Assembly (NCBI GenBank): GCA_002269645.1
Contig: NIVC01000507.1
Coordinates: 124,001 to 188,000, forward strand
Source of the DNA: Macrostomum lignano
Lineage: Eukaryota
Length of the DNA stretch: 64,000 nt
Direction: 5' to 3'
The notes beneath the pieces were generated by a model. It was not told where the DNA came from. It did no database searches and saw only the letters and a list, made by a program, of their open reading frames with translations. Positions within the stretch are counted from its first letter, which is position 1. Every line of letters begins with the position of its first letter. Both the position numbers and the translations under genes were made by a program. Positions 1 through 64,000 of the stretch are shown here, in pieces.

Positions 1-167
1 GATGGGATTTCCCACTACTGGATGGAATTCCCTATTACTGGATGGGATTTTTTATTAATATGAGCGTAGTTAGGATTTTAAATTGGGATATTATACTATT
101 GCTCTAAAATGTAAGTATATTAAGTTGAGTTTTCTGCACCCCAAAATACTCATAACCGGACGCTCAC

Positions 168-3100
168 CCCCGCCGATAGAATCGACACTGGATGAGTGGC
201 GCCGGTACTTAGCAACCAGACAAACGGTCACAGGATCCAACGGCCGGTCCTCGAACACAGAGTCTAACGAGTACACCAGCTTCAGAGCGCGGACCTGTCT
301 AGCGGGCAGCGACAAACGGAACAAAGGCAATTCGCAGCCGCCATTGCCGCCGATGCCGCCGCCGACGCCGCCGCTCAGAGCGACGCGTAGACAGCCGCCG
401 CCCTGCCAGGCGCGAGACCGACACAACGACAAGTGCTGCTCAGCACCGCACAGCCAATAGTGCGGCATCGGGTGCGCCTCCCACAAGCTGTTCCAGGCGT
501 TTGTGGACACCAGGCGGCCGCGATCCCACCTGTGAGTAATTAATCGTGCGAATGTGTCGAGGGATTAATCAAGGGACTTAGGATTTACAATCAAGGGCTT
601 AATGATTCTAAATTAAGGGATTAAATATTCTTAATCAAGGGAATTAGCTCGTAGGATTCAAAATCAAGGGATAAAGGGATTCTTAATCAAAGGGATTATA
701 TTACTGCCATTCCTAGTCTAGTCCTAGCTCCTAGTAATCAAGGGATTAAGGATTATAAACCAAGGGATTATTGATTCTAAATCAAGGGATTAAAGGTTGT
801 CAATCAAGGGATTAAGGATTCTAAGCCAATGGATTAAGGATTATTAATAAATGGATTAAGGATTCTTAATAAAGGGATTAAGGATTCTTAATAAAGGGAT
901 TAAGGGTTCTAAATCAAGGGATTAAGAGTTGTGAATCAAGGGATTAAGGATTCAAACTCCAGAGGATTAAGAAACACCCGCCCCAGCCTCACTTGCAGAC
1001 GCCCTGGCCAAGGCAGAACGCGGTGTTTAACCGTCGTCCAGCCAAGGGCCGGGGTTCGCCCAGCAGTGGAGTCATGCCGGCCCAGAACTCCAGAGTCCTG
1101 TCCACCAGACTCTCCCAAAGGTTCGCGGCGTCTCCATCGGCTTCGTCTGGTTCAGCCGCCGATCGGCAGGTCTCGTAGGCCCAGCCGGGCGCGAACAGTC
1201 CAACGCCCAGCTGCTGATTCTCGACAATCATTCGCACAGCCTCCGAGCAGTTGAAGCCGCCGCCGCCGGGGCAGCCACGGCCGAAGCAGTCGACGCCGAC
1301 ATAGACGGTTAGAGCCGAAGAGGACGACGACTGAAGCTCGGCCAGCCTGCCGGCTGTAGACTTCAACAAGTCGGCAGTCCAGCAGTAGTTCAACAGGATT
1401 GAGCCGGCCGCTATCAGGAAGTCTTCGTTCAACGCATTGACGCTGTTCTGCCAGAGAAGCTGGCCGTCCGTGATTACGGAGTCGTACCAGACGATGTGCA
1501 GGCTCGACTATTGACGGGGGAGGGGGGCGGCGGCAGAGTATCATAATTATATAATAGTAATAACTGCAGGGGGCTGTGGCCACCATTGGTGGGGATAGTA
1601 GATAGATGTATATAAACAAGTAGATAAATGTAAAGTGTGAGAAGTAGAGAGATGTTATGTAATATGAGGAGTATATAGATAAATCTGAGTAGACTGATGT
1701 ATCTGAGAAGTAGATAGATGTATCTGAGAAGTAGATAGATGTATCTTAGAAGTAGATAGATGTATCTTAGAAGTAGATAGATGTATCTGAGAAGTAGATA
1801 GATGTATCTGAGAAGTAGATAGATGTATCTGAGAAGTAGATAGATGTATCTGAGAAGTAGATAGATGTATCTGAGAAGTAGATAGATGTATCTGAGAAGT
1901 AGATAGATGTATATGAGAAGTAGATAGATGTATCTGAGAAGTAAATAGACGTATCTGAGAAGTAGATAGATGTATCTGAGAAGTAGATAGATGTATCTTA
2001 GAAGTAGATAGATGTATCTTAGAAGTAGATAGATGTATCTGAGAAGTAAATAGATGTATCTTAGAAGTAGATAGATGTATCTTAGAAGTAGATAGATGTA
2101 TCTTAGAAGTAGATAGATGTATCTGAGAAGTAGATAGATGTATCTTAGAAGTAGATAGATGTATCTGAGAAGTAGATAGATGTATCTTAGAAGTAGATAG
2201 ATGTATCTTAGAAGTAGATAGATGTATCTTAGAAGTAGATAGATGTATCTGAGAAGTAGATAGACGTATGAGAAGTAAATAGATGTATCTTAGAAGTAGA
2301 TAGATGTATCTGAGAAGTAGATAGATGTATCTGAGAAGTAGATAGATGTATCTTAGAAGTAGATAGATGTATCTTAGAAGTAGATAGATGTATCTTAGAA
2401 GTAGATAGATGTATCTGAGAAGTAGATAGATGTATCTGAGAAGTAGATAGATGTATCTGAGAAGTAAATAGATGTATCTTAGAAGTAGATAGATGTATCT
2501 GAGAAGTAGATAGACGTATGAGAAGTAAATAGATGTATCTTAGAAGTAGATAGATGTATCTGAGAAGTAGATAGATGTATCTGAGAAGTAAATAGATGTA
2601 TCTGAGAAGTAGATAGACGTATCTGAGAAGTAGATAGACGTATCTGAGAAGTAGATAGATGTATCTGAGAAGTAGATAGACGTATGAGAAGTAAATAGAT
2701 GTATCTTAGAAGTAGATAGACGTATCTGAGAAGTAGATAGATGTATCTGAGAAGTAAATAGATGTATCTGAGAAGTAGATAGACGTATCTGAGAAGTAGA
2801 TAGACGTATCTGAGAAGTAGATACCGGTAGATGTAATTTAAGAAGTAGATAAGAGTGTTAAATCGAACTAAGCGCAAAAACAGTTTCCTACTACGGGTAG
2901 TGGCAAGTGAATTGAATTGAAAATTCAATCTCTAAGATAAATCAAAGCCTGAAAAAAATCTGACAGGAGACACGGTGTGACAGGAAGTGCGCGCAGTTCC
3001 TTTAGGGATAAAAAAAATACTACACAAGGTCTTCCTGACCTTGAGCGGCAGCTTAAAGGTAAAAGAAATTGCTTTCACAATTAAACCCTGGCCTCTGCCG

Positions 3101-4175
3101 ACAGAAAAAGGAACAGGGTGTATGCTTGAACGATTCCGAATGTAAAAGATTGTGATAATTTTGGCTAAATAAAGCCTAGCTTGAGGGGGGACTCGTATAA
3201 AAAATAATTAGTCTAATTAAAGGGCACTGGATTAGTCAAGACTTTTAAGGGCAAAAGAGGTAAGGTCACTGAAAAATAGCCAAATACAGAATTTGGAGGC
3301 AAATACGAAGCACAAATCAATTTGGGGGCGCCAATCTAGGCTATCAGGGGGAGGGGCAAAAATCTGAGGTATAAGGTGGCGCCAATCTTGGTTTTCGGGG
3401 GCGCCAATCTTTGTTATCGGGGGCGCCAATCTTTGTTATCAGGGGCGCCAATCTTTGTTATCGGGGGCGCCAATCTTTGTTATCAGGGACGCCAATCTGG
3501 GCTATCGGGGGCGCCAATCTGGGCTATCGGGAGCGCCAATCTGGGCTATCGGGGGCGCCAATCTGGGCTATCGGGAGCGCCAATCTGGGCTATCGGGGGC
3601 GCCAATCTGGGCTATCGGGGAGGAGGGGGAATGCCGGATCTCAAACCCGCACCCACCTTGGATTTGAGGCGCCGAACGAACGCCTGCAGAGCCGGCACCA
3701 GCTCAGCTGGCAGCGCCACCTCAACGTTGATCAGCCAGCCGTCGAAGCCGCCAGCATCGGCCAGGTCAATCAGCCGGTCCGCCCAGCCAATCGCGTCTTT
3801 CTCGTTGCTAAGCAACTGACGCATCGCTTCTAAGCCGCTGTCCCATTCGGCAATGAAAGTGCCCAGACAGGGGACACCGTGCCTGTGGCACAGGTCCACC
3901 CAGCCAGCGGGGGGTATCGTCACTAAATGGTGGCTAAAGTAAACAAACGAGTCAATTAGATGCCAGTGGAACAAGCGAAACGCGCTAGCATTAGCGTTGC
4001 CATAGAGATAAGCGTCGTCAAGGTAGCCGCCTTGCATATCGTGGCAGACTAATACCCGAGGCGAGGATGTTGGCAGGTCCTCTCTGGGCGCCAGCGCCGA
4101 AGGCTGACGGACGGTCTGACCCGGCCGCCATGCAGCCAGCTCGTTCAGGGATTTGATTGGCTCTTGGCGGGTCAT
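168..4175 (-). CDS. ENGASE: Cytosolic endo-beta-N-acetylglucosaminidase (GH85); three exons in window, 3' end lies beyond the left edge
   Basis: Exons 4175-3657 (donor GTGGGT), 1507-993 (TAG acceptor, GTGAGG donor) and 529-168 (CAG, GTGAGC); phases 0 and 2 join in frame. GH85 motifs VLVCHDMQGGY, FVYFSHHLVTIPP, HGVPCLGTFIAEW, catalytic GFDGWLINVE, IVWYDSV, GLFAPGWAYE. No signal peptide. Confidence 0.93.
545..960. repeat. Degenerate minisatellite (AATCAAGGGATTAAGGATTCT-like) filling ENGase intron 2
   Basis: Repeated AATCAAGGGATT motif. Confidence 0.8.
1690..2822. repeat. 21-bp minisatellite GATGTATCTGAGAAGTAGATA, ENGase intron 1
   Basis: About 54 tandem units. Confidence 0.97.
3320..3620. repeat. 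22-bp minisatellite CTGGGCTATCGGGGGCGCCAAT, ENGase intron 1 near the donor
   Basis: Tandem units with TTTGTT/CTGGGC variants. Confidence 0.95.
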
Positions 4176-4311
4176 GTGTGTACACGCTAGGCTGCTGCAA
4201 CAGTGGCTTATTTGCCAAGACAATTGAGCACGCTTTAACAACTTGAAGAATTCACGGGAAAAAACTATTATAATATTATAATTCTCTTCGTCTCAAATTG
4301 CTTGTACAACA

Positions 4312-4896
4312 GATTCAAAATCATTTCTATATCGGATTCAAAATCATTTCTATATCGGATTCAAAATCATTTTATATCAGATTCAAAATCATTTCCATGC
4401 CTGATTCAAAATCATTTCTATATCGGATTCAAAATCATTTCTATATCGGATTCAAAATCATTTTATATCAGATTCAAAATCATTTCCATGCCTGATTCAA
4501 AATCATTTCTATATCGGATTCAAAATCATTTCTATATCAGATTCAAAATCATTTCTATATCGGATTCAAAATCATTTCTATATCAGATTCAAAATCATTT
4601 CTATATCGGATTCAAAATCATTTCTATATCAGATTCAAAATCATTTCTATATCAGATTCAAAATCATTTCTATATCGGATTCGAAATCATTTTTATATCG
4701 GATTCGAAATCATTTCTATATCGGATTCAAAATCATTTCTATATCGGATTCGAAATCATTTTTATATCGGATTCAAAATCATTTCTATATCGGATTCGAA
4801 ATCATTTCTATATCGGATTCAAAATCATTTCTATATCGGATTCAAAATCATTTCTATATCGGATTCGAAATCATTTCTATATCGGATTCGAAATCA
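4312..4896. repeat. 23-bp minisatellite GATTCAAAATCATTTCTATATCG upstream of ENGase
   Basis: About 25 tandem units. Confidence 0.97.
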
Positions 4897-5338
4897 TTGT
4901 TGGGATTATTTTAAGATTAGAATAATTTTAGTATATTAGATTGTTTCCTGTTTATCCCGTGACAGAACTTTCACGCGGACAACAACACTATGGGATTACA
5001 ATGACCTGGCGACTTAATCTCAGATAGAAAGAGTTCCCTGACCCTATTGAGTCAATCCTGAGGGCGGTAATCTGATATGATCATATTCAGCCACTGTAGT
5101 CACTCATAAATAATCAATCAAATCAAAAACCTGACCTGGATGAGCAGGGAGGCTATGAGGGGACCGAGAGAAGCCCAGAGCGCAGAGACGCATCAAAAAT
5201 TGAATTGCAGGCTTCTCGTGCCACGACCCCCTGCTAGTTCGACTTCTTGCCCGGCAACATTGATTTGGGGCACACAAATTGGCCGATGGGTTCACGTGCG
5301 ACTCACACCCGGCCCAGGAGGGCCAAAACTCAAGGCAC

Positions 5339-6284
5339 AGGGCAGTATTGGAAATCTCACCTATCTAGAAAGGGCAGTATTGGAAATCTCACCTATCTAG
5401 AAAGGGCAGTATTGGAATCTCACCTATCTAGAAGGGCAGTATTGGAAATCCCACCTATCTAGAAAGGGCAGTATTGGAATCTCACCTATCTAGAAAGGGC
5501 AGTATTGGAAATCCCACCTATCTAGAAAGGGCAGTATTGGAAATCTCACCTATCTAGAAAGGGCAGTATTGGAAATCTCACCTATCTAGAAAGGGTAGTA
5601 TTGGAAATCTCACCTATCTAGAAGGGCAGTATTGGAAATCTCACCTATCTAGAAAGGGCAGTATTGGAAATCTCACCTATCTAGAAAGGGCAGTATTGGA
5701 AATCTCACCTATCTAGAAAGGGCAGTATTGGAATCTCACCTATCTAGAAGGGCAGTATTGGAATCTCACCTATCTAGAAAGGGCAGTATTGGAAATCTCA
5801 CCTATCTAGAAAGGGCAGTATTGGAAATCTCACCTATCTAGAAAGGGCAGTATTGGAAATCTCACCTATCTAGAAAGGGCAGTATTGGAAATCTCACCTA
5901 TCTAGAAGGGCAGTATTGGAAATCTCACCTATCTAGAAAGGGCAGTATTGGAAATCTCACCTATCTAGAAAGGGCAGTATTGGAAATCTCACCTATCTAG
6001 AAAGGGCAGTATTGGAAATCTCACCTATCTAGAAAGGGCAGTATTGGAAATCTCACCTATCTAGAAAGGGCAGTATTGGAAATCTCACCTATCTAGAAAG
6101 GGCAGTATTGGAAATCTCACCTATCTAGAAAGGGCAGTATTTGAAATCTCACCTATCTAGAAAGGGCAGTATTGGAAATCTCACCTATCTAGAAAGGGCA
6201 GTATTGGAAATCTCACCTATCTAGAAAGGGCAGTATTTGAAATCTCACCTATCTAGAAAGGGCAGTATTGGAAATCTCACCTAG
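5339..6284. repeat. 32-bp minisatellite GGGCAGTATTGGAAATCTCACCTATCTAGAAA
   Basis: About 29 near-identical units. Confidence 0.97.
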
Positions 6285-6897
6285 CACACCGAAAGCCTTG
6301 ACGTCAGACACAGAAAGGAAGCGGTAAAGTTGGCAAATAAGTAAGGCAACACATGTATTAATAGCAGACTGCAGATGTTGGAACTCTATATTTAATTTTT
6401 TCGCCGTGTCGCTTTGATCAACAAGATAAAAAGATGCAGGCAGCTGGTTCTTATCTTACTGACTGGAGAAGCTGCGCACAAAACGGATACAAGGAGACAG
6501 GAAGAGAAAAAAGCTCAAGACAAACAATAGGTAAAGCAAACTGCTTCGACTCGAAATAATTCTACTTGACATAAAAAATAAAACAATAGACAAAACTAAA
6601 AGTAATACTGTTGCATTACTTGCGTTGTCATTCACGTAATGGTATTTGTAATAAGATTACTAATAATATTATTCAATACTATAGCAAGATTAAATGTTTG
6701 TATTATTACTATTATTACTATTACTATTAGTGTCATTAGTTTAAGAAGTAAACATTAAAACAATAAATATAGTACGTTTTGATCAAAACAAGAAAATCCT
6801 GTGTCATTTATTATACTAATAGCATTACACAGCGGAACTGCACGACTTAAGGATAACAAAATATACACTGTCGCTTGACAAGAAGCGCAGAGACCCT

Positions 6898-7560
6898 TCT
6901 GAAGCTTCAGTTGTAGCGGGAAGATCCTACCCCTCTGAAGCTTCAGTTGTAGCGGGAAGATCCTACCCCTCTGAAGCTTCAGTTGTAGCGGGAAGATCCT
7001 ACCCCTCTGAAGCTTCAGTTGTAGCGGGAAGATCCTACCCCTCTGAAGCTTCAGTTGTAGCGGGAAGATCCTACCCCTCTGAAGCTTCAGTTGTAGCGGG
7101 AAGATCCTACCCCTCTGAAGCTTCAGTTGTAGCGGGAAGATCCTACCCCTCTGAAGCTTCAGAAATCTACTGAGGCTTTAGGGCACCGAAGGAAGGGGTA
7201 CCGGAGAAGTTTCAGGGGTACCGGAGAAGCCTCGGGAGTCCGGGAGAAGCTTCGGGGGTATTGGAGGCCTATTGAAGTTTCAGGGGTACCAGAGAAGCTT
7301 CAGGGGTACCGGAGAAGTTTCAGGGGTACCGGAGAAGATTTAGGGGTACCGGAGAAGCTTCAGGGGTACCGGAGAAGCTTCAGGGGTACCGGAGAAGATT
7401 TAGGGGTACCGGAGAAGCTTCAGAGGTACCGGAGAAGCTTCAGGGGTACCGGAGAAGCTTCAGGGGTACCGGAGAAGCTTCAGGGGTACCGGAGAAGCTT
7501 CAGGGGTACCGGAGAAGCTTCAGGGGTACCAGAGAAGCTTCAGGGGTATGGCAGAAGTCC
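6898..7560. repeat. Adjacent 36-bp (6898-7163) and 20-bp (7190-7560) minisatellites sharing GAAGCTTCAG
   Basis: Units CTGAAGCTTCAGTTGTAGCGGGAAGATCCTACCCCT and GAAGCTTCAGGGGTACCGGA. Confidence 0.95.
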
Positions 7561-7708
7561 TAATGGAGCTTCAAAAACCTTGACTCCAGAAAGCTACTGA
7601 AGGGAAGGAATAAAGATTAGGGAATGCTTCAGCATTTGACTGTTTGCAACTTTGACGACACAAAGCTAAAAGAACAAAAATCGTCATTAAGTTAAACTGG
7701 AAACTTGT

Positions 7709-8159
7709 TCAGCTGTCATCGGTTCCGGGCTTCTCGCGCACTGTAGCCGCACGACTCTGCGAACAGCAGGTGGCAACGGAGACCTCCGGATCGAGGATTT
7801 CCTCCTCGGAGCTGTCCGAAGAGTACGCGTCAAGGCTGCTACCGCTGGCAGTGGCCGTCGGCGAAGTCGAGTGGCAAGGAATCTGCAGCGAGTGCACCAG
7901 CGCTGGGAACTGCGTCAGACCTGCGAAGGAAGAGATAGATAGATAGATGGATAGATGGATAGATAGATAGATAGATGGATAGATAGATAGATAGAGAGAC
8001 AGATAGATGGATAGATAGATAGATGGATAGATGGATAGATGGATAGATAGATGGATAGATGGATAGATAGATAGATAGATAGATAGATACAGATAGATAG
8101 ATAGACAGATAAATAGATAGATAGACAGATGGATAGATGGATAGATAGATGGATAGATG

Positions 8160-8190
<31 letters not shown>

Positions 8191-11100
8191 TGATAGATAG
8201 AGATAGATAGACAGACAGACAGATAGATAGATAGACAGATAGATTGATAGATAGATAGATAGACAGACAGATAGATAGATAGACAGATAGATTGATAGAT
8301 AGAGAGATAGATATATAGATAGATAGATAGATAGATAGAGAGACAGATCACTGGCAAGGGCGGCACAGAGAGAAGCGGGGGTCGCAGGGATGGCAGAAGA
8401 ATAGATATCAGGCCCAGAGAAGCGGCGGAAGGCCGGCCTTTACCGCCGGCCATCCCTTATCGATTCCGAAAAACCAAATAATCTGATCTCGCCCTGTGCG
8501 CTATCGATTCCGTAGCCCAAATCCCCTCGCCCCAGCTCGTGAAGGAGTCCACCGCCCCACTGTCCCCCATCTATTTTAGAGGACGGACCAAGGCCGCCCG
8601 CCGACCTGTGGGGGGGGGGGGTTAGGCCAGTCTAAAAATAGCATTCAGAACCGGGCCGGTTCCCACACTGCAACCCCACTCCACTCACTCACTCCCTTGC
8701 CCAGCCCTCAACCAAGAGTTGTTTTGCTGACCCACTCCAACTAGCTAGCTAAATATAAGTGCAAATCTGCGCTGTACAGGAGGGATTATTCTGCCTCCTC
8801 CCCCCAGCTGGGCCAGCTTCACCCAAACCCCCCCCGTTTCCCGCGCTCCCACTCCAATTGCAGCACTATTCTCCTGTTCTATTCTGGTCTAACACAACGG
8901 CAGTTGCTGCCTTGCCCTTCCTAAAACTATTAAAAGTACATTCAGACGACCTGAGTTTAACGCGAGAACAATATTATCTAGTCCGAACTAAAGAGGCCGA
9001 TAAAAGTACAGTTGGTACCTCTTTTTCCCCGATAACTCTTTTCTGGCTTCCATTCTCACCCTTTATGTTCCCCTAGTATCTCATCCTTTATCTTCCCTAG
9101 TATCTCACCCTTTATCTTCCCTAGTATCTCATCCTTTATCTTCGCTAGTATCTCATCCTTTATCTTCCCTAGTATCTCATCCTTTATCTTCCCGAGTATC
9201 TCACCCTTTATCTTCCATAATATTTCACCCTTTATGTTCGCCTATTATCTCATCCTTTATGTTCCCCTATAATCTCACCCTTTATCTTCCCTAGTATCTC
9301 ACCCTTTATCTTCTCTAGTATCTCACCCTTTATCTTCCATAATATTTCACCCTTTATGTTCCCCTAGTATCTCATCCTTTATCTTCCCTAGTATCTCACC
9401 CTTTATCTTCCCTAGTATCTCATCCTTTATCTTCGCTAGTATCTCATCCTTTATCTTCCCTAGTATCTCATCCTTTATCTTCCCGAGTATCTCACCCTTT
9501 ATCTTCCATAATATTTCACCCTTTATGTTCGCCTAGTATCTCATCCTTTATGTTCCCCTATAATCTCACCCTTTATCTTCCCTAGTATCTCACCCTTTAT
9601 CTTCTCTAGTATCTCACCCTTTATCTTCCATAATATTTCACCCTTTATGTTCCCCTAGTATCTCATCCTTTATCTTCCCTAGTATCTCACCCTTTATCTT
9701 CCCTAGTATCTCATCCTTTATCTTCGCTAGTATCTCATCCTTTATCTTCCCTAGTATCTCATCCTTTATCTTCCCGAGTATCTCACCCTTTATCTTCCAT
9801 AATATTTCACCCTTTATGTTCGCCTATTATCTCATCCTTTATGTTCCCCTATAATCTCACCCTTTATCTTCCCTAGTATCTCATCCTTTATCTTCCCTAG
9901 TATCTCACCCTTTATCTTCCCTAGTATCTCACCCTTTATCTTCCCTAGTATCTCACCCTTTATCTTCCCTAGTATCTCACCCTTTATCTTCCCTAGTATC
10001 TCACCCTTTATCTTCCCTAGTATCTCATCCTTTATCTTCCCTAGTATCTCACCCTTTATCTTCCCTAGTATCTCACCCTTTATCTTCCCTAGTATCTCAT
10101 CCTTTATCTTCCCTAGTATCTCACCCTTTATCTTCCATAATATTTCACCCTTTATGTTCGCCTAGTATCTCACCCTTTATCTTCCCTAGTATCTCACCCT
10201 TTATCTTCCCTAGTATCTCACCCTTTATCTTCCCTAGTATCTCACCCTTTATCTTCCCTAGTATCACATCCCTCCCTCATTTGTTCCGCTCCAAAAATCA
10301 ACAAAAAAACGCTATCGAAACAAGACGGATAATTAGGCTCTACAGGAGCTAACACAGGGTTTGACGTGAGCTCATTCCCTAAATATAAAATTGTGTCGAC
10401 GTTTAGGTTAAAAATAGGCTCGAGTGTAGGGCCAGAGTGCGGGAATTAAAGGGGCCTTCACTATAAAAGGAGAGGTGGGAGAGAAGGATGAAGAGAACAC
10501 AGCAGGGTGTGGGCGGATTACTCAGTGGAACTTACTCCGTTCCTTAGCTTTCCTCTCCCACTCTCACTCTCTGCCAATACAAGCCGCCCCCCCCCGCAAA
10601 AAATACCGCCGGCAAGCTAGAAAAACCGGAAGGTCATAAAAAGGAAGTCCTACTAGGAGAGATGAATGCGTAAATTACTGCATAGGCAAAAATTTCAATA
10701 GCAATCAAGCTATAGGGGAGATTAATAATAAAAATAGCAAGATTGACGAAATCTCTTTGACATGGCAGGATTGAAAAAGATTAAATTGCGAACGGGAAGG
10801 ACACGGGACAGAGGGATTAAGGTGAGTAGTCGTAGAAGCCAAAGCTTTGAAGCTGAGCGAAGGCATAATAATTAATAAGCTAGTTTGGCATCTCACCAAC
10901 TCACCTGCCTCTGGCTCACAAAGGGGAATAGAGGGCAGACACAGGGGAATAGAGGGCAGACACAGGGGAATAGAAGGCAGACACGTAGCAGAATAGACAC
11001 ACACGGAGAGCGGGAAGAGACACACATGGGAAGCGGAAAGAGACACACACGGGAGCGGGAAGAGACACACACGGAGAGCGGGAAGAGACACACGGGAGCG

Positions 11101-14100
11101 GAAAGAGACACATGGAGAGCGGGAAGAGACACACGGGAGCGGGAAGAGACACACACGGAGAGCGGGAAGAGACACACACGGGAGCGGGAAGAGACACACG
11201 GGAGTGGGAAGAGACACACGGAGAGCGGGAAGAGACACACGGGAGCGGGAAGAGACACACACGGAGAGCGGGAAGAGACACACACGGAAGCGGGAAGAGA
11301 CACATGGAGAGCGGGAAGACACATGGGAGCGGGAAGAGACACACGGAGAGCGGGAAGACACATGGGAGCGGGAAGAGACACACGGAGAGCGGGAAGAGAC
11401 ACACACGGGAGCGGGAAGAGACACACGGAGAGCGGGAAGAGACACACACGGGAGCGGGAAGAGACACACACGGAGAGCGGGAAGAGACACACGGGAGCGG
11501 GAAGAGACACACGGGAGCGGGAAGAGACACATGGAGAGCGGGAAGAGACACACGGGAGCGGGAAGAGACACACACGGAGAGCGGGAAGAGAAACACGGGA
11601 GCGGGAAGAGACACATGGAGAGCGTAAAGAGACACACACGGGAGCGGGAAGAGACACATGGAGAGCGGGAAGAGACACATGGAGAGCGGGAAGACACATG
11701 GGAGCGGGAAGAGACACACGGAGAGCGGGAAGAGACACACGGAGAGCGGGAAGAGACACACACGGGAGCGGGAAGAGACACATGGAGAGCGGGAAGAGAC
11801 ACACGGGAGCGGGAAGAGACACACACGGAGAGCGGGAAGAGACACACGGAGAGCGGGAAGAGACACACGGGAGCGGGAAGAGACACACACGGAGAGCGGG
11901 AAGAGACACACGGGAGCGGGAAGAGACACACGCGGAGAGCGGAAAGAGACACACGGGAGCGGGAAGAGACACACGGGAGCGGGAAGAGACACATGGAGAG
12001 CGGGAAGAGACACACACGGGAGCGGGAAGAGACACATGGAGAGCGGGAAGACACATGGGAGCGGGAAGAGACACACGGAGAGCGGGAAGACACATGGGAG
12101 CGGGAAGAGACACACGGAGAGCGGGAAGAGACACACACGGGAGCGGGAAGAGACACACACGGAGAGCGGGAAGAGACACACGGGAGCGGGAAGAGACACA
12201 CGGAGAGCGGGAAGAGACACACGGAGAGCGGGAAGAGACACACGGGAGCGGGAAGAGACACACACGGAGAGCGGGAAGAGACACACGGGAGCGGGAAGAG
12301 ACACATGGAGAGCGGGAAGACACATGGGAGCGGGAAGAGACACACGGAGAGCGGGAAGAGACACACACGGGAGCGGGAAGAGACACATGGAGAGCGGGAA
12401 GAGACACACGGGAGCGGGAAGAGACACACACGGAGAGCGGGAAGAGACACACACGGGAGCGGGAAGAGACACACGGGAGTGGGAAGAGACACACGGAGAG
12501 CGGGAAGAGACACACGGGAGTGGGAAGAGACACACGGGTGCGGGAAGAGATACACGGGGAGCGGAAGGAATCTCAAATGGCTCACCTGTGTGCCGCACCA
12601 CCTTGGCGGCATTCTCTTTGCACAGCACAAACAGAAGCTGTCCAGCCTGTCTAGCCAGACCGCTGCTGCTACCGCAGCTGCCGCTAGCGCTGGCGCCTCC
12701 GACGCCTTCGAGTCCGCCGCCGCTGATCAGGCGACACAGGTCGGACAGCAGCGAGTTGGCTTCGGTCTCCGTTACCGACTCATCTTCGGTGTCGATGTCT
12801 CCGCCGCCAGCGGCAGCAGCAGCCGAAGTAGTTGACGAAGACGACGCCGCCGGCAGATGCGGATGCTTCGGCAGGATCAGCGAGCGCAGGAAGCAGCGCA
12901 CAGATCGTTGCGAAATCGACGCCTCAGTCAATACAGCGAGGCAGGCGCCGACGCTGCTGGCGCTGGAGGCTGCTGACGGCGTGAGTTCAGTCGGCGGCAG
13001 CTCGTGAGTCACTTCGCGCAGACAATGACGCAAAAATTCTACAAGAGAATTGACGGCGGACAAATTTTTATCCTCAAATCGGCAGGCTACGTCGACTGTG
13101 CCTTCTAGCGGGGTGGTGAGCTCTTCGAATGCGATTAGCGGCACAGTGAGCAGCACTTCTAGGCAGGATTCGAGCAGCGGACGTCGGTCTAAGCTAGGCG
13201 GCATTAGCAGCAGATCGTGCACCAGAGACACCAGCCGCAGGTAGTGAGCCTCCTCATCCGGTGTCAGGTTGTCCCTATCGTTGCTAGCGGCCAGGCTGGC
13301 GAGCACCCGAAGCACCAGGCACACCAAGGCTTGCTCCTGCTGAGCCAGGGGCCTCGGCGGCCGGCAGTCACTGATGATCAGGTCAATCACTTCCATTAGG
13401 TAGACAAAACCGTCCAGGTTGCGGTATACCTGTCCGGGAACGATTTGTTAAATGGAATTGACTGTATGACTTTTATACTAAATCTGTTAGCTATGGAGTC
13501 TATAGAAAGTGAATTCTAGATTCAATTCAATATGCTAAATATAATTTTTTTCTGATTAGATATCTCTAAACACCGTAGAATATAGATCTCTTATAGACTA
13601 AAGATCTTTAGAACCACAGACTATAGATCTCTACAACCATAGACTATAGATCTCTACAACCATAGACTATAGATCTCTAGAACCATAGACTACAGATCTC
13701 TACAACCATAGACTATAGATCTTTAGAACCACAGACTATAGATCTCTAGAACCACAGACTATAGATCTCTAGAACCACAGACTATAGATCTCTAGAACCA
13801 TAGACTATAGATCTCTAGAACCATAGACTATAGATCTCTAGAACTACAGACTATAGATCTCTAGAACCATAGACTATAGATCTCTGGAACTACAGACTAT
13901 AGATCTCTAGAACCATAGACTATAGATCTCTAGAACTACAGACTATATATCTCTAGAACCATAGACTATAGATCTCTAGAACTACAGACTATAGATCTCT
14001 AGAACCATAGACTATAGATCTCTAGAACTACAGACTATAGATCTCTAGAACCATAGACTATAGATCTCTAGAACTACAGACTATAGATCTCTAGAACCAT

Positions 14101-17100
14101 AGACTATAGATCTCTAGAACTACAGACTATAGATCTCTAGAATCATAGACTATAGATCTCTAGAACTACAGACTATAGATCTCTAGAACCATAGACTTTA
14201 GATCTCTAGAACTACAGACTATAGATCTCTAGAACCATAGACTATAGATCTCTAGAACTACAGACTATAGATCTCTAGAACCATAGACTTCACACAGCAC
14301 ACGTAGCTTCACACAGACAGCAAGATTATACTCTAGTTAAGAAATTTTGCCTCAGCAAAAAAAGATTACAGGGTTACTTCTAAGACTATTCTCAGTTCTT
14401 CAAGACTAAAGCCCCTCACATACGCTTTTATACCTGCATTGCTTAGCAGGGAATTATGACATACTCGAGAACTAGTATTTGCAGTGAGCTCTGTAATCAA
14501 GTCTTATCACGAGTTGATCGAAGCTAACAGAGTAAGTAGTGATTTTGGTTGAATAAGATTTCCGCCAGTACGAGCTATATTAATATCATGAGCATAATTT
14601 AGGTACGACTTGTGGATACGTATTTTTGTTGCTAACACAAGCGTGCCTTGGCGGTGCGACAAAAGTATGGTGTGACAGAGTATATTGTGACTGGGTATGG
14701 CTTGAGTGACTGATTATATTGTGACTGAGTATATGGCTTGAGTGACTGATTATATTGTGACTGAGTATATGGCTTGAGTGACTGATTATATTGTGACTGA
14801 GTATATGGCTTGAGTGACTGATTATATTGTGACTGAGTATATGGCTTGAGTGACTGATTATATTGTGACTGAGTATACGGCTTGAGTGACTGATTATATT
14901 GTGACTGAGTATATGGCTTGTGTGACTGATTATATTGTGACTGAGTATATGGCTTGTGTGACTGATTATATTGTGACTGAGTATATGGCTTGTGTGACTG
15001 ATTATATTGTGACTGAGTATATGGCTTGAGTGACTGATTATATTGTGACTGAGTATATGGCTTGAGTGACTGATTATATTGTGACTGAGTATATGGCTTG
15101 AGTGACTGATTATATTGTGACTGAGTATACGGCTTGTGTGACTGAGTGTGGCTGTGTCAGAACTAGAAGTGCTTGTTGCTAATTATAATTACCCGTAGAA
15201 AGCGTATTCTAGCCTAACGTTTTTTGGCAATTATAAAGAGGACACACTAATGCTTATAATCTAGTTTGCACTTATAGAGTAACTTTTAGTTTTTAATCCC
15301 TTTCTCTTAAAGCTAACGTTTAGGATTTAAAATATATAATTCTATAGATTATTTTATATTAACTAAAGCTCAAAAACATAAACTCAGAGATTTACTAAGA
15401 CGGCAGTTTATAAACATAAAGAGTCTTTAAAAGTACATTTTTTAAATGAAAACCGTTAGGAAGGCTTTTCAGCTTTTCGTTAGGAAGGCTGAAGTTTTTC
15501 AGTCTTCCTAAAGTTCCACTTCAGAGCACTTTTTAAGTAGTCGAATCTTCAATTTAACAAGCACTAGACAGCGTAAAAAACAAGGACTAAAGATCATGAA
15601 AAAGTACTTTTTCTTAAGGGTCTGAACCAAGGATTGTAGAGGCATACATTATACGAGCTACGACCTGCATTGCTGGTCTAGGGACGAAAATTTTTTGCAT
15701 ATAGTATAGGTCATCCTTAGTCTGAACTTCCATGACTGACTGACTGACTGACTGACTGACTGACTGACTGACTGACTGACTGACTGACTAACTAACTAAC
15801 TAACTAACTAACTGACTAACTGACTAACTGACTAACTAACTGACTAACTAACTGACTAACTGACTAACTAACTAACTGACTAACTGACTAACTAACTGAC
15901 TAACTAACTGACTAACTGACTAACTAACTGACTGACTGACTGACTAACTGACTAACTGACTAACTAACTGACTGACTGACTGACTGATTAACTAACTAAC
16001 TGACTAACTGACTAACTAACTAACTAACTAACTCACTTACTCACTAACTAACTAACTAACTAACTAACTCACTCACTAACTAACTAATTGACTGACTAAC
16101 TAACTAACTAACTCACTAACTAAATATAGATACTCTTGAATGGTGTCAACTTGTCGACATGACAACTTTAAAAAAGATGGCAGAATTTCGTGTGCCTTTG
16201 AGCTGCTCCGTTCTGGTGCAGAGATAAAAAACTGTCACCGTGATCTCTGTCCTTAGTCGCATGCCCGCTCATACAACGGATGGAAAAAAGTTTTTGGTTT
16301 ATAAACTTTGAAAGCTGTAGTTTTTTAGTTTAGACGATACTAAGACGAATAGATGTAAAGTAGCGATTTGAGAATGCAGCATCGGGTTGAATCTTAAAAA
16401 TGCCAGATATGAAATGGAGCGTGACTTTCAGCAAATCTGAGGGCCTGGGAATCTGTTTCTTTTTCTAAGACATTTTTTTTCGACGCTAAAACTTTAGTAG
16501 AACATGGAAGGCCGCCAGCAACTGAGGATTTGGGAGGCTGGCCCAGCAACTGAGGATCTGGAAGGCTGGCCCAGCAACTGACACTTTGGGAGGCTGGCCC
16601 ATCAACTGATCTGGGAGGCTGGCCCAGCAACTGACACTTTGGGAGGCTGGCCCATCAACTGATCTGGGAGGCTGGCCCAGCAACACAGCAACTGAGGATC
16701 TGGGAGGCTGGCCCAGCAACTGACACTCTGGGAGGCTGGCCCAGCAACACAGCAACTGAGGATCTGGGAGGCTGGCTCAGCAACTGAGGATCTGGAAGGC
16801 TGGCCCAGCAACTGACACTCTGGGAGGCTGGCCCAGCAACACAGCAACTGAGGATCTGGGAGGCTGGCCCAGCAACTGACACTCTGGGAGGCTGGCCCAG
16901 CAACTGACACTCTGGGAGGCTGGCCCAGCAACTGACACTCTGGGAGGCTGGCCCAGCAACTGACACACTGGGAGGCTGGCTCACCATAGGCGCCAGAGAA
17001 GGCATGGCACGCAGCACCCGGTCGAGAACGTCAATATCGGCCAGCTTCACCTCCCAGCCGATGCAGGGATCACGAAAGGTGCGCACGCGGTCGATGAGGC

Positions 17101-18324
17101 CCTGAAGAATTCCCTCGGCGCAGAAGGCGTCAGCGGCGGACAGCGGCGTCTGCAAGGCAAAAGCGTATGGTTTCTTGCTGGGTCAAGCATAGGAGAATCA
17201 CACAGAGACTGCTGCTGGGTCAAGCATAGAACAATCACACAGAGACTGCTGGCTGGGTCAAGCATAGGAGAATCACACAGAGACTGCTGGCTGGGTCAAG
17301 CATAGGAGAATCACACAGAGACTGCTGCTGGGTCAAGCATAGGAGAACCACACAGAGACTGCTGCTGGGTCAAGCATAGGAGAATCACACAGAGACTGCT
17401 GTTGGGTCAAGCATAGGAGAATCACACAGAGACTGCTGCTGGGTCAAGCATAGGAGAACCACACAGAGACTGCTGCTGGGTCAAGCATAGGAGAATCACA
17501 CAGAGACTGCTGCTGGGTCAAGCATAGGAGAATCACACAGAGACTGCTGCTGGGTCAAGCATAGGAGAACCACACAGAGACTGCTGCTGGGTCAAGCATA
17601 GGAGAATCACACAGAGACTGCTGCTGGGTCAAGCATAGGAGAACCACACAGAGACTGCTGCTGGGTCAAGCATAGGAGAATCACACAGAGACTGCTGGGT
17701 CAAGCATAGGAGAACCGCACAGACTGCTGGGTCAAGCATAGGAGAACCGCACAGACTGCTGGGTCAAGCATAGGAGAACCGCACAGACTGCTGAGTCAAG
17801 CATAGGAGTAACTCTCAAGTGAAACTCACATGCGTCAGCAGAGTCAGGATGCAGGTCAGACTAGACTGAGCATCTTCTGCCGTCCCAGCATCCGGCTGAT
17901 GCCGATGCCGACTTTCCTCGGCGGCAGCGGCTGCACTGGTGAGTCCGGCTGACAACAACAGCTGCTGGGCTAGGCCGGCAGTCACACTGCGGCTAGCCAG
18001 GCAGTCGCCGGGTACAGCTTGAAGAAGCTGGAGAAGAGCGGTACGGTATTCGCTAAGCTGTTGGTGCTGCTTCAACTGACATTCCAACCAGGCTAGTAGG
18101 CTCTGAGTAGTGCCGGAGTCTAGTACGGTGTCTGCTGATTGGCGCTGTTGCATGTGCAGCTGGAGCAGCAACGGCTGATGCTGCTGATGCTGATGATGCT
18201 GTTGCTTACGCTGCTCGGCGATCAGTGCCAACCGCAGACGGTGCATTAGATCTAGGCGTGCATCGTCTAGCCTGACTTTCGGGTCGCACTCGTCCAGCAA
18301 ATGCTGCGCCAATTGCTGGGCCAT
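7709..18324 (-). CDS. RIC8: Ric-8/synembryn-like G-alpha GEF/chaperone, divergent; 4 exons, about 571 aa
   Basis: Exons 18324-17830, 17149-16985, 13429-12586, 7920-7709, all GT-AG with consistent phases (0,0,1). Ric-8-like segments [68 protein letters not shown] and acidic YSSDSSEEE. Confidence 0.8.
7935..8348. repeat. (GATA/GATG/GACA)n microsatellite abutting the acceptor of Ric-8 exon 4
   Basis: Direct reading. Confidence 0.97.
9074..10262. repeat. 24-bp minisatellite CTAGTATCTCACCCTTTATCTTCC with a 291-bp higher-order repeat
   Basis: Variant pattern recurs at 9061, 9352 and 9643. Confidence 0.95.
10925..12565. repeat. Composite 19-23-bp minisatellite (GAGCGGGAAGAGACACAC core), Ric-8 intron 3
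   Basis: Source of the long artefactual ORFs at 10705-13396. Confidence 0.97.
13608..14288. repeat. 23-bp minisatellite TAGACTATAGATCTCTAGAACCA (46-bp dimer in part), Ric-8 intron 2
   Basis: Alternating CCATA/CTACA units. Confidence 0.97.
14686..15146. repeat. 36-bp minisatellite GTGACTGAGTATATGGCTTGAGTGACTGATTATATT
   Basis: About 12 units, each of two related 18-bp halves. Confidence 0.95.
15733..16122. repeat. (TGAC)n/(TAAC)n microsatellite
   Basis: Direct reading. Confidence 0.97.
16505..16979. repeat. 28-bp minisatellite GCTGGCCCAGCAACTGACACTCTGGGAG starting at the Ric-8 exon 2 donor
   Basis: On the minus strand the array begins directly after GTGAG. Confidence 0.95.
17178..17808. repeat. 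37-bp minisatellite filling Ric-8 intron 1
   Basis: Unit GCTGGGTCAAGCATAGGAGAATCACACAGAGACTGCT. Confidence 0.97.
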
Positions 18325-19290
18325 ATAAAAAATTTTTGTGTAATAAATTGATGTATATATGAATTAGTATCAGTTATTGTTAGCTTTTGATAGGGGATCC
18401 GGTCGAGATGGATAGAAGGTTGCTAGCTGGAAATAGATAGACCGCAGAATGCTATATTTTCTCGACATTGACAATTCACCCACCCGGGATTGGGAGAGGG
18501 CACTCTCAGGCAACAGCCTCTGCCTTCTCTGCTTCTGCTGTCTCTCTCTGCATCTCCCGCCCACTCATCCTCCATCCAATGGCGAAGAGTCGGGGTGGGT
18601 GGGGGTGTTTGAAGGCACTTTTATCGGGGCTACGAGTTGGCAGGGGGAGAGGAGAGAGGAGGAGGAGGGGTTTCTTCCCGGATTGGTGGGCTGGCTTTCG
18701 CGCGGCGTGACCAGAATGAGAAACGACTTAGGAAGGGAAGCGAGGTTGAGAATCGCTGATAGACAGGATGGAGGTTGGGTGGGGGGGGGTAGCTAGGGGG
18801 AGGGGGGCACAGATAGGCCGTAGGCCCCTGGGGATGCGGATTTTTGCCGAGGAGAGAGAGAGAGAGAGAGAGAGGCTGGTGCTCCTGGCTGCTGAGAGTC
18901 GTGTCTGTCAGTGCGCGCGTTTGTGAAGGATAAAAAAATTGAAGCCACAACAGCTAAAGAGTAGAATTGGTCAGCCCCAGGCTTAAATACTCTGAGGATA
19001 GAAGAAAACCAGGGGAAGAGGGGAGAGTAAAGAGATATTAGAGACGATATTGGAGCGCGAGTGACAAGCGCAAATCAGCTTAACTCACTAGGCGATTAGC
19101 CACAAGCGTTGCTTTCCTAGATACCAAATACACCTAGCTTCATTAATCAATGCAAAAGGCACAGCCTATAGTTAATGAGTTGTTTATTTTGCATAGGCAA
19201 AAAACGATGGAGAAAATGGTATCGCGTAGAGATTAGAAAAATTGGTAAGATAGTTACCCCTTTAATTGAAGTTGTATCAAGTTTTTTAAG

Positions 19291-20152
19291 TTTACTGAGG
19301 TGGGTTGGAGAGGCTTACTGAGGTGGGTTGGAGAGGCTTGCTGAGGCGGGTTGGAGAGGCTTACTGAGGTGGGTTGGAGAGGCTTGCTGAGGCGGGTTGG
19401 AGAGGCTTGCTGAGCAGGGTTGGAGAGGCTTGCTGAGGCGGGTTGGAGAGGCTTGCTGAGGCGGGTTGGAGAGGCTTGCTGAGCAGGGTTGGAGAGGCTT
19501 GCTGAGGCGGGTTGGAGAGGCTTGCTGAGCAGGGTTGGAGAGGCTTGCTGAGGCGGGTTGGAGAGGCTTGCTGAGGCGGGTTGGAGAGGCTTGCTGAGCA
19601 GGGTTGGAGAGTCTTACTGAGGCGGGTTGGAGAGGCTTACTGAGGCGGGTTAGAGAGGGTTACTGGGGCGGGTTGGAGAGGCTTACTGAGGCGGGTTAGA
19701 GAGGCTTACTGAGGCGGGTTGGAGAGGCTTACTGAGGCGGGTTAGAGAGGGTTACTGGGGCGGGTTGGAGAGGCTTACTGAGGCGGGTTAGAGAGGCTTA
19801 CTGACACGGGTTAGAGGCTTACTGACACGGGTTAGAGAGGCTTACTGAGGCGGGTTGGAGAGGCTTACTGAGGCGGGTTAGAGAGGCTTACTGACACGGG
19901 TTAGAGGCTTACTGACACGGGTTAGAGAGGCTTACTGAGGCGGGTTGGAGAGGCTTACTGAGGCGGGTTAGAGAGGCTTACTGAGGCGGGTTGGAGAGGC
20001 TTACTGAGGCGGGTTAGAGAGGCTTACTGAGGCGGGTTGGAGAGGCTTACTGAGGCGGGTTAGAGAGGCTTACTGAGGCGGGTAAGAGGCTTACTGACAC
20101 GGGTTAGAGGTTTACTGAGGCAGGTTAGAGAGGGTTACTGAGGCGGTTGGAG
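19291..20152. repeat. 23-bp minisatellite CTGAGGCGGGTTGGAGAGGCTTA between BOP1 and Ric-8
   Basis: About 37 units. Confidence 0.97.
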
Positions 20153-20569
20153 TACCAGTTTTAAAGTGGTTCCTCATTTTATTTTCACTTAATTACCAGA
20201 ATGCACTTTTATAACTTCGTCTCTACCTCTTCCATGAGTAGCTAATATAAGTCAGTCAACACAGCTACGATTTTTACTGCCTTTGATCTAAACCCAATGA
20301 TTTGAAATAGTTCTAGAAGTACTATAAATAAAGAAAAGACAAAAACAGAACAGGTTGCAAGGATTTATCCATCAATCGAAAACAGTAAGATACACAGGAC
20401 TATTTTAGCGGCACAAACATTTAACAATGCGTTTACTTTGAATTTAGCATTCAGTTCAGTGGAACAAGAAGATAATTGACATACATGTATGTCGAACTAT
20501 TAGTTAAATTGACATTCGAAATGCAAGCGAGCCAACTTACTGATAGTAGGAGTACAGGCGTTTTTATCA

Positions 20570-21885
20570 TCCTATATCGATCTCAAGACTCTCATATCGA
20601 ATCTCAAGACTCAAACCGAATCGCAAAACTCTTAAACCGAATCTAAAGATTCTCATACCGAATCTCAAGACTCTCAAACCGAATCGCAAGACTCTTAAAC
20701 CGAATCTAAAGATTCTCATATCGATTCTCAAGACTCTCATACCGAATCTCAAGACTCTCAAACCGAATCGCAAGAGTCTTAAACCGAATCTAAAGATTAT
20801 CATACCGAATCTCAAGACTCTCAAACCGAATCGCAAGACTCTTAAACCGAATCTAAAGATTCTCATATCGAATCTCAAGACTCTCATACCGAATCTCAAG
20901 ACTCTCAAACCGAATCGCAAGAGTCTTAAACCGAATCTAAAGATTATCATACCGAATCTCAAGACTCTCAAACCGAATCGCAAGACTCTTAAACCGAATC
21001 TAAAGATTCTCATATCGAATCTCAAGACTCTCATACCGAATCTCAAGACTCTCAAACCGAATCGCAAGACTCTTAAACCGAATCTAAAGATTCTCATATC
21101 GAATCTCAAGACTCTCATACCGAATCTCAAGACTCTCAAACCGAATCGCAAGAGTCTTAAACCGAATCTAAAGATTATCATACCGAATCTCAAGACTCTC
21201 AAACCGAATCGCAAGACTCTTAAACCGAATCTAAAGATTCTCATATCGAATCTCAAGACTCTCATACCGAATCTTGAGACTCCCATACCGAATCTTGAGA
21301 CTCTCATATCGAATCTCAAGACTCTCATATCAAAGCTAAGACTCTCATACCGAATCTCAAGATTCTCATACCGACCTCAAGACTCTCATATCGAATCTCA
21401 AGACTCTCAAGCCGAATCTAAAGATTCTCATATCGAATCTCAAGACTCTCAAACCGAATCGCAAGACTATTAAGCCGAGTCTAAAGATTCTCATATCGAA
21501 TCTCAAGACTCACAAACCGAATCTCAAGACTATTAAGCCGAGTCTAAAGATTCTCATATCGAATCTCAAGACTCTCAAACCGAATCGCAAGACTATTAAG
21601 CCGAGTCTAAAGATTCTCATATCGAATCTCAAGACTCACAAACCGAATCTCAAGACTATTAAGCCGAGTCTAAAGATTCTCATATCGAATCTCAAGACTC
21701 TCATACCGAATCTCAAGACTCTCAAATCGAATCGCAAGACTATTAAGCCGAATCGAAAGATTCTCATACCGAATCCCAAGACTCTCATACCGAAGCTAAG
21801 ACTTAAAACGAAACTCAAGACTCTCAAACCGAATCTCAAGACTCTCATACCAAAGCTAAGACTCTCGATCAAACCGAATCTCACA
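20570..21885. repeat. 21-bp minisatellite CTCATACCGAATCTCAAGACT downstream of BOP1
   Basis: Tandem units with higher-order variant pattern. Confidence 0.97.
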
Positions 21886-21982
21886 AGTCCCATTTCGAAA
21901 CCCGAAAATCTTATTTTGAATGATTAGCTAGCCACTTTAAAACTTCATCAATCGCAAAACTACACAAAAACCTTACTTTTAC

Positions 21983-22041
21983 CGGGTAAACAGCGGGAGC
22001 AACTATGACTGCCTAATTATGGTGAAAAAACACTCGTCATC
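21983..22041 (+). other. Degenerate 28S rRNA H69-H71 fragment in the BOP1 3'UTR (antisense in the mRNA)
   Basis: CGGGTAAACAGCGGGAGCAACTATGACT...CTCGTCATC versus conserved 28S CGGGTAAACGGCGGGAGTAACTATGACTCTCTTAAGGTAGCCAAATGCCTCGTCATC (recalled consensus); 26/28 identical in the first block. Confidence 0.8.
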
Positions 22042-22054
22042 GTTTTTGTCCGTT

Positions 22055-25000
22055 TCAAGAAGAATAGAACACGATACGACCGTCGGAACCGCCGGTGACA
22101 AGCCAGGGCAGGCGAGGATGAAAGTCGCAGGCGGTGACTCGCACAATCCCGCTGCCGCCGACGCTTCCAACTTGATGGCCGCGCAGGCGTTTCACTGGCA
22201 CTAGCAGCGGATTCTCTAGCAGGTCGGCGTACACCCTGCTGTGCAGCACTAAACAGCTGCCATCGTCGCTAACAGACGCGCTTAGTGGCAGCGACGGATG
22301 AACGACGCATTGTCGGACTCCGTCGGTGTGAATTCGAAGCTGCTTGTAGGGAGTGCAGGCTAAATCCAGATCGAACCAGGCCAAACGGCTGTCCAGACTG
22401 CCGGCTAGCAGGTGGCAGCCGGTTGGATGAACGCTGAGACAGCTCAACGCGCGGCGTTTGGCTTCAGAGTCTTCAGCTTGGTGAGCTTGGCCAAGTCGTA
22501 CACCTTTAGTAGGTAGAGTTTTAATTGTGTTCAAATTTGAATTCTAATGCTTACATTTGATTGACTCCCAAAAATACCATGAGTGCCACATTGAATCTCA
22601 AAAGTGTCTTATACTGAATCTTATGAGTCTCAAGAATGCTGAGTTTTATGATTCTCATGCTGAATCTTATAAGTCTCATACTGAATCTCAAGACCCTCAT
22701 AGCGAATTTCAAGAATATTCTGAGTCTCAGGAGTCTCGTATCGAATCTCAAAACTCTCGTGCCGAGTTTAGAGTCTTATACAGAGTCTCATGAGTCTCAT
22801 AACGAGCCTCATACCGAGTCTCATGAGTCTCATACTGAGTCTCAAGAGTCCCATACCGAGTCTGAAGAATCTAATACTGAGTCTCATACCCAGTCTCACG
22901 AGTCTCATACTTAATCTCATACCGAGGCTTAACACTCTCATATCGAGTCTAAAGAGTCTCATACCGAGCCTCATGAGTGACATACCGAGAGTCATACTGA
23001 GTCTCATAAGTCTCATACCGAGTCTAAAGAGTCTTATACTAAGTCTAAAAGTCTCAAACCGAGTCTCATGAGTGTCAAACCGAGACTCATACTGAGTCTA
23101 AAAGTCTCATACCGAGTCTAAAGAGTCTTATACTAAGTCTAAAAGTCTCAAACCGAGTCTCATGAGTGTCATACCGAGACTCATACTGAGTCTCATAAGT
23201 CTCATACCGAGTCTAAAGACTCTCATACCGAGTCTAAAGACTCTCATACCGAGTCTAAAGACTCTCATACCGAGTCTAAAGACTCTCATACCGAGTCTAA
23301 AGACTCTCATACCGAGTCTAAAGACTCTCATACCGAGTCTAAATACTCTCATACCGAGTCTAAAGACTCTCATACCGAGTCTAAAGACTCTCATACCGAG
23401 TCTAAAGACTCTCATACCGAGTCTAAAGACTCTCATACCGAGTCTAAAGACTCTCATACCGAGTCTAAAGACTCTCATACCGAGTCTAAAGACTCTCATA
23501 CCGAGTCTAAAGACTCTCATACCGAGTCTAAAGACTCTCATACCGAGTCTAAAGACTCTCATACCGAGTCTAAAGACTCTCATACCGAGTCTAAAGACTC
23601 TCATACCGAGTCTAAAGACTCTCATACCGAGTCTAAAGACTCTCATACCGAGTCTAAAGACTCTCATACCGAGTCTAAAGACTCTCATACCGAGTCTAAA
23701 GACTCTCATACCGAGTCTAAAGACTCTCATACCGAGTCTAAAGAGTCTCACACCGAATTCCAAGACTCACTTGAATCCTAGCCTTCTCGGCCACGTAGAG
23801 CACAGGCTTCACCGGATCGAACTGGGCACAGCAAACCGCCGCTGTGGCCGCCTTCTTGCCGGCGCCACCTAACGGAGACTGGCTAGATCTAGTCGTCAGC
23901 CGGTGCACCAGTAGGGAGCCGCTGTCAGATACGGTCAGAAAATAATCACCCTGACGATGCCAAGCAAGCTGTTTGACACCGCCTTGAGCAGTAGGCAATT
24001 GTACAGTTGCCAGAGTGCGAGACTTTGTTATTGCAGCGCCATTAGCGGACGCTTCGGTGGAGAGAATAGTCCAAATGGCTGCTGACTGTTGCTGCTGCTG
24101 TTGCTCGCCAGAAGTGGTGGCCCAAGCTTCGGCAAATCGAGATGCCAACAGCCGGTCGCAGCTGATTAGTTCAGTGTGTAGTGGGGAAATACTATCTTAA
24201 ATACTATGAATAACTAAATTTCACTAGCAAAAAATGCGTTTATTTACTGGCTTTAGTAAGTAGCAAAATTAGCGTTTTTTTTTATTTTCGGCACTTTTTC
24301 CAAAATATTATTCAAACAGGGAAGGGGTGGTACAGAAAGCTCAGCCTCTCTACTAGCTCACTTTAAACGCTATTTTACTTAATTTTACGTACTACTCGTA
24401 CTACTCTCTGATTCGAAGGTAAGCATGGACTAAAAAAGAAACAGATGTCGATTTGTTTCACATACCGACACACAGAAGACACATACCAATTCTATGAAAA
24501 AATACTGATTCTGAGAAACTGATACTGATTCTGAGAAACAGATACTGATTCTGAGAAACAGATACCAATTCTAAGAAACAGATACCAATTCTAATAAACA
24601 GATACCAATTCTAAGAAACTTATACCGATTCTAAGAATAGATACCGATTCTAAGAAACAAAAAACCAGTCCTAAGAAACAGATGTCGATTCCAAGAATTC
24701 AATAGATTCTGAGAGATCGATACAGATTCCACGTAATTGCTAGACTAATAAATAGAAATTTTAAGAAATTGATGAACTTATTAAATCGATAGGCATTCTA
24801 AGAAAAAGATACAGATTCTAAGAAACAAAAATACACATTTGATCATTATTTATAACTCTCACCGATCCGTAGCAACCAGGTACACCCGTCCGGAGCCGGC
24901 TCCACCAGCGGCGATGCACGGCCGATCGGCGCACGGATTCCACGCGGCCGAGACCAGGCCGCCTTCACTTGCGGACTCCAACTGGGCCGACCAGGCCCTA

Positions 25001-28000
25001 TAGCCGGTGGTGAGTTCGAATACGGCTAGGCGGCCGCCGGCGCCTGACGCGGCAAACCATTGACCGCTGGGATCAACAGAGCAGGCGGTGATGGGGAGCG
25101 GCTGCTGACTGTCCTGAGCTTCCTCTGGCCAGGCCAGATACTGCAACACGCGCAGATGTGGAAAAGGTCGCAAATCTCTTGGAGCGGGCAATTTGGGCAG
25201 CAGATCCTCAGGATCCATGCTAACCCGATGTCGGACAACTCGGGCCGCCAGATGTAGATCTTGGCAACGCTCGTAGCTGAGTTAAGCAGAGTTGGCGATG
25301 GTTAGAAATTGTTAGAAATACAGAATGAAAGTAGCGACCCATTACATGAGGCAGTTTAAAGCCTTAAACTTTTGTAGTATTATGTAAGCCTACAAAGAAT
25401 CAACCGTCCAACAGCCTGTAAGCCGCTACACCTCAACGGTCTCTACAGCCTGTAAGCCGCTACACCTCAACGGTCTCTACAGTCTGTAAGCCGCTACACC
25501 TCAACAGTCCCTACAGTCTGTAAGCCGCTACACCTCAATGGTCTCTACAGTCTGTAAGTCGCTACACCTCAACGGTCTCTACAGTCTGTAAGCCGCTACA
25601 CCTCAACGGTCTCTACAGTCTGTAAGCCGCTACACCTCAACGGTCTCTACAGTCTGTAAGCCGCTACACCTCAACGGTCTCTACAGTCTGTAAGCCGCTA
25701 CACCTCAACGGTCTCTACAGTCTGTAAGCCGCTACACCTCAACGGTCCCTACAGTCTGTAAGCCGCTACACCTCAACGGTCCCTACAGTCTGTAAGCCGC
25801 TACACCTCAACGGTCCCTACAGTCTGTAAGCCGCTACACTTCAACGGTCCCTACAGTCTGTAAGCCGCTATATCTCAACAGTCCTACAGTCTGTAAGCCG
25901 CTATATCTCAACAGTCCTACAGTCCACAAAAAAGTTCCCTATTCGCTAAATCGCTAAAACTGCACAGCAGCTCACAGCTCCGATGTGTATCCCGGATACG
26001 CCGGCACGCGTCGCAGAGCCGCGTATTTGGTTGGCACAAAGTCAACCCGACGCTCGTAATCCTCTTGATTGCGCCATTTCTCCAATTCTTCGTCATCGAA
26101 TAGGTACTCCTCTGGCGGATTGTAGCTCTCGTAGTGCGTTGGCGGCGCCTATGAATATTATTGTAATTTTGCTAAAAATTAGCTCATTTTGCTGAACAAA
26201 AAAGCTATCAAACTATCGATTAATCAATCGATCAACCTATTAATGAATCAATCTATCAATAAATCAATCCATCAAACTATTAATGAATCAATCTATCAAT
26301 GAATCAATCTATCAACGAATCAATCGATCAACCTATTAATGAGTCAATCTATCAATTAATCAATCGATCAAACTATCAATAAATCAATCTATCCATGAAT
26401 TAATCTATCAAACTATTAATGCATCAATCTATCAATTAATCAATCGATCAAACTATCAATGAATCAATCTATAAAACTGTTTATGCATTAATATATTAAT
26501 TAATCAGTCTATCAACGAATCAATCGATCAACCTATCAATGAATCAATCTATCAATAAATCAATCGATCAACCTATCAATGAATCAATCTATCAATTAAT
26601 CAATCGATCAAACTATCAATAAATCAATCTATCCATGAATTAATCTATCAAACTATTAATGCATCAATCTATCAATTAATCAATCGATCAAACTATCAAT
26701 GAATCAATCTATAAAACTGTTTATGCATTAATATATTAATTAATCAGTCTATCAACAAATCAATCGATCAACCTATCAATGAATCAATCTATCAATAAAT
26801 CAATCAATCAACCTATCAATGAATCAATCTACCAAAGTATTAATGCAGTCTATCAACTAATCAATCTACAAAACTATTAATGCAGTCTATCAACTAATCA
26901 ATCGATCAACCTATCAATGAATCAACCTATCAATGAATCAATCTATCCATGAATTAATCTATCAAACTATTAATGCATCAATCTATCAATTAATCAACCT
27001 ACCAATGAATTAATCGATCAACCAAATCGCCTAATACTTCATCAATCAGTCAAGTCACTACCTGGTCAATTTTATCAATCTGCTTAATCAATCAATTATC
27101 TACCAAGACCATAAAGGTACTAGGTACCTTCTTAGGCGGCCTAATATAAGGCAGTTTCCGTCTAATAGCTTCGTCCTCGTCGCCTGCCTGCCGATCCCAG
27201 ATGCCGTAAAATCTGTTGGCATTGTCACCTCGGGCGGCAGCTTCGCGTTGGCGACGCGCTTCGGCCCGCTGCTCACCGGTGAGCATCCAGCCCATCTTGA
27301 TGGCGTGCACCATGCGCCCCACGCGGAGCCGCTCCCATTTAGATGGCACAAACGAGCTTTTACTTGGCGGGTGAGCAGTCACGGGCGTTGCCATGGTGTC
27401 AGAGGTGAACCAGTCGGTCTGAGAAGATTGGACAAATTAAACATACAGATTGAGGCATTTTTTAGAAAAGTAAGGCAGAGGCTAGTAGACACCCTGACAC
27501 AAACTAGACACACCCTGACACAAACGAGACACACACTGACACAAACTAGACACACCCTCACACAAACTAGACACACCCTCACACAAACTATACACAGCCT
27601 GACACCAACTAGACACGCCCTGACACAAACTAGACACACCCTGACACAAACTAGACACACACTGACACAAACTGGACACACACTGACACAAACTAGACAC
27701 ACCCTGACACAAACTACACACCCTGACACAAACTAGACACACCGACACAAACTAGACATACCGACACAAACTAGACATACCCTGACACAAACTAGACATT
27801 CTCAGACACACTAGACACATCCTGACACAAACTAGACACACCTTGACACAAACTACATGTAGACACACCCTGACACAAACTAAATGTAGACACACCCTGA
27901 CACAAACTACATGGAGACACATCCTGACACAAACTACATGTAGTCACAACCTGAGACAAAATAGACACACCCAGACACACCGTGACACAAACTTACACAA

Positions 28001-29075
28001 AGTGAAAACACTCAGACATATGAAGAAGATACAGCTTGACACAAAGTAAAAACACTCAGACACAAACTGACACAACCTGACAAACTAAACACAATCTGAC
28101 ACACAAACTAGACACAATATGACACAAACTAAACACAATCTGGCACAAACTAGACACAATCTGACACAAACTAGACACAGTCTGACACAACCTAGACACA
28201 ATCTGACACAAACTAGACACAATCTGACACAAACTAGACACAATCTGACACAATCTGACAGACTAGACACAATCTGACACAAACTAGACACAATCTGACA
28301 CAAACTAGACACAATCTGACACAATCTGACAGACTAGACACAAACTAGACACAATCTGACACAACCTAGACACAATCTGACACAACCTAGACACAATCTG
28401 ACACAAACTACATGTAGACACAACCTGACACAAATCTAGTTAGACACACCCTGACAGACACAAAGTACATGTAGACACCTGACAAACTACATGTAGACAC
28501 ACCCTGACACAAACTATATGTAGACACAACCTGACACAAACTAGACAACCTGACATAGTGACAGAGTGAAAACACTGAGACACTGTAAGGAGACACCCTG
28601 ACACAAACTACATGTAGGCACAACCTGACACAGAGTAGACACACCGATACACTCAGACACAAAGAACAAACAAAGGACAAATTAACAAAATTCCCAAACA
28701 ATAACGCATTCAGCTTACGTGGTCCTCGTATGGATCAACATTGGGATCCGGCACGCGACCCCGCACAATGTTCTTAACTAACTGTACATCCTCGTCGCAC
28801 AGAACAATTCGCTGCCCAGTTTTGGGGTCGATAACAGTTCTCCAGTATTCTGGATCGTCCATCTTGGCCATGAAATCGTCTAACTGATCCCCAGTGTCTG
28901 GCTTCATCAGTTTCTTACCCTCGGTATCGTAGCCAATATGAGGATATTTTGTATACCAATGCATTGGCACGTTGCCAACCGTATTGCGTATGTCCTCATC
29001 ATCTGATGAATCGTAATCATATTCGTCTGGAGCTGTCAGAGGCGATTCAATTGGCTGCTTTTTAATCTCCGACAT
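22055..29075 (-). CDS. BOP1: Ribosome biogenesis protein BOP1/Erb1 (PeBoW complex, WD40); 6 exons, about 690 aa; 1-nt frameshift in last exon as assembled
   Basis: Exons 29075-28719, 27418-27128, 26148-25976, 25276-24863, 24161-23771, 22503-22055; phases 0,0,2,2,0 consistent. Motifs [101 protein letters not shown]. Confidence 0.95.
22560..23770. repeat. 21-bp minisatellite CTCATACCGAGTCTAAAGACT filling BOP1 intron 5
   Basis: Near-perfect at 23210-23750, degenerate toward 22560. Confidence 0.97.
24480..24830. repeat. Degenerate ~20-bp minisatellite (GATTCTGAGAAACAGATAC) in BOP1 intron 4
   Basis: Recurrent GATTCTAAGAAACA motif. Confidence 0.85.
25412..25925. repeat. 34-bp minisatellite TGTAAGCCGCTACACCTCAACGGTCTCTACAGTC in BOP1 intron 3
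   Basis: About 15 units. Confidence 0.97.
26210..27030. repeat. Degenerate ATCAAT-based minisatellite in BOP1 intron 2
   Basis: ATCAATGAATCAATCT motifs with a larger internal duplication. Confidence 0.9.
27483..28660. repeat. 21-bp minisatellite ACACAAACTAGACACACCCTG in BOP1 intron 1
   Basis: Tandem units, degenerate in parts. Confidence 0.95.
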
Positions 29076-29163
29076 TGCTAAAGCTCTGCAATATTGTTAA
29101 CAGAAGATAGTTTATATTGGTTGTGGTAATTTAGGGGCTTTGTAAAACGTGCTTGTAGCTTAA

Positions 29164-29462
29164 GGGGTTGCAGCCTAGTGGTTAGAGTGTCAGGCGCACA
29201 ACTGAAAGGTCGGGGGTTCGATTCTCGACCATCTCGAAAAAATGTGTCCTTGAGCAAGACACTTAACTCTGCATTGCTTCAGTTCACCCAGCTGTAAAAT
29301 GGGTGCCAGCATTAGCTGGGGTAATTGAGGGTGTGTGTGGCGACCCCCAGTCCTTGGACTGAACAGCCATATGCAGCCTTCAGATGCGCTATGCAACAGC
29401 TGCAGCTGAGCTGTCAATTGCACATCTGCCCATTAGGGCAGGTTTAATTATTATTATTATTA
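29164..29462 (+). mobile_element. tRNA-derived SINE with CORE/Meta-like central domain
   Basis: A box (GCAGCCTAGTGG, ~29170), B box GGTTCGATTC (29215-29224), central GTGTCCTTGAGCAAGACACTTAAC...CAGTTCACCCAGCTGTAAAATGGG resembling the MIR CORE domain, (TTA)n tail at 29445-29462. Confidence 0.8.
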
Positions 29463-30442
29463 AATTAAAACTTGGTACAGTATTACTAGAACAGCAAAGG
29501 GGCAACAAATATTCTGTCTTGTATTCTACAACAGAGCCATGCTGCTACCATATCACAGTATAGTTTAGTTATAACACTACAGTTACTCACTGTGGCAGTC
29601 TCAAAGGTTGGTAAAACCAGCCTATTCAATTGTGTATACTAACCACAGCCAACTCTGCTTAACTTGCATAACTTTCATAATTTATAATTGTCATTTGTTC
29701 TAATTTTAAATAACAAATGAAAAACAAAATCAAAGAAAAATTTCTGTTTATTTGATTTAGTAGACAGGTAAAATTCGATAAAATTTATTTATCAAATAAA
29801 TGTTTAACTGCTAGCTGACCTGGCTAGCATAAATTGATAGACTAAAGGTAAGTTAAAAGATTGACAAGCACATCTAAATGGACTAGGAAGCAACCATGCA
29901 TATACTCAATTATCCTAGCTAATGCTAATACCTATTTTATAGCTAGGTGAACTGAAACAATGCAGATTTTGAAGTCTCTTGCTCAAGGACACAAAGTATT
30001 CTATGTGGTTTGAGAATCAAACCTCTTAACTTTTCATTTGTGAGTTCAACACTAAACCTTAGGCTATACCCCCCCCTAATAAATAAAACTAAGGACCAAA
30101 ATTTGACAAGCCAAAAAATCAAATAGAATAGATGATCTGAGATAATGACTAGAGCACTAGAGCACTTAACTTTACAATAATGATTGGCTTTATACTCAAT
30201 TTGACTAGACTTTCCCAAAAATGAAACATTTTTGCATGTAATATAAAAAGAAATTTGTAAATATTTGCCTCTTCTTCTTTCTATTTTTTAGTATTTTTCT
30301 CTTGTATCATTTATTTCAATTATTTTTTTGTTTCTGCAAAAAGTATAGCTATTTTAAAGAATTATTTTATAGTTCAAAATAATTTAAGCAAAAAAGGTCT
30401 ATATTGAATAAAACTGTAAATGGAAATTTTATAAAAGCATAT

Positions 30443-31203
30443 GGCTCATTCCATATAAGCATGGTCGTAACATGACAGGCTATTTTTACTTTTAAAATGA
30501 AATATAATAATAGAATATACTAAACCAATATTTTAAATGAAAGATAATTTTGTCAAAAATATTTTTATAGAGTTTCATATAGATATCATCATTAGTATAG
30601 ATGCTATTAAACCTTGAATGGCACTTATGGTCGTAACAACAGGATTTTTGACATATAGAAACTAAAAGGTAAAAGTCTTATAACATTTTTATTTTTGATA
30701 TTTTGCAATACATTTTTTTAAAATTTGACTCAGAACATCTTTAGAAATCATACTCTTTTTGTAGAATATATAAACTCAAAAAGGCAACAAAGATACAAAA
30801 GAAAAGGCAGCCTTATGGTCATAACATTATGGTTGTAACATATTTTTTTCTGTCAATTCAGTAACTTTGAGGTACCAATATATTAAAAATATAATAGATT
30901 ATTTGGTCACCAATACTTTTATCTATAGTTTGTTTCAACCTTCCAAAGCTTTCTATTTGTTTTTAAAAGGTACACAAACTTAATGATGTCTTTTGCTTAG
31001 AAAAATGTCTAAATTTTTACAAAAATGACTTTTTGCCACTTGATAGCATACTAATCTAACATTTTATCATTCATTTATTCTTAGATTGTAGATATTACAC
31101 ATAAAAAACATTTGGTAAAAAAATTGGCTGATAAGGCAATGGCAAGCAAAAATATTGACTTTTTTCTATTTTCCAAAAATGTCCATCTTATATGGAATGA
31201 GCC
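30443..31203. mobile_element. Non-autonomous TIR element (761 bp)
   Basis: Termini GGCTCATTCCATATAAG(C)ATGG and CCATCTTATATGGAATGAGCC are inverted repeats; AT on both flanks (could also be read as TA); internal repeated TTATGGTCGTAACA; no ORF. Confidence 0.75.
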
Positions 31204-32143
31204 ATACTATAATTTGAATGGATAAACTTTCAAACTATTTTTTTTTACCTAGCAATTTTGCAAATGAAAATCATATAGCTATACTTTAAATCTGGTAAAG
31301 ATGCTTGTTTAATAAATAATAGAGAAATGAAGGCCAACACCAACATATAAGTAAATTATCATTATAGCCAATGCATTTCAACACAAGCAGTCATCTTTAG
31401 GGCTTGCACTCATGATTCACAATTCTGTGTATTTAAATAAATAAAGAAAATCAAAAACTGTACAGGGCAATAGACAAATGGGTTCAGTCCGATTGATAAT
31501 TATACATTAAAAGACGAAAATAAAATAAATTATTAAGCCATCACATAGAACAAACACAGAGCAAACAATATTGGCGGGGAGAGAGCCGCAAACCCACACC
31601 AAGCGTAGAAAACTTTGAGCTGTGAACTGGCTCCTCCACCTGCAAGCTGAGTATTCAAACTAGGCCTATGATGCTTAATGTGCAAGGCTTCCAGCACAAA
31701 ACTCCCATTAATCAAACCCATTGATCAAACTCCCATTCTTTGGTGTCCTGTCCCTAAGTCTGGAAAAGAAGCTTAAAAGAACCTTCTTGAAGTATTTCAA
31801 CTCTCAGGTCATGGTTGTGTTTCAGACCGCCAAAATTGCCCAGTTTGTTAGCAGGTTGAAGTCAAAGGCCCCTAGAGCTCTGTCTGCTGGTGTCATCTAT
31901 CAATTTTGTTGCTCTGGTGATCAGAGTATTTCCTACATAGGAAAAACCAAAAGGCACCTGTACACTAGGGCTAGGGAGCATAGAATGAATAACTCCGCTG
32001 TACATGATCACTTGCTTAGTTGCAATGCTTGTTGTGAGCATGAGCCAACTGAGCTTTTCACTGTTTTGGATAGATGTAGATTTGATGGCAAACTCAGAGT
32101 GCTAGAAGACTTGCACATTAAGCATCATAGACCTAGTTTGAAT

Positions 32144-32440
32144 CATACATGCGCAACAGTCGGCCGAGTCGGCCGATCCGGCCGACCGATTTGGCGGCCA
32201 ACCAAGGAAGTCGCAAAAATGCCAACCCGAAAAAACACAGAGTAGTAGTACTAAGTAGCTGACGAGGCATTTTGGCTTTATAAGACAGTTATAGTTACTC
32301 CTGCCGTTTACCCAAAGTTGCGTTAATTTTGCTTTCGGGTTTTTTTACATGTAAGTCGCATTTTTGGCCAAAAACTACGTCGCATTTTTGTTAAAACTAA
32401 GTCGCATGGCCGACCGAAATTTGGAGGTTGCGCATGTATG
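32144..32440. mobile_element. hAT/P-like MITE (297 bp) inserted in the Penelope endonuclease; carries a 28S rRNA-derived cassette
   Basis: Perfect 14-bp TIR CATACATGCGCAAC (32144-32157) / GTTGCGCATGTATG (32427-32440); 8-bp TSD GTTTGAAT at 32136-32143 and 32441-32448; subterminal TCGGCC repeats. Confidence 0.93.
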
Positions 32441-32675
32441 GTTTGAATACTCAGCTTGCAGGTGGAGGAGCCAGTTTACAGCTCAAAGTTTTTTAGGCTT
32501 GGTGAGGGTTTGTGGCTCTCTGTGTCTATTCTGTGTGATGGCCTAATAATTTAATTTATTTTCGTCTTTCAATGTACAATTATTGACTGGACTAAACCCA
32601 TTTGTCTATTGCCCTGTATAGTTTTTTTATTTTCTTTATTTATTTAAATATTCGGAATTGTGAATCATGAGTGCA

Positions 32676-32714
32676 AGCCCTGAAGATGACCACGTGTGTT
32701 GAAATGCATTGGCT
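32676..32714 (+). ncRNA. Minimal type I hammerhead ribozyme motif in the Penelope pLTR
   Basis: Stem I AGCC/GGCT, core CTGAAGA (32680-32686), imperfect stem II GAC..GTT, GAAA (32701-32704), palindromic stem III ATGCAT, predicted AUU cleavage after 32710. Matches the minimal dimeric hammerheads known from PLEs. Confidence 0.65.
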
Positions 32715-33327
32715 ATAATAATAATTTACTTATATGCTAGTGTTGGCTTTCATTTCTATAGCTTCCATTTCTATACATATAGCATTAATATCTAATAGGC
32801 CTATGAAAGTCAAAAAAGTTTTTTGCTAGGTTAAAAATTTTTTTATTATATATTATCTCTTGACAAAAAGTTATAACTTAAATAATATTGCTACACTCAG
32901 ATAGCTGACTTATAAAACTAGCTTTTTAGAAGTCATAGTCTATATCATGTCTAGGCTTATGCTAGAGAAAAACCCCAAGGTCAAAATGTCTTTTTACCTG
33001 AAAAAATTAAGCATAACTAGTTTTATTGTGAATATACAATTATTTTTTGTGTTTTATGGAATTGAATAAAATAGTCTAGATTATGTTTGACCTTAGAGTA
33101 TAGCATATATAATTAAATATATAAACATTATTTTGCTATACAGTTGTTCATCTAGATTATCAAGTTTATCCTACACTTATTAGGCTTATATTAGATCTAG
33201 TTTTTTATTTAAATTTGCAGAAATTGTCAGTCAAATCAATTTTATTCTTAAAAAGAAACTTTAGAAAAACTTGTAGTTAAAACTGTTTTTACATTTTTAA
33301 AATGTATTTGAAGACACTTGTGTAATA

Positions 33328-34862
33328 CAGGGTTGTTTCACAAACCCTAATTTTCACAACGTCGAAACCAGAACCTTTCATAAGACCTATATTTCATAAA
33401 CCCTAATTTTCACAATGTCGAAAATAAGCAATGCAGCAGATTTCACAAGACCTAAATTTCACAAGCCCTAAATTTCATAACACCTAAAAGGCATGCACAG
33501 AATTTCAAAAGCCCTAAATTTCACTATCTCTAAATTTCACAAAACCTAAATTTCACAAACCCTAAATATCACAACATCGAAAATTAAATTTGCTTCTATT
33601 TTCAGAAGCTTTAAATTTCATAAGCTCTAAATTTCACAACACCTAAAAACACTATGGAGATACAATCTTTCACAAGACCTAAATTTCACAACGTCTAAAA
33701 ACACTATGGAGATACAATCTTTCACAAGACCTAAATTTCACAATGTCTAAAAGCACTATGGAGATACAATCTTTCATAAGTACTGAATCAAGAACTCGTT
33801 TTAGTGACAGGTAATTAGCTCATATGGTAGCTACACTCTACAGCGTAGAGCATACATGTATGTTGCCCAAAGTACTATCAAATAGCACATAAATTCTCTT
33901 TGCTGGCTTAATTAACTATAACGACTTGCATAAGTCACATAAAATTGCAAATTCTCATTCTCATCTTCAAGGGCTACCATAGTATAGTGGTAGCTAATCT
34001 AATTCTGAGTTTCAAATTTTTAAACTCATTCCAAAGTCTGTTTATTAAAAATTCATAAAGTGAAAACATAGGATTGACATAATGGCACAAGAGTTTTTAC
34101 AATAAGTTTTCAAATTCTAACTATCTTTCAACCACTCTTTTCCAAAACCAATCTTGTATTTCCTTTTTCAAATCGATTCATACAACAAATGAGTGAGTAT
34201 AAACCCTTCCATTACTCTTTACTCACATTACCCATTAACACTTCACCAAAGAAACTTCAGAGAGAGAGAGAGAGAGAGAGACTTGGAAACTTCAAAAAGG
34301 TCTTCTAGTTTTAAACTTTTGAAGTCCATTCAGGTAGAATCTTTTTTGTAATAAACTTTCCAAGTAAGCACTACCTGGTTTTGCAATATGAGAAACATTA
34401 AAACTTCATTTATGTACCACACTACCAAGTACCAGTAGCAACTGAGTCCTGACTTGAAAAGTTTGCAATTGAGGTAGCCAATTTTATTTTAGCAATCAAT
34501 AATACTTGTATCTGTATGCTTGCCTTTTATTATGTAATTCACGCATGCTTTTAGACGTTGTGAAATTTAGGTCTTGTAAAAGATTGTATCTCCATAGTGT
34601 TTTAGACGTTGTGAAATTTAGGTCTTGTGAAAGATTGTATCTCTATAGTGTTTTTAGGCGTTGTGAAATTTAGGTCTTGTAAAAGATTATATCTCCATAG
34701 TGTTTTTAGACGTTGTGAAATTTAGAGCTTGTGAAATTTAGAGCTTATGAAATACTGTGCACAACTTTTCGACGATGTGAAAATTAGGGTTTATGAAATT
34801 TAGAGCTTATGAAAGTTTGTCTTGCGATATTGTGAAATTTAGAGCTTGTGAAAGCGACCCTG
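33328..34862. mobile_element. Foldback-like non-autonomous DNA element (1535 bp)
   Basis: CAGGGT..ACCCTG termini flanked by TAATA on both sides; long inverted arms (about 33328-33780 and 34545-34862) built from CTAAATTTCACAA motifs and a ~50-bp repeat; (GA)n in the centre. Confidence 0.8.
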
Positions 34863-35306
34863 TAATACAACTAAAAAACCTATGTTGTTTTATTTAAAAT
34901 TTCTTACTAAAAACTGACTAGCTATGAGTTATTTTGCCAAAAAAGTTTGCTCTTTATAATTTAATTTGGCAAAGGTTTTTTCTTTTACTTCTTTGATAGA
35001 CAAGTGGCAAAACATATACATCAAGAACAAAATGTATATAGAAGACCTTCCAGAGATTGCATAGCATTGCAAATATTGGCACCAATGAATCTCCTCATGC
35101 AAAATTGTAACACTGGGCCTAGCTATCCTTGGTTGTTAGGGATAAGCAAAATAAGAAATATATTTGGATACCTAGACCTCTTTGCAACCAATTTAAGAAA
35201 GTCAAAACCTAATGCATAGGCTTATTTAGTAATAGTAAGATCTATAGAGTAATTTAAATAAAAGATAATGATAACATTATCAAATATTTTATTTCATATT
35301 TTAAAG

Positions 35307-35535
35307 CATGCACGTGCAACTACTGGCTGACCTGACCATACTATAAATTGTAGTAGACTAGGGATGAATTGTAAAAATGCTTATCCAAAAGGATATAGAT
35401 ATAGTACTAATTAAATGCTTAGGCATTCAGCCTTTTAAGACAGTCATAGTTATTATTTTACTTACCCAAAATTGCATTAATTTTTCTATAGGGTTTCTTT
35501 CATAGGTAAGTTGCATTTTTGGTCAAAAAGTAAGT
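35307..35535. mobile_element. Older, truncated copy of the 32144-32440 MITE family
   Basis: Starts with degenerate TIR CATGCACGTGCAAC and is colinear with the MITE interior (GACAGTCATAGTT..TTACCCAAA, GCATTTTTGGTCAAAAA), including the 28S-like cassette at 35406-35467. Confidence 0.7.
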
Positions 35536-38189
35536 TATATAGCTAGTATAAATCAGGGGTTATCTAGATCTATCTTATCTAGAGTCCAGAAGGTTACATG
35601 TATACCAGAAAATTCCAATATACAAATGACCCTTTTCAAAGTTGGTATACAAATTTTGGCATACAAATTCATGCAATTTTTTTGCATACAAATTTGGGTA
35701 AATAAATTTATGCCATGCATAAAAATTGTAATGTAAATTTACATTTTTACATAAAATAAAGGAAAATTTGTATCATCTAAAAAGTCAGTGATAAAGTTTT
35801 TGCTTCTTTAAAATTAACAATAGATAAAAATAGTATAATTTACTGCTAGGAATGTACATTTTATATCATTCTTTCTATAGGTATAATTTAAGTTTGTTTA
35901 AATGAAAATGTTTGTAATATTTTGAAAATACTTTTTGTACAAAAGCCCCTTCTTAGGAAATTCTACTTATGAAAACCAAATGACCTTTTATTAGGACGAA
36001 TTTTTAGTATACATTTTAGGGAATTTTTTGTTTTTGGCATACACTGGTATATATTTAGTTGAGATAGGATTCTTATTCTGGTGTACACTAGACCCCTACT
36101 ACACAATCTAGACCCTAGAGGGTTGTCTTGTATATATACTAGAAAATTCTAGTGTATAATAGACTCAAAGAAATGGTAGGCCCTAGGCATAAAGTATCTC
36201 ATGTATAGAATAATCTGCCAGAAAATTCCACTATAGAGTTGACATTTGCAACATAGGCCTATAGCATAGGCCTAGCTATTAGCATACACAAACAAAAATG
36301 TTATAATGCAAAAAAGTATTCTAGGCCTATTGTTGCAATACAAAAATACAAAAAGGTCCTTTATTATAGCAATGTTTTAGGATAATGTCTAGGCCCTAGC
36401 TATATAGATCACAACTAATTTTTTGGTATAAATTTGAATTAATGGTATAATACAATATAGAGTGATCATTTTTTCTAGAAAACTAGCAAACTAGCAAAAT
36501 GTAACAGATTTAAAAATGTGGTCTAAGCTTTAAAATTGCTCATTTGCTCAATATTTGGCTCCAGTTAGTCTTAGATCATTTTTAGATCATTGTCTAATCC
36601 AGCCTATTGCCCTAGGCCTATTTATCTTTCTATACAAAAATTATTCAAATTTATTATTTTACTTTAAAGCTAGGCCTAGGCCTAGTTGATAATAGGGCCT
36701 ACACAAATACAAACACACTGCATATTCATTAACACTTGAAGACTAGAGGCCCCTAGGCTAGGCCTAAAGAGATATTGCATACAATATGAATATTAATAGG
36801 CCTATTATTGTTATATCTTAAACTGCACTGCAGCCCTATTAGGCTAGCTAGGGGCCTAGGCCCTAGGCTAAAAAATTAAACTTATATATTGGTATAATGT
36901 AGAACTGTACATACTGGCAAAATTGCAGATAAAAATTTCAAGAATATGATATTCAAGGCAAACTTTCAAATTCGAAACAAAAGTTAGGCCTAAGAAAAAA
37001 TGGAAAACCCCTTGTAGGCTAGCCATAGTAATTTTTACATGTATGCAGTGCTGCCAGTGCAGTGCTGTATTATTGGTAGGCCTAGTTTGTAGCCTACCCA
37101 TTGCCATTGGCATAAGTAAATTGTGGTCAAGATCCAGATGCTTGCTAAATTGAACAGTATTACAGTAGGCCTATTTAGTAATACTATTTAGTTTGGTGTT
37201 TGGCTCCTTTTTACTAGCCTAAACAAGTTCAAATTATAAGCACGAAAATAAATCAAAAGAAGATGACAGTTTAAAGTAAATGCATAAGAATATCAATAAT
37301 AACGAAAAGTTTACAAATAAATTTTAACCTTAAAGACTTAAGCCTAAGTATCAATCCATGGTACATAGATCCATCAATGCAAAATTAATCGCATCGCATC
37401 GAAGTCCGCGACGAGCCCGTGAGTGGCTTTTTTAAAAACTCTTTGTAAGAAAAAAGAATTAAAACAAACGTTACTATAAAATTGCACTTTTTATTATATA
37501 TAGTTTCTATTATATATTTATTAAATTAACTAAAACAAAGTTTTTTTTATTTTTTCAATCAAATTTGTATAAAAACGTCTTATTTGTATATGAATGATCA
37601 TCGAATCAGATTTACGAGCTAGAGGCGGTGTGGAGTGTGTAAGTTTTTTATTGTATATATATTGACTTGGAGTAGCAATTTAAGTGCAGGGTGGGCGGGC
37701 GGAAAAATTATGAGGTGGAGAAGCTACTGCAGAGAGAATAAACTGCGGGGTGGGGCTGCCATGGGATCGCAGAGATCGAATTGCTATTACATAGCTGGCT
37801 GCAGTCACGTACGCTGAACTTATGGGAGCTTAGAAAACTATAGGGTTGACAGCCGACAAGTAGACAAAAAATGGTATATCGATCATCGCAGACTGCATGC
37901 ATGGTGGTACGTGGTTCTTAAATGTACATTTCGCCTGATGAGCTGTCTTTGGTACCGGTATCTGCAAGCTGGGATTCTTTTTTGGGACTGTCGGCTGTTC
38001 GACTGAATCTCTATTGGCCGCTTTAAAGCACTGCTTAATATAGCCGTCGAGGCGCGTTGAAGACAGCTGCATGCTGCGCAGGTCGCGTTTTCTTTCTAGG
38101 TAGCATCGCAGGGTTCGTTCAGGTGTCGACAGGAAGATTTTTCAAATTAATAAGCGCCGCTGTTTGACTAGATGCACCAGACATAGTTG

Positions 38190-39258
38190 CTTGACAAGAC
38201 GACCCCGCGATTCGGCAAGCGAGGAAAGAGCTGGAGAGACTCCGTTTGAGCAGGCGACCAACTCTCGAGGCAGAGGAGGCGATCGGCGGCTAGCGTCTAT
38301 ATCTGCAGCGCCAGCAGGCTGCTGTTGATGACGCCATTCGGGCCGTCTTCGCCGCTGGGCCCGATGCCAGAGGCCGCGTGGCTTGGTCGGCTATGAATGC
38401 TCTGACGGAGCGAAAGCGGCGCATTCCGCTAAACCTGGCAGGTGACTCTGCGGACGAGCGCAGGAACGAGCTGCGTGAGCTTGGCCGCCATTGTCAACGT
38501 GCCACCACCCCCGCTGGCAGACAGTCTGGACGCTGCCGCCGGAGATGCCGTTGCCGGCAGAGGAGAGCTTCAGCCTAGCACCGGTCATCACAGCCGACGT
38601 TGTGAGGCTCGCCCAACAGTCACCGGGCGGGAAAGCGCTGGGCGAGGTGCCCATCGAGGCGCTGCGCATCCACTGTGTGCATGCCAGTAAGGTCGCCAGA
38701 GTGACGAATCGCGTGCTCTTCGGTGAGGAGGCAACCAACGAATGGACCACGGCTCACATCGTCGCAGTTCCTAAGAAGCCGGGCACCACGAGGCTTGAAG
38801 AGCATCGAGGCATCTGCCTCAATTCAGTCCTGCGCTGTTCAACCGGATGCTGTTATCGCGGTTGCAGCTGGTGCTGGATCCATACCTTCGGCCTGATAAG
38901 AACGGCTTCCGTCCCCGTCGCGGCACAGTGACGCAGATCCTGGCTTTTCGGCGAGTCATCGAGAAAGCACGGATACGCCAGTTGATCCTGATTGTTATCT
39001 TCATAGATTTCAAGAAGGCACTCGACTCGGTCGTCAGGTCTGTGCTCCCTAAGGTGCTCCGTGCATACAACGTGCCAGAGCAGCTGATTTCCGCCATCAT
39101 GGCGATGTACCGTGATACGAAAGCTGCTGCTTCAAACCCGGACGGCCTATCGGACTACTTTGAGACATCCTCCGGGGGCGTTCATTCGCGACCTGGCCTT
39201 AAGGCGCGCCCTGTGACGCTAACTGCGTATTCTGTTGTTGTTGTTATTGTTGTTATTA
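38190..39258 (+). mobile_element. RTE-like LINE fragment, 5'-truncated and internally deleted
   Basis: Encodes EWTTAHIVAVPKKPGTTRLEEHRGI, QLVLDPYLRPDKNGFRP, IFIDFKKALDSV up to TSSGG, then jumps to the 3' end GGCCTTAAGGCGCGCCCTGTGAC and a (TTG)n tail; homologous to the minus-strand copy. Confidence 0.85.
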
Positions 39259-39609
39259 ATATCCAATATGGCTCAGATTTGGAAAGGCGGAATTGTTGAC
39301 ATTCGAGGGGAATCGTTAACACCCGATATGGCTCAAAGATGGAATTTTTTAGATTCAAGGGGAATCGTTAAGATCCAATATGGCTCCAATATAGCTGAGA
39401 TTCCATGGCTCAAGACTGGATTGCTGAGATTCATGGCTGAAGGCGGAATTGCTGATTCGTATTTTTAACTTGCATTTCTTTGTCCATGCTTATAATATCT
39501 TTACTTATCAGCAGGGGCGTCGCAACAGATTTTATGATGGGGGGGGGCAAAGCCAAGAAGTCAACATGTACATGCCTAAATTCCTAAATTTACATAATTT
39601 TCAGAATCG

Positions 39610-39775
39610 CTGTTGTCAGCGCTCATTTTGGCGCCGCAGGCATTCATTTTGGCGCCGCAGGCACTCATTTTAGCGCCGCAGGCACTCATTTTGGCGCCGC
39701 ATGCACTTATTTTAGCGCCGCAGGCACTCATTTTGGCGCCGCAGGCACTTATTTTGGCGCCACAGGCACTATGTT
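39610..39775. repeat. 21-bp array GCGCCGCAGGCACTCATTTTG inside the hAT-like MITE
   Basis: About 7 units. Confidence 0.9.
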
Positions 39776-39804
39776 TCGTCGCCCTGCAGCAAAATTTTTG
39801 ATTT

Positions 39805-42800
39805 CCAAAACAACAACAACAACAAAGTACACTGGATAGTCTCTAGTGTCACAGGGCGCGTCTTAAGGCCAGGGTGCGAACAAAGGCCGCTCCGCCGGCA
39901 GAGTCCGGGGCGCCGACGTCAGCCAGCAGGCAGTCGATGAAACGCCGAGTGCGCACCTGTCCTCGCCGGTAGGGTGCCTGCAGCATGAGCAGCAGCACCT
40001 ACTGCACCGGCTGTGGGCAGTACGACTCGGCGCGGATGATATGACCTGCCAGCTGGAGTCGCCGACGGCGCAGCAGGTCACTTGGACGGGCCAGGCCGGC
40101 GCGGCGATAGAGTGCCGCGTTGGTGACTCGCTCGTCGCCGATCTTGAAGGTGGCGCGCAGCAGACCAGCGTGCGCCGCGTCGACTTGATGTTCGAGCGAG
40201 TCTGTCAGCGTCCAGGTCTCGGTGTTGTAGAGCAGGACGGTCTCGATTACCGCCTGGAACAGTGCCGCCCTCTGACGGTCCGGAAGGGCCTCAGACTGCA
40301 GGACCGCCCTCACAGAGCGGAAGGCAGCCCAGGCAAGCCCGCGGCGACGACGCAGATTCTCGCGAGCGTCTGGAACCAGACCGCCGAGGTAGACGAACTG
40401 CTGACATCGCGGAAGTTCCGTTGCCTGTCCGTCAGCGCCTCGGCATAGGATAGCAGCCTCGATGTCGTCCGGCACGCACAGCACGACGGTCTTCTGCGCG
40501 TTGATCATCAGGCCGACACTTGCCGCAACAGTAACCAGTCGATCAAGCTGTCACTGGGCGCCCTCAACGGTAGAGGACAGCAGGGCGAGATCGTCGGCGT
40601 AACCAAGCACGCTGAGCCGCCTCTCCGGTTGACGTCGACCCACGCGTCACCGCAGCAGGAAGCCATCGTCGTTGGAGGGAAGTGCAGTCCGCAGCATCCA
40701 GTCAAGCACCAGCACGAACAAAAACGGCGCTAGCGTATCTCCTTAAAGAACCCCCGAGGAGGTCTCGAAGAAATCCGATAGGCCATCCGGCGTCGTCACA
40801 GCAGCTTTCGTGTCGCGGTACATCGCCATGATGGCGGAAACCAGCTGCTCTGGCACGTTGGACGCACGGAGCACCATTGGGAGCGCAGCCCTGACAACCG
40901 AGTCGAACGCCTTCTTGAAATCAACAAAGATGACAATCAGGATCGACTGGCGCGTCCGCGCCTCCTCGATGACTCGGCGAAGAGCCAGGATCTGCGTCAC
41001 TGTGCTGCAATGGGGTCGGAAGCCGTTCTGCTCTGAGCGCAGGTACGGATCCAGCACCGGCTGTAACCGCGATAACAGCAGGCGGTTGAACAGCTTCGCA
41101 GCGCAGGACTGAAAGCAGATGCCTCGATGCTCTTCAAGCCTCGTGGTGCCCGGCTTCTTAGGAACTGCGACGATGTGAGCCGTGGTCCATTCGTTGGGCG
41201 CCGCCTCACTGGAAAGCACTCGATTCATCAATCTGGCGACCTCACTGGCCACACAGTGGATGCGCAGTGCTTCGGTGGGCACCTCGTCCGGACCCAGCGC
41301 CTGCCGCCCGGTGACAGCTGGGCGAGCTTCACAACGTCGGCTGTGCTGACTGGGGCTACACTGAAACTCTACTCTGCCGGCAACGGCGTCTCCGGCGGCA
41401 GCGTCAGGTTATCCGGCAGCAGGGGTGGCGGCGCGTTGACAATGGCGAAAAACTCACGCAGCTCATTTCTGCGCTCGTCCCAGTGTCGCCTGCCAGGTTT
41501 AGCGCCAAGCGCCGTTTTTGTCCCGTCAGAGCATTGATGGCAGACCAGGCCACGTGCCTTCTGGCATCGGGCCCAGCAGCAGAGACGGCCTGACAGCGGC
41601 CTGCTGGCGCTTGAGATAGATAGCCGCCAGTACATTCTCTGCTTCGCGGGTTGGCTGTCTGCTCAGACGGAGCCTCTCCACCTCCTCCTTCGCTTGCCGA
41701 ATCTCGGGGTCGTCCTGCCAGACCGGCTGCCCGCGCTGGGCTGGTTGCATCAGCGGGACTGCTTGCTCTGCGGCGGCTCGAACTGCAGCGCACACATCCG
41801 CGTACTCGGCACCGCCACGCTTGCCACCATGCGCAGTGATGAAAGCGCTGGCAAAGCGGCGATGCGTGTTGGCGTCCCTGAGCGCGCGGTAGTAGCGCTG
41901 CGGTGGCCGCTTCGGCGGACGGTAGAGCTGATCGCGAAGTCGAAGGTCGCATTTAAGCAGACGGTGATCGGACCGCAGAGCCAGCGGCGTGATAGCGCGG
42001 CAGTTGACGGCGCGACGGCGCTCACGAAAGCGCAATAGCACGTGGTCGAGCTGTGCCTGTCTGCGTGTTGCGTTCCGCCTGCGCGCGTTCCGCCGCCTCC
42101 TCTTGCAGCCCACGAAAGTCGCGAGCCCGCCCGATGAATTGCGGAAGCGGGTGCTGGCCGACACCATGTCCTGCCTCTCCAGGAAGTCCTCCAGCGCTCC
42201 GGTGTTGCCTTTCTCGCGCGGTGTCACGAACAGCGACCGCTCGGACCTACGCAGGACCGCGTTCAGGTCTCCGAGAACAGCCACTGTGTCACGCTGCGCC
42301 ATAGCCTCCACCTGCACCGAGAGCTGCTCAAAGAAGGTCTGAGCCTCATCAGCGCGGGTGGCAGGGGGCGCGTACGCACAGAACAGGCGAGCGTTCTGGC
42401 CGTGAAGCCGGACGTCGACCCGAAGCAGCCGAGGGGACAGGGAGATGCAGCGACAGCTCTGCTGCAGCCTCGGCCCGATCAGCACTCCAACTCCTCCACG
42501 ACCTCGTTCGTCCGCCGATGTGTAGTGAAGCGTCCACCCGGCGCCCAAGTCCTCACATTGAAGTCCTGGGTCGGCCTTGATGGACACCTCCTGCAGAGCA
42601 ATGACGTCACAGCTGAGGTCGAGCGCTAGCTTTGCCAGCAGCCCTCGTCGCCAGGCGGCCTTGAGAGTGCGGCAGTTCAGCGTCCCGACTCGAAGCGTGC
42701 CCTGTGGTACGGCTGGGGCTCGATGCTGTTGAGCCTCACGGTCCCCGGCGCCACCCGTAAGATCCGTCTGGACCAATGCAGAAGCAGCTCGGCGGGCGGC

Positions 42801-42960
42801 TCCACGCCGTCGGCCTCGCCGGTTTCGCTCACATCGGCGCTAAAACACGCCGGCGTTTGCTCCGCTGCCCTCGCTTGGTCCTGCCGCTGTTGGCCGCCGC
42901 AGCAGTTAAGCGCGGCTCTCCGCCCAGACCACTTGGAGGTCGCGGCATTTATCTGCACCA
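39805..42960 (-). mobile_element. Near full-length, inactivated RTE-clade non-LTR retrotransposon (APE endonuclease + RT)
   Basis: APE: LRVGTLNCRTL, DVIALQEV, LGDLNA, LDHVL, SDHRLL. RT: FVDFKKAFDSV, GVL*GDTLAPFLF (in-frame TAA at 40743-40745), LGYADDLAL; further stops and frameshifts; (TTG)n tail near 39805-39825. Confidence 0.92.
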
Positions 42961-42962
42961 AG

Positions 42963-43236
42963 GTGCAAATAAATTAGGACTGCAAATAAATTAGGACTGC
43001 AAATAAATTAGGACTGCAAATAAATTAGGACTGCAAATAAATTAGGACTGCAAATAAATTAGGGCTGCAAATAAATTAGGACTGCGAATAAATTAGGACT
43101 GCAAATAAATTAGGACTGCAAATAAATTAGGACTGCGAATAAATTAGGACTGCAAATAAATTAGGACTGCGAATAAATTAGGACTGCAAATAAATTAGGA
43201 CTGCGAATAAATTAGGACTGCGAATAAATTAGGACC
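42963..43236. repeat. 17-bp array TGCAAATAAATTAGGAC at the LINE 5' junction
   Basis: About 16 units. Confidence 0.95.
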
Positions 43237-43717
43237 ATGAGCCAACCCATATGGCATGCCCCTCCCATATCTTTTACTGGGGGGGGGACCTGTCCCCCCC
43301 CCCCCCTCGGTGGCGACGCTCCTGCTTATCAGATTTTATATCGTTTGCATTATTATGTGTTAGACTTTGAAGAAAGCGCTGTAGAGCTCTCTTATGTTAA
43401 ACAGGTGATGCATTGCGTAATTTTCTTAAACAATATGAAGGGGAATATTCTGATAATGTTCCTTAGATTTCCACTGTCTGCGCCTTCCGAGGCTATAACG
43501 TGAATTTAAACAACAATAACACCGGAGCTAGATCTCAAAATAATATCAAAAAAGCAAACAAGTATATACGAATCCATATTTTTTGATGCACACAACATAC
43601 ATTCGGCTAAAACTCAACCAACTTAGAGAGAGCTTCATAGCTCATATTGTGTGTCAAGCTATATTGTATAGATATCTAGATAAAATTTCTGGTGGCAAAA
43701 ATAACCGATGCTTGGTT

Positions 43718-43985
43718 GGGTCTGGGGTTATCTTCACTAAATCAAGTACACTGAGTACAGGTGTGACAGAACGTTGAAAATACAGACAAAAATATAATTA
43801 GTGGGTCTGGGGTTATCTTCACTAAATCAAGTACACTGAGTACAGGTGTGACAGAACGTTGAAAATACAGACAAAAATATAATTAGTGGGTCTGGGGTTA
43901 TCTTCACTAAATCAAGTACACTGAGTACAGGTGTGACAGAACGTTGAAAATACAGACAAAAATATAATTAATTGTCTTGAGGTTA
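43718..43985. repeat. 85-bp tandem repeat, about 3 copies
   Basis: Unit starts at 43718, 43803, 43888. Confidence 0.95.
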
Positions 43986-44798
43986 TCCTCACTAAATCAA
44001 GTACATGGAGTACTGGTAGCTATGATTAGAACGATAAAGACAGACAATAATTTATAATTTACGGACTGGGGCATCTTATTTTGAAATTAATGTTACTGAG
44101 TAGTACGGGTACATGCTATAAAAGTGTTAATGCAGCACAAGATAAAGAGATTAAAAAAATATGTTGCCCAATGTACTCGGTTATCAAACAAATAGAATTT
44201 CAACAATTGAGAATTGACAGTTAAAATATTGAAATATAGATCATATTGCTAATCAGTTTATTCAAGGAGTACAATGATGACTCCTTTTTATTCTATTTTT
44301 TCCCGAGTCTTTCATTTCATGCATTTATTTTTCTAAATTTCTCTGCCCCAATAACAAGCAGTAGTAAAAAAATCTGCTTTCTCCATAGCCTAATACTTCA
44401 AACTAACCCAACTCTAATATTTCTTCAAGACCAAACTACTAACAGTAGAAGCCAAAGAAAAACTGACATCAGGAAGTTCTATTCCAAAGAAAGGAGTCCA
44501 GCTTACTTCAGGATGAATACTGACTCCACCTTGCAGACCCTCTAATAGACCGAGTGTACTATAGCGTTGTACATGTACTAAAAAACTAATAACAACTCAA
44601 AAACTGTTTTCAATCTCACAAAATTTGTAATATTTTATCGCTATTTAATCGTCCGAAATAAATTGCTCAAAATTTTGAAGCATCACGCCTTCTTACTACC
44701 GGCAGTCCTTCCATTTGCCATTGTCTTACGTCTGATTCTTCGCATGGTGCCGAGATCACAACAGAACCACCGCGTTTCGCCTTGCCTTCTTGTACCTT

Positions 44799-46556
44799 TC
44801 AAGCGTCCGCATCGAGAAGCTCCTCAGCTGGTCCTGGTTCGGGCCGATCCACGGCCTCCTCACCCTGCTGATCGAGCTGGCGCTGCCGTTTCTGAACAAT
44901 TCTGAGGTGCACAGCGTGCATCTCTCTGTAGTTACGACTGATTTCTTCCGGATCAACGTAAACGGGGCCCATGTCCATCACGACGGCTGGTTCATCGTTG
45001 TTTTCGTCGCGCCACTTCAGCAGCTGGCACACATCGTTTCTGTACTTTTTGTTCAGTACGATGAAGACTAAGAAGCTGGCAGCGCAGTCAACTGTGGCAG
45101 ACAGATCGATCAGCGGCACAGAATAGTCCGGCAGTAACTTAAACAAGTTGAAAGTGACGCAAACCATTCCAGGCAGCTCGAAGACAATGAAAACGACAGC
45201 GAGTCCCAGTACGATGTGCGTGGCGAGCAGATGGCTGGCGGCGTGAGCCTCGGCCTGGGCGGCGTCAACCTCGCCCGGTGGTCTGTTCCGTTGAATGAAC
45301 AGCTTCAAAGCGGTGGCAACGGTAGTCAAGAAGATCACAGTGATGGGCACGTATGTCTGCGGAGTTCGAGTGAGGTGCATTTGCACCTCCAACAGAAGGT
45401 ACTCGCTACCATTCAGGAAAACGTTCCAGATGACGTAAGTCCCAGTCACAGAGATGAGCACGATCAGCATTACCACGACGAAGGCGTAACGTTGAAAGCG
45501 GCTCGTAATCCACTGCTGGAACAGGAACGGCTTGAAGGTGGCGAAGCAGCTGAACCCGCTGAGGCAGGCAGTCCACATGTTCCTGAGAGACAGGCTGTAG
45601 GAAACCAAACAGTAGAGCAGCTGAAAGGAACAAACCCAGATTTTTCCTATTTACATGAATCATCTACTCGAATATGAAGTTGCTAATAAGCATATCAGGC
45701 TTTAATTTCGTAGAAACTTCTAACGACTTCTAAGATAGCATATAGAGGCAGCTACGAGCGTATGCCCGAAACTGTAGGAAAAATCACTGGAAAATTCCAT
45801 CACAAGTCGAAAATTTTACAGCTTTTTTGGCGTCCCAGCTATTCCATGTTTTTAGGTAGAGGGTTAGGGGGTCCTGTATATGAGTCGAGATTTTATTCGG
45901 ATAATGGAGCCTGATGGAGGCCCCGAACCAGAGGGGGTTACAAGATGTAGGCGGGGGGTCTGTAGATGTTCAAAGATTCAGCTGAATCGACAGCGACACC
46001 ACGCCCTTCTGTAATTCGTCTTCATAGCCTCTAAGCCCACGACGGCCCCCGAAGCTTCCAGGCCTGACAAGCCTTCTAGAATGAGAATGTCTAAAAAATG
46101 ACTCGAAGACGTCAGGGGATTTAGAGATGATGATAACCTGCATTAAGCGGTTAAAACTTAACTATATATCTTCCGAGAGCGCATGTATGCACATAGAAAC
46201 GAAAAAAACGCTCATTTGAAATTCGGACTCACTTCGAACATGATGCCTCCTTCTTCGGTCTTCTCTGTCACTACAAGCATTATATCGTAAATTGCATAGC
46301 AACAGATGGACACCGTGAAAACCATATTGCTTATTTGCATTAGATACAGGCCTGTGTTGACTTGCTGAGCCATCTGTGTTCGATTGTTCTTCAACAACAT
46401 CACCGACATAACACCGTTCAGCAGACCAACAATGGCCAAAGGAATGTTGATCCCGCGAACGAGTATGTAACCGTTGGTGTACGTTGCGTTCGGTATTGTC
46501 TCGTTCATCATTTCCACATGATTTAGTAACGGCAAAGTTTCTCTAGCTTTAGACAT
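44799..46556 (-). CDS. Orphan class A (rhodopsin-like) 7TM receptor, peptide-receptor/srw-like; 2 exons, 381 aa
   Basis: Exons 46556-46233 (donor GTGAGT) and 45620-44799 (CCTTTCAG acceptor), phase 0. About seven hydrophobic segments, N-terminal NET/NAT sequons, TM6 VFIVFELP, TM7 ..ASFLVFIVLNKKYR. Confidence 0.8.
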
Positions 46557-47454
46557 TACGGTGTTATCAACTTGAGCTTCTCTTATGCTACTGCATGGCT
46601 CCTCGGGGGATAGCGCTTGAGTTTTAATGCACCCGACAATCTCTGAATGAGCGGGCTGGGGTTGTACCCGATTTCTAATACCCCGATTGGCTGGTCTCGT
46701 CCGTTGTCATGTCTGCGCGTCTAGCCCAAAAACCTTCACTATTGGGTGCTCAAAAATCTACGGTTGTCTATCTCTTGGAGAGTCCGGGCCAGGCTCGCTG
46801 ATTGGTCAATCGGTGAGGTATATGGCACACCATTCGAGCATTTCCACCTCTAGTCCAGCTCAGCCCTTCGCCGTCCACACTCATGCTATGCATGGGTCTC
46901 TGAATTGTGACCCGCCCAATTCAAGGAAGAGCTAGCAAGCTGCTTCGTGGGGCTGCGTCGAACCAATGCTGGGAGGGGGTAGTGAGGAAAGGGCTGGCTA
47001 GCAGATAACTGAATCCCAAATGTGTCAATGCGTCTGACTCCCAAATCCGAAGTCGTCGAAAGTACACATGCCCACACATGCTCTGGACTGCCCAGAGCTT
47101 GTCGGGTATGATAAGCGGGAGAGCGGCGACCCCCGAGGCGTACAGATACTTCGGGGCGGAAGTGGATGGACTGGGAGCGTACAGACACTTGTCCAGCCCT
47201 ACGGCAAGAGGGAGGTGCTGATGAGGAGGCTGCGAGCAAGTAGCTACTCAGCAAGAAGCAGCAGCAGTGGTGAACACGAGACTGGAGGCGTATGGACACC
47301 TTGCAGACCCGAATAAAGAATGTGACGAGAGAAGAGAATTTGGAAGATGACAAATTTTAAATGACAAATAGATACAGTCTTACACTGTCACTTGACGCGC
47401 TTATACAGGGGCTAAGCCATGCAGGGCTGTTAGGGGTGGGCAAAAATCACACAG

Positions 47455-48180
47455 TTGAAGGGCGAGAGAGAAAGAAGGGGGAGGCTAGCCAATCAGGGTG
47501 CCTCCGCGGCGAGAGACATGATTGGATTAGCCCAAACGAGAGGGAAAGAAGGGGGAGGCTAGCCAATCAGGTGCCTCCGCGGCGAGAGACATGATTGGAT
47601 TAGCCCAAACGAGAGGGAAAGAAGGGGGAGGCTAGCCAATCAGATGCCTCCGCGGCGAGAGACATGATTGGACTGGCCCAAACGAGAGGGAAAGAAGGGG
47701 GAAGGCTAGCCCATCAGGTGCCTCCGCGGCGAGAGACATGATTGGACTGGCCCAAACGAGAGGGAAAGAAGGGGGAGGCTAGCCAATCAGGTGCCTCCGC
47801 GGCGAGAGACATGATTGGATTAGCCCAAACGAGAGGGAAAGAAGGGGGAGGCTAGCCAATCAGATGCCTCCGCGGCGAGAGACATGATTGGACTGGCCCA
47901 AACGAGAGGGAAAGAAGGGGGAAGGCTAGCCAATCAGGTGCCTCCGCGGCGAGAGACATGATTGGACTGGCCCAAACGAGAGGGAAAGAAGGGGGAAGCT
48001 AGCCAATCAGGGTGCCTCCGCGGCGAGAGACATGATTGGATTAGCCCAAACGAGAGGGAAAGAAGGGGGAAGGCTAGCCAATCAGGTGCCTCCGCGGCGA
48101 GAGACATGATTGGACTGGCCCAAACGAGAGGGAAAGAAGGGGGGAGCTAGCCAATTAGATGCCTCCGTGGCGAGAGACAT
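47455..48180. repeat. 73-bp tandem repeat, about 10 copies, each with two opposed CCAAT boxes
   Basis: Unit starts e.g. 47558 and 47631; AGCCAATCAG and GATTGG in each unit. Confidence 0.95.
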
Positions 48181-51100
48181 GTCACGTTATTGGCGTAGCG
48201 GCTATGGCTGTGACCCTTAAAAGGGCCGTTTTAACAAGCGTTGCAGTAAGTCGTAGTCTCAAAATAAGTTGAAGTCAACTCTTGTAAAGCGGATTTTGTA
48301 GCGGAGCACGTGGCGATAAAGGCAGGAACTGCCGTAGTTGTTTTTATTGTTAATATCAATGTTAGGTTTGGTTGTTACTAGCAATACACAAACTAGAGCT
48401 TTCTGGGCACTGGCGGCTGCAACAATGGGTTGAATATAATTTGGATATGAAGTCAAGTGGCAGGCGAATGATGCGATGGCGCCGTAACGTGAGGAGCAAT
48501 GGCAATGAGCACAGTGAAGGCCGTGAGACGCAGTGGCGAGATTGGCGTCAGCCGTGGCGTGAGGCAGTCAAGTAAGCGTGTGAGTAGGCTGGCCCAGACA
48601 GAGGGGCCGTGGCGAGAAATAAGGAGGCTCGAGGCAGCCAGACAAGAACGCAAAAACACACAGGGCCAAGGACACACAGGGAGGAACCGACAAGCACAGA
48701 AAGGGGCAGATAAGAACAGAAGTGAGGAGTGCCCGCCGCCAGGCGGGGGGTTAATAAAGGAGCGCAGAGGGGGGTAGCGCGAAGCACGAGTGATTTTCAT
48801 TGGCTGGCGAGAGAACTTAAAATTATCGATCGTGCCAATTTTATACGGTCGCGAGAGAGGATAGCAAAATATACAGTGAATTAGAAATTGCCACAAAATC
48901 GTTGGGCACTACTACAAGTAAACGTCGCAATAAACAAATGGGAAAGTTTAGTTGAAACGGTAAAACTGAAGGGTTGAAACTATAGAGAAACAGCAGTCCA
49001 ACGGCCCTTTTCGGGACCACCTTAAACTGACAACGTCACAGACATGATTTGACTGGCCCAAACGAGAGAGAGACGAAAAGACGCCAGCAGCCAATGAAAA
49101 TTAAAACAAGAAAAGTAAAACGAAGAATGGCTGCTCAAGACGGAGGGGGCAGATCAGAATGAACCAGCCGCAGGGAGAGGAGAGACGAGAATGCAAGGGT
49201 GGGGGCAAGGGAATTGTGAAATGCAGCTCAAAACAGAACCAAGAAGTTGCGGCACGAGAGTCAGACGCGTTTACCGATAAGCTAACCTGCCCCTCAACTC
49301 GACAATTTTAGATTAATATAGCTGCGGGAAGATTTTAGTATTTGATGTTGAAGGCCGTGACTAGTCCTTGACCTCCGTTACCAAGCAACCCTGATGACGT
49401 CACCCGTCAGCCACGCTGTGATTGGACGAGAAATTGGGGTGGGGCGCAGCGAAAAAATGACTTTGTGGTGGAGGATTTTACGTAACAGACAGAAAAAGGT
49501 TGGGGAGATAGGTTATAAAACTATCACACGCATGAAGGATTTCAACAAACAATTTAGAAAGGAGATGGGGTTTGGTGCGCGGGGGAGTGGGGTGGGAGAT
49601 AAGCATGATTCATCGTATCACGGTTGTGTGGGGCGCGAGTGTCAATGTGCCATCCTTTACGTTGACAACACGCCCCCGACAATTCCGTCATTGCGGTACA
49701 ACCTGAAATCCGTCAGCAGCCAATAGGTAGGCTTCGTAGTCTGAAACATGAACCCACATGAACCCAATGGGTTCAGAAGTTCTATAAACACAGGAGTTCC
49801 GATCGCCGGTCCAAAAGAGTTATATTTCTCAGCTCCCAAATAAGAGATTTACCGACCAGGAAAGTCCAGGAGGTGGATATGGCCGCTCGCCCGGTAGTCC
49901 TTAGGCAGTGGACGGACGAGCTGGCGAAAACTCTCGGGCCTGAAAACGTCCGGAAAGAAAGATCCGTCCGTTTGGGCCGAGGTAGGTGAGCCTGTACTGA
50001 GTAACTACAGGCGGCCCCCTAGTTGACAATCTTACAAACTGACTTGTCAGATCTGATTTCTCTTGAATAGTCTTATTAAATCTTCTCAGATCTGTTCAGA
50101 AAATGTAAGTGACAGATAAAAATCTATGATTAGTATGTTTTGTATGCAAACAATATTTTCCTGCTTTAAAAGTCGAAAAAGCTTTTATAATGTGATAATT
50201 TAATTCACTAATTCACAGTTTAGTTGATCTAACAGATTTCGCAAGGTGATAATGCAAGTTGCGATTGCATATGTATCGAAGGGAAAATTTATAATAGGTA
50301 AAAGGAGTACTGCACAGCAGAATTGTATTACATATAAAATTTCAGCATGATGTGTTTCATTTTTACAGTTTAGTAATCTTAAACTGATATTCCTATGTAC
50401 ATGTGTACACATATGTAGTCATTTTTACACTGTCGTAAAATATTTGCTAAATGTATAAGAAACTATAAAAACGTATTTGTACACTTAAGTAATATATAAT
50501 AGTTGTATTTACTTATCTAAATGGGCAAATTGGCAAGTTTATAAATGAAAAATGTGCCCTGTTTGTTTTAACTATGTTTTCTTTTAAATAGGCTTCTGCT
50601 GTATTTACTTTCGTAGATCGATTTATCGGATATTCATCTAGGCTTACAAATTTACCAACGCGTCTGCTAATTTGTAGGCCTAAGCCTATGAAAAGTTTTT
50701 TGCTACTTTCTATTTTAATTTTTCAGTAAATACTTTATTTGCAATGCAAGTGACAAGAGCAGCCATTAATGGCCCGAGTCCAGGAAATGAAGCTAAAGTC
50801 TTTGTGTCTTTGTACTGCATTCTGTGCTGTGGTAGCAGTACTAAGAATTTTTTACAAATCTTCAAGCTAACAGACACTCGATTTTCATCATGTTCTTTAG
50901 AAGCACGCCTGCGTTGAGATTTTGTAAGTATGGAGCTCTACATTGTTAATTAGAGAAAAAATGATGATAAGCATTGGCCTAGCCCCCATGGTCAGGAAGG
51001 TGCAGCGTGTGCGCCGGAATAACATCCATCAAAATTTTTGTTGTGCGCCGCGTGCGCCGAGAAAAAAAAATTACTTGTGCGCCATGCACTGAGAAAAATA

Positions 51101-51693
51101 CACTTAAAAAAGCACCATCAAGTATTAAGTATCTAAATTGAATCAATACCAATGGAAGTTCAAGCAGTTCAATCATAGCTTCTATTTGCAAAATATAAGC
51201 AAAAAGACGCAACAAAAGCCGCGAAAGGCGCAAATTTGTTAAGTTTGTTAAGTTGATTAATGAAATTTGAAATAGAAACAACATTGGAAATAACGACTAT
51301 CGTATCGACTATCATTTATTTTATTGATTGATTGACATTTAATATACAATATCATTATTATATTGTCACGTACACTGACGTACCTTGTGCGCCATGCGCC
51401 GAGCCATGCACCGATGCACCGAGCCATGCGCCGATGCGCCGAGCCCATGCGCGCGGCGCAGTGAAGTGTGCACCGTGCGCCGGCAAATTGCTGATTTGTG
51501 CCGGAAAATTCCGAGGATTCTACCGTCTTCCTGGCTGTGGCCTAGCCCTAGCCTACCTAGCCTAAGCCAAGCCCTAGGCACATGATGAAGATGGCCACAG
51601 CTCTAAATATCTAAATAGATCATAGGCCTAGGTCTATATATTTCCTCATTTCCTATTATTAGTATAATGGAGATAAGTAAGGGAGATAAGTAC

Positions 51694-52304
51694 CCCTATT
51701 GGAATAAATGTTAAAAACCCGCGGACGCGCGCTTTAGAATAGAGTCAAATTATTTTCCCGCGCTTTAGGATAATTAGAGATGTCCCGAAAGAGCAGTTTC
51801 CTCGAAATCAAAATTCGTTAACTTTCCAAACTCAAAATTGAAATTTTCCGAAATCAAAACGCAGAAAAACAAAGTTTAGTATGACCAATACTCACTTTTT
51901 ACATTCGATTTACTGCTTATGCAAAATGAAATACACGTAGATGTAGCAGAAATTACTGCTTTTTTAGCGATTTTTGACTTTTCGATTTTAGCTTCCAAAT
52001 TTTGACTTCTAATTTTATTCGAAATTGAAATTTGCTCTTAATAAAAATTCTAATTTTGGAAAATTCAAATTGAAATTTCGGAACATCTCTAAGCTTTATA
52101 AATTATAAGTGTATAGGCCCCTTCCACAGAGGTATTAGATGACCCCTTTCCATGCATATGTATTTGCTAGAGCAGCAGCCAGCAAGAAAAGGCAGCGCGC
52201 GCACGCCGCGCAGGCGCTGCGCGCCTGTGCGCGCGCCGCGCTTTAGAAAAATTTCAAAAGTGCGCCGGACGCCGTCCGCGGATTTACAACTTTTTCCTAT
52301 AGGG
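51694..52304. mobile_element. Non-autonomous TIR element (611 bp)
   Basis: Imperfect ~34-bp TIR CCCTAT[T/A]GGAA[T/A]AA..CCGCGGACG; 8-bp TSD ATAAGTAC at 51686-51693 and 52305-52312. Confidence 0.75.
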
Positions 52305-55149
52305 ATAAGTACTACTGTACTAGGGCATATATATATATATAAAATGGAATTAGATTAGGCCTAACCAAACAAAAACTTGAAAAAACAATTTTGTATTGTG
52401 AATAAAGTCTAAAAATCTGTTATTGCATGATATTTATATATTCAATTATAATTAAACTTCATAATTTACATAATGATGGCACTAGGGGGGGCCTAAGTTA
52501 TGAATTAATATTAAAAAGTTGATAATACAGAGATTAAAAAATTCTATGCTGTAGCCATCTTGGACTTGGTTTTACACCCTACATGTATCACTAAGCCATG
52601 TTGCCCTTCCATTGTCATTTTATCCTAGTTTGGTTTTCACATTTTTTTTTCTAATTTTGACCTAGACCTAATTTTTTAAAAGTATTTGGGCTAAAAATAT
52701 TGCAGTGAAGTATAATTTGCATATTTAAAAACATTAAGGCAAAACCTTTATGCTTTTTAATCATTGGGACAGATATTTTAAACCAAATGTGTAGTGTATA
52801 AAGGCATTGTCCAGTGTCCAAGCCATTAATTCTTTTATACCCGCAGCCACAGAGCCAACAAATCTGCTGTCAAGTTTGATTGATATGGTAAATCATCAGA
52901 TTTTAGAAAGAAGCAAACAAATGCTTTCAAGAAATCATGCAAAATATTGATTTTAACCTACCTGCAACTTGAGTAAGTATTGTGCATATTTCTCTGAAAA
53001 GTACTAGTGTATTTCATTATCATTATTTCAATTATTGTATATGTATACTCCACTTTATTTTTATTTCAAGATGCTTTTCGGGCTTGCTATGGACAGACAC
53101 TGGAGAGCTACTTGGCTGTTGCTCAACCAAGCATCTAGATATTGTGCCAGGACAAGTGTCAAGAAGCACAGGTGTCAGCAGGCCAATCTGCCAATGGCCG
53201 CAGCAGATGGCACTATGAATGGTGCTTGACTTGGTGTGTCAGTTTTTATAAAATTCTTCTTTAACTTCAAAGTTTCGGATTTGTTTGTTTTTTATGTAAT
53301 GCACTTAAGACACAAAATTAAAAAAGTAAGGTAAAAAATTACAGTTGCTTTTAACTTTTTGATTGATTAATTAACTAACTGCAGGTAAAACTTGAAGGAA
53401 TTTTAAAAGTTTCCTTCATAAAGACGTCAATTAAAACAATTTTTGCTGTTGGTTTTAGTGCTAAATATTTAAATAGAAGTACTGGTATAATAGTGAGTTA
53501 AACATCTTTTAATTGTTATTAAATTGTTATGCAGTGCTTAAAAGACCTTGCTTTTTGGTTTAGTTGTGACTGCATTTGCAGATGAATTTTGTTTGCATGT
53601 TTCTTTGTGCCAATTTTTCTGTCCTAAATAAATTGCCAAAGTTGATTTTTGGTTTTCTAATGCCTACAGTCTGTCTTGAATATAATTAAATGACAATAAT
53701 AAATGCTTTTTTCTAATAAATCCAACCTTATATTAAATTATTTATTGCTGTACATAAACACAAATATAAAGCTTTTTAAGCAACTAATTGTTTATATTCT
53801 TTTTCCTTTTATTAATATTCGAGAATCAAAGAACCAAAAATGCTGACCATTGAATTCTGCATAGATAAACATATGCAAAATTTCCTGCGATTTCTTGCCA
53901 GATCTTACCCAACTCTTGTCAAATCTTACAGGATACCTTAAGTAAGATCGTATAATTTCTTTGGAATTATTGAAGGAATTGGTAAGTCAGATTTTGTAAG
54001 ATTTGGCAAGTCATTGTCAACTAGGGGGGGGCATTCACGAGGCGTTTGACGGGGATTCACCTTGACTGACCAGCTCTACAAGAGCTCTAAGTCTCTAGGG
54101 ACGTTTCTTTGGAACCTGCGGTTAGCCTCCACATGTACATACAGTAAGTCTTTGTGTAGGCTCTTTTACACCGATACAATGACAAGTCAAAAAACGGTCA
54201 TTATTACACCAATTCAGCAACTTCAACCTTCATTTGTTTCAAACTGATACATGTAAGAGCAGGCATATTACATGTACTTTGTTTCTTGGCAGTTTTGGAA
54301 TTTATGTCCTCTGTACGCGTAATAAATGTACATCATACTATCTGCCCAAGTGACCAACCAGTTCGCCCAACCCATCTCTCTTTCTCTCGTCCAATCAAAT
54401 CTATTAATAAATAATTAACTGGAATGGAAGTGTGAAGGTTAAAAATCGATAAAATCGTATGGATTGTTTATCGCGTGGCTTGAGTTTACACCAGGCCCGC
54501 ATACTACTGTCAGTAGCTGATTCTTGTCCCAATAGGTTTAGATGGTCTGGAGAAAAATGATAAAACCGTAGCAAACATTCCGCGTATCATTTTTAAAAAA
54601 TCGGATGACAATTACAAATTAGCTATTGAGAAGAAGCAATAAATTTTATAATGTCAAAAAGATTTCGGTTTTGTAGACAAAACCAAGAACCGGCACCCAT
54701 CACCCTTCAGTTAATATTGATTGGTCAAACGTTTAAGTTTGTTAATGAACGCAAATTACCATTTTAAAGGTTTTAAATAAAAGTGTTTTTCAGGCTAATA
54801 TATATACAAATCAAAACACAACTTATGATTAAAATAATGCTGAATTTACAAGAGTATAGTGAATGGTTAGCAAGAGAAGATTATTAAAAATGCAAGATAC
54901 AACACAAACACGCGCATAACTACATCAACAAAAATTGATTAATGATCACAATCTCAATAGTTCCAGATCTGACTAGAATTCATCATCAAAAGTCATTAGA
55001 CGGTTTTTAACTGAAGTTGAAATGATGAAAAATGACTCGAAATTCATGCACAACGAAGCCAGTACAGTAAAGTCAGTATATACTTCTTATTGATTAGCAT
55101 AACAATACTTAACAACCGGACTCTCCACCGACCCTGGATCTCAAGCGAT

Positions 55150-57645
55150 TTTTTATCCTAGATCACCAATCCCGGATCTCTGACCTGGGATCTCTGACCC
55201 TAGATCAGTGACCCGGGATCTCTGACCCGGGATCTCTGACCCGGGATCTCTGACCCTAGATCTCTGACCCGGGATCTCTGACCCTAGATCAGTGACCCGG
55301 GATCTCTGACCCGGGATCTCTGACCCTAGATCTCTGACCCGGGATCTCTGACCCTAGATCAGTGACCCGGGATCTCTGACCCTAGATCAGTGACCCGGGA
55401 TCTCTGACCCGGGATCTCTGACCCTAGATCAGTGACCCGGGATCTCTGACCCGGGATCTCTGACCCTAGATCAGTGACCCGGGATCTCTGACCCTAGATC
55501 AGTGACCCGGGATCTCTGACCCTAGATCAGTGACCCGGGATCTCTGACCCGGGATCTCTGACCCTAGATCAGTGACCCGGGATCTCTGACCCGGGATCTC
55601 TGACCCTAGATCAGTGACCCGGGATCTCTGACCCTAGATCAGTGACCCGGGATCTCTGACCCGGGATCTCTGACCCTAGATCAGTGACCCGGGATCTCTG
55701 ACCCTAGATCAGTGACCCGGGATCTCTGACCCGGGATCTCTGACCCTAGATCAGTGACCCGGGATCTCTGACCCTAGATCAGTGACCCGGGATCTCTGAC
55801 CCTAGATCAGTGACCCGGGATCTCTGACCCTAGATCAGTGACCCGGGATCTCTGACCCTAGATCAGTGACCCGGGATCTCTGACCCGGGATCTCTGACCC
55901 TAGATCAGTGACCCGGGATCTCTGACCCGGGATCTCTGACCCTGGATCTCTGACCCTGGATCTCTGACCCGGGATCTCTGACCCTGGATCTCTGACCCTG
56001 GATCTCTGACCCGGGATCTCTGACCCTGGATCTCTGACCCTGGATCTCTGACCCTGGATCTCTGACCCTGGATCTCTGACCCTGGATCTCTGACCCGGGA
56101 TCTCTGACCCTGGATCTCTGAACCTGGATCTCTGACACGGGATGTCTGACCCGGGATCTCTGACCCTGGATCTCTGAACCGGGATCTCTGACCCTGGATC
56201 TCTGACCCGGGATCTCTGACCCTGGATCTCTGACCCTGGATCTCTGACCCGGGATCTCTGACCCTGGATCTCTGACCCTGGATCTCTGACACGGGATGTC
56301 TGACCCTGGATCTCTGACCCTGGATCTCTGACACGGGATCTCTGAACCGGGATCTCTGACCCTGGATCTCTGACACGGGATCTCTGAACCTGGATCTCTG
56401 ACCCCTGATCTTTGACCCTGGATATCACTGACCCTGGATATTTTTGACCCTGAATCACCAATCCTGGATTTCTGACCCTGGATCTCTGACCCTGGATCTC
56501 TGACACGGGATCTCTGACCCAGTATCTCTGACCCTGGATCTCTGACACGGGATCTCTGAACCGGGATCTCTAACCTGGATCTCTGACACGGGATCTCTGA
56601 ACCTGGATCTTTGACCCCTGATCTTTGACCCTGGATATCACTGACCCTGGATTTTTTTGACCCTGAATCACCAATCCTGGATTTCTGACCCTGGATCTCT
56701 GACCCTGGATCTCTGACCCTGGATCTCTGACACGGGATCTCTGACCCAGTATCTCTGACCCTGGATCTCTGACACGGGATCTCTGAACCGGGATCTCTAA
56801 CCTGGATCTCTGACACGGGATCTCTGAACCTGGATCTTTGACCCTGGATATCACTGACCCTGGATATTTTTGACCCTGAATCACCAATCCTGGATTTCTG
56901 ACCCTGGATCTCTGACCCTGGATCTCTGACCCTGGATCTCTGACACGGGATCTCTGACCCAGTATCTCTGACCCTGGATCTCTGACACGGGATCTCTGAC
57001 CAGGGATCTCTGACCCTGGATCTCTGACACGGGATCTCTGACCAGGGATCTCTGAACCTGGATCTCTGAACCTGGATCTCTGACCCCTGATCTTTGACCC
57101 TGGATATCTCTGACGCCGGATATCACTGACCCTGAATTACCAATCCTGGATTTCTGACTCGGGATCGCTGACCCCTGATCTTTGACCCCGGATCGCTAAA
57201 CCCAGGATCTTTGACCCGGGATCTCTGAACCTGGATCTCTGAACCTGGATCTCTGAACCTGGATCTCTGACCCCTGATCTTTGACCCTGGATATCTCTGA
57301 CGCCGGATATCACTGACCTTGGATATCTCTGACCCTGGATCTTTGACCCTAGATCTCTGACCATAGATCTCTGACCCCGGATCTCTGACCCTGAATTTGA
57401 CCCTGGATTTCTGACCCGGGATCTCTGACCCTGGATCTCTGACCCTGGATCCTTGAACCTGGATCTCTGACTCGGGATCTCTGACCCTGGATCTTTGACC
57501 CTAGATCTCTGACCCTAGATCCTTGACAAGGGATTCCTGACCAAGGATCTCTGACACGGAATCCCTGAGCTTGGGTCTCTGAGCCTGGATCACTGACCCT
57601 GGATTTCTGACCTTGGACCTCCGACCATAGAACTCCGACCCTAGA
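55150..57645. repeat. 14-bp satellite GGATCTCTGACCC[G/T] downstream of the nuclear receptor
   Basis: 2.5-kb array, more degenerate toward the gene. Confidence 0.97.
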
Positions 57646-57732
57646 TCTTCAGCACAGATGCAAGTGTAGGAATGTTAAACGCATGGGCCAAACACACTGC
57701 CGCAAGTCAGTGTCTGGTCTCTGCAGCCGGTC

Positions 57733-60700
57733 TCAGCCCTGCAAGCTGTCCCGCATCAGGCCCAGCAGCTGTTCCTGCGGCAGCGCCTGAACAGCGCCAA
57801 ACAGAGACAGCCAGGCGCGCCCGGCCCGCGCCAACGGACCGGCCAGGAGCTCCGCGCACCTGTTGTATCGTTCCGCGAAATCGTGCGGCCCAACCGAGTA
57901 CAGGTGAGCGTAGAGAGCCCCAGCTAGGCGGCTGAGAGACTCCAGCCTGGCCGACTGGCAGCTCGGACAGGCGCCAGCTTCGGCCGAACTCGGTGCCAGA
58001 CCGGACAGCGCCGCGACAAGCGCTACCGCCGTCTCGTCGCCGAGACTCCAGTCGGCCAGGCAGACAACGGCCGGGCACAGTTCGGCGAGGCTACCGACGC
58101 CTTCGGGCGCGCCGGCGGCTAGCGAGTCGCACAGTCGACGCAGCGGCAGTCGAAGTCGAGCGTCGGCAAACAGGCGCAACTCGTCATCGTGTCGGCTGTA
58201 GGCCAGGCAAGTTAACGGTGCGGCGCCGAACGCCAGAGCGGCGCGGAGGTGGCCGCTGAGGCAGCAGGCGCCCATGCCCGAGGCGCATCCGGCAAAGAAG
58301 CCGGTGAGACGGCGCAGAGCGGCGATAGCCTGTTATTAGCAAAGCAACTGTGTAATCTACTTGGCTAAATGTGTAATATACCTGGCTAAGTGTGTAATCT
58401 ACTTGGCTAAATGTGTAATCTACCTGGCTAAGTGTGTAATCTACCTGGCTAAGTGTGTAATTTACCTGGCTAAGTGAGTAATTTACCTGGCTAAGTGTGT
58501 AATCTACCTGACTAAGTGTGTAATTTACCTGGCTAAGTGTGTAATTAACCTGGCTAAGTGTGTAATTTACCTGGCTAAGTGTGTAATTTACCTGGCTAAG
58601 TGTGTAATCTACCAGACTAAGTGTGTAATCTACCTGGCTAAGTGGGTAATCTACCTGGCTAAGTGTGTAATCTACCTGGCTAAGTGTGTAATCTACCAGA
58701 CTAAGTGTGTAATTTACCTGGCTAAGTGTGTAATTTACCTGGCTAAGTGTTTAATCTACCTGGCTAAGTGTGTAATTTACCTGGCTAAGTGTGTAATCTA
58801 CCTCGCTAAGTGTTAAATCTACCTGGCTAAGTGTGTAATCTACTTGGCAAAGTGTGTAATTTAACTGGCTAAGTGTGTAATCTACCTGGCTGTGTTTGAT
58901 CTACTTGGCTAAGTGTGTAATCTACTTGGCTAAGTGTGTAATTTACCTGGCTAGGTGTGTAATCTACCTGGCTAAGTGTGTAATCTACCTGGCTAAGTGG
59001 GTAATCTACCTGGCTAAGTGTGTAATCTACCTGACAAAGTGTTTAATCTACCTGGCTAAGTGTGTAATCTACCCGACTAAGTGTGTAATCTACGTGGCTG
59101 TGTTTGATCTACTTGGCTAAGTGTGTAATCTACTTGGCTAAGTGTGTAATTTACCTGGCTAGGTGTGTAATTTACCTGGCTAAGTGCGTAATCTACCTGG
59201 CTAAGTGTGTAATCTACCTGACAAAGTGTTTAATCTACCTGACTAAGTGTGTAATCTACGTGGCTGTGTTTGATCTACCTGGCTAAGTGTGTAATCTACC
59301 TGGCTAAGTGTGTAATCTACCTGGCTAAGTGTGTAATCTACTGACAAAGTGGGTAATCTACCTGGCTAAGTGGGTAATCTACCTGACTAAGTGGGTAATC
59401 TACCTGGCTAAGTGTGTAATTTACCTGGCTAGGTGTGTAATTTACCTGGCTAAGTGTGTAATCTACCTGGCTAAGTGTGTAATTTACCTGGCTAAGTGAG
59501 TAATTTACCTGGCTAAGTGTGTAATCTACCTGACCAAGTGTGTAATTTACCTGGCTAAGTGTGTAATTAACCTGGCTAAGTGTGTAATTTACCTGGCTAA
59601 GTGTGTAATTTACCTGGCTAAGTGTGTAATCTACCAGACTAAGTGTGTAATCTACCTGGCTAAGTGGGTAATCTACCTGGCTAAGTGTGTAATCTACCTG
59701 GCTAGGTGTGTAATTTACCTGGCTAAGTGTGTAATCTACCAGACTAACTGTGTAAACTACCTGGATAAGTGTTTAATTTACTTGGCTAAGTGTGTAATCT
59801 ACCTAGCCAAGTGTGTAATCTACCTGGCTAAGCGTGTAATCTACCTGGCTAAGTGTGTAATCTACCTAGCCAAGTGTGTAATCTACCTGGCTTAGAGTGC
59901 AATTTACCTGGCTAAGTGTGTAATCTACCTAGCCAAGTGTGTAATCTACCTGGCTAAGTGTTTAATTAATCTAGCCAGGTGTGTAATCGATCTAGCCAGG
60001 TGTGTAATCGATCTAGCCAGGTGTGTAATCGATCTAGCCAGGTGTGTAATCGATCTAGCCAGGTGTGTAATCAATCTAGCCAGGTGTGTAATCCATCTAG
60101 ACAGGTGTGTAATCCATCTAGACAGGTGTGTAATCCATCTAGACAGGTGTTTAATCCATCTATACAGGTGTGTAATCCATCTAGCCAGGTGTGTAATCCA
60201 TCTAGACAGGTGTTAAATCCATCTATACAGGTGTGTAATCTATCTAGACAGGTGTGTAATCCATCTAGACAGGTGTGTAATCCATCTAGACAGGTGTGTA
60301 ATCCATCTAGACAGGTGTGTAATCCATCTAGACAGGTGTGCAATCCATCTAGGCAGGTGTGTAATCCATCTAGGCAGGTGTGTAATCCATCTAGACAGGT
60401 GTGTAATCCATCTGGCATCCAGGCATCAGACGTCCCTAACCTGAAGGCAGGCGTGGCCAGCCAGAGGCGGCACCGACTGCGAAACGCCAGAGTTGTCGGC
60501 GGCAGCAACTGCGCCCCGACTCGGCGGTTCCAGCGACAGCCCGGCGGGCCCAAATCGACGGTAGAGCGACAGAACGCTGGAGGTCAGGGCGAGCCGCTCC
60601 GGCCGCGCCTCCAGACTGCCCGGTTGGCGGGCTACGGCGGCGAACGCGGAACGAAGATTGGCCTCCTCCACAGCCGGATCGGACAGCAGGCCTTGCAGAG

Positions 60701-61912
60701 CCGCTTCGGTTTGTGCGGCCCGAGCCACCATGCCGGCCAGGGCGACGAAAGCGGCGTCGGACGCGCTCGGCGCTGGCGCCGGCGCCAGCGGGGGTGGGGG
60801 CGGCGCCGCCGTTGGAATCTCAAGCTTTATACGGGCGTCGTCTGTTGGCGGTGTTTTTTATTTGAAAAAATAATGAAAAAACCCCAATGCCACTAATTAT
60901 TATTCCTACATTTCTACTATAAGTAGAGTAGTTAACAAAATGGCACTGTCATTAATTTTAAACAAGCAAAATTTTACTATTATTTACTGCTAGCAGAGTA
61001 AAATTAAAACACCGAAATAATTTTGAATTGGGTCACAATGGTAGGTCATACCAAGTGATCAGAAAGCTAAATGGGTGCAATAATTGGGTCACAATGGTAG
61101 GTCACATTAAGTGATCAGAAAGCTACATGAGTCTCAACAGTGGGTCACAATGGTAGGTCATACCAAGTGATCAGAAAGCTAAATGGGTGCAATAATCGGG
61201 TCACAATGGTAGGTCATGCCAAGTGATCAGAAAGCTAAATGGGTGCAATAATCGGGTCACAATGGTAGGTCATGCCAAGTGATCAGAAAGCTAAATGGGT
61301 GCAATAATTGGGTCACAATGGTAGGTCACAAGAGCAAACACAGCAGCAGACTGGCGCCTCACCGGAAACGTCACTACTTTCGACGCCCAACTGGTTCAGA
61401 GCGTCAGCGGCCGCGTCAACTCCGGCGGGCTCGTCGCCGGAGCATCCAGCGGTCGGAGCTCCGGCCCCGGACCCGGCGGAAGCCGCTTTGCCAACTTGCA
61501 TGTATCCGGGATCCAGGCCAACAGAGTAGCACTTGGCTAGACGGCATGCTGGGCAATCGTTTCGGGTTGTCTTGGTAACCAAACAGTTGGGAGAAGGTCT
61601 CGAAGCGCTAGTGTCCCCGTTGTCATCTTGCTGCCGTTTTAATTGCTGCTTTTTGCAGAACAACGTTTTAGCGGAATTCCGCCGGAAGAAGTGCTTGCAA
61701 GACTCGCAGCAGACTCTGCCAAAATTATAATTGACGGCCAGATCTCCGCACACGGTGCAGACCCGCTGCTCCGCCGGTTCGCCAGGTTTGGCTTTTTTCT
61801 TGGAGTGCCGCTTCCGCTTGGGCGGGTCGGCGGGGGCGGAGGCGGCTGGGGCAGGGGCGGAGGACAGGGCAACGACGTCGCCCTCTGTGAGAACGGATAA
61901 GTCTGACTGCTC
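57733..61912 (-). CDS. Nuclear hormone receptor, NR1J/HR96/DAF-12-like DBD plus diverged C-terminal domain; 5' exon(s) outside window
   Basis: Exons 61912-61363 (CAG acceptor, GTGAGG donor, phase 1), 60841-60441 (donor GTTAGG, phase 0), 58329-57733 (TGA). C4 fingers CTVC-X13-CESC(KHFFRR) and C-X23-C-X9-CPAC-RLAKC. No ATG precedes the DBD in the first exon seen. Linking of exons 2-3 to the DBD rests on splice-phase compatibility. Confidence 0.82.
58348..60410. repeat. 21-bp minisatellite filling the last nuclear receptor intron
   Basis: GTGTAATCTACCTGGCTAAGT grading into GTGTAATCCATCTAGACAGGT. Confidence 0.97.
61028..61330. repeat. 56-bp tandem repeat in a nuclear receptor intron
   Basis: About 5 units of GGGTCACAATGGTAGGTCA..GATCAGAAAGCTAAATGGGTGCAATAAT. 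Confidence 0.93.
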
Positions 61913-61969
61913 CTGAAGTTTATTGCAGGTTTTAAACTGTATTGGAATGTGGGCAAATTTCACGGGAAT

Positions 61970-62826
61970 GTGAGATAATGAAGGAAGAGAGGCAGTGTGA
62001 GATAATGAAGGAAGAGAGGCAGTGTGAGATAATGAAGGGAGGGCAGTGTGAGATAATGAAGGGAGGGCAGTGTGAGATAATGAAGGAAGAGAGGCAGTGT
62101 GAGATAATGAAGGGAGGGCAGTGTGAGATAATGAAGGGAGGGCAGTGTGAGATAATGAAGGAAGGGCAGTGTGAGATAATGAAGGGAGGGCAGTGTGAGA
62201 TAATGAAGGGAGGGCAGTGTGAGATAATGAAGGGAGGGCAGTGTAAGATAATGAAGAAAGGGCAGTGTAAGATAATGAAGGGAGGGCAGTGTGAGATAAT
62301 GAAGGGAGGGCAGTGTAAGATAATGAAGAAAGGGCAGTGTGAGATAATGAAGGGAGGGCAGTGTGAGATAATGAAGGGAGGGCAGTGTGAGATAATGAAG
62401 GGAGGGCAGTGTGAGATAATGGAGGGCAGTGTGAGATAATGAAGGGAGGGCAGTGTGAGATAATGAAGGGAGGGCAGTGTGAGATAATGAAGGGAGGGCA
62501 GTGTGAGATAATGAAGGGAGGGCAGTGTGAGATAATGAAGGGAGGGCAGTGTGAGATAATGAAGGGAGGGCAGTGTAAGATAATGAAGAAAGGGCAGTGT
62601 AAGATAATGAAGGGAGGGCAGTGTGAGATAATGGAGGGCAGTGTGAGATAATGAAGGGAGGGCAGTGTGAGATAATGAAGGGAGAGAGGCAGTGTAAGAT
62701 AATGAAGGGAGGGCAGTGTGAGATAATGAAGGGAGGGCAGTGTGAGATAATGAAGGGAGGGCAGTGTGAGATAATGAAGGGAGGGCAGTGTGAGATAATG
62801 GAGGGCAGTGTGAGATAATGGAGGGC
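61970..62826. repeat. 24-bp minisatellite GTGTGAGATAATGAAGGGAGGGCA upstream of the DBD exon
   Basis: About 35 units; source of the LSHTALPS/CEIMKGGQ pseudo-ORFs. Confidence 0.97.
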
Positions 62827-64000
62827 TCCTGGACCTGATGGTATCTACCCTGTTCTCCTTCGTGAAGCAGCCAAGATACCCTCGTTCCTGAGACTCACCC
62901 GCAATCTTATGCGGGCCTCTATCCAGCTGGGATACGTTCCCAAAAGCTGGACTGAAGCTCGAGTAGTCTTTATTCCCAAACCTGGGAAGGGTGACTACCA
63001 AAGCGTCAAGGCCTTCCGGCCAATTAGCTTAACGTCAGCAATGCTTAAGCTCACTGAGAGGCTTATTCTCTGGCGGCTGCTCTCCTGCGAGCTGACAGCG
63101 ATGCCCCTCAGCAATAATCAGCACGCCTTCCGTACCGGGAGGTCGACTGACAGCGCCCTGCATGCGATTGTCGAAAAGATTGAACGGGCGGTACTGGGTG
63201 ACGGTTACGCCCTGGCTCTCTTTCTTGACATTGTTGGCGCCTTCGACAACGTTATCTTTGAAGCGTTTCAGAGGGCCCTTCAAAATCGCAAAGCTCATGC
63301 TACCCTCATACGGTGGATCATGTACATGATCTCCAACCGTACGGTCACTGCCCAACTTCTTGGGCAAACTGCCTCCACCAGAGTCTGTAAGGGTGGACCC
63401 CAAGGCGGAGTCCTCACCCCGACGCTCTGGAACCTGGTCATGGACGCTCTTCTGAGTGACTCCCGACCTGACCCCGTCTTCAAAGTCGGGTATGCTGATG
63501 ACGTCACGGCCATTGTGGCAGGACCGTCTCCCAGCACGCTCAGGGATCTGATGCAGAGCTTTATCCGCAAAGCAGAATCCTGGGCCAATGACAATGGTTT
63601 GGAACTCTCTGAGCCCAAAACCGTTGCCATTATGTTTACCAGCAGACTACGCTGGAACATACGTCCTCTGCAGCTCTACGGCAGAGATATTGCCTTCGCG
63701 CACCAGACCAGATGTCTCGGGGTCACACTTGACCACCGGCTCAACTGGTCCTTCCACGTGAAAGCAAAAGCTAAGCGTGCCTCAGCCATCCTGGCCCAGC
63801 TCCGACGAGCACTTGGCACTTCTTGGGGTCTATCCCCAAAGCGGCTTTGGTGGATCTATACTTCCGTAGTTAGACCTGCCATTACGTACGCCTCTGTTGT
63901 CTGGGTTAGCGCTACCCAGGTCAAAAGCCATGCAGACCTGCTCAACACGATCCAAGGCAGAGCGTGTAGGCTCATCTGCAACGCCACCAGGTCCACGCCC
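62825..64000 (+). mobile_element. LOA/Lian-like (I-group) non-LTR retrotransposon RT, 5'-truncated, open to window end, antisense in a nuclear receptor intron
   Basis: 392 codons without a stop when read by hand: APGPDGIYP, VVFIPKPGK, FRPISLTS, QHAFRTGRST, FLDIVGAFDNV, GGPQGGVLTPTLWNLVMD, GYADDV, LGVTLDHRLNW, WGLSPK. Absent from the ORF track because it lacks start and stop. Confidence 0.9.

Follow-up and report, generated by a model that had tools for sequence, protein, structure and literature searches.

The 28S rRNA-derived element behind BOP1 in Macrostomum lignano is probably a neutral, decaying relic of a MITE family with a 28S core

The 3' end of BOP1 and the element behind it

The stretch of M. 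lignano DNA analysed here (64 kb of contig NIVC01000507.1, assembly GCA_002269645.1, henceforth referred to as the window) carries on its minus strand the 3' end of a gene that we identified as BOP1. The open reading frame that ends at the TGA at 22057-22055 aligns to residues 622-744 of the 746 residues of human BOP1 (PDB 8fkp, E=3.5e-35) and matches yeast and Chaetomium Erb1 equally well; BOP1NT is found in exons upstream of the last exon, and a 413-aa concatenate of the N-terminal exons is 99% identical to BOX15_Mlig030552g1, a 'hypothetical protein' of M. lignano. A protein search with the last-exon ORF alone, and an exact look-up of that ORF, returned no match. A 28S-like element occupies positions +14 to +72 after the stop codon, and both the identity of the gene and the 13-nt gap between its TGA and this element were borne out as the earlier note had described them. 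The M. lignano assembly contains three BOP1 loci (the window locus, to which L005 is 100% identical over window positions 19444-32084, L002 and L004), which agrees with the published description of this species as a neopolyploid with three homeologous subgenomes (PMC10733133). The features around the 3' end of the gene are as follows, in the direction of BOP1 transcription.

22055-22503, minus strand: last exon of BOP1, with its natural stop codon TGA at 22057-22055, recognized from PDB BOP1/Erb1, the Pfam domains WD40 and BOP1NT, and M. lignano proteins
22033-22041, plus strand: CTCGTCATC (reverse complement GAUGACGAG), which agrees with the 5' strand of H71 in 28S at 9/9 positions
22011-22032, plus strand: diverged middle of the element, the counterpart of 28S CTCTTAAGGTAGCCAAATGC or, by an alternative alignment, of TAATTATGGT, which follows the core of the element in the reference contig L001 (see below)
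21983-22010, plus strand: 28-nt block, in 28S sense orientation and antisense to BOP1, at +45 to +72 from the stop codon
21910-21915, minus strand: poly(A)-signal position at +139, which reads AATAAG in the window and in L004 and is a canonical AATAAA in L002 (L002:10049-10054)
20580-21866, unstranded: 21-bp satellite array of 1.3 kb, which begins about 50 nt past +139, immediately beyond the point where the gene is presumed to end

The window copy of BOP1 lacks one G of a GGG run (22453-22454) that is complete in both other homeologs and in a related species, and this 1-nt deletion causes a frameshift and a premature TGA at 22446-22444 on the minus strand; the annotated protein at the window locus (PAA81906.1) is 564 aa long compared to 694 aa in both other, intact homeologs. 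Since L004 shows no other difference from the window across the last exon, the UTR and the intron next to it, a homopolymer error in the assembly is a plausible cause of the frameshift. Arrays of 20-40-bp tandem repeats fill the introns and the 3' flank of BOP1 (20580-21866, 22792-23756, 19292-20152, 25400-25924, 26207-27022 and 27489-28434); the last intron and the downstream flank contain 21-bp units that are related to one another, and translation of the arrays yields long spurious ORFs.

The element itself (21983-22041, plus strand) reads CGGGTAAACAGCGGGAGCAACTATGACT GCCTAATTATGGTGAAAAAACA CTCGTCATC (28 + 22 + 9 nt, 59 nt in total). By the established structure of rRNA, the whole segment is the 3' strand of H68, followed by H69, H70 and the 5' strand of H71, and the 28-nt block is the 3' strand of H68 plus H69. 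The 28S reference was a metagenome contig from an unrelated eukaryote (Ga0302164_10001770, henceforth referred to as L001), the single contig returned by a scan with a variant 23-mer; it contains a complete eukaryotic LSU rRNA at L001:2033-5832 (Rfam RF02543, 3025 bits) as well as a 5.8S rRNA, and its 28S reads CGAGTAAACAGCGGGAGTAACTATGACTCTCTTAAGGTAGCCAAATGCCTCGTCATC at 4617-4673. The 28-nt block is identical at 26/28 positions (92.9%, E=5e-5 by BLAST) to canonical 28S and to positions 4617-4644 of the L001 28S. The diverged middle, which carries GCCTAATTATGGTG, matches 28S at about 11/20 positions with three indels, and its alternative alignment to the right flank of the L001 element has p~0.002. 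The distance from the block to CTCGTCATC is 22 nt in the BOP1 element compared to 20 nt in 28S, which is nearly the correct spacing and keeps the pieces collinear. The 28-mer CGGGTAAACAGCGGGAGCAACTATGACT occurs a single time in the 64-kb window, where shuffles predict 0 occurrences, and no further copies of it were found in the window by a 3-mismatch pattern search or by short-word self-BLAST of the region. Because a 28-mer with two or fewer mismatches to the ~4-kb 28S would turn up somewhere in 64 kb with a probability of about 2.5e-5, and because the 28-mer is unique in the window, the homology is real: the element in the BOP1 flank is derived from 28S (LSU) rRNA. The claim that an antisense 28S H68-H69-H71 element lies at 21983-22041 was thereby confirmed, with 26/28 plus 9/9 matches to an Rfam-validated eukaryotic 28S. 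Rfam returned no match in the whole window at gathering thresholds and no LSU match at E<=10 in 601 nt and 76 nt around the element, since so short a fragment escapes the LSU model, and the canonical 57-mer had 0 matches in viral contigs.

Whether the element is part of the BOP1 transcript depends on where the 3' end of the mRNA lies. No poly(A) hexamer was found between the stop codon and +139, and the next AATAAA after +139 occurs only at +1871. Since no signal precedes +139 and the homeolog L002 has AATAAA at that very position, the element very probably lies inside a BOP1 3'UTR of ~160 nt. The earlier note had placed it in the UTR; a poly(A) signal ahead of the element was looked for and none was seen, in agreement with that placement, which is a prediction from the DNA. 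The UTRs of the BOP1 homeologs differ by an 11-nt indel (in the region of window positions 21937-21947).

A MITE family with a 28S core

When the L001 rDNA was blasted against the window, two further matches to the same 28S segment were obtained, at 32311-32250 (82.5% over 63 nt, E=2e-9) and at 35452-35406, and all three 28S-like fragments in the 64 kb fall on the same ~60-90-nt segment of the ~4-kb rRNA. The two further matches form the cores of two copies of a MITE.

32144-32440, minus strand: MITE copy 2, 297 bp, with the TIR CATACATGCGCAAC and the TSD ATTCAAAC; 28S-like core at 32250-32315
35306-35603, minus strand: MITE copy 3, about 298 bp, with more decayed ends; 28S-like core at 35406-35468
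31653-31660, plus strand: empty target site, where ATTCAAAC is present once; it lies in an inverted copy of the GIY-YIG repeat (31621-31690)

The terminal inverted repeats of MITE copy 2 (CATACATGCGCAAC and GTTGCGCATGTATG) are complementary at 14/14 positions and are present in decayed versions in MITE copy 3, and the 8-bp TSD ATTCAAAC is found on both sides of MITE copy 2. The two copies share ~60-70 nt of non-rRNA arm homology on each side of the core, a similarity whose score was reached by 0/500 shuffles. MITE copy 2 interrupts the 3' end of a GIY-YIG ORF at 31721-32245 (Pfam E=2.9e-6), which reads through into the MITE and is probably a fragment of a Penelope-like element; its own homeolog lies in L002 at 453-747 and is 12.2% diverged. 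Copies 2 and 3 are a genuine class II MITE family with the 28S H68-H71 segment as its core. No transposase was found in the window, and the 8-bp TSD, the only character to go by, would suggest a hAT- or P-like superfamily. The earlier note had spoken of a transposon-delivered rRNA cassette at BOP1: this description is correct for MITE copies 2 and 3 and is a matter of probable derivation for the BOP1 copy, which has no arms, TIR or TSD.

The core of MITE copy 3 (35406-35468; L002:45-240) has nearly every G/C of the H68 strand changed to A/T (ACGGCGGGAG > GTAA-AATAA), a pattern that looks like heavy transition decay and is far stronger than in MITE copy 2. Fragments of non-LTR retrotransposons, from at least two partial copies, were seen within 38391-42776: an AP-endonuclease at 41526-42776 (minus strand) and reverse-transcriptase pieces at 40743-41282 (minus strand) and 38847-39299 (plus strand).

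The reference contig itself contains a second copy of the segment. At L001:5985-6200, ~170 nt downstream of the 3' end of the 28S, lies a ~96-nt, 92%-identical duplicate of H68-H71, whose right flank resembles the right end of MITE copy 3 (GCCAG.AGTTGCA, p~0.001) and which has in common with the BOP1 copy TAATTATGGT, GTTTTT(T)GTC and a T>C in GAGCAAC (p~0.002). It may be that the 28S-core element has a greater age and a wider distribution than M. lignano itself, or that the H68-H71 segment has been duplicated repeatedly. The end of the contig (L001:6802-6859) is a perfect 27-nt palindrome with a 4-nt loop, possibly a fold-back artefact of the assembly or a hairpin end.

Pairing with 28S and the divergence of the 28-nt block

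The mRNA strand of the block, AGUCAUAGUUGCUCCCGCUGUUUACCCG, can form 28 uninterrupted pairs with canonical 28S, including two G-U pairs, at a computed -52.2 kcal/mol (compared to -54.4 kcal/mol for the perfect antisense of the same 28 nt), and the wobble-tolerant 28-bp pairing put forward in the earlier note is to that extent possible. The block departs from canonical 28S by two transitions, each of which turns into a G-U pair when the antisense strand pairs with 28S; as the prior of both being wobble-compatible is 1 in 4 (1 in 2 each, given the orientation), the wobble argument is sound but unremarkable. The A at block position 10 is the natural base in the L001 28S and so may or may not count as a substitution; the core of MITE copy 2 has G there and is canonical (G and T) at both positions where the block varies. 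In this core, which sits inside another repeat, both G>A changes are likewise wobble-compatible, and the antisense of this core pairs more strongly with 28S (-83.6 kcal/mol) than the whole BOP1 element does (-71.2 kcal/mol), which indicates that complementarity to 28S is a property of the MITE family and not of the BOP1 copy. Full 28-bp complementarity is retained in two of the three BOP1 homeologs. In L002, three changes (TC>GA and G>A on the mRNA strand), none of them wobble-compatible, shorten the longest helix from 28 to 12 bp (12+11 bp) and weaken the duplex from -52 to -41 kcal/mol.

The rate at which the block changes was assessed from the substitutions between the window and L002, a comparison that amounts in effect to two independent lineages, L004 being identical to the window here.

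28-nt block: 3/28 (10.7%)
Rest of the 3'UTR: 6/136 (4.4%)
Adjacent intron: 10/281 (3.6%)
Last exon: 4/453 (0.9%)
Homeologous pair of MITE copy 2: 36/295 (12.2%)
Homeologous pair of MITE copy 3: 17/227 (7.5%)

The 28-nt block thus evolves no slower than neutral sequence, and the homeolog comparison gave no sign of purifying selection on it; its excess over the rest of the UTR (3/28 vs 6/136) is not significant (Fisher p=0.18), the counts being small. Unlike the block, the diverged middle (22011-22032) is identical between the window and L002. When the genome was duplicated, the BOP1 block departed from canonical 28S at 2/28 positions and the core of MITE copy 2 at 3/28, a comparable degree of preservation. 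That the differences are concentrated in the middle was considered as a mark of selection on the 28-nt block and rejected: the MITE cores are also most diverged there, and much of this pattern therefore predates the BOP1 copy; moreover, it is the middle and not the block that is unchanged between the homeologs.

The comparison across species covered one relative, represented by the transcript contig L003 (Logan, SRR28338165), which carries an intron-less BOP1 ORF with 85% aa identity. Its 3'UTR of 76 nt could not be aligned to that of M. lignano and has no similarity to 28S on either strand (local scores of 6-8, at the level of noise). As the M. lignano element lies at +14 to +72, a UTR of 76 nt would span it, and the element is hence absent from the equivalent position in this relative.

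The earlier note had suggested that the fragment was co-opted as a feedback element, in which the antisense block of the BOP1 3'UTR would pair with pre-rRNA or 28S fragments and thereby couple the fate of BOP1 mRNA to 60S production. Its nearest precedent is the risiRNA pathway of C. elegans, in which antisense rRNA regulates rRNA metabolism through 22G small RNAs made by RdRP and acting via nuclear RNAi, and from which the proposal differs in that the antisense sequence would reside in an mRNA UTR and not in small RNAs, of whose production there is no indication at BOP1. In its favour are the uninterrupted 28-bp duplex of -52 kcal/mol that is possible in two of three homeologs, the probable location of the element in the UTR, and a host gene functionally related to 28S maturation. 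However, the divergence of the block between homeologs (10.7%) is at or above the neutral rate, being of the order of that of the MITE pairs (12.2% and 7.5%) and not below that of the UTR (4.4%) or intron (3.6%), and the helix is broken in L002; MITE cores elsewhere have equal or better 28S complementarity. In addition, judging from the established structure of the ribosome, the target would lie buried in the H68 and H69 helices of folded rRNA. The absence of the element from the orthologous UTR (one related species, 76 nt) and a divergence like that of neutral MITE copies are two of the three outcomes that the earlier note itself had named beforehand as refuting its proposal. Neither is the position of the element next to a gene of this kind unexpected: at the local density of 3 cores per 64 kb, roughly extrapolated from a single window, about 1.2 antisense cores per subgenome should fall no more than 200 nt past the stop codons of ~250 ribosome-biogenesis genes, so that about one such coincidence per subgenome would occur by chance. 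A survey of complementarity between 3'UTRs and rRNA in 14 species found conserved complementarity for 18S and none for metazoan 28S (PMC4911919). The proposal was thus not supported, and we regard such a feedback role as very improbable. A variant in which the feedback is young, lineage-specific and TE-delivered, with the block tuning the stability or localisation of BOP1 mRNA in the two intact homeologs and already being lost in the third, appears if anything even more doubtful.

The minus strand might also be read as a guide of box C/D snoRNA type that targets 28S H69 and would be processed out of the BOP1 transcript, of the class to which yeast snR63 and human SNORD46, box C/D guides against H69, belong. 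Like these, it has an antisense of the H69 region after a C-box-like motif, and Rfam gave weak C/D matches on the minus strand (ceN65 E=0.41, sR55 E=1.1, snoU6-47 E=2.1), which stem from the C-box-like GAUGACGA upstream of the 28S-antisense stretch; the motif AUGACGA has one mismatch to the C box RUGAUGA. Unlike these, no CUGA D or D' box is present within 190 nt after the stop codon, the Rfam scores are 11-19 bits compared to gathering thresholds of 35-54 (best 18.7 bits vs 54), and the antisense stretch of 28 nt is longer than snoRNA guides, which have 10-21 nt. Moreover, the 'C box' (GAUGACGAG) is the reverse complement of 28S CUCGUCAUC and is collinear with the rest of the rDNA fragment. 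With no D box and with Rfam scores below threshold this reading was rejected, its likelihood being close to nil.

Origin of the BOP1 copy and its meaning

We favour a descent of the BOP1 copy from the MITE family, with subsequent loss of the arms, because it holds the identical 28S segment and because, like both MITE cores, it has after GACT a derived G in place of the C of 28S; this descent would have to be read from the core, as no significant resemblance links the flanks of the BOP1 copy to the MITE arms (p 0.27-0.67) and neither a TIR nor a TSD is present around it. Another character, the T>C in GAGCAAC, is found in the BOP1 copy and the L001 element and not in MITE copies 2 or 3, and since the two shared characters conflict, at least one of them arose independently. 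The alternative is an independent capture, in which a short, functionless piece of rDNA or rRNA was captured straight into the sequence 3' of BOP1, either as filler DNA where a break had occurred or as a retro-copied fragment. That the BOP1 flanks are unlike the MITE arms and are without TIR or TSD is in keeping with such a capture, as is the closeness of the BOP1 block to 28S (26/28), which is on a par with that of the best MITE core (25/28), and the ~96-nt spacer duplicate in L001 suggests that the segment may be copied recurrently. Against it, the chance that a capture would take the same ~60-nt piece of the ~4-kb rRNA as a MITE 10 kb away is roughly 1-2%, and the derived G after GACT is common to the BOP1 copy and both MITE cores. 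We therefore consider independent capture unlikely, and the BOP1 element is in our judgement probably a neutral, decaying relic of the 28S-core MITE family; that it is a neutral relic of one origin or the other, MITE-derived or independently captured, is very likely.

Under the favoured MITE derivation, a fragment of 28S rDNA from the 3' strand of H68 to H71 would have reached the 3' flank of BOP1 within a class II MITE with an 8-bp TSD. The insertion would have taken place in the M. lignano lineage before its recent genome duplication; the element is at the same position in all three BOP1 homeologs, which makes the insertion older than that duplication. The arms of the MITE would since have been lost at BOP1, or never inserted there, and the remnant would most probably be transcribed in the BOP1 3'UTR of ~160 nt as a 28-nt antisense match to 28S that is not maintained. 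We infer that the element has no function at BOP1.

A review of TE modules derived from rDNA describes SINE28 (28S), Pokey/mPok (IGS repeats), 5S-derived SINEs and Cassandra TRIMs (PMC10946416). In these systems captured rDNA is borne inside a mobile element and spread over the genome, also into genes (PMC10946416), and the M. lignano family is alike in this. Unlike SINE28, Pokey, the 5S SINEs and Cassandra, the carrier in M. lignano is a class II MITE of ~297 bp, which has an 8-bp TSD and an H68-H71 module, and a 28S-core MITE is not among the rDNA-derived TE sequences tabulated in that review (PMC10946416). The BOP1 case also resembles the rRNA-complementary mRNAs of the ribosome filter idea, in that a stretch of UTR complementary to rRNA lies near the stop codon; the conserved signal in the published survey, however, consists of short (5-10 nt) 18S matches near the mRNA entry channel (PMC4911919), whereas the M. 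lignano match is long, TE-derived and not conserved.

Overall, the BOP1 case matters little: it adds one more TE-borne rRNA fragment in a UTR, and finding it beside a ribosome-biogenesis gene is roughly what one would expect by chance, given how dense the element is locally. Were the feedback true, it would provide a rare case in which an mRNA directly senses its own rRNA substrate. The segment H68-H71 is presumably the same 28S region that is targeted by R2, Pokey and I-PpoI. Of modest value is that M. lignano has a MITE family built around this segment, which is not listed in a recent catalogue of rDNA-derived TEs (PMC10946416). Such 28S-core MITEs will give false 'antisense rRNA' signals in screens of UTRs, and they may confound rRNA-depletion or rRNA-fragment analyses in M. 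lignano.
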